In this document: positions 1 through 64,000 of the stretch, piece by piece
How the letters are laid out: every line of letters starts with the position of its first letter
Numbering within the stretch: position 1 is the stretch's first letter
Program-made: the position numbers and the translations under genes
The notes under the pieces: model-generated
Seen by the model: the letters and a program-made list of their open reading frames with translations, nothing else
What the model was told of the DNA's origin: nothing
Database searches by the model: none
From: Oculina patagonica
Taxonomy: Eukaryota
Length of the DNA: 64,000 bases
Assembly: GCF_052425735.1 (NCBI RefSeq)
Contig: NC_135759.1
Location: 45,942,001-46,006,000, forward strand
Direction: 5' to 3'

Positions 1-466
1 ATGGAAAAAAGCACAATTTGAATGGAATTACTCATTTCAATTAAAAACGCAGCGAAAATACAATCAAAAAATGAGTGCGAGGTCGAAAGAGATGCCTTCG
101 AGCAGCCTTTACAAAACCTCTATCCTACAGAACCTCTTCTTTGTAGCTATGAAGGTGGATAACGCTTTCCATTGGTCAACTCACTAATCCACCAAGTGGA
201 TAGTATATATATATTTGTTTAATAGTTAAAAACTTTGTCAAACGTCCCCCATCTTTCACTCATTTTGAAATTAAGTGACACGCCACCCCGCACCACCGAT
301 AAACCTCCGGACCCCCGCCCCCCACCCCTTTCCGACAATGCGATAAATAATGTCCCTAAAAACACTTCTACAATAATCAGTGTCAGGAGCCCGTATATGA
401 CCTGAAATTGAACAAACACACTTGTGTAAACGTCACAAAATATAATCTCTTTCAGTTATTACTAAC

Positions 467-2033
467 CTTCAGTACACTTTTCAATGTAGACTCAGTAATA
501 TAAGTTTCGGCCTGAACTTCAATTCCACGACCCATAATGTAATTTTTAGGAAGGGCACTTTTATCACCACTCATCTTTGTTTCAATAAAATATTCCCGGA
601 TGTTGATATCAGGTCGTTCCCGGGCTATCTTCTCCATTGCCCACTTACAAGCGTGCCACGTGGTAACAGTGACACCATTTTGGCCAGCGGCATCAGCAGA
701 ATCGTAGACAAATTCCATTAGAAGATTACGACCTAAAAAAATGATAATTTGTTTCTCAATATTACTTTTTTAAAATTGCTTTAGACGACCATGCAGAGAA
801 TGAAAAGAAATCATCAGCCACTGACATTTTGCTTTGCTACAGTCTTCGTTGTTATTTTTGTTGTCGGGCCAATGTTGTATTTGTTGTTCTAGTGTATGAC
901 TACAAACATTCTAGCAACTAGCTGTAAAAGAGATGTGTAGCATGTAGTAATTAAGAGTACATGAATAAGAAGAATAAAGCAATACCAATAAACCAGGGTT
1001 CCAATGATTGAAGCTTGCAGTGATGGCTAACCTCGCTTGCTTTTGATTTCAGCTCGTCCAAATGATCAACAAGCCACTCAGATAGTAGGCGAGCTTGGTG
1101 CATGGAGTCAGTGACGAAATGTGGCACTCTCGTGATCCGGCGCTTTATAACACGTGCCGTGACACCTCCACATCTTATAAAGAACCATAACAGAAAGTTA
1201 TAGGATAGATTTTAAAAAAACAAGTTAGTGAAATTATACTAAGATGGCATTTTATTACATGGCCGTGTCTCACAAGGATTGGGAACTGTGAATTCGGGAA
1301 TTGAATTGGCTAAAATCTTTAAAATGCATGACTAAAAAATTATCAACTTAAAGATATACAAAACTTGACGAAGTTTTTTGAAGGTGACCGAAGAGCAACT
1401 GAAGAATACCAGGATAAAACATGTTCCAATTGACTGCTGAATTAAGCATGATCAAAGGCTTGCAATGTGAACCCGCCTTTTTTTATTATTGTTTTGATTA
1501 AGTCAGTTTATTATTTCGTACTTTAACTTACATGTTTTGCTATTCTTCTCTACACTGAAGAGACAAAAAAGCATTACATGGTAAGAGCTTGATGCGTTTT
1601 CAGTTAGTACTTTTCAATACCATATCACTCACTCGTTCGAAGACTAAAGCTTGCTCGTTCGCAATGTCATTATCTCGTCAATAAAACCGATATCAGGCTT
1701 TAACACGTATTAATCTTATTACCTGGTAATAGCAGTAGCACCTCGTGAAACATAGGCGACAACCGCACCTTCTGTTATGGCAAAAGGACAAACAATTAGT
1801 TCATCCTGCACATAATCTCCTTTGATAAGCAGTGGGCCAGCTGTGCCCAGCGGAATCTTAGCCAATCCTATTGGGTTTTCAATATTCCCTTTTAGATTTT
1901 CAGTGGAATATCCTTGTGAAGTACGAGGATCCCACCATTGTCCAACGTTTGAGAGGGAAGCGGAGGTGAATTGTTCAACCCATTTTCTTCTGTCTTCGCA
2001 GTCTTTAAGTTTGTAGCTACCTCTGTGTGGAAC
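467..2033 (-). CDS. Class I HMG-CoA reductase-like gene, prokaryote-like; three visible exons (2033-1723, 1173-986, 732-467); continues off the left edge, start codon not located
   Basis: Hand-spliced GT-AG exons keep frame. They encode GNIENPIGLAKIPLGTAGPL, PFAITEGAVVAYVSRG (catalytic Glu), DAAGQN (equivalent of DAMGMN) and SGDKS...NYIMGRGIEVQAE. Confidence 0.88.
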
Positions 2034-2380
2034 CTTGAAAGAAAAAAGGAAACAAACTAACTGCGCTCAGTTTTCAGCAGAGATTGATTTTTTTAAAAAA
2101 AATATGTTATTTGAAAAAGAACGCCCGAAGAAAGAGGTCATATAAGTTAAGAACGTAGCCTCAGATAGTTTGTCAATGAGACACATTGTTTTAAATTCTG
2201 ATATACAAGAAGAAAAAATTTTAAGCAAGTTACCGCAGATACACACAGATTGTCTATTTTGGGATATTTTAACTCGTTTGAATGCAATGCAATACAAAAT
2301 ACAACGTTTTGTGTTTGTATATTAGTTTCTCCAATAGGTCTTGCAAATATATGTATCATAATACCTGAAGAAGAACACAT

Positions 2381-2418
2381 CGTCTCGTTATAGAGAGCAA
2401 CGTCTCGTTATAGAGAGC
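2381..2418. repeat. 20-bp tandem duplication (cgtctcgttatagagagc x2)
   Basis: Directly visible. Confidence 0.8.
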
Positions 2419-2529
2419 TCTTTCCTGATTAAACGACGGTCACTAGATGTTTTAATTCCCGGAATCCTCAACGATCTAATCATCACAAAATCCCCTTTTG
2501 GCACAAATGAAAAAAAAAATAAGAGCAGT

Positions 2530-2590
2530 TAATCAATCAATCAATCAATCAATCAGTCATTCATTCAGTCATTCAGTCAGTCAGTCAATG
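2530..2590. repeat. Compound tetranucleotide microsatellite (TCAA/TCAT/TCAG)n
   Basis: Directly visible. Confidence 0.85.
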
Positions 2591-2680
2591 GTTCATCTAT
2601 AAATTTAAGGCCTAAGAAGCTAATGAGCTCATTAAAAAACGTACGCTCGCAAAGTACACAAATTAAAAGTTTATTAAGAA

Positions 2681-4006
2681 TATTCTATTCTTAGTCCATA
2701 TATTCCTGATAAATATACTACGCAAGATTCTTTTTCTTTTGTTCAGGAGTTTCAAAATATTAGATCATACGACAAGTTTCTTATTTCATTTGATGTACAA
2801 AGTTTATTTACTAATATCCCTCTTGAGGAGACTATAAATATTGCAGTCAATACTATCTTCAAACATAATCCTGATTTTCCCATTAGTAAGGTTAGTCTTA
2901 AAAAGTTGTTTTCATTTGCTACTTCTCATACCCATTTTTTATTCAATGGTTGTTTTTATGATCAAATTGATGGGGTGGCTATGGGCTCCCCTTTGGCTCC
3001 TATCTTAGCTAACTTGTTTATGGGTTTCCATGAGGAACAGTGGTTAAATAATTATAAAGACTCCCCTATCTTATTTTACCGTAGATATGTCGATGACACC
3101 TTTTGTGTATTTAACAATGAGCAAGATGCCATGTTATTTTTAGATTACCTTAATACCAGACATCCTAACATAAGATTTACATTTGAAAAGCAGTTAGAGG
3201 GTAAATTACCTTTCTTAGATATTTTAGTAGATAACTCTTCTCCTATTTGTACCATGTCTATATATCATAAGAAAACCTACACTGGTCTTCTTACTAATTA
3301 CTTTAGTTTTACTTCATTTAAGTATAAAATAGGTTTAATTCATACCTTAGTTGACAGAGCTTTTAAAATCAATAACTCTAATTCGGGTTTTCGCAAAGAT
3401 CTCGCTAAATTAACAGAAACTCTTAAACGTAACTCATTTCCCTCCCACATAATTGACAAAATCATTAAACGTTATCTAGATAATGTTAGACTTAATTCCT
3501 CTAGTGATGTTAGTATTAGTAATTCTAACAACAACAGCACTCGCTATTTTAAACTACCTTTCATCGGCAATGTATCTAATATAACCCAGATAAAAATTAA
3601 ACAGTTATCTAGGCGTTTTTGCAGCGACTTAAACATCAAGTTAGTTTTTTCCTCTTTTAAAATAAAGAATTTTTTCAGTTTTAAAGATCCCATTCCTGAT
3701 GCTATTAGATCCTCTGTTGTTTATCAATTTACTTGTGCGGGATGTAACTCCCGTTATATTGGCGAGACTTCCCGTCATTTTTCAACAAGGATCAAAGAGC
3801 ATACTTTAACTGACAAAAATTCACATGTTTTTAAACACCTTAACAGTTCATCTAATTGCAAAAATTTATACACATCTGATTGCTTTAAAATTTTGGATTC
3901 TGCTCAAACCGTTTATTTTCTTAAATTAAAAGAGGCCTTTTACATTAATAGTTTAAAACCAGATTTAAACACTCAAGTGCAGCATGTCAACACCTTTTTA
4001 TTTTAA
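2681..4006 (+). CDS. Penelope-like RT/GIY-YIG ORF, N-terminally truncated, otherwise uninterrupted
   Basis: ORF 2906-4006 extends in frame upstream to the element boundary (SILSPYIPDKYTTQDSFSFVQE...). Confidence 0.88.
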   Translation, partial: YSILSPYIPDKYTTQDSFSFVQEFQNIRSYDKFLISFDVQSLFTNIPLEETINIAVNTIFKHNPDFPISKVSLKKLFSFATSHTHFLFNGCFYDQIDGVAMGSPLAPILANLFMGFHEEQWLNNYKDSPILFYRRYVDDTFCVFNNEQDAMLFLDYLNTRHPNIRFTFEKQLEGKLPFLDILVDNSSPICTMSIYHKKTYTGLLTNYFSFTSFKYKIGLIHTLVDRAFKINNSNSGFRKDLAKLTETLKRNSFPSHIIDKIIKRYLDNVRLNSSSDVSISNSNNNSTRYFKLPFIGNVSNITQIKIKQLSRRFCSDLNIKLVFSSFKIKNFFSFKDPIPDAIRSSVVYQFTCAGCNSRYIGETSRHFSTRIKEHTLTDKNSHVFKHLNSSSNCKNLYTSDCFKILDSAQTVYFLKLKEAFYINSLKPDLNTQVQHVNTFLF

Positions 4007-4199
4007 TCTTTTGTTCTATTAGTAACGGTCTAAAGCTCACACTGTGAGTAATTACTGTTCTAGACAGTACCAGACAGTACCTGCCACTTTGTAACGGCTT
4101 TACCGTTATCTTTTGTTATTGTAATTTTACTTTGTATACATTTCTATTTTTGTATTTGTAGCTTGGGTATATATATAGCCCTAGATTTTAAATTCTCAA

Positions 4200-4240
4200 T
4201 AAACTGAAGATGGCATAAGTCATGCCGAAACATGTCTTTA
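4200..4240 (+). ncRNA. Minimal type I hammerhead ribozyme in the Penelope pLTR
   Basis: TAAA-CTGAAGA-T-GGCAT(AAGTC)ATGCC-GAAA-CATG-TC-TTTA: core CUGAnGA and GAAA, stem II GGCAT/ATGCC, palindromic ACATGT helix III, GUC cleavage triplet, stem I TAAA/TTTA. Confidence 0.85.
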
Positions 4241-4609
4241 AAAAGTTGTTTCGTGTTTTTCAAATTAGTAATTTTATTAAGAACAACAATACAAACGTCT
4301 AAGTGTTTTAAACTGTGTCAAGAAGATTATTGTTGACGACAGAAGACTATTGAACAAATTCTAGACCAAGGTGGGGTCAAATACAAGTGGTTGTGAAGAA
4401 GCTCCACCCGACGACGAGGGGTGTTTTTTTTTTCTTGTGGGGAGGGGGGGTCACCATGATGCTACCCCTACTCCCTGAACAATAATTTTACAACTCCTTC
4501 GTTTATTAAAATTTCACAAGGTTTGATACCCACGATAAGAAACACGACAGCAGAAGAACTGTGAGAGGGCGAACCGCCAAGGAAACAATCCACCGGAACA
4601 GCGAGGATC

Positions 4610-4675
4610 GAAGTGCACCAATCACAGCTGTTGAAAACAGACCAATCACAGCGGATTGGTAACGCGTGATCAGTC
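4610..4675 (-). promoter_or_regulatory. Candidate promoter: three clustered CCAAT boxes plus an SRE-like ATCACGCGTT, upstream of the HMGR-like gene
   Basis: CCAATCACAG at ~4618 and ~4642, GATTGG at ~4654, aacgcgtgat at 4661-4670. Assignment to the HMGR gene is positional inference. Confidence 0.4.
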
Positions 4676-7181
4676 GTCTTTATCACTAGCAGCGTGCAGT
4701 CGAAACGTCGCGATTCACATCACAAGTGAATACATCGTGAGACGAACGATAATGATGTTTCATGAATCAATTTCAATTACCGAAAACGCTGCGATTAGTT
4801 TTCACAATTTCATTTCCATTTCGTTTTATTTTCATAAAATATCTTTACGAAGTGTTCACCTACTGAATTTTCAAGTGCAATAATACGTTTGTGAAAATGA
4901 AGACTCGTATAGCCCTCGTCCCATAAATAAAATAACAGTTCGGTACGAAAAAAGTGCGAATAATAAGAGCCATTAGATGCAAGCACTAACAGCACCTGTT
5001 ATAATTCATATACAAATAATTTCAAGTACGTTGTTAGTGTATTAAAAAGAAAAATGGAAAAAGCCAAATAAGGATTAATTAGCTTAATCATCATAGCTGG
5101 TGGCATTTACAGGAAACTCGCGAGTTTATATCTGTACACATATTAATTGTGTTAGAAGATTTTAAGGCCTTTTGAGACCCGTTTTTGCGAATTTTAATCA
5201 TATCGTTTAAATTCATTATTAATTCCTTTATGACTTTTTTCCATTTTTTTTTTCTATAACAAAGTTATTGCAATTAGGTGTATATTAATTTAAGCGTGTT
5301 TCAAGAAAAAACGTACACGATGAATAATTCAGTCAATGCAATTAAATTCGGTTATTAATAAACATGGGTCATTTGCGCGACTTCCATAGTCCAACAAGCG
5401 CTGGTTTATCGTTGAGGGCAGTATTTTTATTCCCAAGGAGTTCGCAAGACCAATTTATATAGAGAAGCATAAAGAAACTTCCAACCCAACGGTGCATCAA
5501 TGTTGCTCTGTTTCACGTATCTATTTCGTGTCGTGTATATGGTCAACGCTTGTTCATCTGCTGGGATAATTCAGAAATTAACCAATTTTATCTATTGTCA
5601 TTTATGTTAAAGAAAGACAATCATTTGAACTTCATCTTATCAGTTTCTGGCGTGAAACAAAAAAATTGTCTAAAAATTTAACCTCTTGATCTCGTTTTCT
5701 TTGGAAGGGAGTCCAGTCGTCTACTCTTAATGGATTGACCCCAAGTGGAAAAACTCAAGTTGGTGTTTCATTAATGGATAAGGCCTTTCAAGAGGCCTTC
5801 TAAGAGCGGTAGCCGTGTCGCAATGTCGCATGCTTCTGTCAATTGATGTCGCCCAGGCAACTACTGTAAATGTCTTCGTCTTTTTTCCCGGTGTACCAAT
5901 CTGTTGCAGCTATTTTTTGCAGAATATAATCATCGCGATCTTTGCTATTAACCCATCGCAAAAAAAAAAAAAACAGCAGAGAAAAATTAATACCCTCTTA
6001 AGAAAAACCCTTTTATATAAGCTTTAAGAAAGTTGATCTTTTGTCCTCATCCTACATTTATATAAGCTTGTTGTCAGAAGCATACGACATAAAGACACGG
6101 CTACCCTTCTTGGAAAACCTCATACATTACGTTAGGCGTTCTGTGTTTCTCTACCTACAACGCAGAACAATACTTCGCAAACAGGAACAGGTATCAGAAA
6201 GAAACTCATCTTTACCACTCCATTAGCGATGGTCCACAGAATCGAGAGCTTCCATTTTACCTAGCTGTTATTAGCTGTTATTGTTTTAAGATCTACTTAC
6301 AAAGATGACTTACCGTACTGAAACTTTAACGTTCAACGTTTTCTTTTTGAGACAGGCAATCCTTCGTCACAGGTTAACTAGATGCGATCTGCAGCAGTGA
6401 CTTTTGTTCTTTGTTCTTGGCCGCACAATGTCATCATTTGGCTACCAGAATTCATTCCTTATTTTCTTTTATAATTCAAATATTGAAACAACAATGGTTT
6501 GCCGAGCTAAAAGCTAAACTTTTGTTTTACAAAAAGAGATCAAGATTAACAAATGCAAAACCGCCCGGGTATAGTGTAAAGACTGTTGAAATGTAGTGTG
6601 TTGTTAGTGAAATGTTTTCATCTGGCCTAATCAGCCGTCTAAGAGACCATCGATATCCAAAGACTAAAAATATACTGAAGTTGACTAGCAGGCAGTTTTG
6701 CCAGTTGCTTAAATTGGAGGCCTCACGGCGTGGATCATTTCATTGCTTGCTTCTCTTCGTCTTTAAAAATTATTTTATTAAATCTCTCATCAAAATGAAA
6801 AAAAACAAGTGCGAATGTTTATTTACGACCTCCTATTCAATTTCACGTGCTTGCAAAGTAGTGTATTGCGTGATCAAAGAGATGCTTTTCATCCGCAAGC
6901 TGCGACCGATCCTTAACGTGCAAACGGACTCTGTCCGCGCAAAAGTGTCCATCTAGGAATTTTTGCTTTGTGCAAATTTAAAAACTCTTTAACGACATCG
7001 CATAATTTAATTTTTAGTGGTGAGAATGGCCTCAAGATGATGCCGAAACGTCGACTGATTACAATATTTTTCGCATGTGTATGCTTTACAAAATCTCTTT
7101 TGACCAAACGTCGTAAAATGCTTTGTTATATTTCGATAATAAGGTTTACAAATTATTGGCAGTATATTTAATATATATGGA

Positions 7182-7322
7182 AAGATTTCCGCACAGCCCC
7201 ATACATTAATTATGTATGCAACTATTTCATACTATCACTATACACAAACAGCAATCATGAAAAGAACGAGTCAGTCAGAAAATCGCATGGGTAATTAATG
7301 TATGGGGCTGTGCGGAAATCTT
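7182..7322. mobile_element. MITE with 31-bp perfect terminal inverted repeats
   Basis: aagatttccgcacagccccatacattaatta (7182-7212) and its reverse complement (7292-7322). Confidence 0.8.
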
Positions 7323-8912
7323 GCCTTTTATTACCTGCCTTTGAATACACAAACCACTTTTACGTAAGGCGGCTATCCATCGTCACGAAATCAGCGAATT
7401 CCTTCAGTGTCACTGCTATCGATCGTTGGTCGGCTTACGGCTAGTCAAACGATAAAAATACATGAGATGATCGCCAGCGGCAGCTGTGACCTTAAGCGGA
7501 GTATCTACCGGTATAATAATACTTTTCGTGGATATCAATGCTATTGCTTAACTTTACGCAGGCTTTACATTTGGTGGGCTTATTTTCGGAGATTGTTGGG
7601 GGGGGGGGGGGACTTTTTTTCGGATGACTTTAAGAGTACACTCTGTTTTTTTTTTCTATAATAATTTATTATAAGAATATCAAGGTTGGAATTTGCGAAA
7701 TTTTAAGAATATTTTTAGTTTAAACCCGAGGCTGAGATTTTGAAAATAATTTAATTATGTGTGTTGAATATTTGTAAATACAATACAATTATATGTTTCT
7801 AACTAAGCCATATAACATTCTTCCTTTCTCTAAACAGCGAAATAAAACCATAGAACGATAAAAACCTGTACTGGGCAAATGTCCGATGTTAGTGTTAGTC
7901 TGATGAATGAGTGTAATACACATGTATGGTATATATTACAAAAGACATGAACTACACCTATAATCTGAGAAGAGGAAAAACAATATTCTTATAACTAGAA
8001 AAAAGTGTATTTCCTATTCAGCTTCAAATATTAGTGCTCGGCAAGTTTTCAGTAGTCTATGTTATTAATTCAAGCGTTCTGGTAGGGTAAGCGCCTTATT
8101 TATTCGTTATCTGTAATTCTTGTTTATTTTCTGACATTATTTTGTACCAATTTTAAAAGGAAATGCGTACGGTATTTTCTCGCGTGACTAACTTGCGTGA
8201 CCGGAGTGTCGTAAAAACCACCCCACACTATAATTATTAATTTTAACATGCATTCGGTTTCCCATAAGTAATCAGTGTGAAAGTCGTTATTTTTAAAACG
8301 TGTTTTACATGGAAACATTATCTGAATTAGGTCTCTAAGTGTGTTTTATTTTTATATCCGTTATATCTGCTACATCTAGTTATACCGTGAACTACAAGGA
8401 AGTCGAAGAAAATTTGCATCACGGAAGTAATCCCCTGATTCCGGGGAAAATGTATCTTGAACATCAACAGCATTATTCGAAACTTTCTTTTGAGGTTGCA
8501 GACTTCATCAACTAAAAAATAATGCCTATAATGCAAGCCAAAGTGAAGTCAAAGCCAGACTATTGTTTTCAATTCTGAGAAATGGTCCTTTCCAAAAATA
8601 GCATTTATAAAATGTTTTGATTTGTGTCGACATTATGCAAATCTCGCGAGTTCCGAGAAAACACTCGCTTCTTCCAGGAATCGACACTAATTGCTCTGAG
8701 TCTGCGCACTATCGTTCACATTGTGTTGACAGAACTTTAAATGTGCTTAAATTGCAACTTTCGTAGATCCCTTGTATATTTTTTCTTGACGTTTGGATTT
8801 TGAGTTGGACGATGAGAAGAAGTTGAAACATCGCGAATGCGGACAGCAGTTTCAATATATTGTATGGGAACGTTTTTATCATTGTTTTGTCATTCTGGGT
8901 GCCTGTGTTAGC

Positions 8913-11900
8913 ATGGCGAGTCGGCGAAATCAAGGCCCGAAGCACAAATTTCCGTCTAAAGCGAAAGAAATCGCGCTGAACATAAACATTTGGGAAGATC
9001 GCTTCCGAACAAGCACCGATCAAGGAAATCGCAGTCGCCTTGAAGATTTCCAAAATCATCTCCGAGCTCATAGTTTCCAAGTTGAGAAAGCACACGATTC
9101 TGTAGCGGTTTCTGGAAATGCTAGGAACATAAACATCAAGTTGAAGACCACAGATTACGGCAACTCGAGCTTAGGAAAATTTTTCGAGCGACTTCGGCGA
9201 CAGTGGTGTTCGTCCATTTGTCGGCGCGGTGATTCATTCTGGTTGGAATCTGCTGAAAGCCCCAAAAATACTTTCAAGTACAAATCGGACGGGACAAGAC
9301 AACGGCTGCAAGCTACTTCCTTCAGCTTTGGAAGTTTTTACGACCGGGGAACCTATATAAAGCATTGGTCTAGTGATGAAGATGCATCCCTCATTGAAAA
9401 TGGAAATATTCAAAGCGAGTTTACGCACGATACGAAAACTCTGGAGATCTACTTCAAGGCTGGCTTTCCCGAGGGATTCAAAGAGGTTCGCATTGAAATG
9501 GAATACAGACAGTTTGAGAATTATGTTGTAGTGGATGAAAACAATCTAGAGGATCAAGCTGGAGGAACAGTCCACTTTTATTTTCCACTCCAGTGGCCTC
9601 CAAAAGTATCTGAAGGTAACTCTATAATTTTACAAATTAACTCATATTAACTAAATTAAATAATATAAGGGTCCAACAGATTACGAAAAAGAGAAAAAAG
9701 GTTTAAAGCTGAGCTCCAAGACCCCCTACCCGATTTAGTTCAAATTTTGTATCGTTATGAAGTTCTAGTCACCAAGATTCAGTTAAAGCCGCGCTGATAG
9801 ATGTCCGAAGTCTTTTGCAGCATATTCTTTTATCTCATCTCTTTGCGAATGAAAATTCTGCATATTCTTTTATATCTTACTTTAAAGGAGGAGGAGTTAC
9901 CCTAGCAACCGTATAGCAAGAGGGTTATCCAAGCAATTACACGTTTCTTCCTTAGTTTATCGATGTATTTACAATATTTGTATCCTTGTAAGTACGGACC
10001 GGAGTTTTGTTTCAACGTTGGAGTTTAAGCAGTTGACCGAGAAACGTGAGCTAATGTGGCAAGAGAGATCACAAGGCCCTCTTTCCCAAACGTTAACGAC
10101 GACGAAGACGATGATGGTGATAGAATACGGGCTCCTACGGATAACTCGCCTCAGTCACCCCCGGGACAACTTTATTTTGGCTACAAGAAGCCAAACAAGA
10201 ACATGCAATATACCAAGCCGACAAAACAAAAAAAATACGCCCCAAAAGACATAATATTAACTAAGGTTTTGTTTTGTTTATTTCTTCTGAAAGAATGCTA
10301 CTTTTTTGACCCTAGAGCTGGGGTAGCCGTTACCCTGCCTCGTTTTAAACAAGGCCTTAGTCTAGACGTACAATGGTCGTTCTTGTTGTCCCAGTTGTCT
10401 GACAAAGAATCTTGCTTATGCTAACTTTTAGTAAAGTAAATTAATGTATTTGTTCTGTTTTGTTTAGGGGTGATGAACATCAACGACTACACCAACTATG
10501 ACCGTCTGACGCACTTTTTAGGGTGCAGTCGAGAGATCCTGGGATCCAGTTCAGTATTGTGTTTGAGATTTGAATTGAAACAGCAACCGGAAGAAGACGA
10601 GGTAGATTCACCGCTGGGATTAATGGCCGACCTTTCTCGAAGAGGTAATCTTTAGTTAATGGTAAACTAAATAAGGAACTGTACACGTCTTTGTTTAAAG
10701 TTAAGGGGAGCAGGGGTGGCGCGGTGGTAAGAGCGCTCGCCTCCCACCTATGTGGCCCGGGTTTTTTCCCCTCCGGTGTATATTGGGTTGTTTTTTTTTT
10801 TTGTTCTCTTCCTTTTTCCGGTTTTTTCTCCGGGTTCTCCGTTTTTTTTCCCCCCAAAAAAACAAACTCTCCTTTTTCTTTTTTTTCCCTTGCCCCCTCT
10901 TTTTTTAAGTCTATCGATACCCAAAAGACGGCTAGTTCGCACACAAACCAGTACTTATAGTCTATCTTCGTAGACTATTACGACATTTCAGTTACCCAAT
11001 TCCGGAATATCTTCTAAAGCGTCTCACGTTTCGTTAGCCGCTGCTGCTTCTTTTTCTTTCCTTCCTTTNNNNNNNNNNNNNNNNNNNNNNNNNNNNNNNN
11101 NNNNNNNNNNNNNNNNNNNNNNNNNNNNNNNNNNNNNNNNNNNNNNNNNNNNNNNNNNNNNNNNNNNNNNNNNNNNNNNNNNNNNNNNNNNNNNNNNNNN
11201 NNNNNNNNNNNNNNNNNNNNNNNNNNNNNNNNNNNNNNNNNNNNNNNNNNNNNNNNNNNNNNNNNNNNNNNNNNNNNNNNNNNNNNNNNAAATTGTCTTT
11301 AAATTATGTTATCTATGCCTCGTTCAGCTTTGGTGTTAGGACTCCGAGAGTTGGTACTTCCCGGTCTCTTTTTACTTTAGTACCGTTAGTTCCCAGAGTA
11401 TAAAGAAAGTTTTTGCAAAGTTTTTGGGTCGACGCTCGGTAGTTATCGTTTATCTTGAAAACCCTTCCTAATGGACAATATATTGGTCCATATTTGCCAA
11501 TTTGCCCATTATATAGCCAAAATTCCTATGCAGCATGTTAGCGAGCTGAATTGTAATCTAATTTACCTGCTATTTATCTTTGTTAGGCTTTCCTGTCTAC
11601 TTTGCGGCGATGAGGACGAAATCCCCCCGAGGGCCCACAGAAGCTCCAAGGAAACCTGAGCTATCTGACCACAAGATCACGTACGCTTTGGAATGTTTGC
11701 TGTCTCGAGGATACAAAATAAGTGATCGTATTTCCAGAAGGTTTTACGACCTATTACGAAGGGCCACGGACAGGTACGAGTCGCTTCTGGAGAATAAACT
11801 GGTGTCCCCCGAAAAGGTCAGCAAAGCTTTGTACCGACTGGTGACTCTTGTGGAGAATGATCGTTTCTGTCCACTCGAGTACTATCTGGAAAGTCTACTG

Positions 11901-14900
11901 TATGGAGATATGAAGCATTTGACAGCATTTGAATTCGAATTGCCAAAGCACTATGTTTACATACCTCGTCTCATCATAACCCCAACCCAGGATTACCTTC
12001 TGCCCGCGGAATTAGTGGCAGAGAATCGTGTAATCAGAGATTACGGCCACAAGCAGGCGATGCGGATTGCATTCAGAGATGAAGACTTCTCCAAACTGGC
12101 ATCAACGCACCCAGAAGGCCTTAAGCACGTATTGAATGAGCGCGTGATTAACAAGCTTTCAAACAACATAGAGATCGCTGGGCGCAGCTTTGAGTTTCTG
12201 GCGTGTTCCAATAGTCAGCTGCGTGACCATGGCGCATGGCTGTACGCGACAGACGGCGAGCACCGAGTCGCTGACATAAGAGGATCGCTGGGGCAGTTAA
12301 ATGAGATCAGATGTGTAGCAACCTATGTTTCACGAATGGGGCAGTGTTTCTCATCGACAAAGGAAGCGGTCACAGTCAGTATTGAAGTTGGATGCAAAGT
12401 GGAAGAAATTCCAGATGTGGAGGTACAATACGACAACGTATATTTCGAGTGTTGTAAGAACCATAGATCCGGGACATACACCTTTACAGATGGAGTTGGA
12501 AAAATCAGCTCGGCTTTGGCCAGGAAAGTATGTTTATTTATTGTTTTTTACAATTCTTTATACACGGTAATAAAACATCAGGATTCTTATTATTAAAAAT
12601 GCAAATCTAATTACTTATCTAAATACCATGATTGCCTTCCTGAGATTACAGGATAGGCTGTTCCAGAGAGTTGAATCACTTAAGCTGAAACCTATTTTTC
12701 AAATAGTTCGTTCGTGGAAGAGGTGCAACTAGTTTTTTCACGGAGTCTCTCGAAGATTAGGGTGTTCCATTACTTACACCCGCTTTCAGTGTTACGTGCA
12801 TATCTATCTTTCTATATCCATTTTTCGATATCTTTTTTCGTCTTTTTTTTCGGCGTGTTTTTTTAAATTAGCCAATAAAAATCTATATATTCTTTTTTTT
12901 TTTTATAAAAATGTGAGAAAAGGTCAAAAATTTTTTTTTTGGGGTTTTTTGTTTTTTTTTTTTTTTTTTTTTTAAAAACAAAAAAATATATGGAAAGAAA
13001 AAGACAAAAAGGGCGTAAAAGAAATTTAGAAGATAAGTATTCAGGAACAAGACCATTCAAAGATTTATATGCCATTAAGGCTTCCTGAATTTGAGGCAGG
13101 GTACGCAAATCTTTCCAGCCAAGTTTTCGTTATAGGCACTTGGCATCCGCATCATAGGCCGAGGAAATAAGCACGCGAGTGGCACGGCAATAATAATTAA
13201 AATTATACAATAAGCTAATAGTACAATCAAGGAAAGATTTTACTCTGTGTGTATTTTTTTTATCTACTGTTTCACCTTACAAACGTACTAATAGACCTTA
13301 TTCGTATTCTCGGTATAATACGAAGGTATTGGAGTGGAACTTGCAATGGAGGCTCATGCGGGTAATCTTTTTAAATGCAAATGACATAAAGCTGTTTTAA
13401 TGATATTCCCCCGCATGAGCCTCCATTACAAGCTACTTCCAAGCCAATACCGAGAATACGAATATGGTCTATTAACGATAGCCGTCTTTTCAATTTTTTC
13501 AGGTTGCAGACAGCCTCGACCTGGATCCAACTCCGTCAGCCTATCAGATTCGTTTCGGTGGTTGCAAGGGGATGTTAGCAATTGATCCCAGACTTCCACA
13601 AGGAGAGGACCGAGAAATACTGCAATACCGCAAGAGTATGAAAAAATTCGCTTCACCACATTCTGCCCTTGAGATCTGCGAGGCCTCAAAACCAAGTAAG
13701 TAGCGGTTAAACCGTATTTATATTACAGCTTGATTTTTTTTTAATCATCCATAATGAATGCTTCATTGTATTGCAATGGATAAAAAATTGACCATGCAAA
13801 GCGTTCTTTTATTTGATGTGCAGTCATTTTATAAAAGGCTATGTAAACACTGTTACGACGTTTTGTTAGCTTCATTTCTAAACGGAGTTATGCAATAACT
13901 GAGAGAGTTTCCCCGCGCTCATTGGTCTATAGTCATTGGTCATTGAAAGTATAAACCATGAAAATTGCGTAACTTGTAACGCAAAGTAGAGCAGATTTCG
14001 GAAAACTAAAGACATTTTCGCAACTTTACCAAAAAACAGAATCCGGCGAGTTGCGAAGAGTCAGCTAGAACACTCAGGACGAAATTTTCCACACAATCAC
14101 CGACTTCAAGTGGAAAAAAAAGATCTTGCGAGCTGTCACACGCGCGCGATTTCACACTGATTTTTAAATTTATTCGCCGGTAGATTTTTTCATTGTCTAC
14201 ACTCTTACAAACTATAGAAATGACGCCATAAAATGTCCAAAACTTTGCAGTGAAACCACTCGCCTAACGGTTCGTGGTTCCACTTGAGTTTTGAACATTT
14301 TATGGCGTCATTTTTATGATCTATAAGAGTGTAGGTCGATTTGTTAAATGGAATAACGTTTTCCTTTTGCACCAAGGTATGCAGGACAAAACATGTGTAC
14401 ATTAGGTTTTTTTTGGCGGAACAAATTTAAGAGATAGGTAAAGTTCGGATAAAATCGTAATTATCTCATAATTTCATTTTGTTTTTATTTCAGACCTTTT
14501 ATACCTTAATCGTCAGTGTATAATCCTGTTGAATGGACTCGGAGTTCCTGATGAGTCATTTATCAGCCTGCAAGACAACATGCTGCGTAGCCTCGCCTTG
14601 ATGCTGCTCTTTGAAACGGTAGCATTGGATACTCTTGGTCGCGCAAATATCCCAGGTGGCTTGAAAATCACAGCATTGTCACGCAGTGGTGTAAACTTTA
14701 CTCGAGAACCGTTTTTCCGCTCCCTGCTCCTGGCAATTTACAAGAGCCGATTGGGAGACCTACTGCGGAGAGCCCGGATTGCTATCCCAGAAACCCATGG
14801 GCGCCTTTTGATGGGCGTCATAGACGAAACAGGTTCTTTGGAGTATGGCCAGGTTTTTGTTCGTTACTCCAAATCGGTCCGTGAACCAGGAAAAGAGCTA

Positions 14901-17900
14901 ATCACGCTGAAAGGCAAAGTGGTAATCAGCAAAAATCCCTGTTTTCACCCAGGTTAGTTTTTCAGACCCATAGCACAAATGTTTAATGAACATCTAATAA
15001 ACCAGTGTAATTGCTCTGAACCGTATCGCTTTAAATGAATATGGTATGATATGACATATCATGACCGTTAGCAGTGGTGAAAAGTAGGGTTTTGTAACAG
15101 TTGTAATTATGCAAAAGCTCAAGGAACTGACAAAGTGTTGAGCGAGACTTTGTCAGAATTTCATGCGTAATTCGTTTTGTGGCAAGCGAAAAATGATTTT
15201 ACATTAGCTAATCAGTAGCTTCGTTTGCAAGTTTGGATGGAAAATAATCAAAATAAACATCAATGTCTCTTTTTTGGAAGGCCCATGTCAGCCACATTTT
15301 AATGGTATAGTCCAATCCTTAGATTTTTTTCCTTTGTGGCATTATCAGTTACTATGTACTGATCTGTATCATTACACTGCTTCTTTCTTTAGGTGACATG
15401 CGCATATTTCAAGCCGTTGATGTTCGAGTTCTGCACCACTTGGTTGACTGCATTGTGTTTCCCGCCAAAGGACCCAGGCCTCACACTGATGAAATGTCTG
15501 GCTCAGACCTAGATGGCGACAAGTATTTCGTCACGTGGTATGACAAGCTCCTTCCACCAAGGGATGAGAATGTAGACCCGATGGATTTCACATCTCCAGA
15601 CAAAATAGTTTTGCCTAGACCTGTAGAAGTCTCTGACATGATTCAGTTCGTGTCGGATTACATCAAAAATGATCAACTTGGGATCATTGCAAATGCTCAT
15701 CTCGTGCATGCTGACCACGACGAAAAAGGTATGTCAACGCAATAACAATTTGTTATCTCTGGGAGAATAGGGCCATAAGCATAGTGTATGTACTCAATTT
15801 GATCCTTCTAAAAAATTCATTTTCTTTGGGTATGACGTCAAATGGCGTCAACAATAACTGGGTTTCAGTACATGTTCTTGGCGTCAAACACGACATGAAT
15901 CGATGATATATTCTAAAACAATAGCTTGATGGCAAGGTCAAGAATCTGGGACGAATCAGCCACTGAAAGTTTTAGCATCAAAAAATGAAACTTGTTAGTT
16001 TTCAAAATTGTAAAACCCTCATGGGGACTGGGATCCAACCCCTCCCCCTCCTTCCTTGCCACCCATGTACGTGTTGGGGGTTAACATAAATATTTTCTCT
16101 TTTGCTCTCGAGGCATATTTTCCGATGAGTGTATCGAGTTAGCCCACATGCACTCAGAAGCTGTAGATTTTCCAAAGACTGGGAAGTGTCCATCTCTTCC
16201 CAAAGAACTGAGACCTGATCAGTACCCAGACTTCATGATGAAACCCGGGAAACCTCGGTACAAGTAAGTAAAAGCTCACTAATATTGTTCATTTGCTTAT
16301 CTTAGTAATATTGTACTAATATTACACTTACTAATATTTTACACTTACTTATCTTGCTACTTTATTTCATATGCATGCAGACACAGATCTTTTTACCGGC
16401 CTTCAGAACTGTCACATAGGAGAATTTTTGTGTAATTGCGAGAAATTATTTTCACAGCCCTCTACGACCTCTTCCACATGTATCAATAGTTTTTTGTGTA
16501 AATGCCTGCTATAATGTATTTATTTAATTTTCATGGCAAAGAGAGAACACCAAAAAAAAATTAGGCTTTTAAACTTGGGACAAACTTTTGTAAAGACAGT
16601 CAAATCTCGTTATAGCGGACACGCTCGGGGCGTCGTTTAGTGTCCTTTATAGCGAGAGATCCTAATAGCGGGAGTCATTTCCAGTCAAACCTCTCTTGCT
16701 GGGGATCTGGATTTTGTCCGTAATAGCGAGTGTCCGCAATAGCGGGGTGTCCGCAAGGCGAGGGTTGACTGTACAGCAATTTTCCGACGTCTCGAACCTC
16801 CAAAGGGAACGAAAATTGGTTCTGGAAAGTTCGGCAAAATGGAGCAATAAGGGAAACGCGTTTTGGCTCGAGTTATTGGGAGGTTTGAGGAATTGGTATT
16901 CCACTGTAAAAGTATATCATTTTCATTTCCGTTATCTTATCACACGTTGCTAAATTTATATTTTAGTTCCCAAAGGATACTGGGAAAACTATTCCGAAAG
17001 TGCAAGTCGCTTGACCGTGCCCAGCAGTTCTCTGTTGATGCTTCTCAGACCCAGATCACCCCTGATGACGACATGATCGTATCGGGCTACGAGCAATATC
17101 TTGAAGAAGCTAAAGCAGTGAGAAACCGCTATAACACCAAACTGGAGGGACTCATGTCCTTATATGGATTACGAAATGAAGGAGAAGTCATCACTGGTTG
17201 TCTTGTGAGGGTAAACAATCGCCTTTCTGGCAAAACCGATGAGAAGTTCGAAGTGGCGCAAATGATACAAGCAAGTCTTTCCACTTTGCGCGCAAAAACG
17301 CGACACGATTTTTATGAAGAGTTTGGTGGCGAAGACGAGGTGATGGAAGAGTTTGAAGACAACGGCAGTTTTAGCGATGAAGTCCTGATGAAAGCTTCTG
17401 CTTGGTACATGGCAACGTACGGAAAAAGCGACGAAGAAGAGAATGCGACCGAGGTCCAAGTAAGAGCATCTTCGAGTGACTTGCAAGGAAATCAGCAAAG
17501 AAGTGAGGCGGGGGGTCAGGCGAGGCTGCTCAGTTTTCCGTGGGTTGTCGATCGAATCCTGGCAAAGATCAAGGACGCAAAGCAGAAAGAAAGGAAAGAG
17601 AAAGGAATCCAGAAACGCCATGCTCTGAATGCAGTTGGTGACCTCATAACAGTTCAAGCAGCCTACTTCTTTGAAAAGTTCCAATCAGATCTAACTGACG
17701 ATCGCGAGATGCGAATGGAAGAACGTGGTAAGCTACTGAGAATGTTACACCGCCTCCTTGGGGTAAGCCACGTTCCACGCCTGTCTTTATGTGATGCGTC
17801 GCTGACGGGAATCTCCGTGGGTGATGAAGAAAGACGCCATATTGAGATTTATGCACATTACAAGTGGAACGCTTCTGATCAAGAGCAGTATGAGTACCTA

Positions 17901-20900
17901 CGTTGGCTCGGAAAAGCACTGACTCAAGATGGTAAAGTTGAAATTCAAAGATACCCAGCTGCTTTGTATTTTCAACGTTCTCAAGGTAGGGAATAAGCCA
18001 GTAAAATATGCTTTGGTCTGACGTAGTTTAAATTGTATTTTACAATGGTATACTGTATTCTATTTTGCTCAAGGTTGCTTTTGTTCTAATCTTTTACCGG
18101 ATTTGACGTCTTCTGTGGCTTCGTACAGAATGAGTGGAGTATTTAGCTTACGCAGCCCAATGTGAACACCTTAAATTAAAGTTACATTCAAAGCACTAAA
18201 ATTAAAATGTTTAAATTACAATAAAAACTTACGAAATCAGTTGCATTTGCTGTTTTCTGCTGTGTTCCCCGTCGTAACATAGCAAAAAATATTCCTTTGC
18301 CCGCCGGTTTTACGTTTACTGAGCAAACAACCATGACAACAGGCGTATGTTACCTTTTTGTGGTACAGTGTTTGGAATCTTATTAACGGAATGGTAAAAG
18401 TTTGTTAAGATTAATTACAAGGCTGCTATGATAACAAATACGTTTAAATGTATGGTGCAAGAAGAAACATTCGTTTTTTGTCATCCAGGGTTAGTGAGAC
18501 AGCAATACTACATCACAGCGGATTCCAACAGACTGCTGAAGAGTGCGTATGTCGGTGTTCATGTTCAGCGGTGTCCTCGCCTCCTTCATCTTCTATTGAT
18601 TGTGATGCACTGGGGCCGGCGGCGGCGTCTTAATGGAAACTCAAGACACACCTTCCTTTCCGATGAAAATTTAGCCACACTGTTTGTCGCATTTTGTGAG
18701 AAATCTGGATTCATTCACGAGGTAAGTCGTTCTCAGAAGTCGAGATTTTGTAGATGTGGGATAATGATTCAGTGAATTAAACAAATTGGCCACGTTTTTC
18801 CATGGTTCACATTCTTTTAGACCATAGAAATGACGTTATAAAAGTTTCAACGCTCAAGAGGGAACATGGGCGTAGCAAGTAGCTTTATGTCTAAGTTCTG
18901 AACATTTCATGGCGTCGTTTCTATGAGCTATGGTCATGGAGACTTTGGCAATATGTCGTTGATTTCTTTTACGATAACATCAAAATATGCCGGCCAACTA
19001 AGGGTAAATCAGTACGTAAATCATTTCCTCTCCCAATTTAAAATAAACAAAACTTCATTTTATTTTTACAAGTCAATTTTCTGCTGTCGTTAGTTAAATA
19101 AAAACAAATTTCTTACAACACTGCATAATGAATTAATTTGTGGGAGTTCGGTGGTCTAGCCGTTTGCGGGTCTGAGTTCTTGAGATGTGGTGATCGATGC
19201 TTGGTCTCCATAAAAATTTTGTGGTGCGTCGTTACATTGTCCAATTGTTTTGGGCAACTTAAAAAATGCAAAAACCTGCAGCGGGCTAGATTCCTATCCA
19301 GTTAAAGTTGCCTTACGCTACATTTTCCGGAGTTAAGCGCAGTCACCTTGTGCCACTTAGTGCAACTGAAGGCTAAACCTTGCTGCTCTCATTTCTCTCA
19401 ATGCTATCTTTCAGGTTGGCAGCGACGAGCTGCAGAACTTTAGTTCCAGTCTCCTTGGATTACCATCCAGTGCTACACAGTCTGAGGCCGAGGAGCTGTG
19501 GAGCCGTGAAGTCCTGGGTGAGGCTTCTCAAGGAAGACTGAAAGGCTTCAAAGACGATACCACTCCTGGTCATGTACTGATCAAGTTCTTTGAGCACTAC
19601 AGCACACCAGCCGACAATGACCCCCTTCATATACGAGTCATGAAGAATCCAGTGAAAAGCAGTGAAACACTTTATCCAAACGTCTCTGTAGAAGAAAGTG
19701 GTCGCTTCTCTGACGCGGCGCTTCACGCATTTCACGAGCTTGCGCAGTGCTGTGGCCTGGACAGCCTCACTGCGTCACTGAACACAGAGAGCACGCGTGA
19801 GCTGCAAGAAACGCTGAACATGCCAAACACGACTTGGGGCGCACTTCGGTTTGCTGAGGAGTTTGTTCGAGTCAAGTTATCAACACTGACGACAGCACAG
19901 ATCACTTTACGGCCATGTAAGTCTTTTTGTAATAGGCCGCCTTCTGTGATTAAGGTACTTAAGCGGATAAAGAAAGGTTTGCATGCAATATCGCGCAAAA
20001 TTTATAAAAATAACAAGAATCAGTTTGTTGATTTTTTTTAAAAGTAGACGAGTAACTAGGGCAAGACATTTGGTAAAAATTGAAAAGCGATCTATGGTTA
20101 AAAATTTGTTTAAAACAAGCTTTTGACTACCAGTCTGTAGTCTTTATTTTTTGTAGTCTTTATTACTCGTTAAGGACTACAGACTGATAGTCGAAAGCTT
20201 GTTTCAAAAAAATTGGTAACCAGAGATCGCTTTTCAATTTTTTACCAATTGTTGATTTGCGTTTGCATATTCCCCTTGCGTTATTTTCGTTTTCTTGAGA
20301 TAATTTTCCTTATGCATAGCAAACGTTATAATCGCTGTTTGTATTTCAGTCTAACATGCATCACGACCATATTTATGTTTCCCTCGCTAAAAGAAGTCAT
20401 TTATATCGGCATCACGATTGCTGGAATCAGAACCACAAGTATTTGGTAATTATCTTTAGAAAGCTTACATAGCATATAAAGAACGATTTAATGCCAGTTA
20501 GTGTCCTCCAGGTTTTCACATACAAAAAAATACAACCTTGAAAAAAAATGAACGTCCTTTATTCATAAGTATAATATTTACACCTAGAGCTATGATGATT
20601 GTCTTAAAGCTATATTTATAGTTTTCTCTTTCGATATTTTTAGCTCAGAAGTCCGCCGGCTATATTCTTGAGGCAACAGGGAACTACCTCACACTGCACA
20701 GCGTTCAGAACGAACTGGAGAAGATAGAAGAAACCTGTACATCATACATCTACGACCATACTGTTAGTGGTGCTACTCGCTTCTTGTTCCTGGGTCAAAA
20801 CGGACCAGAAGATGCAGTTACTTTCAAACAGTTGAGAAAAGGCGACTTTGCCGTCAACCTCAATCAAATAAATGGACTTCTGTTGAGCCTTAATCTTAAC

Positions 20901-21803
20901 GATGCACCTGCTAGAGATTTCGCAGAAACAAAGTTCCGCAGCATGCTTTCATCCCAGCTGGAGGTATTCAAACGGGAATATCTGCCTTATGTGCATGGGA
21001 CAGACAGACTCAAAATCAAGGCGGAATTTGGAAGCATTTATGTTGAGAACGTACAGAGTCTGATGTCACGTGTTGAAATCATTGAGAACATCTTGAGTCT
21101 GCACGCGGATCCTAAAAACCAGCCAGGTAACAAGAAAAACCAACATTTGATGAAGCACAAGTTTATACCAATTTCACGTGGAGCTGATGGTTGGACTGCA
21201 GCGTTTGAATCAAGTCGCCAGGAGTCCGCCGAAGAAACGTACACTGTGGTGATGAAAGAAGGCAGAAATCACACTATAACCGTCATTTACGACAGGGATT
21301 TGCAGTTCAGTGATGTAGAAATTCCACCCATCAACTGGGTTGTAGTCGACGTCAAAGCTCCACGCCCTGCCAGGGCGAAATCACGTGACGTCGATTTCCG
21401 CGTCACCGTGTGTTCCGAGCGGAGGCTGGAGGGAGAAGAGAAAGATGAAGTTATGAAGTCGCCAAATTATGAAATCTTTAAGACGAAGTCCATCATCAGC
21501 AAGTCTCCCAATGGAGGTCCAGGACTGGAACTTGCAAACGAGTTCCTTAAGAAGGTGGCTTTCGTCCGCCATGATAAAACGACGATGTACCATATCTACA
21601 ATGGACGTTTGTGGCTCCAAGTGAAAGAGGTCCAAAAGTATGAAGTAAGAGGTACAAGGTTCCTTAACTCTCCCAGCAAGAACTTCACTGAATTGCAGAT
21701 ATGGGGATGGTTCAACGGCAAAGATGACGAGGAGGTGGCGATGAATGTTGCCAAAGACTTGTGGTCAGCGACTAAAAGGCTGCGACCACATATTAACGGC
21801 TAA
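8913..21803 (+). CDS. Eukaryotic (RNAi-type) RNA-dependent RNA polymerase with long C-terminal extension, 11 exons, ~1957 aa
   Basis: Exons 8913-9615, 10468-10644, 11587-12527, 13503-13695, 14494-14952, 15393-15728, 16113-16263, 16967-17985, 18489-18721, 19415-19916, 20644-21803; all GT-AG and phase-compatible (sum 5874 nt). Motifs: FLACSNSQLRD, SRMGQCFS, FTDGVGKIS, PSAYQIRFGGCKGML, LNRQ, KNPCFHPGD, catalytic SGSDLDGDKY (15506-15520), AVDFPKTG, YPDFM. Confidence 0.92.
10706..10930 (+). mobile_element. tRNA-derived SINE; 3' part corrupted by low-quality homopolymer sequence
   Basis: Head GGGAGCAGGGGTGGCGCGGTGGTAAGAGCGCTCGCCTCCCACC matches the cleaner copy at 45631-45894. Confidence 0.75.
11069..11289. 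other. Assembly gap (N-run) in RdRP intron 2
   Basis: Run of n. Confidence 1.
12600..13190 (-). mobile_element. Decayed 3' fragment of a CR1/L2-group LINE ORF2, interrupted by low-complexity sequence
   Basis: Minus-strand translations RATRVLISSAYDADA..LGWKDL..MAYKSLNGLVPEYLSSKF and LRDSVKKLVAPLPRTNYLKNRFS..LWN resemble CR1/L2 ORF2 C-termini. Confidence 0.7.
13289..13474. mobile_element. Foldback MITE (TAATAGACC...GGTCTATTA)
   Basis: ~28-bp TIR plus inner inverted arms (gcaatggaggctcatgcggg / cccgcatgagcctccattac). Confidence 0.8.
14205..14330. mobile_element. Palindromic MITE; related copy at ~18818-18940
   Basis: atagaaatgacgccataaaatgtccaaaact / agttttgaacattttatggcgtcatttttatg arms; similar arms recur at ~18820. 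Confidence 0.65.
16597..16908. mobile_element. Two adjacent Tc1/mariner-type MITEs (CAG...CTG ends, TA flanks)
   Basis: cagtcaaatctcgttatagcggac ... gtccgcaaggcgagggttgactgta, then tacagc ... ccactgta. Confidence 0.6.
20070..20248. mobile_element. Foldback palindromic MITE
   Basis: ~80-bp inverted arms (aaaattgaaaagcgatc...ccagtctgtagtc / gactacagactga...gatcgcttttcaattttt). Confidence 0.75.
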
Positions 21804-21904
21804 GGGTTAAACTTAGCTTTTTTATTAAATGATCAAGATGTAAAATTTGCCTTTCATCCGATGTTTGTTTCCATGGAAACAGGTGAGGCAAAGACACAAT
21901 ATTC

Positions 21905-22018
21905 AGCAGATAAATCACTATCCAGTAGATAAGTTTTGACAAAACAAACTACGCTATCCACTGTATAGTGATTTATCCGGTGAATAGCGTTACCCACCCC
22001 TTGAACAACTGGGGCCAG
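21905..22018. repeat. Interspersed DNA repeat (gataaatcactatccagt...ttgaacaactggggccag); related fragment at ~155-203
   Basis: Internal palindromic ggataa/ttatcc motifs shared with the 155-203 fragment. Confidence 0.5.
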
Positions 22019-22779
22019 TGCGAGTTGGATTGTGGTCCTTTAAACTTCTTTTTGGTTAAACTGACAGTGAGCTGCTATCATTAATACATACTTGAATTAA
22101 AATATCCAGCTAAAACTATACAGACCAAAAAAAAACAAAGCTTAACATTAAGTGAAGTATTTTAGCAGTCTTCGTGCTGGCATTGTCAACTTTAATTTTT
22201 TAGGTATTCTGCTCTGGATTTATGGCCTGCTTTTTTAAGTTACACATTTGAAAATCATTTTTAGAAAGTTAGTTGTTTAACATATATATTTGACGAAATT
22301 ATACATAATTGAATTACAACAACGTAGTAGGTCATTTAGAGAAGGGAAACTGTATGATTATCTCGAATTTTCTACTTTTTAAGTCAGCAGACGACAAGCG
22401 GGGGAGATAAGTGACCCGCCGGAGGCGGAGACGGACAGGGCGCGGACGTGAGCACAGGAGAAACCGGAGGAACGGAGCAGGCGAACCCCCGGGAGGGGAA
22501 GAGGACGGAACAGCAGTCCGCGGGAAATCCATGATGACAAGTGGGTCACCCAGGAGACCACAAGCCAGATGAGCGGAAAGAGAAGGGCGCGACTGCACGC
22601 CGACCGATCTGTCCACCCGCGGACCACCCCGGCCGCACGCCCCCCGAGGGACAGGGGCAACAGAGCAACACAGCAGAGCAGGGACCGGGGACGCCGGCGC
22701 CCCCCCCCCCGTAGATTTTTTTACAAGGCAATAGAATTTGTTTTTTAGTTGCACAATATCCTGCAATACAACACATCAC

Positions 22780-23450
22780 TGACTTGATGGGGCTAGGCTG
22801 TCAAGAGGTGTGGCCTGTGACATCCTCCTGCGTCGTGTTACACATGACGAAGATTTTAATTACTCTCTATATTTTTCAACAGTGAATACTCTCTCTTAAA
22901 TTGATTTAGCAGACTGTACAGCTTGTAAATATTTGGAGTTTGTTGACTGTCAGGTAGTACAGCTGTTCAGATCTTCACATGGCCACCAATCTTTGCAGGA
23001 TGGCTGCTGTAGAGTGTTGCTTGTCGTGTGTGGTGGGTTGAGCAGGCGGTTTGTTGTTCCGCCTTGTTTTTGTTGCTCTGTTTCTTTCTGAGTCACATGT
23101 ATGAGGCTCTTTGTTTTTTTGTTCTAAGTGTCTGCTTCTTGAGTGTGTCGTACCACTGTCCTGTTAATGGCTGAGCTACTTAGACTGTGTCATGGTGGTC
23201 CTGCTCTTCTAGTGAGTCTAGGTCCTTTTGTTACTTGTTCTCTCTCAGCATTTTTAGCTGTTCTCTCTTAGCTGCTGCTAGAGGCCTGATGACACTGTGT
23301 GTTAGTGATGGGTTTTCACTACCAGCTAGATGACTCACTGTGTGTAGAGACAAATGTTGTCAGCAGATTTTTGCTTCTGGTCAGTTTATACCAATTCAGA
23401 TTTGCTCATAGAGCCTTTGATTTACAGAATGTATCATTGGTTTGTAAAAA
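22780..23450 (-). mobile_element. Possible highly decayed Ty3/Gypsy 3' remnant (integrase tail, PPT, LTR start)
   Basis: Minus strand gives KDLDSLEEQD and RSE..PD-like fragments, then a purine tract AGGAGGA directly followed by TGTCACA. CpG-depleted, many stops. Confidence 0.35.
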
Positions 23451-50500: not shown

Positions 50501-53500
50501 TCTCCTTTCATAAGGGGTTAATTCCCATAAATGTGCTTCAAAATTGCTCCCTTGATGCAAAAAGGCAAAGTCTGCATGCAAGCCTACTTGCCCATCAGGC
50601 CAAAGCATATCAGGTTTAACCTCCCCACTCCCCCCACATACATGTAATGACACTGTTCTGGGCTCACATCTGAACAGCTCGATTCAGAGTCTGACCATTA
50701 GGTCACCTTCACCTGTCCCCTGGCGCCAAGTTGGCGCATAGGGCCTCACCGCACTGCACCTTAATCAATACAACTACCCCATTACTATGACAACATTTTT
50801 ATTTATGGTACAGGTTTGACTGTATTTGTTGTCGGCTTCGCAGTTCGTGTATACTCTTTAAATAAATACACATATAATGGTTGCAAGGGTCCTGTGTGAC
50901 CTCATAATTATCCCCTTGTTACAAAAAGGCAAGGTCTGCATGCAAGTCTAGTTGCCCATCAAGCAAGCTTATCCTGGCTAAGTAGGATTAAGCAACCAGG
51001 AGTATTTCTACTTCCCCCCTGGATGAGATGCAAGTATAGGTTCATCAAAGGCACCATGAGAGTAGTCTTGCCCAAGAACAAGCACAATGACACCAGTAAG
51101 AGTTCACACCTGAACTGCTTGATCCGGAGTCCGAGAACTTACACTTAGGCCACTGCACCTCAATCAATACAACATTTGTATTTATGGTACAGATTTGACT
51201 GTACATGTGTTAGAGAAATTATGATGGATCAGCAGCTCAGGAGTTCTCTGGCACATTTACGTGATTTATTGTTGGCTACTACATTCTCAAATTATGAACA
51301 AAAAGAGCATGCCAAAAAATAAATATATTGCAAACTCAAAATAAAGTGTAGCTAGGATATCAACAGTGCTCTGTTGCACACAGCATAAGTGATTGGCACA
51401 GGTCGTAATTATAGCTCATGGCCCCTGTTGTACTTAAATATAAAAAAGATTTACTGAGTATATACATGCTATCTGGATTTTATTTTATTTAATACTATAT
51501 ATTCTAAGTGCACAATGAAGTACAGTCCTACTGTAGTGTTTTACATTGCATGCCAGAAATAAACAAGTGACCAACACTGAATACGTGCTGGTGAGTTGAC
51601 TGCAGAGTATACAGAGGACTACAATGGAAACATTCTCACAGTAAAAAGATATTGCTAAGCTTTGCATCCTTCTGTATGTACTTTCACATAATGTACCGCC
51701 TCGTGCGAATTTATTTAAGTTTATTTGTACAATAGAGGATATAATTCAGAAACATACAGGCCGATTTGCCCGAAAATTACCTTTTTTGACATGAAGTAGT
51801 TACATTTAATTTAAAAATGACTATTCTAGAACACAAGTGCTTGAGCAACAGAAGTAAATTACGCCACTCACCCAATGTTTTGCTTCTAAGAAGTAGCGAA
51901 TACAGTAAACTCACTGTAGATAATTCGAAGCGTTCTATTCTATTCACTTCCCTTGGATAGTTGAAGAAGTTTACCCCACAATGGTTGCAGGGAGAAATAT
52001 CTATAAAGCATTTCCAAGAGTACAAGTTTCCCTCAAAGTTATCAGACGATCTATGATATTCATCTTGCGTGGTTCGGGCGAGTTAAGATATCACGAAATT
52101 CCGCCTCTTGAGTTGTTTTCTGCCACTATGTTGTGCAAAAGTGACCTGGAGATGCCTTGAAGTATGTTTAAAAAACATTTGCGCAGTAGATACGGCTTCT
52201 ACATCACTACAGATTAAAAAGAAAACCAATGTTTTTCCAGATCGGTCACTCCAGCCTTCGAAGCAGTCATTTTGTTGATGCGCATATGACGTCAGCATGC
52301 TCTCGCCCCAACTAGTTCCAGATCTCTATTTGGTCCTCGGACATTTTTGAATCTAGTAATGGCGGCAAGCCAAAGCCGAAGTTTACGCGTGAAATAAGTG
52401 GTCTTCCAATTCGAATTTGAACTTAAAATTTGGCAAGGTTACTATTTAATGTAAGTACTTTCAAAAACCGAAGAGAAAAGGGAAGGTAAAATTTTGATCA
52501 TAGTACCACTTTAATGCACCCAAGAATTACTTCTCTCTTGCGAGACAAGAATTACTGTACATGTACATCTTGCGTGATGAGATTGTGGCATCGAGCTACA
52601 CTGCGAGAAATTTTACAAGATAGTTGCTTGGACTTTATTCCAAATATTGTCAAACACAATTTTCAAATCAAGAGTTGTGATTCTCATATCGCAAGATGAG
52701 AAACTCGTCTTGTGAGAAATGAGACAAGAGTTGATAGCTTACTTTTGAGTGACAGCGGTGCTGTAAATGTAGTTGTTCTGCTATAAGTTTTGTTCTGATA
52801 AACACAGAAGCTTTAGTACAATGTACATACCTTGCTTGGGAAGTGGATAGTCAACCTTAAAGATCTCTTCGTAGTATTCCAGTACCTTTACCCCAACATC
52901 CAAAGCAAATCGTCCTTGTTCAATTTGTTCTGGAGGTGCCCAAACACTGACCTGTATGTTACACAAGCAACACAAGCATTTATTTATAATTATTATTATT
53001 ATTATCATTATTATTATTATTTATTTATTTACATGTATGTGTACAGACAGTGGAGTCCTGATACCAAATTGACAGTACATGTAAATCAGCGATGACAGGA
53101 TTATCACCTGGAGGCTACCAATTAAAGCAATTAGGGAAAAGAAGCCGAAAAACTTAATCAGAGCTTCAACAGAAACCAGAATTTTTTCAGCTTTCTTTTC
53201 CCAATTGCTTGGTAGGCTCTTGGTGAGGCTTGTGCAAATGCTCGTTTCTCTCTAAACGTGCCAACTGTCAGTACAGTGTACTTGTAAAAAGTAAAGTAAA
53301 AGTATTATGAATGCATCTCCCTAGTCCCTCAGCACTTCAGTCTTCATTAAATCATAGTATCATTATTGTTATAATACAAGGGGTACACATGTACAGTCAT
53401 CAACATGAACCATTGGTCGACCACATGTCTTAAAACTACAAAAGGGCTTTATTTCAAAAAGTTGGTTGGAATAATGATGATGTTCTAAAGAGCAAGGAAA

Positions 53501-56500
53501 ATGGAAGAGATTAAATTATGGTAGAAGGCTCATCATTCCCTTGCTATTGAATTACGTACATGTATAAATTTTGTTTATTATGATTTCAGGTTAACTTTCA
53601 ATTAACAGCATAACTTTTCTGCACTGGTACTGTGTATTTACTACTTACCTTAACACCTCTGGCAGTTTGCTTTGATATGCTCGCAAAGTCAGAAATAACA
53701 AATGCCACAAGATAGGTGCTCATGTCAACACTCCGTTGAAAGTGGTCAGTGCACAGCTCTGAAGCATCACCACACTGAAATAAAACAAAACAAACATGAG
53801 AAACAAACACTAACACTTGATGTAAATGCAATAATAACAACAATAACATTATATAAATGAAAAGAGTGCATGTACACAGTACATGTAGGCAGAAAAAAAA
53901 ACTTAAACTTCATGCAAGTGAAAAACTCTTACCCCATCAGTGCGGTTCAGTGGCATGTTGGCTAATGCTACATGATGTTTCTTTCGAACAATGACAATGG
54001 AAAACATTGCTTTCATGTTAGGTTCATCAAAACAAGGAAAGGCATTTCTGGCATCCGTCGGTTCAAAATGGGTTGTTGCAAGATATCTAAGAAAGCAAAC
54101 AACAGGACACGGAATTACAAAGTATGCAAAAATAATGTTGTTCCAAAAGAAATTAACTAATTAAATTACTGATTACTTAGAAATATGGCATAAAGTCTAC
54201 AACAAAAATTGATCCTGCTGTTTCCGGTACCCCAATAGTTGTGGGCGGTCTGGACTTCAAATGTTTCATGCCTTTACTTTTGGTTCCTGTCCCTTCTTTC
54301 ACATGTACAGTATGGTTTCTAACCCTTGGAGCTTCTTTGTAAAATATTGGGGAAAGTACATTTCTCCCAGTTTCTCCTAGTACCCATCACCAGCTGGTGC
54401 CATAGTCTTTTTTGGAAATACTGAATGTCTCATAAGATATTAAAATGTAGAACTTTCATACTAGTCCGTTGCCAATTGTTACACAACTGAAGATGTACAG
54501 GGTATAAACATTGTAAAAGAACTGTGCCTTTGAAGTAAAGGGCTTACATGTAAGTGGGTATACATGTACTGGAAACAAAATAAACACATGTATATTGAAG
54601 TATGCCGTATGTGATCTAATGAACGCCCACTCTCAATTTAACGCCTTGTATCTAATAAATGCCCCCCCTGAGGTGTAAAGTTTGTATTAGATGCTCCCCT
54701 CTTATAAATGCCCAGTGTCTAATAGATACTCCCCCCCCCACCCCCCTATCAAGAATAGCCTCTAGACGTATTTGCCAGCCACATTTTTTTCATTTTTGTT
54801 TTTCTTGTCAAACTCCTTTAAATTTAAAAGGCCGCTTTTATACGGCCGCCTTGCTACACTCTTTTTACTGTTATATCCGCTGGTGAGCGGAGTTGCAAAA
54901 AATGTTTACAGCTGTTGGACCAATTAACCAACCCAACCAACCATGTGAGTGCGACTGGGCTAGACACTTTACTTCCTGAATTAAAAATTCAGTTGTAAAA
55001 AGGGTGTCTAATTTCAAATGTTTAGTTCCTTTTCACCAAAATACAAAATCAAGCAAATTAATCATATTTGCATAGGGGCGGGAGATGTTAAAATAATTTG
55101 CATAAATTAGAAACATACTAGCTCTTGGCAGTCAAGGTTGATCCTTGTCAGTAACTTGGCTTTAATAAAATTATTATATATCGCAATGTTTTGAATGACA
55201 ATATTACGCACATCGCTTCTTTTTGGTAAAACACAAATTAACTATTGAAAAACCCGGATTTATCCGGAAACATTTTATTCGAAATTAAAAAAAATGCTGT
55301 AATTTTGTCAATTTTTCGTGTGATCTCTTGATGATCGGGATAAAATTAAATTTAGCAATTGCTTCCTTCGTGCTGTCGACGTTAAGTTCCTTGTTTGTAC
55401 ATTTGATCTCTCCAATAAAAATGGCAAATAAAGGTGATTTGTCAAGAAAAACCCAATGCATTAGATGACAAAAATACTCTAAGGAATCCACACCTTTCCT
55501 CGAAAATATAAGCTTTAAGGGTTAATTTACACAGAGATTTTGTAATGGCGAGCTAGCTATCACTGAAAAGGCAAATTAATTGAACAAGAAGAAACAAGAA
55601 AGGCCTCCCCGTTTCTGTGCAAACATCAATTGCAAAGGCTTTATTTTCCGTACTGCAAAATCTACGGTATACAAAAGCACTCACTACAAATAAATTCCTT
55701 TTAAATAAAGAATTTTCCACCGTGCACTTATCGTGTGTCTAAACAAAGACTACGCTATCATACAGCAGATGAGAACACCGGTAGTCAACAAAAAAGCCCT
55801 AGCGAAAATAAAGTATAAGAATGAGCGAAAAACCTTACCTTGTTTCACCTGATGGTGATTTATATGTGCTCAAATAGAATCCAGAAAGTCCTCTACTTAA
55901 CACGGAGTTGAACTCGATCACAAGAAAGTAGTATTTTCCACTTTGAAGTTCACTGCCGAGCGAGATGGAAATCATTTCTCCTGGTAGTCGAGAGATCCCC
56001 GTCACTTCCAATGGAACTATACTGTCTATGTCACTTCTATCTTCAATTTCTCCTACTGCTACGTTGAAATAATTGATTTTCTTTCCAACATGGAGTGTAA
56101 TATTATTGGCGGCTTCATTGCAGTAGAGGAGAGCGTCAACCTTCCCCGAGAAATTAAACGTTGTCAGATTAGGATGTAAATATACAAGATATTCGATCGG
56201 TGATATGTGTCTCGGTAGCCTTAATGAGTGAGATTCCTTATGATTCGCTTCTTTTTTGGCTACAGAAACATCTCTAGCCTGTTGAAAATCATGACGAGAA
56301 TTCTTCTTGCTGTTACTGTTTACAGTTTCATAAGATGAAGATGGCCGAGCGAAGACGACGAGAAGCAACACAGACAGCAACAGCAGAGCCGTTACGACCC
56401 CATAAATGGCCGTCTTCCCGCCGAACATTTCCCTCAGTTTAAGCACAAAGTTCGGGCCGCGGAATCTTTTCGTTCGATGGTGTTTCTTGTCGGGAAGAAG

Positions 56501-56569
56501 TGAAATATTGATGTGGTCTTCAAATTCCACGCTTGAGGAGTCAGATTCTTCCCGATGATCTGATTCCAT
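38596..56569 (-). CDS. M1 zinc aminopeptidase paralog 2, type II membrane protein, ~18 exon positions with a duplicated catalytic exon
   Basis: Exon 1 56569-55839 (acidic cytosolic tail, [31 protein letters not shown]). Then [28 protein letters not shown]+HELAH exon in two copies, [21 protein letters not shown]; last exon 38802-38596. Confidence 0.92.
45082..45236 (-). CDS. Alternative catalytic exon B of aminopeptidase 2 (DFPTGAMEN...HELAHQ), 155 nt
   Basis: Intact CAG acceptor and GT donor; phase 1 to phase 0. Confidence 0.85.
45631..45894 (-). mobile_element. tRNA-derived SINE with V-SINE-like central domain, well preserved
   Basis: A box TGGCGCAGTGG, B box GGTTCGATTTC, core TTTCTCCGGGTTCTCCGGTTTTCCTCC, AT-rich tail. 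Confidence 0.85.
46818..47932. repeat. Identical 142-bp direct repeat (46818-46959 = 47791-47932)
   Basis: Directly visible; each copy starts with CAAGCCCTG. Confidence 0.85.
48681..48835 (-). CDS. Alternative catalytic exon A of aminopeptidase 2 (DFAAGAMEN...HELAHQ), 155 nt
   Basis: Intact TAG acceptor and GT donor; phase 1 to phase 0. Confidence 0.85.
48945..52510. mobile_element. Non-autonomous Kolobok-like DNA transposon (~3.57 kb)
   Basis: TTAA on both sides (48941-44, 52511-14). TIR AGTGCTACTATGACCAAAATTTT vs AGTGGTACTATGATCAAAATTTT. Subterminal inverted motif TGACGTCATATGCGCATC at 49171 and 52277. No transposase ORF recognised. Confidence 0.75.
50555..51165 (-). mobile_element. Two decayed copies of a second tRNA-derived SINE family, nested in the Kolobok-like element
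   Basis: Shared aaaaggcaa(a/g)gtctgcatgcaag..gcccatca and cactgcacct..aatcaataca segments; CORE-like gttcttgggcaagac. Confidence 0.55.
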
Positions 56570-59500
56570 ATTCCGGAATGGATATTTGCATATTGAACAA
56601 ATGAGTTGACAGCCGGCGCACGCAGCTGCATCCGAATCTTGTTAGCGCGTGACGTGATCTGTGATCCCGCGTGAAAACTCAACAACGAACCAGAAACCGT
56701 AGAAATAATTTTTTTTCGGTGGCAAAATAATAACATTTTAAAAGGCAAGTTTAAAACGGAGTCTAACTTTCAAAAAATTATTAACCATTTAATAGAATAC
56801 AACAAAGATGGATGAACAGAATATTATTTACATTTGTAATTTTTTTTTCGTCGCGTGGGTGATATTGTTATCAACCCATGGCCCAGCAGAGGGCTTTATA
56901 TTTTTTTTTTTATTTCCTCTGTAATCTTAAAGCTTTAAAGACAGTATCTATTCGCTTTTTTTCGATCGACATACAAGAAAAAAATTGATTTATATTTTCG
57001 TTGTTGAGTCCGGTCTCGTTCGCCCACGCGCATTTGCGTAGATTGAAATCAGCCGTGTCGAATGACGGCAGAACAGATCAAGATTACGGAAAAAAAGAAC
57101 TGAAAGATAATATTTCTTTTGAGGAAGTTGCTCGTTAAGTGAGTTATATTTGTCCTATTGCTGTTAGATTATATCAGGTATTTGGCAGCTATATTTTAAA
57201 CTTGAAAACAGAGAGGTATTTCGCAAGCTTGACAACCACAATGACCAAGAGGCATTCGTGTATATTTTCTTTAACTTTAAAACCTCTATTTACCTTAGAA
57301 AAAATAACAAAAGAGTGTTTTCAATCTTAAACTTACGAGTATTTTAAGTGTGTTAAATGCCGGCTGTGACAATTTCTTTTGAAAACATTGTTCAAATATT
57401 CCAAGCCGGTGCTCGCGTTATCAAGGAAAATATGTATAGTTATGCAACGCTTTGGTGGTTTATTTTGGTTTCGTTTTTTTTTTTTCGGTCCGGGCTTTGG
57501 GGGGGGTGTATAAAAAAAAAAAAATGGAAAGGGGATTAATTAAGAGGAAGTTTTATTTTTTTATAAAAAAAAATTTTAAAAAAGCGGGGAGGGGGGGGGG
57601 GGGGGGAAAAAAAAAAAACCTTTTTTTATTTGGAACAATTTATTATTGAAAAGCCAGTAAGTTATCTGTAATCTGTATGCTACATTTACAGCACTTTCTC
57701 ACCCTTGATTATCACCATAAAAGAATATGAATAAGGACGTGCATGGAAAATAAAGTGAAGATGTTTTGAACTGAAACTGGTAAAGACGAGGGTCCTCGGA
57801 ACAATATGTCAGTCAAATAGGTCATAATAATTATTAATAGCGTCAGATGGGAGAAATATTTTCAAATATTGTTTCATTCTATCTCGTGCGAAATAGTGTA
57901 GCACCAGAAGTACATAATCTGGAAGCAGCCATTATTGTGGCATCAAAAAAAGCAGACGATTTTAAATATGTCCCCATTCCCAAGTAAACCTGGCAGCAGT
58001 GAATATTAAAAATAAACATAAGAACAGATGGAGGGCAGTTTCTCAAATTTCCAAGCTATAAGTTGGGCTTCAATATTATCAAAGGTTTTTTTAGTTCATT
58101 CAATATCAGCGAACCCTTAGTATCCCTGGTGTTAAAGTTTTCCTCTTGAATTGGCCTTGATGCTAATCCTAGCCAGCCTTGGCTATTTTTTATGTATTTA
58201 TTTTTTACTTTAAATTGCAGTCTTGTTTAAGCTTTGTGTCAATTACTAAATGTAAGGGTAAGTAAGCGGTTTCCATAGAAGCTGAGGAGATTTCTTAAAA
58301 AGCAAAGGAATATCTCACACAAACAATGGGTTACCTTTTGGTGAAATTAAATTTTTCGGTGACGCATTTTTTTGCTCTTATCAACTTAATATCCCCTTTT
58401 ACAATTCTTCTGACGTCACCGCCGCTTGTAGGCGGCAATTTAAGGTCTTTATTCGGATAACAAGTTTATATATGGGAAATGTGGCAGGAATACATATATC
58501 TCTCTAGCCGCTAAGTGGTTTATTTGCGGTGACGCTTCCGAACATTCGAATATTGAACTGTATATCTGTGTGCTTTAATGAAAAGTCATTTCATGACATT
58601 GTACAATGGCCACGACTTTCCCCGCGCCAAACTTTGGACCATCCTCGGTCTAAAAACCTGCATGGAAACTTACCAGCGATCAAGACAGAAAGAACCTTAA
58701 AACGATATAGTGCAGGGAAACAATAGCTCCAAAATATTAAAAAAAAACTCACATTTTTTTCACTGAGGTACTCCCCCCTCCCCCCCCCCCCCCCCCTTCA
58801 TCTTATGCTGTGGATGTTGCAGGGCCGTAAGTTGAACAGTAATAATGCTAGGATACTGTTGGATTCTTTTTGCGTAATTACTGTTTTCCCAGTGCTATCT
58901 TAATAACGTTTTGCATGCATAGAGAGTACAACGTTCAAGACACATATCTGATCAATAATTATTTTAAGTCAGTTAAAAAATGCTAGAAAAATGCTCTCAG
59001 AAGGCTGGAAAGTCTGGAAATGCTATTTTAGAGACCCCAGATTTGAACATCTCCCTGGCGAGCATGCCCCCGGACCCTCCTAGAAGCTCATAGAAGCTCC
59101 AGCGCTCGTGATGTGCCCCCCCCCCCCCCCCACCCCCACCACCCCCAATACATTTAACCCTGGCACTGTGTTGACGTCCATTTGTATCCTTTTCTAGCCA
59201 CACCATGATGATGCGTTCAGTACATCCCCGCTTTACATCGCACTCACGGAATACACGATACAGCGCTTTTAGTCGAACACAAATAGACGCTCCTAATTCC
59301 CTCCAGGCTCACGCCCATGACTGCTGAAGATCTGTACACGCCACCTACAAATTTAACGATAAACACTATTCCACTCGACACAGTCTTGTTGGTAATCACG
59401 ATCTTTCTCAGTGTTGCTCATCAGCAAGCAACAGATCAGTTATACATACAAGCTACAAGATACGCGGTATTTGTTAACAATGCTGGGGTGATTAAACAAT

Positions 59501-60154
59501 TGGTAACATTTAAATTTGAAAAGCTAAAATTCAATCAGGTATGTTAACGCCCTATCTTTGTCATTCAGCAAACGTTGCTGACTTTATGTGACTCTCGCCA
59601 CACATTCCTAAAGAAATTGCATACTTCTGTTTTTTTTTGTTGTTTTTGTTTTGCCAAGGACTGATAGCGGACAAGAGAAAATTAAAACGAAGGATCTCTC
59701 ACCCCGCTGATTTTCTGCCGCTAGCTGTTGTCAATGGTTTTCATTGTACCGTATCGTATCATTGTCGATCGTCATCATCAATAGATTCTAACGACTTCCT
59801 TCCTGCACGAAATCCTTTTCAAAAAACCTTAAGGGTCCCACTGAAGGTCGTGTTTAATAGTTCCCCAACTCCCTCGCCTTGTGGCGAATCCAGAATTTTT
59901 AAAAGAAGAGAGGGGACTATCAGGGTTTTTATTTCGACCCCGATCACGTTTTGGCAGGCCAATTAGGCCTCCCAAAAGACTCTAAAAGGTTCTAAAAAAA
60001 TTAATTAATATTCTGTTCTTTTGTTTTTTTTTTCTTTTGACTTGTGCATGTAAATTTTTACCGCGTTTTTTAGTTGCTTTTGGATGTAACCTCCGTCGGT
60101 TATAGTAAGAATAAAAATTGGTCGCAGTGAATCAATGCTGAGTTTTTCACGGAA

Positions 60155-60220
60155 TCAAGTCAGTATGGGGCCCAAACACAGGGAGCTACAAGTCAGTATG
60201 GGCCCAAACACAGGGAGCTA
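60155..60220. repeat. ~32-bp tandem duplication (caagtcagtatgggcccaaacacagggagcta)
   Basis: Directly visible. Confidence 0.8.
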
Positions 60221-62448
60221 AGAAAACCACGAAGTCCCCGAGGCAGCGAAATGCCGCAGAACAAAAGGTGTTATTAGCATTTGAGTGGCTCTACGCAAGC
60301 GTTATAAACCTTTGTACATTTTTTTTGTCATCCTCTTCAAAACAAGAAACGTGAAACTGTAAGGCTGATCGAACTGCGTAAAAAACTTAATGCGGCAGAG
60401 ACATTTTGTTCGTTTTCTTCAAAACAACAACGTCAAATGTTCAAATTTTGCGTACTTGAACGTAAACCGCGACGAAAAATTTGTGGTGCTTAATTTTTTT
60501 TGTAATTGAAAACTGTTTATAACATACAAGGCGAGGTACTGGAAACGTGCTTAGCAACAATAGGTGAGAGCTAATGAAGCAAACGGTTATCACTGCCAAC
60601 GAACGTTTCGCATGCTACAGCACGCTTTGCAGTGAAAAGCTTTTGCTTTATTAGCTCTTACCTATTTTTACCACTATTGTTATTATTGTTTAGCTCGTTG
60701 CCAGTACCTCGCTTTGTATTTGTCAAGTTTTTAAAATCTTTCGCTGATTTACTATATTTTGCTGGAGCTACAATTGTAAACCTGATATATACACTGAATT
60801 ATACAATTCTTTGTTTAAATAGGCGTTGTCCTTGACGTCGAGGGATATGAAACCATCTTATAACTACCGATCATACCTTAAGCAAGTGCTAAATTTTCAC
60901 TGATGCACCCCAAAGGGCATCATTATTTTATGTACACACATGGAAAAGTGGCCGGGATATGTTCCAGGGATATGCTGCAGCGACACGTCCACCGTATTAA
61001 CTTGCACAACACCTACATCTAGCTTCCCTTTGAACAACCAGAATGCCTTGGGCAACACAGGAAAGATGTAACAGCGAAATGCAGCAGTCACAAAATCACG
61101 CAATGTTCACACTGAGGCTAAGAAGGGACATATACGGCAGGGGCAAAATTACAATGTGCACACTCTCAAGAAAGTGTAGCGGGGACATGTTCCAGGGGGT
61201 ATGTCACAGCGACACGTCCCTAGTGGTGTGTGGTGCTGACAATCCTAAACTCATGCAACACGAATTTTGCCGCAATTGTACCCCTGCGACATGTTGCACG
61301 GTGTTCAAATTGTTGAACTTGATGGGACATGACGTAGGGAAAAATTTTGCAGGGAAGCGATGTCCACTCGTGTGGACGGTTTTGCAACATGTCCCGAAAC
61401 GGGATTAATAGGGAGCTTAGGCATTGGCACATTTTTGCCACAGCTTTGATATTTCTATCAACAGACACCCAAAAAGCGTTAAATTAACCCAAGAAAACGG
61501 ATATCAGGTTTTTTCGATTTAACTCACTCCATAAGATAACAAAGATAGCAAAGCTTTATTAACAAAACAATTAATGTTCATTTTTTTTACCTGCACGAGC
61601 AATCAGTTGGTTAAAATATCTTGATCATATTATTGAGTGTTGTTAGTGTTTCTACCGCTAAAATGACCAGCTTCAAAGCTGATCGATACACCTAGTTTAG
61701 CCATGATGTATGAATTGTAATACAAACGTTTTGTGTGTTGCCTCATAACAGCCAGGAGGCTCACTGTGCCACAGGTTGTCAGTAATTGGTAAAAGGCCCA
61801 TTTTTACTGAAACAGGCTGGCCTATGAGTGGACTCATAGATATTGTACCGTTTACGTACTCTTTAGAAAAACCTATTCATGTCTATTACTTAACTTGTAA
61901 GTACATACTTTCAGTTTTACATACAAAAAATTCACTACGAGGAAATTTAAATTCAAATGGGCTTATCAGTTTTTGTAATTCCAGTTCAATCTTAAAACAA
62001 CGACAACTGCGACGTTTAAAGGCCACAGTGAAATGTCGTAAAATTATCTTTGAAGTGGAATTAAAAACAATGAACCAAGAAAAGACGTCAACTGCGCGGT
62101 TTTCATTAGACTCTAAAGAAAACCTTTACTAAATAAACAAACCTAAATAGTCAGAATTCGAGAATCCAAGATGGCGAAATTTTAACAATGTATGACGTCA
62201 TTCTGAAATGATATGACGTTACCAAATGGCACGTGATTGCCACTGAAATAAACATTTTTGATTGATTTACACGCCAGGCTCAGGAAAGAAAAAAAAACCA
62301 GGCTCAATCGGGTAAAGGGAGCCAGTGTCGGCATCTGAATAAGGCAAATTTTGTTTTGAAGTGAATAAAATCCTACGACATCATTTGCCAATCTTTCGTC
62401 ACGTTGACACACAATTTACAGCAGTATTCTTTAGTCACCATTATACCA

Positions 62449-63813
62449 CTAGCTTTTCTTGTTGTCAAGGAAGTGTTTCAACCAAGTATACACTATGATG
62501 CCACTGTTGTTTATCCATTTGATATTGGTGTCTATACTTTCCAGACTTTGCCTTACAGCCCGCTCGCCGGATCCTTGGTCTACCTTGGCAAAAAACTGGC
62601 TCACCTAAAAGCAAAAAGAGATGATTGCTAAACCGAACGCTGAAACAAAAATTTCGCTTCAAACGATATAAGCCAACATAGTAATCGCCATCTTAAACTT
62701 TAACTTTTCAAAAAGCAATAAAATGGTTTAAATGTCGTGTATTTATATTAGGTTGTCACTATCTTACTGTTATCTTCTAACTAGATTGCCGTTATAATAA
62801 ACTAATGCTATCGTACTTGGGTTTTCATTTCCTCCGTGTTGAAGTGAGCGGTGTTGGACTTGATCAAACGACTGAAGTCAAAAGAACCCTTGCCATATCT
62901 GCAGGAAAATAAGAAAGAACCGCAGTTGATGACCCGCAGCTAAATGAAAATTAAGTTTGTAAAGTAGTCAAAGTAGACATGGTGGAGACGCAGTCTAACA
63001 TTTGCTCCGCCCACACGCAGTAACCTAAGGCGTCGCAGGCCCTAGCCTGCTACAGAACAGGCGGTTTACCGGGACAAAAAAAGGAAACGCAAATACGAGC
63101 GCGAAGCGCGTGGGCGAGCGCAGAGTGCGAGACAAAAAATAAACTTACTAATGCTAAATTATTAGCAGGCTAAATAACCCAGGATATTTTGGGAGCGACG
63201 CGGGGAAAGTAAACTGGCGTTGAGGGAACATTTTTGTGCTGTCGTAAAATGCCTTTTATAATGGTAATACGAAGAAACGTCGCACAACGCGACACCAGTA
63301 AGCTGAGGCCTGTATTGAATAGAACTTAATTCTCGCCTACTCGGTGAGACATTAGAGTTTTAATCCGCAGACTTCCACACTATTGATGTAGCCCTACAGA
63401 GATATCTTGTATCTGACTGGTTAGTGCTCGGTTTTTAATTTCTCGAGAAAGTAACAAAAAATCATAGATACCTAACGGTTCCCTATGGAGCTATCTGGTC
63501 AGTTAAAAAATACTGAATCCGGATTACAATTTCTTTAGAATAAAAACAACTTAAAAATGACTGTCATTGTCGGTGTAAGTTATAATATTGTTTCTAATGT
63601 CAATAGATGTTCTTGTTGTGTTAGGCGGGGCGTTTCATAACTTCGGTATCCGCAAATAAAAAATACCATTACCTGTTAAACAGTTTATCGTAGTTATCCT
63701 GTACAAACTTCCATGCTATAAGCCGCCCCTCGGGATTCCTGGCTATTGAATCAATTACAGCTACAGAGTCCTGAGAACGAATCTTGGTCTCGTCCAGTGA
63801 GAATCCAAGAAGC
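62449..63813 (-). CDS. M1 aminopeptidase paralog 3, last three exons (~63813-63673, ~62898-62817, 62604-62449); the rest lies beyond the right edge
   Basis: [50 protein letters not shown] and [20 protein letters not shown] are homologous to the terminal exons of paralog 2. Confidence 0.9.
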
Positions 63814-64000
63814 CTGAAATAAGAAAAGGAATTTCAGATAATCCAAGTAGAACGCGCGTTCTGATTTTCTAACACCTTAGTACATCATAATAGAAATTTA
63901 ATTCTGAACGAGTTGTAGATGAACCATTTCTTTTCGCGATAAAAAAGCGTTCTTGACCATAGCCTTAACTGACCCTACTGCAACCCACCCGCCACCTACC

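Follow-up and report, generated by a model that had tools for sequence, protein, structure and literature searches.

In the window, a 64,000-nucleotide stretch of the Oculina patagonica genome, one gene encodes an RNA-dependent RNA polymerase (RdRP) and a long C-terminal tail in a single reading frame, and in related species the two are annotated as one protein. Judged by its sequence, the polymerase is of the cellular (RDR) type. Structure prediction gives good support for a triphosphate-tunnel fold as the last module of the tail. For the whole, the explanation that we consider best, with a probability a little above even, is a one-gene RdRP that carries a degenerate nucleotidyltransferase (NTase)-like region and a non-hydrolysing tunnel clamp.

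Gene model and polymerase region

The gene lies at 8913-21803 on the + strand and was modelled with 11 exons, all bordered by GT-AG, whose spliced frame is open over ~1957 aa up to a stop codon at 21801-21803 (Table 1). The model shows 64.7% identity to the Acropora muricata RefSeq protein XP_067037226.1 (1937 aa), in an alignment that is gap-free at junctions 2 to 10, and the Stylophora GenBank protein PFX22350.1 is collinear with all exons. Exon 1 starts with MASRRN, as does PFX22350.1, and its donor GTAACT is at 9616. Exon 2 is bordered by an acceptor AG at 10466-10467 and a donor GTAATC at 10645; in the Stylophora model this exon is shorter and starts near 10594. Because exons 1, 2, and 3 cover every residue of this part of both orthologues, the model appears to lack no coding sequence at the assembly gap in intron 2.

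Pfam PF05183 was detected on three exon ORFs (E 8.3e-42, 1.7e-27, and 5.7e-38), and full-length relatives matched it at 2.9e-177. The RdRP is intact, with the catalytic DxDGD loop present as DLDGD, and the catalytic core is 77% identical to that of Acropora. The head assignment in exon 8 (70% identity) is based on homologues: PF26253 (RdRP_head) is a precomputed match on every full-length exon-8 homologue and on each of the 37 close ones, and gave no match in the local Pfam copy. In AF2 model 1, the linker that follows (61% identity) was predicted with low confidence as helices 9-30 and 35-82. The protein thus resembles the RDR family (Arabidopsis RDR2/RDR6, Neurospora QDE-1, and C. elegans RRF-1/EGO-1/RRF-3) in PF05183, DLDGD, and the head domain, and metazoan RdRPs in its PH-like N-terminal domain. 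Unlike the RDR family, the coral RdRP adds ~780 residues after the head domain, and no published description of this RdRP-tail architecture was found in the literature.

The initial annotation had noted that the frame runs on for roughly 800 aa past LSFPWVV (aa 1175-1181, starting at ~base 17529), and we counted ~776 residues after this motif in the spliced ORF. The three junctions that it had placed there also held up: at 17985/18489, 18721/19415, and 19916/20644 the intron borders are GT...AG, the phases agree, and the frame remains open up to the stop codon, the basis for the first two (junctions 8/9 and 9/10) being gene models from other species. The last ~150 codons of exon 8 already belong to the tail, and in the window this exon passes from RdRP head to tail without a stop; the same is true of 38 homologous exon ORFs, in which the tail portion is conserved.

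Table 1. Features of the RdRP-tail gene, in window coordinates
Feature	Coordinates	Strand	Evidence or remark
Exon 1: start codon, N-terminal region, metazoan RdRP-associated PH-like domain	8913-9615	+	Pfam PF25359, E 3.2e-08
Exon 2 (59 aa), upstream of assembly gap	10468-10644	+	Match to XP_067037226.1 '...YTNYKRVTHFLKCCREVLGS...SQKG'
Assembly gap (N run)	11069-11289	.	Inside intron 2 (10645-11586)
Exons 3-7: RdRP catalytic core, DLDGD at aa 863 (exon 6)	11587-16263	+	PF05183
Exon 8, first part: RdRP C-terminal head domain, ends LSFPWVV	16967-17549	+	PF26253 on homologues
Predicted long linker helices between RdRP head and tail, aa ~1182-1250	17550-17756	+	AF2 model 1
NTase-like region, aa ~1251-1535	17757-17985, 18489-18721, 19415-19807	+	Exon 8 end, exon 9, most of exon 10
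Small alpha/beta segment, aa ~1536-1605	19808-19916, 20644-20745	+	Spans exon 10/11 junction
Triphosphate-tunnel (TTM) fold domain, aa ~1606-1957, and stop codon	20746-21803	+	AF2, Foldseek
Exons 1-6	8913-9615, 10468-10644, 11587-12527, 13503-13695, 14494-14952, 15393-15728	+	
Exons 7-11	16113-16263, 16967-17985, 18489-18721, 19415-19916, 20644-21803	+	

Modules of the C-terminal tail

Searches of Pfam and of PDB sequences gave nothing significant for the tail. By AlphaFold and Foldseek, at least one of the folds that had been proposed for it was recovered, the triphosphate tunnel. The AF2 model of this domain (pLDDT 79.8, pTM 0.82) had as its best PDB match trypanosome RESC1-RESC2 (GAP1/GAP2; 8cdp_A, E 6.9e-13, TM 0.52/0.62, ~364 columns), with further RESC chains at 1.2e-12 (8cdp_B) and 3.5e-12 (8fn6_1). 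Pct1 (5.4e-07), Cet1 (1.7e-05), and the mimivirus enzyme (5.8e-04) were also matched, each with a Foldseek probability of 1.00, as were T. cruzi Cet1, CYTH proteins, ThTPase, and viral capping enzymes, and in BFVD giant-virus capping triphosphatases appeared from 1.8e-06. The fold, an antiparallel beta-barrel tunnel, is thus common to the coral domain and the TTM superfamily of Cet1, Pct1, and giant-virus capping RNA triphosphatases. Like RESC1-RESC2, the coral domain is a Cet1-like tunnel barrel that has lost metal-binding glutamates. Unlike RESC, which is a free-standing mitochondrial heterodimer of kinetoplastids, it is fused to an animal RdRP, and its ligand binding is putative; the structural alignments show 10-12% sequence identity, and searching PDB sequences with a profile or a single sequence gave no RESC chain at E <= 10. 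The Mediator subunits Med18/Med20, which share the fold, were also matched (4.6e-04 and weaker); the tunnel fold by itself does not imply phosphate binding. Tunnel-type RNA triphosphatases are usually confined to viruses, fungi, and protozoa and absent from animals (PMC10201420).

Within the barrel, H1689, G1690, D1822, R1824, and R1831 are invariant, D1807 and K1809 are near-invariant (alignment A7), and position 1921 is E/D in 9 of 13 sequences. The strands that bear the invariant D-x-R...R and the near-invariant D-x-K have hydrophobic residues at alternate positions, a pattern by which these side chains may face the tunnel. R1824, R1831, and K1809 are candidates for the basic tunnel residues that bind the gamma-phosphate in TTM enzymes, and the E/D at 1921 is a candidate motif C glutamate. 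Unlike in Cet1/Pct1, motif A (E-x-E-x-K) is absent: the first long barrel strand, equated with that of Cet1 by pattern ('..FG') and not by superposition, reads K1695-I-K1697-A-E1699-F-G, and the two motif-A Glu positions vary across the family (K/R/T/D/E and K/T/R/H/S). Cet1 is inactivated when even one of its three metal-binding glutamates is mutated; two of the three are missing from RESC1 and RESC2, yet RESC2 still binds 5'-triphosphate RNA (PMC10201420). With ExExK replaced by KIKAE, the tunnel domain probably binds rather than hydrolyses its ligand. The product 5'-end handling proposed earlier therefore keeps its fold and loses its metal site, and would consist of binding.

The NTase-like region is plausible but unproven as such. 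Its motifs, LCDAS (1261), HIEIY (1278), ITADSN (1335), MHWGRRRR (1366), and TPGHVLIKFF (1454), were read and placed in register by eye on alignment A9. The AF2 model (pLDDT 51.5) has a predicted strand and helix order that fits a Pol-beta NTase with a PAP-associated fold; Cid1, GLD-2, and URT1 were its top Foldseek matches, TdT and OAS were also present, and most of the top 50 were NTase-fold proteins, all at E >= 0.26. A sequence match to GLD-2 with profile A5 (E 0.25) was at noise level and was lost with profile A9, which gave unrelated matches of equal strength instead. PAP_assoc (PF03828) scored below the gathering score on the Stylophora segment (E 0.057) and in 1 of 25 exon-10 homologues (E 0.082), and Pfam DUF7752 matched exon 9 at E 5e-4. 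In the window copy, hG[GS] is absent (L-C-D-A-S), as is DxD (H1278-I-E1280), and D1338 of ITADSN, in the place of the third catalytic carboxylate, is kept. Some relatives keep hG[GS], with LFGSS (locus L016), FGAS, FGNS, or CGAS at this position; in alignment A9, the E of '..EIY..' and the D of 'ITADSN' are invariant; and the scallop sequence reads 'FTG...REIDV', close by eye to G...DxD. With CDAS and HIE in place of hG[GS] and DxD, a working tailing enzyme is unlikely. Of the NTase-like label in the initial annotation, the resemblance to Cid1/GLD-2 folds remains, at noise-level scores and with degenerate catalytic residues in the window copy.

The small segment between these two regions had been called KH-like, but the likeness is one of pattern, read by eye. 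Three segments scanned against Pfam gave no KH family at E <= 10, and a GXXG loop is absent, its expected position reading F-A-E-E. AF2 model 1 has a helix, strand, strand, and helix here (pLDDT about 58-70). The segment is 71% identical to Acropora and is conserved in scallop ('LSEETGAEVSIRRK...GLILEAWG'), where 'LSEETGAEVSI' is the sole stretch that recalls KH.

Conservation and spread of the fusion

A search of cnidarian and other metazoan RdRPs for this architecture had been proposed; the fusion proved to be conserved among corals and to occur in a scallop as well. Six other coral loci have the four C-terminal exons in the order of the window; exon 9 is 77 aa long in five of these, and exon 10 measures 163-169 aa. 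The scallop RdRP XP_069103154.1 has the tail and layout of the coral protein and matched the coral tail profile at E 1.6e-28. Identity to Acropora is 49-71% over the tail regions versus 52% over the N-terminus. When the last exon was used in an exhaustive search, relatives came up in corals, one scallop, and amphioxus only, the amphioxus relative being a free-standing tunnel-domain protein of 403 aa. In addition, a Logan contig assembled from a public run (SRR10968381, 1455 nt) is 98.7% identical to the Stylophora protein and reads through the exon 10/11 junction without an intron. This Stylophora contig has a frameshift within exon 11, so some copies may be decaying.

Proposed mechanism and alternative explanations

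In the proposed mechanism, the single chain runs from a PH-like N-terminus through the DLDGD core, the head, two long helices, and the NTase-like and alpha/beta parts to the tunnel. The polymerase would synthesize RNA without a primer, so that its products would begin with a 5'-triphosphate. The tunnel part, a Cet1/RESC-type barrel without the ExExK metal site, would be a non-hydrolysing clamp on the 5'-triphosphate RNA end, as RESC2 is on guide RNA, and would keep the product, or a triphosphorylated (e.g., viral) template, on the enzyme. The NTase-like part, which resembles a Cid1/GLD-2-type enzyme with a helical PAP-associated part, may be an RNA-binding or scaffold module rather than a tailing enzyme.

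The fused frame itself could be questioned if the RdRP mRNA ended in or just after exon 8 and exons 9-11 formed a separate downstream gene. Intron 8 contains an in-frame stop 11 nt in (17994-17996), so its retention would end the protein at 17996; the GenBank annotation of Desmophyllum pertusum cuts the region into short models (OS493_003290, 348 aa, and OS493_003320, 204 aa); the amphioxus protein is free-standing; and two of the O. patagonica junctions are based on gene models from other species. However, the conserved tail starts inside exon 8, a split would cut the NTase-like region (exons 8 to 10) in two, and even the Desmophyllum model connects exons 9 and 10 with the tail part of exon 8. 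The RefSeq Acropora, RefSeq scallop, and Stylophora models are all fused, and the ORF list of the window offers no plausible start codon with an N-terminus for exons 9-11. Two genes are therefore highly improbable. A tail that is structural, serving as a dimerisation scaffold without RNA-end binding as Med18/Med20 might suggest, would agree with the degenerate motifs of both putative enzymes and with the dimeric state of Cet1 and RESC1-RESC2 (PMC10201420); the Mediator matches are significant. We consider it very unlikely, since RESC and the RNA triphosphatases score far above Mediator (6.9e-13 versus 4.6e-04) and invariant Arg, Lys, and Asp lie on the barrel strands.

Two further readings give the tail an activity, and both appear unlikely. 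One is that of the initial annotation, a true terminal nucleotidyltransferase that tails templates or products, together with a true RNA 5'-triphosphatase acting on ppp-RNA to yield pp-RNA or p-RNA. The fuller NTase signature of relatives, including scallop, and the several invariant charged residues in the tunnel agree with it, whereas the window copy has lost the first carboxylate of the NTase site and carries K and K at first-strand glutamate positions that vary in the family, when a single such change inactivates Cet1. In the other, the protein would serve immunity as a sensor-effector and would not amplify RNAi: the tunnel would sense 5'-triphosphate non-self RNA, and the NTase-like part would belong to an OAS/cGAS-like branch responding to polymerase-made dsRNA. 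In Nematostella, a viral dsRNA mimic induces three of the four RdRPs, yet secondary siRNAs, sought in this sole cnidarian tested, were not found even after RppH treatment (PMC12768352), and OAS1 and OAS2 are among the Foldseek matches to model 1. Against a sensor, Cid1, GLD-2, and URT1 rank above OAS, none significantly; the sole Pfam touch is PAP_assoc; the catalytic residues are degenerate in the window copy; and the Nematostella RdRPs may lack such a tail.

Given the absence of secondary siRNAs in Nematostella, the name RNAi amplification machine, used in the initial annotation, is speculation (PMC12768352), and an RNAi role was not seen for amphioxus RdRPs (PMC6396948). A broader proposal, which we offer tentatively and rate as rather doubtful, is that corals and at least some molluscs have an RdRP carrying its own 5'-triphosphate reader (a RESC2-like inactive tunnel) and a pseudo-nucleotidyltransferase, which would define an RdRP pathway separate from siRNA amplification of the nematode type. 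If this were true, triphosphorylated viral RNA might, for instance, recruit the polymerase, or the enzyme might retain its own unprimed product, which would explain the cnidarian RdRP response to viral mimics without secondary siRNAs. The tunnel barrel on a coral RdRP would be a concrete lead to the role of animal RdRPs outside nematodes.

RdRPs are known to partner with Cid1-family NTases, as in S. pombe RDRC (Rdp1-Cid12-Hrr1) and Tetrahymena Rdr1-Rdn1/2, and C. elegans MUT-2/RDE-3 feeds RRF-1. If the middle region is of the Cid1/GLD-2 type, the coral gene would place such a partnership of separate proteins on one chain; the NTases of those complexes are separate and active, whereas the coral region has a putative fold and degenerate catalytic motifs in the window copy. 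The context of MUT-2 has been described (bioRxiv 10.64898/2026.09.04.749402). The pairing of a triphosphate-end module with an RdRP has a functional parallel in the C. elegans RNA polyphosphatase PIR-1, whose substrates in the RRF-3/Dicer pathway are triphosphorylated RdRP products (bioRxiv 10.1101/2020.08.03.235143). Unlike the coral tunnel, PIR-1 has an unrelated cysteine phosphatase fold and is a separate, catalytically active protein.

Gene model and continuity of the RdRP with its tail

The window is eukaryotic in character, with ~38% G+C, short exons, and GT-AG introns. In addition to the ORF matching the PH-like domain of metazoan RdRP, three further plus-strand ORF pieces matched the RdRP domain PF05183 (E 8.3e-42, 1.7e-27, and 5.7e-38). 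All splice sites were placed by frame and orthologue comparison, and exon 2 was later revised under the guidance of the RefSeq protein of Acropora muricata. The resulting model comprised 11 exons encoding 1957 aa with one stop, in which DLDGD lies at aa 863 and LSFPWVV, the usual RdRP end, at aa 1175, followed by ~776 further residues. The initial annotation had described a frame running past this end through exon 8 and three downstream exons. The GT and AG borders of its three junctions were confirmed, and the joined exons contained no stop before that listed in the table below. A tblastn search found no second RdRP copy within the window.

Coordinates of features in and around the RdRP gene (window positions)
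Feature	Position	Strand	Remarks
ORF, 366 aa	2906-4006	+	upstream of RdRP gene; weak RVT_1 (E 1.9e-06) and GIY-YIG (E 2.2e-04)
PH-like domain of metazoan RdRP, PF25359	8793-9650	+	ORF match, E 3.2e-08
Exon 2, revised	10468-10644		
Intron 2	10645-11586		contains the N run
T-rich low-complexity stretch	10690-10975		in intron 2, directly before assembly gap
Assembly gap (N run)	11069-11289		within intron 2
Junction	17985/18489		GT and AG borders
Junction	18721/19415		GT and AG borders
Junction	19916/20644		GT and AG borders
Stop	21801-21803		
Three overlapping G+C-rich ORFs	22332-22779	-	immediately downstream of RdRP gene; largest 22332-22766
Second assembly gap	29380-29512		133 N; outside RdRP gene
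M1 aminopeptidase N-terminal domain ORF	34621-35301	-	E 1.2e-17
M1 aminopeptidase N-terminal domain ORF	55835-56569	-	E 2.3e-09

A hidden exon in the intron 2 gap was rejected, as the orthologue residues were all accounted for. No coding sequence seems to be missing there, since exons 1, 2, and 3 fully cover the Stylophora and Acropora proteins. The T-rich stretch, in which several frames are open on both strands with F/K/G-rich translations, is probably the repeat responsible for the break in the assembly.

An exhaustive search with exon 11 returned only 15 relatives. Their clusters led to Stylophora pistillata PFX22350.1 ("putative RdRP 1," 1651 aa) and Argopecten irradians XP_069103154.1 (1998 aa) and XP_069103165.1 (1775 aa), and in the proteins of both species the RdRP and PH-like domains lie upstream of the exon 11 match. 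PFX22350.1 aligned collinearly with window positions 8913-21794. XP_067037226.1 of A. muricata (1937 aa), found through cluster look-up, was 64.7% identical to the window model, with junctions 2 to 10 free of gaps. The same four exons, in the same order, followed the RdRP exons in six other coral contigs (L001 and L012-L016); exon 9 was 77 aa in five of the six, and exon 10 was 163-169 aa. Exon 8 is the key piece of evidence for one gene: in the window, and likewise in 38 homologous ORFs, it runs stop-free from the RdRP head (PF26253) into ~150 tail residues. Furthermore, a Logan contig (L017; public-run assembly of SRR10968381, 1455 nt), 98.7% identical to the Stylophora protein, runs from exon 10 into exon 11 with the intron absent. 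An arrangement in which the RdRP and the downstream tail exons belong to separate transcripts is unlikely, although the case against it comes, beyond the open frame of the window itself, from sequences of other species. These results indicate that the RdRP and tail form one polypeptide, in which the polymerase motif is intact and the tail is conserved, with a tunnel fold at its end.

Within exon 11, the frame of L017 changes near base 844, and ~11 codons of the genome-based Stylophora model are absent; these differences could reflect alternative splicing, an assembly error, or a copy in decay. PFX22350.1, the GenBank model, is itself 60 and 34 residues short relative to the window and was for this reason rejected as a structural proxy for the tail as a whole. 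A word-indexed search with the Stylophora tail gave no match, as the cluster representatives do not include the full-length protein.

Conservation and predicted folds of the tail

The identities of each region of the window protein to the Acropora and scallop (A. irradians) proteins are listed below. A profile of eight coral tails matched scallop over the second half of exon 10 and the rest of the tail (E 1.6e-28) and, in its tunnel part only, an amphioxus protein of 403 aa (E 1.6e-17). This Branchiostoma protein (XP_078591657.1) is free-standing and comprises nothing but the tunnel domain; a chordate thus also has the module in unfused form.

Identity of regions of the window protein to the Acropora and scallop proteins
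Region	Acropora	Scallop
N-terminus	52%	23%
RdRP core	77%	50%
Head	70%	47%
Linker helices	61%	19%
NTase-like region	60%	19%
Small alpha/beta segment	71%	30%
Tunnel domain	49%	24%

Several distinct exon 8 and exon 10 homologues (P0045, P0049, P0113, and P0110) were located on one ENA contig of 1,029,975 bp, and some corals therefore probably carry tandem RdRP paralogues with the tail. In one of the six coral contigs (L013:1-9000), RdRP catalytic exons were absent from the first 9 kb, upstream of the conserved head-and-tail exons, and the ORFs there instead matched a Pox_A32-like ATPase and Endonuclease_7. This locus may be a truncated paralogue or may contain a large insertion in the gene.

Pfam holds families for the PH-like and head domains, but no family reached threshold with the tail. 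When the tail sequence was searched against PDB and Pfam, only noise was obtained; weak matches to DUF7752, DUF7903, and DUF7636 were not interpretable, and no mention of them was found in the literature. Exon 11 was modeled by AlphaFold2 from a 15-sequence alignment (pLDDT 79.8, pTM 0.82). In a Foldseek search of PDB, this model matched trypanosome RESC1-RESC2 first (8cdp, E 6.9e-13, TM 0.52-0.62), then Schizosaccharomyces pombe Pct1, yeast and Trypanosoma cruzi Cet1, and a mimivirus triphosphatase; Mediator Med18/20, archaeal CYTH proteins, and thiamine triphosphatase were also among the matches. Among predicted viral structures, giant-virus capping triphosphatases were matched, from 1.8e-06. 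The triphosphate-tunnel-like module of the initial annotation is thus supported at the level of predicted fold. However, the catalytic signature of Cet1, E-x-E-x-K-F-G on the first long strand, is not retained in the window, which reads K-I-K-A-E-F-G, and those positions vary across the domain's family. Likewise, two of the three metal-binding glutamates are missing in RESC1 and RESC2. D1822, R1824, and R1831 are invariant and D1807 and K1809 near-invariant, on strands where alternate residues are hydrophobic, a sequence pattern that would suit a tunnel with a charged lining.

For the middle region, MAFFT misplaced exon fragments whenever groups were unbalanced (alignments A1, A3, A4, and A6); a shallow eight-species alignment (A5), the only one it got right, was used. 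The resulting model was poor (pLDDT 51.5), with confidence at residues 120-160 only. Its Foldseek matches were mostly Cid1, GLD-2, URT1, TdT, Pol beta, OAS, mtPAP, TUT1/4/7, and RelA/SAS synthetases, which share the NTase fold, with a best E of 0.26. In a profile search, GLD-2 gave the top two PDB-sequence matches (E 0.25 and 0.33) over the PAP-associated region. With a second profile (A9), to which scallop was added but misaligned, GLD-2 was lost and unrelated matches were equally strong, placing the GLD-2 match at noise level. PAP_assoc was matched at E 0.057 in the Stylophora segment and by one of 25 exon 10 homologues. By eye, an NTase pattern can be followed in corals from "LFGSS/FGAS/FGNS...TG" through "..EIY.." and "ITADSN" to "LLHLLLIVMHWGRRR...FLSDENLATLF" and "TPGHVLIKFFEHYS". 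In the window copy, the first two motifs read CDAS and HIE. An NTase fold, as initially annotated, is likely but unproven, and catalysis by the window copy is unlikely.

The small segment across the exon 10/11 junction is predicted to form a helix, two strands, and a helix. Its resemblance to the latter half of a KH domain is clearest in scallop ("LSEETGAEVSIRRK...GLILEAWG"), but the segment lacks a GXXG loop and had no KH match in Pfam at E <= 10, and the proposed KH-like assignment was not established.

Possible role of the tail

RdRP products made without a primer start with a 5'-triphosphate, and the closest structure to the tunnel domain is a 5'-triphosphate RNA binder. The tunnel domain would thus most likely hold a triphosphorylated RNA end, of product or template, on the polymerase. 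The NTase-like part may serve in RNA binding or as a scaffold, which would echo the known RdRP-Cid12 and Rdr1-Rdn partnerships. If the middle region adopts a Cid1-type fold, such a partnership would occur here as a natural fusion. An immune role, in which the tunnel recognizes non-self ppp-RNA, fits equally well. In Nematostella, three of four RdRPs are induced by a viral mimic, and secondary siRNAs were not found even after RppH treatment (PMC12768352); no RNAi role was seen for amphioxus RdRPs (PMC6396948). These data count against the label of RNAi amplification given initially.

RdRPs are widespread in animals beyond nematodes (PMC6396948). For their role there, a conserved tail whose last domain folds like a 5'-triphosphate RNA binder provides a specific, bench-testable hypothesis. 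With this tail, a Cet1/RESC-type tunnel domain would also be present in animals, from which tunnel RNA triphosphatases of this type are usually said to be absent (PMC10201420). RefSeq and GenBank already contain tail-bearing proteins, titled "uncharacterized protein" or "putative RdRP 1" and with the tail unnamed, so what is new here is the annotation and the hypothesis rather than the gene. Text searches, largely of literature outside subscription journals, found no description of the RdRP-tail architecture.

Flanking sequence

Rfam and tRNA scans of the 64-kb window were empty. The 366-aa ORF upstream combines reverse transcriptase and GIY-YIG endonuclease matches, a pairing typical of Penelope-like retroelements, and is a putative fragment of one. 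The G+C-rich ORFs (Gly/Pro/Arg/Ala-rich) lie where the G+C content of the window peaks (0.44), possibly in a CpG-rich promoter or a repeat; the largest had no Pfam match. Farther downstream, the M1 aminopeptidase ORFs probably represent two tandem genes. A minus-strand ERAP1_C ORF lies downstream of the RdRP in one of the other coral contigs (L016), suggesting that the RdRP-aminopeptidase gene order is conserved between this locus and the window.

Follow-up and report, generated by a model that had tools for sequence, protein, structure and literature searches.

The polymerase gene and its long tail

The window, by which we mean the whole 64,000-nt stretch of Oculina patagonica DNA analysed here (NC_135759.1:45942001-46006000, with coordinates counted from its first letter), carries a gene for a cellular RdRP, behind whose polymerase core lies a predicted relative of the TENT (Cid1/GLD-2/TUT) nucleotidyltransferases, followed by two further domains. 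The features are as follows.

8913..21803, plus strand: cellular RdRP gene; 11 exons, 1957 aa, open frame, start codon inferred
8913-9615, 10468-10644, 11587-12527, 13503-13695, 14494-14952, 15393-15728, plus strand: exons 1-6
16113-16263, 16967-17985, 18489-18721, 19415-19916, 20644-21803, plus strand: exons 7-11
9306..9611, plus strand: metazoan RdRP PH-like domain (PF25359, E 4.9e-08) at the protein start, with no helicase ahead of it
11958..16261, plus strand: RdRP catalytic core, exons 3-7; PF05183 above cut-off on exons 3-6, exon 7 scored separately
15506..15520, plus strand: intact RdRP DLDGD motif in the sequence, residues 863-867
16967..17576, plus strand: RdRP helical head, ending just past the LSFPW motif; family profile aligns to RDR2 850-1124
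17760..18526 (intron 17986-18488), plus strand: predicted pseudo-nucleotidyltransferase N-lobe, residues 1252-1339, from profiles and an ortholog model
17793..17846, plus strand: degenerate GS (D1263-A1264) and DxD (H1278-x-E1280) positions, from columns against intact relatives
18509..18511, plus strand: Y1334, standing where the third catalytic Asp would be, likewise from columns against intact relatives
18527..18721, plus strand: predicted TENT central helical lobe, the DUF7752 region (DUF7752 E 5e-4, below cut-off; intact-TENT profile)
19559..19762, plus strand: PAP-associated-like end of the helical lobe; aligns to the intact profile, recognition loop divergent
19805..20729 (intron 19917-20643), plus strand: KH-like domain, equivalent to nematode DUF7636, from the family profile; lacks a GxxG loop
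21000..21794, plus strand: C-terminal RESC1/Cet1-like triphosphate-tunnel barrel

All 10 predicted introns are joined in contigs of close relatives, taken from two public runs flagged as probable RNA; nine of these read GT..AG, and the first one also fits once a 3-base difference in the relative is allowed for. The joins of the pseudo-TENT exons fall at GT..AG in these contigs (17983>18487 and 18719>19413, each cut +2), and a single 4017-nt contig of a close relative covers 11585-19916, joining the RdRP core to the TENT exons through exon 10, which places the TENT region in frame with the RdRP. The pseudo-TENT itself occupies exons 8-10 of the 11 (16967-17985, 18489-18721 and 19415-19916).

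That the host is a cellular RdRP follows from PF05183 scoring above cut-off together with DLDGD. Its closest full-length protein is the Nematostella ortholog LOC5504594, whose RdRP core is 70% identical, and we found no N-terminal DExH helicase in our gene model or in Nematostella isoforms X1 and X2, nor any helicase-like ORF upstream of the RdRP gene within the window. LSFPW is the point at which plant RDR2 ends, and about 770 residues lie beyond it in the window's protein. The initial annotation, made by eye, had put a degenerate TENT/Cid1-like domain within the RdRP. Indeed, the domain is in frame with the polymerase, but it sits C-terminal to the core and head and not inside the polymerase domain; the peptides quoted in its support are all present on the plus strand, spread over three exons.

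The same protein also holds a KH-like domain and a triphosphatase-like barrel, both of which that annotation had overlooked, as it had the intact paralogs described below. The family profile matches the KH domains of IGF2BP1 and hnRNP K (E 0.003-0.02), and the strand-helix order of the ortholog model fits KH. GxxG is the RNA-binding loop motif of KH domains, and no such loop is found in the aligned KH-like rows. In a structure search the barrel's best fold match is to trypanosome RESC1/RESC2 and yeast Cet1, at 10-15% identity, which supports a tunnel-barrel fold; triphosphate binding is putative. In the sequence alignment of barrel rows, no ExE is conserved before the FG motif. With a KH-like domain that lacks GxxG and a barrel only 30% identical to that of Nematostella, RNA binding by either may be lost. 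RESC2, according to the available part of PMC10201420, holds a 5'-triphosphate without metal-binding glutamates.

The TENT fold and the fate of its active site

Several lines of evidence bear on the fold of this region. From ESM features alone, residues 890-1215 of the Nematostella protein fall in TENT clusters (best 0.96), with one clan accounting for 10 of the 10 best matches, and the family profile matches GLD-2 (3e-16) and Cid1 (3e-09), as well as TUT4, CutA, URT1, Tailor and TUT7. The window's own helical lobe scores 56.7 bits with a profile built from 6 RdRP-TENT tails that are intact and not orthologous to it, against at most 2.3 in 200 shuffles; the N-lobe alone gives a modest but colinear signal (profile-profile score 28.7 over 118 columns, shuffled maximum 21.1, n=50). 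An AlphaFold model of the Nematostella ortholog tail (pLDDT 79 overall, and 83-93 over most of the N-lobe) matches GLD-2, TUT1 and TUT7 at about 1e-06 in a structure search, and it is on this ortholog that the two-lobed TENT architecture, a Pol-beta NTase lobe with a central helical lobe, was assessed and found present. The model was made for that tail and not for the window's spliced protein, and since its input alignment included intact rows it is not independent of the intact relatives.

The assignment of a TENT (Cid1/GLD-2/TUT) fold is thus supported. What had been proposed from a by-eye alignment is borne out by ESM clusters, family profile, intact profile and ortholog model, which agree, and the alignment itself holds against intact relatives, with the catalytic columns now assigned. 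Similarity to Cid1, TUT and GLD-2 structures was obtained through the profile and the ortholog model. With the TENT family (PF22600, PF01909, PF03828) the domain has the two-lobed Pol-beta and helical fold in common; it differs from it in lacking GS, DxD and the third Asp, in a divergent recognition loop, which is not conserved even between the window and Nematostella, and in the silence of the Pfam TENT models on the window's own exons. There is likewise no PAP_assoc Pfam match in these exons, though the PAP-like region aligns to the intact-TENT profile.

Compared with intact relatives, the window has D1263 and A1264 in place of Gly and Ser, H1278 and E1280 in place of the first and second Asp (D1 and D2), and Y1334 in place of the third (D3), so the loss of GS and DxD that was first noted by eye is confirmed. 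The same comparison among orthologs, which the initial annotation had suggested, finds DxD in 0 of 6 sequences, with Asp missing at both D1 and D2 in all 6, and the third Asp missing in all 4 that cover D3. The hG[GS] motif is absent in the window, and GS survives in Nematostella, the other orthologs reading GE, DS, GA and GA, while the replacements at D1/D2 vary (H/E, P/K, Q/E, P/Q). Judged by these columns, the domain is a genuine pseudo-TENT that stands outside the active family. Overall identity to Nematostella is 27% for the N-lobe, 47% and 44% for the helical lobe, 53% for KH and 30% for the barrel, making the dead N-lobe the least conserved folded part.

Intact paralogs and reduced tails

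Two further RdRPs of the same design are found in this genome (L004 and L006, on contig C10), and these keep GS, DxD and the third Asp. Both match MTPAP-like_central at about 1e-08, in the ORF that also encodes the last part of the RdRP, both carry an N-terminal DExH helicase, and one also scores a RIG-I CTD-like domain. A 3538-nt contig from a relative covers the first paralog, spliced, from the RdRP tail through both TENT exons. Both paralogs are broken in this assembly, one of the frameshifts being missing from 4 of 4 runs, and by eye their nucleotide-recognition loops are unlike those of the Cid1 type, so any activity of their TENTs is putative.

The design is not confined to corals. Among the best 150 of 443 HMMER matches there are intact RdRP-TENT chains in Riccia and Cavostelium (both with a helicase) and in Marchantia paleacea (with the helicase on a cluster-mate), and the liverwort and amoeba GS, DxD and third Asp fall at the same position as in the coral paralogs. 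Like those paralogs, the proteins of these three match MTPAP-like_central. Argopecten, Ostrea and Saccostrea, as well as a record bearing the name Ostreobium, have degenerate N-lobes. When 83 tails of at least 100 residues were examined, 35 had an N-lobe of at least 60 residues: 6 with the full GS-D-D-D, 4 with GS-D-D that end before the third Asp, and 25 that have lost at least one Asp. Profiles of the degenerate and intact groups match at 99.95% over 375 columns, with TENT, KH-like domain and barrel following the RdRP head in both.

Other tails have gone further. Those of Steinernema, Centruroides, Branchiostoma, Saccoglossus, Amphiura and their kin have neither N-lobe nor barrel, and those scanned carry DUF7752 and/or DUF7636, domains that Pfam annotates as of unknown function and that in nematodes lie at the same place past the RdRP head. 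A profile of 24 such tails matches intact tails at 97.9% (E 4e-13, 223 columns, from the helix after D3 through KH), scoring 98.7 against a shuffled maximum of 14.5, and 11 nematode-like tails alone still match at 94.8%, the nematode tail tested being that of Steinernema. TENTs appear in 0 of the 7 PDB matches of the profile of tails without an N-lobe, so the TENT link of those tails is a transitive one.

A quick tree was built from 44 selected rows and scored by SH-aLRT, not by bootstrap. In it, 32 rows form one clade (98) that takes in every one of the 10 named animal rows together with the window, both coral paralogs and further rows, with the intact liverwort and amoeba forms outside it; another tree was similar. 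Within this clade lie the intact coral paralogs, a dead-TENT group (80) and a group without the N-lobe (99); one entire clade, comprising 15 rows of the tree, has lost the N-lobe altogether. Support is weak (80-82) at the nodes that tie the window's group to those of the bilaterians. An order from intact to dead to deleted is the simplest reading of these sequences, though the inner nodes are weak; the window's gene probably stands midway in the erosion of an ancient copy-and-tail enzyme, and leftover pieces of that enzyme likely persist in the RNA-silencing polymerases of worms.

What the dead domain may do, and known parallels

We consider it probable that this TENT, fused behind a cellular RdRP and deprived of GS and its three Asp, persists as a structural or RNA-contact arm and not as an enzyme, a reading drawn from sequence comparison and modelled fold. 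Three orthologs span both lobes, and in these the N-lobe is 23-29% identical and the helical lobe 45-56%; H1367, W1368, R1370, R1372 and R1379 of the helical lobe are common to 3 of the 3 covering orthologs; since the shared residues cluster there, an arm of this kind is favoured over a conserved 3'-end pocket. The low N-lobe identity, together with its absence in nematode, chelicerate and deuterostome relatives, likewise speaks against conservation of a pocket for nucleotides or 3' ends. It is nevertheless conceivable, if in our view unlikely, that the dead inter-lobe cleft specifically recognises RNA 3' ends or tails (U, A or UG) and so chooses RdRP templates: the two lobes keep their full length in 6 orthologs as well as in bivalve relatives, orthologs have S1265, R1236, R1240 and the basic HWGRxR helix in common, and RdRPs of C. 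elegans and S. pombe use templates that a TENT has marked, according to the accessible part of 10.1101/2024.05.27.596008. Against such a reader stand the contrast in identity between the lobes, the differing Asp replacements and the unconserved recognition loop.

A neutral N-lobe in the course of being lost, with the helical lobe kept purely as a spacer, would suit the N-lobe's poor conservation and its deletion in the 15-row clade, but we find this quite improbable when its length, frame and predicted fold are kept in cnidarians and bivalves and orthologs have basic residues on the helical lobe's surface in common. Leftover chemistry through an altered site, for example H1278/E1280 with D1263, is hardly credible: E1280 is acidic and common to two coral-type orthologs, and some NTase-fold enzymes manage with fewer acidic residues (available text of PMC11646218), but the positions read P/K/H in Nematostella and P/Q in two further orthologs, with no common acidic set.

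For the structural or RNA-contact arm, we envisage an ancestral (helicase)-RdRP-TENT-KH-barrel chain that would have added tails to its own templates or products. Following a duplication early in animal evolution, the window's copy would have lost the helicase and the tailing chemistry, its helical lobe, via the conserved HWGRxR helix, holding KH and barrel near the RdRP exit, where the barrel might hold de novo RdRP products by their 5'-triphosphate, much as RESC2 does with guide RNAs. Any tailing would be supplied in trans by the intact paralogs or by free TENTs, and the nematode, chelicerate and deuterostome RdRPs would have gone further and kept the helical lobe and KH alone.

Parallels to the separate parts of this design are known. 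Inactive NTase folds occur in Utp22 and in the Lin28-interacting module of TUT4, and NF45/NF90 are pseudo-NTases too (PMC11646218, in its available text); chains of all these types are among the fold matches of an intact relative. There, as in the window, an NTase fold without catalytic Asp is found, serving in those proteins for binding or scaffolding, but the loss is independent, and only the window's is embedded in an RdRP with intact paralogs in the same genome. In RDRC-type complexes, of which Tetrahymena Rdr1-Rdn1/2 is one, the TENT is separate and active, whereas in the window's gene it is fused and dead. Separate TENTs partner RdRPs in small-RNA amplification in S. pombe (Rdp1-Hrr1-Cid12) and in C. 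elegans, through poly(UG) tailing by RDE-3 (accessible part of 10.1101/2024.05.27.596008). Helicase-RdRP fusions have been published for Dictyostelium RrpA-C, oomycete RDR, and Hydra and Nematostella RDR (PMC4791657, in part available); the coral paralogs share this RIG-I-CTD-like/DExH-RdRP front, while the window's gene lacks a helicase and its TENT is dead. Two amoebozoan RdRPs have a PAP nucleotidyltransferase domain on the same chain, as in the window's gene, according to the legend of Extended Data Fig. 10 in 10.1101/2023.10.19.562841. The available portions of these last two sources mention no TENT in animal RdRPs, and no pseudo-TENT, KH or barrel. Nematostella has four RdRPs, with no secondary siRNAs seen, in the accessible part of PMC12768352.

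In openly accessible literature text, we found no animal pseudo-TENT, intact TENT in the coral paralogs, DUF7752/DUF7636 assignment of this kind or decay series. The window's gene is a new form of a little-described RdRP-TENT fusion, and its value lies in the link to nematode tails and in a natural active/dead paralog pair within one genome, the activity of the intact copies being predicted. A tailing module, whether intact, dead or reduced, with a KH-like domain and a triphosphate-type barrel, offers concrete activities to assay in animal RdRPs. It also lends two Pfam unknowns at the end of nematode RdRPs a structural identity, and ties the recurrent TENT-RdRP partnerships (Cid12, RDE-3) to an ancient gene fusion. 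More speculatively, and we hold this as a tentative possibility, a major animal RdRP lineage might descend from a single-chain enzyme that sensed, copied, tailed and held RNA: the fused TENT of the coral paralogs would mark templates in cis with the window's gene as dead-TENT partner, nematode DUF7752 and DUF7636 would be the TENT helical lobe and KH, and RDE-3 and CDE-1 would be replacements in trans, possibly docking on the relic lobe.

Intermediate and intact TENT domains

Among the RdRP tails that we compared at the catalytic columns, five from animal-clade-like RdRPs (P0056, P0057, P0070, P0033 and P0090) retain the GS motif and the second Asp and have lost the first Asp; judged on these residues, they represent a putative intermediate step in TENT decay. 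Intact designs are found on contig C10 of the same genome (G000; L numbers denote loci), where two helicase-RdRP-TENT paralogs lie:

L003:1804-5872 and L004:1755-6087 (G000:C10 ~3.712-3.724 Mb), + strand: paralog 1
L005, L006 and L010 (G000:C10 ~3.99-4.006 Mb), − strand: paralog 2

Paralog 1 comprises RIG-I-CTD-like, DExH helicase, PH, RdRP, intact TENT, KH and barrel domains, and in the assembly used its helicase part is broken by a single stop and a single frameshift, the latter being absent in all four related runs. Paralog 2, with two frameshifts in the assembly, has an intact catalytic triad, and its last exon is partially duplicated ~4 kb downstream (L005:4296-3139).

Ends of the window's RdRP gene, and its neighbours

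19805-21794: KH-like domain and RESC1/Cet1-like barrel, C-terminus of the RdRP protein
2678-4006, + strand: reverse transcriptase, then GIY-YIG domain
34624-35283 and 55838-56569, − strand: a pair of M1 aminopeptidase genes in tandem, each with Peptidase_M1_N in its first exon

The degenerate TENT that the initial annotation placed at 17700..19760 stands, and the KH-like domain and barrel fall beyond that stretch. At the other end, exon 1 differs over 9100-9560 by ~4-5%, plus small indels, from both relatives (contigs from two public runs), far above the roughly ≤1% of exon 8, which suggests a fast-evolving N-terminus. The reverse transcriptase and GIY-YIG pair is a fragment of a Penelope-like element.

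Other RdRP types in the genome

L007 (G000:C7 ~15.95-15.96 Mb), − strand: different RdRP type, then UPF1/AAA_12-like helicase exons
G000:C3 4.617-4.735 Mb: at least eight RdRP genes clustered in tandem

The former resembles the Branchiostoma RdRP-AAA_12 protein (PMC6396948). The clustered genes are of a divergent type, with the core within a single exon.

Follow-up and report, generated by a model that had tools for sequence, protein, structure and literature searches.

The last exon of an RNA-dependent RNA polymerase (RdRP) gene of the stony coral Oculina patagonica encodes a domain predicted to fold as a triphosphate tunnel. By analogy with the kinetoplastid proteins RESC1 and RESC2, this domain is probably a catalytically inert tunnel of the RESC1/RESC2 type, which would bind 5'-triphosphate RNA ends in a non-catalytic manner. 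We put the probability of this reading at roughly 0.58. The gene lies in a stretch of 64,000 nucleotides from contig NC_135759.1, hereafter the window, and all nucleotide positions are those of the window.

Structure of the RdRP Gene

The following features of the gene were assigned.

~8.8-21.8 kb, + strand: multi-exon RdRP gene of the cellular type (Pfam matches of ORFs, colinear homologues)
11580..16264, + strand: exons of the RdRP catalytic core, PF05183 (Pfam matches, tblastn)
17640..18715, + strand: exons of a TUTase-like nucleotidyltransferase module (amphioxus linker model, alignment, weak DUF7752 match)
19568..19916, + strand: exon before the terminal exon (tblastn with residues 1357-1467 of P0070; donor GTAAGT at 19917-19922)
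20644..21803, + strand: terminal exon of the RdRP gene (acceptor AG at 20642-20643, in phase with the donor GTAAGT at 19917)
21824-21829, + strand: likely polyadenylation signal ATTAAA (direct sequence reading; 20 nt past the stop codon)

The Pfam RdRP family (PF05183) matches three ORFs, at 11580-12596 (E = 8e-42), 14529-14957 (E = 2e-27), and 15398-15745 (E = 6e-38), and the last of them contains the DLDGD motif. Upstream of these, the ORF at 8793-9650 matches the metazoan RdRP-associated PH-like domain of Pfam. The exon at 19568..19916 is conserved with the RdRPs of amphioxus and bivalves, as observed with tblastn, and no KH domain of Pfam was matched in it. The Pfam search of the linker regions returned the weak DUF7752 match only.

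The terminal exon was originally predicted to span 20950-21803 within an ORF at 20784-21803, and both of these ranges are too short. A polypyrimidine tract and the AG at 20642-20643 constitute a splice acceptor, and the frame of the terminal exon is open back to this point. The donor at 19917 leaves one base, which joins in phase to encode serine (T + CT). Because the acceptor and the donor match in phase, the terminal exon corresponds to 20644-21803. Its stop codon TAA is at 21801-21803, and the ATTAAA downstream agrees with its terminal status. The TTG at 20784, where the mechanically called ORF starts, was rejected as the start of the exon, as the frame is open further upstream to 20642-20643. 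The coding content of the exon is the entire RESC-like, or triphosphate-tunnel-like, domain, which has about 385 codons plus the stop codon.

A scallop RdRP (P0014) and an amphioxus RdRP (P0070), both full-length, match the window in colinear order between 9198 and 21596. In two other corals, PH, RdRP, RdRP_head, an unannotated ORF, and the tunnel ORF are aligned in this order on one strand. The full-length proteins of bivalves and amphioxus contain both the RdRP core and the tunnel domain. The colinear full-length homologues, the splice phases, and the synteny in the two corals together indicate that the tunnel exon is a part of the RdRP gene. In the annotation of Desmophyllum, the tunnel ORF is separated as a standalone gene; the synteny and the full-length homologues favor the fusion.

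Distribution and Conservation of the Tunnel Domain

Among named relatives, the one nearest to the exon product comes from Desmophyllum pertusum, and the search of 1.8 billion representative proteins returned only 15 relatives. Searches with profiles and with genomic regions added exon-level ORFs from corals, and full-length RdRPs from scallops, oysters, and Branchiostoma that have the tunnel domain at the C-terminus. One copy of the domain, P0015 from amphioxus, is standalone. The family alignment, designated A2, contains 32 sequences from corals, scallops, oysters, and amphioxus. Residues of the domain are numbered from window position 20649. H116, G117, G128, F172, W230, R251, and R258 are invariant in A2.

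Conservation of the domain thus extends over cnidarians, bivalves, and amphioxus, and in full-length RdRPs it occupies the C-terminus. The dN/dS ratio of the exon against its Desmophyllum orthologue is 0.23 over 313 codons. Judged from such sequence comparison, the terminal exon is under purifying selection.

The motifs listed in the original prediction are all present in one open frame of the + strand, which ends at 21801-21803. RLKIKAEFGSIY starts at 21006, DVDFRVTVCSE occupies 21387-21419, and FVRHDKTTMY starts at 21561, followed by LWLQVKEV, FTELQIW, and a terminal helix. These motifs are not due to chance, since they belong to a domain whose sequence is conserved among corals, bivalves, and amphioxus.

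No sequence-level search linked the domain to the known tunnel families. Neither the window exon nor any of the 32 members matched CYTH (PF01928) or mRNA_triPase (PF02940) of Pfam at E<=1, and the NCBIfam search gave no CYTH/Cet1 match for the tunnel domain. Phmmer and hmmsearch with the A2 profile against all PDB sequences, including the kinetoplastid RESC1/2, gave no match at E<=10. The feature search of the ESM Atlas returned noise only, with scores of 0.47 or lower. The relationship to CYTH/Cet1 is visible at the fold level only.

Predicted Structure and Its Closest Matches

The AlphaFold2 model built on A2 covers the domain of ~385 residues with a pLDDT of 84 and a pTM of 0.83. In it, ten main strands and five helices are combined with a hairpin at the N-terminus and a helix at the C-terminus. 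The matches to solved structures were as follows.

RESC1-RESC2 / RESC-A: Foldseek E 4e-13; VIA-align Z 21.0, 20.0, 19.8; 268-290 residues aligned
S. pombe Pct1: Foldseek E 1e-7; VIA-align Z 13.6
Yeast Cet1: Foldseek E 7e-6; VIA-align Z 14.1
T. cruzi Cet1: Foldseek E 3e-5; VIA-align Z 12.8
Mimivirus triphosphatase: Foldseek E 2e-4; VIA-align Z 9.4
CYTH / ThTPase / YgiF / class IV cyclases: Foldseek E 5e-4 and weaker; VIA-align Z 6-8

Med18 barrels are matched with VIA-align Z scores of 7-8. All significant PDB matches are to tunnel proteins or to barrels of the Med18 type, and the matches among Swiss-Prot models are Cet1 orthologues and CTL1. The tunnel fold of the Cet1/CYTH type had been proposed from motif order alone. 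The model is a beta-barrel, and triphosphate-tunnel proteins account for all of its best solved matches; since these are RESC1/2, Pct1, Cet1, TcCet1, the mimivirus enzyme, and CYTH proteins, the outcome that would speak against the proposal, a non-tunnel fold or unrelated best matches, was not obtained. The fold assignment is as secure as prediction allows.

The TTM/CYTH-like superfamily is recognized by a tunnel made from an eight-stranded antiparallel beta-barrel, with a plug helix at the C-terminus, and at the fold level the modelled domain is TTM/CYTH-like, with a predicted tunnel barrel and a C-terminal helix. It also has the architecture of the RESC1/RESC2 type in the model, namely an imperfect barrel of about ten strands, five helices, the hairpin, and an internal helix/strand insertion, in agreement with PMC10201420. 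Two terminal elements are assigned from the model.

20685..20885, + strand: N-terminal helix (residues 13-29) and three-strand beta-hairpin region (residues 42-71), by DSSP of the model
21729..21791, + strand: C-terminal helix (residues 361-381) at the position of the TTM plug helix, by DSSP, pLDDT 94-96

The plug helix of TTM proteins is defined in PMC8233210. In the VIA-align ranges, the RESC matches begin at model residues 8-38 and the Cet1 matches at residues 77-89; the region 20685..20885 aligns with RESC1/2 and not with Cet1. The N-terminal hairpin of the model may correspond to the RESC dimerisation hairpin described in PMC10201420.

RESC1 and RESC2 (GRBC1/2, GAP1/2), from the kinetoplastid RNA editing substrate-binding complex (PDB 8cdp, 8fn4, 8fn6), are the best structural match. 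The chain 8cdp_A is matched with Z 21.0 and an rmsd of 3.8 over 268 residues, and 8fn4_1 and 8fn6_1 are matched with Z 20 over model residues 8-384. RESC1/2 have a Cet1-like tunnel without two of the three metal glutamates (PMC10201420). The inactive tunnel of RESC2 binds the guide RNA's 5'-triphosphate nucleoside via K311/R359/R402/R424, while RESC1, which is without two of those four basic ligands, is inert for RNA (PMC10201420). The coral domain shares with them the N-terminal hairpin, the insertion of helices and short strands inside the barrel, the loss of the metal-binding glutamates, and the retention of basic residues, which in the coral would line the tunnel. It differs from them in having no detectable sequence similarity, with ~11% identity in the structural alignment. 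RESC1/2 form a standalone mitochondrial heterodimer, whereas the coral domain is the C-terminus of a cellular animal RdRP.

The tunnels of CYTH/TTM proteins bind PPPi, ThTP, ATP, and polyP (PMC8233210), and CYTH proteins match the model at Z 6-8. These would fit a domain that acts as an allosteric sensor of the polymerase and binds a small phosphorylated ligand; an NTP, a nucleotide second messenger, or inorganic tri- or polyphosphate would be examples. This is highly improbable, however, as RNA-end binders or RNA triphosphatases, and not the small CYTH enzymes, are closest to the domain, and as this variant of the fold is repeatedly fused to RNA-handling domains.

Loss of the Catalytic Motifs

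TTM/CYTH enzymes are characterized by four features (PMC8233210). Besides the tunnel itself, these are the ExExK of the first strand, which coordinates metal and binds substrate, the C-terminal ExE of the last strand, which supplies ligands for metals 1 and 2, and basic residues on the opposite side that coordinate the triphosphate. The corresponding strands of the coral domain are given below with residue counts in A2.

21006..21047, + strand: first barrel strand (residues 120-133, RLKIKAEFGSIYVE), at the ExExK position (A2 counts)
21393..21422, + strand: strand with D249-x-R251, followed by S256-x-R258 (A2 counts)
21555..21596, + strand: strand of residues 303-316 (KVAFVRHDKTTMYH), motif B of the original prediction (R307 in 29/32, Y314 in 30/32)
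21678..21716, + strand: last barrel strand (residues 344-356) (A2 counts)

The consensus of the first strand is (K/R)-x-(K/A/T)-x-(E/T)-F-G, and all 32 sequences have hydrophobic residues at its odd positions. Among the alternating polar positions, 122 carries a basic residue in 22 sequences and 124 is K, A, or T. At position 126, 19 sequences have E and 11 have T; corals have E there, and bilaterians T or R. With F127 and the invariant G128 next, the strand periodicity reproduces the ExExK-F-G layout, with the glutamates replaced. The window itself has K/K/E at positions 122/124/126. The replacement of the ExE of motif A by KxK, recognized originally in the window, is correct and extends to the entire family (acidic residues in 2/32 at position 122 and 0/32 at position 124). 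The ExExK hallmark is missing in 32/32 members.

On the last strand, the C-terminal ExE of TTM proteins is cut to E-x-(Q/T/K). The position of E348 is acidic in 30 of the 32 sequences, and position 350 is Q, T, K, or G and never acidic (0/32). R251 and R258 are present in 32/32 sequences, and D249 and S256 in 31/32. R251 and R258 are candidate ligands for the gamma-phosphate. The offsets of the aligned ranges are compatible with a candidate equivalence of R251/R258 and R307 with R359 and R424 of RESC2, and candidate equivalences to Cet1 residues are likewise compatible in position. The other Lys and Arg residues shift position between corals and bilaterians and stay numerous at polar strand positions. 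From strand periodicity, R251, R258, R307, and these further basic residues would face inward.

The tunnel fold, the first strand ending in F-G, the arginines on later strands, and the C-terminal helix are in common with Cet1/Pct1/CTL1 (PF02940). Unlike these proteins and TTM/CYTH proteins, the coral domain has (K/R)x(K/A/T)x(E/T) for ExExK and a single Glu for ExE, and it has extra N-terminal elements and an insertion. In the alignment, the metal-coordinating glutamates are lost, as in a pseudo-triphosphatase of the RESC1/RESC2 type. A metal-dependent hydrolase is not expected, because ExExK is replaced, ExE is reduced to a single Glu, Pfam gives no match, and the extra N-terminal elements and the insertion are present.

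It is nevertheless conceivable that the domain has activity as an atypical RNA 5'-tri- or polyphosphatase, which would trim the 5'-triphosphate of RdRP products to di- or monophosphate through a non-canonical metal site. In nematodes, the unrelated PIR-1 trims the 5'-triphosphate of RdRP products. The fold is that of the Cet1-type RNA triphosphatases, and D215, D234, D249, and E348 are nearly invariant acidic residues that could form an unconventional metal site, a point against an inert binder. E348 could be the first Glu of ExE, the central ligand of metal 1 (PMC8233210). Plant AtTTM1/2 are without ExExK and ExE, and AtTTM2 is still active as a pyrophosphatase in vitro (PMC8233210). On the other side, ExExK is missing throughout the family, both Glu positions being occupied by residues that are basic or neutral, Cet1 is inactivated by a single mutation of any of its three metal glutamates (PMC10201420), and the inactive RESC1/2 are closer than the active enzymes (Z 21 vs. 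Z 14). An active enzyme is thus quite unlikely.

The domain could alternatively be a structural or protein-interaction barrel without a phosphate ligand, similar to RESC1 or the Mediator subunits Med18/Med20; it might then serve in dimerisation of the RdRP or in docking of a partner. Med18 is a related barrel that has no phosphate ligand, and it matches the model (Z 7-8). RESC1, with no RNA in its tunnel, matches as well as RESC2, which counts against RESC2-like binding. The model has the hairpin that mediates dimerisation in RESC1-RESC2, and the standalone P0015 of amphioxus could be a heterodimer partner. We consider a purely structural role unlikely, however. R251, R258, and D249, which are invariant or nearly so, are charged and alternate with uniformly hydrophobic positions, and R307 is charged as well; with such an alternation, a polar tunnel that binds a ligand is expected rather than a packing surface. 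The number of basic residues is kept across clades despite their shifting positions, and RESC1 itself is without two of the four basic ligands.

TUTase-Like Module Upstream of the Tunnel

For the linker of ~500 residues that connects the RdRP head to the tunnel, the amphioxus homologue was modelled, with a modest pLDDT of 61. This linker model matches TbTUT4 (E = 3e-6, TM 0.63 by target), poly(A) polymerases of the GLD-2 type, and TUT1. The position of the catalytic DxD is HxE in the coral, VxE in amphioxus, TxD or TxE in oysters, and ExD in scallops. Due to these degenerate carboxylates, the TUTase-like module is probably inactive or atypical in most lineages.

TUTases and RESC1/2 are both parts of the kinetoplastid guide-RNA machinery. 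It is a tentative and rather doubtful idea that the TUTase-like module and the RESC-like tunnel constitute a built-in unit for handling 5'-triphosphate RNA, related to that machinery.

Proposed Function and Significance

If the domain is an inert RESC2-like binder, the tunnel would keep R251, R258, R307, and the clade-variable lysines without the glutamates that hold the metal, and it would bind the 5'-triphosphate end of RNA with no hydrolysis. The direct products of RdRPs have a triphosphate at the 5' end (PMC6396948), and a product of the same polypeptide is therefore the obvious candidate ligand. The most likely ligand would be the de novo-initiated product of the RdRP in the same polypeptide, or else a 5'-triphosphate template. 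Binding would tether, protect, or mark the RNA beside the TUTase-like module, which is located between the polymerase and the tunnel. A basic tunnel that binds or shields the 5'-triphosphate of RdRP products was already part of the original prediction, and it agrees with the function established by experiment for RESC2, the closest structural relative (PMC10201420). As the closest match is RESC1/RESC2, one of which holds the 5'-triphosphate of guide RNA, the polymerase probably has its own reader of triphosphate RNA ends. One observation counts against this explanation: amphioxus, which bears the same type of RdRP, has no detectable 5'-polyphosphorylated secondary siRNAs (PMC6396948).

The tunnel fold, and the use of a pseudo-triphosphatase as a reader of 5'-triphosphate, are already known. 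The presence of a tunnel domain on an animal RdRP beside a TUTase-like module appears to be new. In the open-access literature searched, we found no paper that connects domains of the triphosphate-tunnel or triphosphatase-like kind with a cellular RdRP. The tunnel domain is not mentioned in Pinzon et al. 2019 (PMC6396948), and Pfam, which does have families for the PH and head domains associated with RdRPs, contains none for the tunnel domain.

The tunnel domain bears on the role of cellular RdRPs in non-nematode animals. The RdRPs of amphioxus are intact and expressed, and no secondary siRNAs were found there (Pinzon et al. 2019, PMC6396948). A RESC2-like tunnel on the RdRPs of corals, bivalves, and amphioxus leads to the testable idea that the enzyme recognizes or retains 5'-triphosphate RNA ends. 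If the tentative idea of a built-in handling unit is correct, the triphosphate end would be a recognized mark on RdRP products in non-nematode animals. The principle of a pseudo-triphosphatase reading 5'-triphosphate, so far seen in trypanosome mitochondria only, would be extended to animals.

Related Domains in Other Eukaryotes

The same variant of the fold is predicted for several other families. The TM scores in the Atlas are 0.64/0.62 for DUF7903 of plants, 0.68 for a cnidarian KH family, 0.66 for DUF7905 of fungi, and 0.56 for the C-terminal beta-barrel of SLS1 (PF20778). DUF7903 (PF25475) also shows a weak sequence signal, with matches for 5 of the 32 members of A2 and the best E value of 4e-5. 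The window exon matches DUF7903 with E = 0.14 and 11.5 bits, under the gathering threshold of 26.5 bits. It is probable that the tunnel domain is a distant relative of DUF7903 and not a member. DUF7903, DUF7905, SLS1, and the cnidarian KH family all occur without an RdRP fusion, and no function in RNAi is assigned to any of them.

The similarity to the coral domain ties DUF7903, DUF7905, and SLS1_C to a plausible role in RNA-end binding. If the tentative idea of a built-in handling unit for 5'-triphosphate RNA is true, DUF7903, DUF7905, Sls1, and the KH-tunnel proteins of cnidarians and oomycetes would be one unrecognised pan-eukaryotic superfamily. Its members would be non-catalytic readers of 5'-triphosphate RNA ends, possibly including a fission-yeast RNAi factor (S. 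pombe Q10338, C582.04c, which may be the RNAi factor Dsh1).

Elsewhere, the fold variant recurs beside RNA-handling modules, in a fusion with a PAP-like NTase, in a protein annotated as a decapping nuclease, in a kinetoplastid-type 'guide RNA binding complex subunit 2', in KH-domain proteins of cnidarians and oomycetes, and in yeast SLS1.

A predicted nucleotidyltransferase-like module upstream of the tunnel domain

The segment that links the RdRP head to the triphosphate-tunnel domain is predicted to have a TUTase/GLD-2-type nucleotidyltransferase fold. It corresponds to the following feature.

16962-18715 (exons), forward strand: TUTase/GLD-2-type nucleotidyltransferase module, C-terminal to the RdRP head and N-terminal to the tunnel domain, modeled on residues 935-1469 of P0070, the tunnel-fused RdRP of amphioxus (Branchiostoma)

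The model of P0070:935-1469, whose pLDDT is only 61, matched TbTUT4 with an E-value of 3e-6 and a TM-score of 0.63 normalized by target. At the position of the catalytic DxD motif, the coral sequence reads HxE and that of amphioxus VxE; the oyster sequences have either TxD or TxE there, and the scallop sequences have ExD. Because this position is altered, the module is probably a pseudo-nucleotidyltransferase in most lineages.

Distribution of the tunnel fold

In the structural search against Swiss-Prot, the model of the terminal exon matched residues 185-581 of the Schizosaccharomyces pombe protein Q10338 ("Uncharacterized protein C582.04c"; E = 1.4e-8) and residues 286-641 of the yeast mitochondrial protein Sls1 (E = 1.2e-7). 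Judging from these models, both fungal proteins share the fold of the tunnel domain. Q10338/C582.04c may be Dsh1, an RNAi factor. Dsh1 is the bridge between Dicer and the RdRP complex.

The structural search of the ESM Atlas revealed the same variant of the tunnel fold in a cnidarian KH_1-domain family (~553 aa, 68 members; TM-score of 0.68 normalized by query), and this variant was also found in an oomycete KH family. The combination of KH and tunnel domains seems to be a recurrent architecture.

Standalone and divergent copies

Besides the RdRP-fused copy P0070, amphioxus has P0015 (403 aa), which consists of the tunnel domain alone. The conserved basic residues R251, R258, and R307 and the single retained glutamate E348 (numbered from position 20649 of the window) are all present in P0015. 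By analogy with RESC1 and RESC2 of trypanosomes, P0015 and P0070 could be partners.

Three divergent coral paralogues, P0004, P0005, and P0007, are 31-35% identical to the exon in the window. All three retain R251 and R258, and in all of them R307 is replaced (by H, L, or Q). Position 348 is no longer acidic in P0004 and P0007 (M or A) and is D in P0005. These proteins may be inert forms of the tunnel domain, analogous to RESC1.

The orthologous locus and downstream sequences

The orthologous exon of Desmophyllum pertusum (MU825397.1; L001:9331-10462) aligns in two pieces, because the reading frame shifts by one base around residue 322/323 (10278 to 10280). The shift may be genuine, or it may have arisen through an error in the assembly. 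In the public annotation, the D. pertusum RdRP gene is split into three separate proteins, of which one is a fragment of the RdRP, one a fragment with RdRP_head, and one the hypothetical protein OS493_003291.

Directly downstream of the RdRP gene in the window, positions 22330-22780 and 23810-24120 are low-complexity and GC-rich, and both strands contain overlapping ORFs rich in Arg, Gly, and Pro. These stretches may be repeats, or they may belong to a CpG-rich promoter of the gene that follows.
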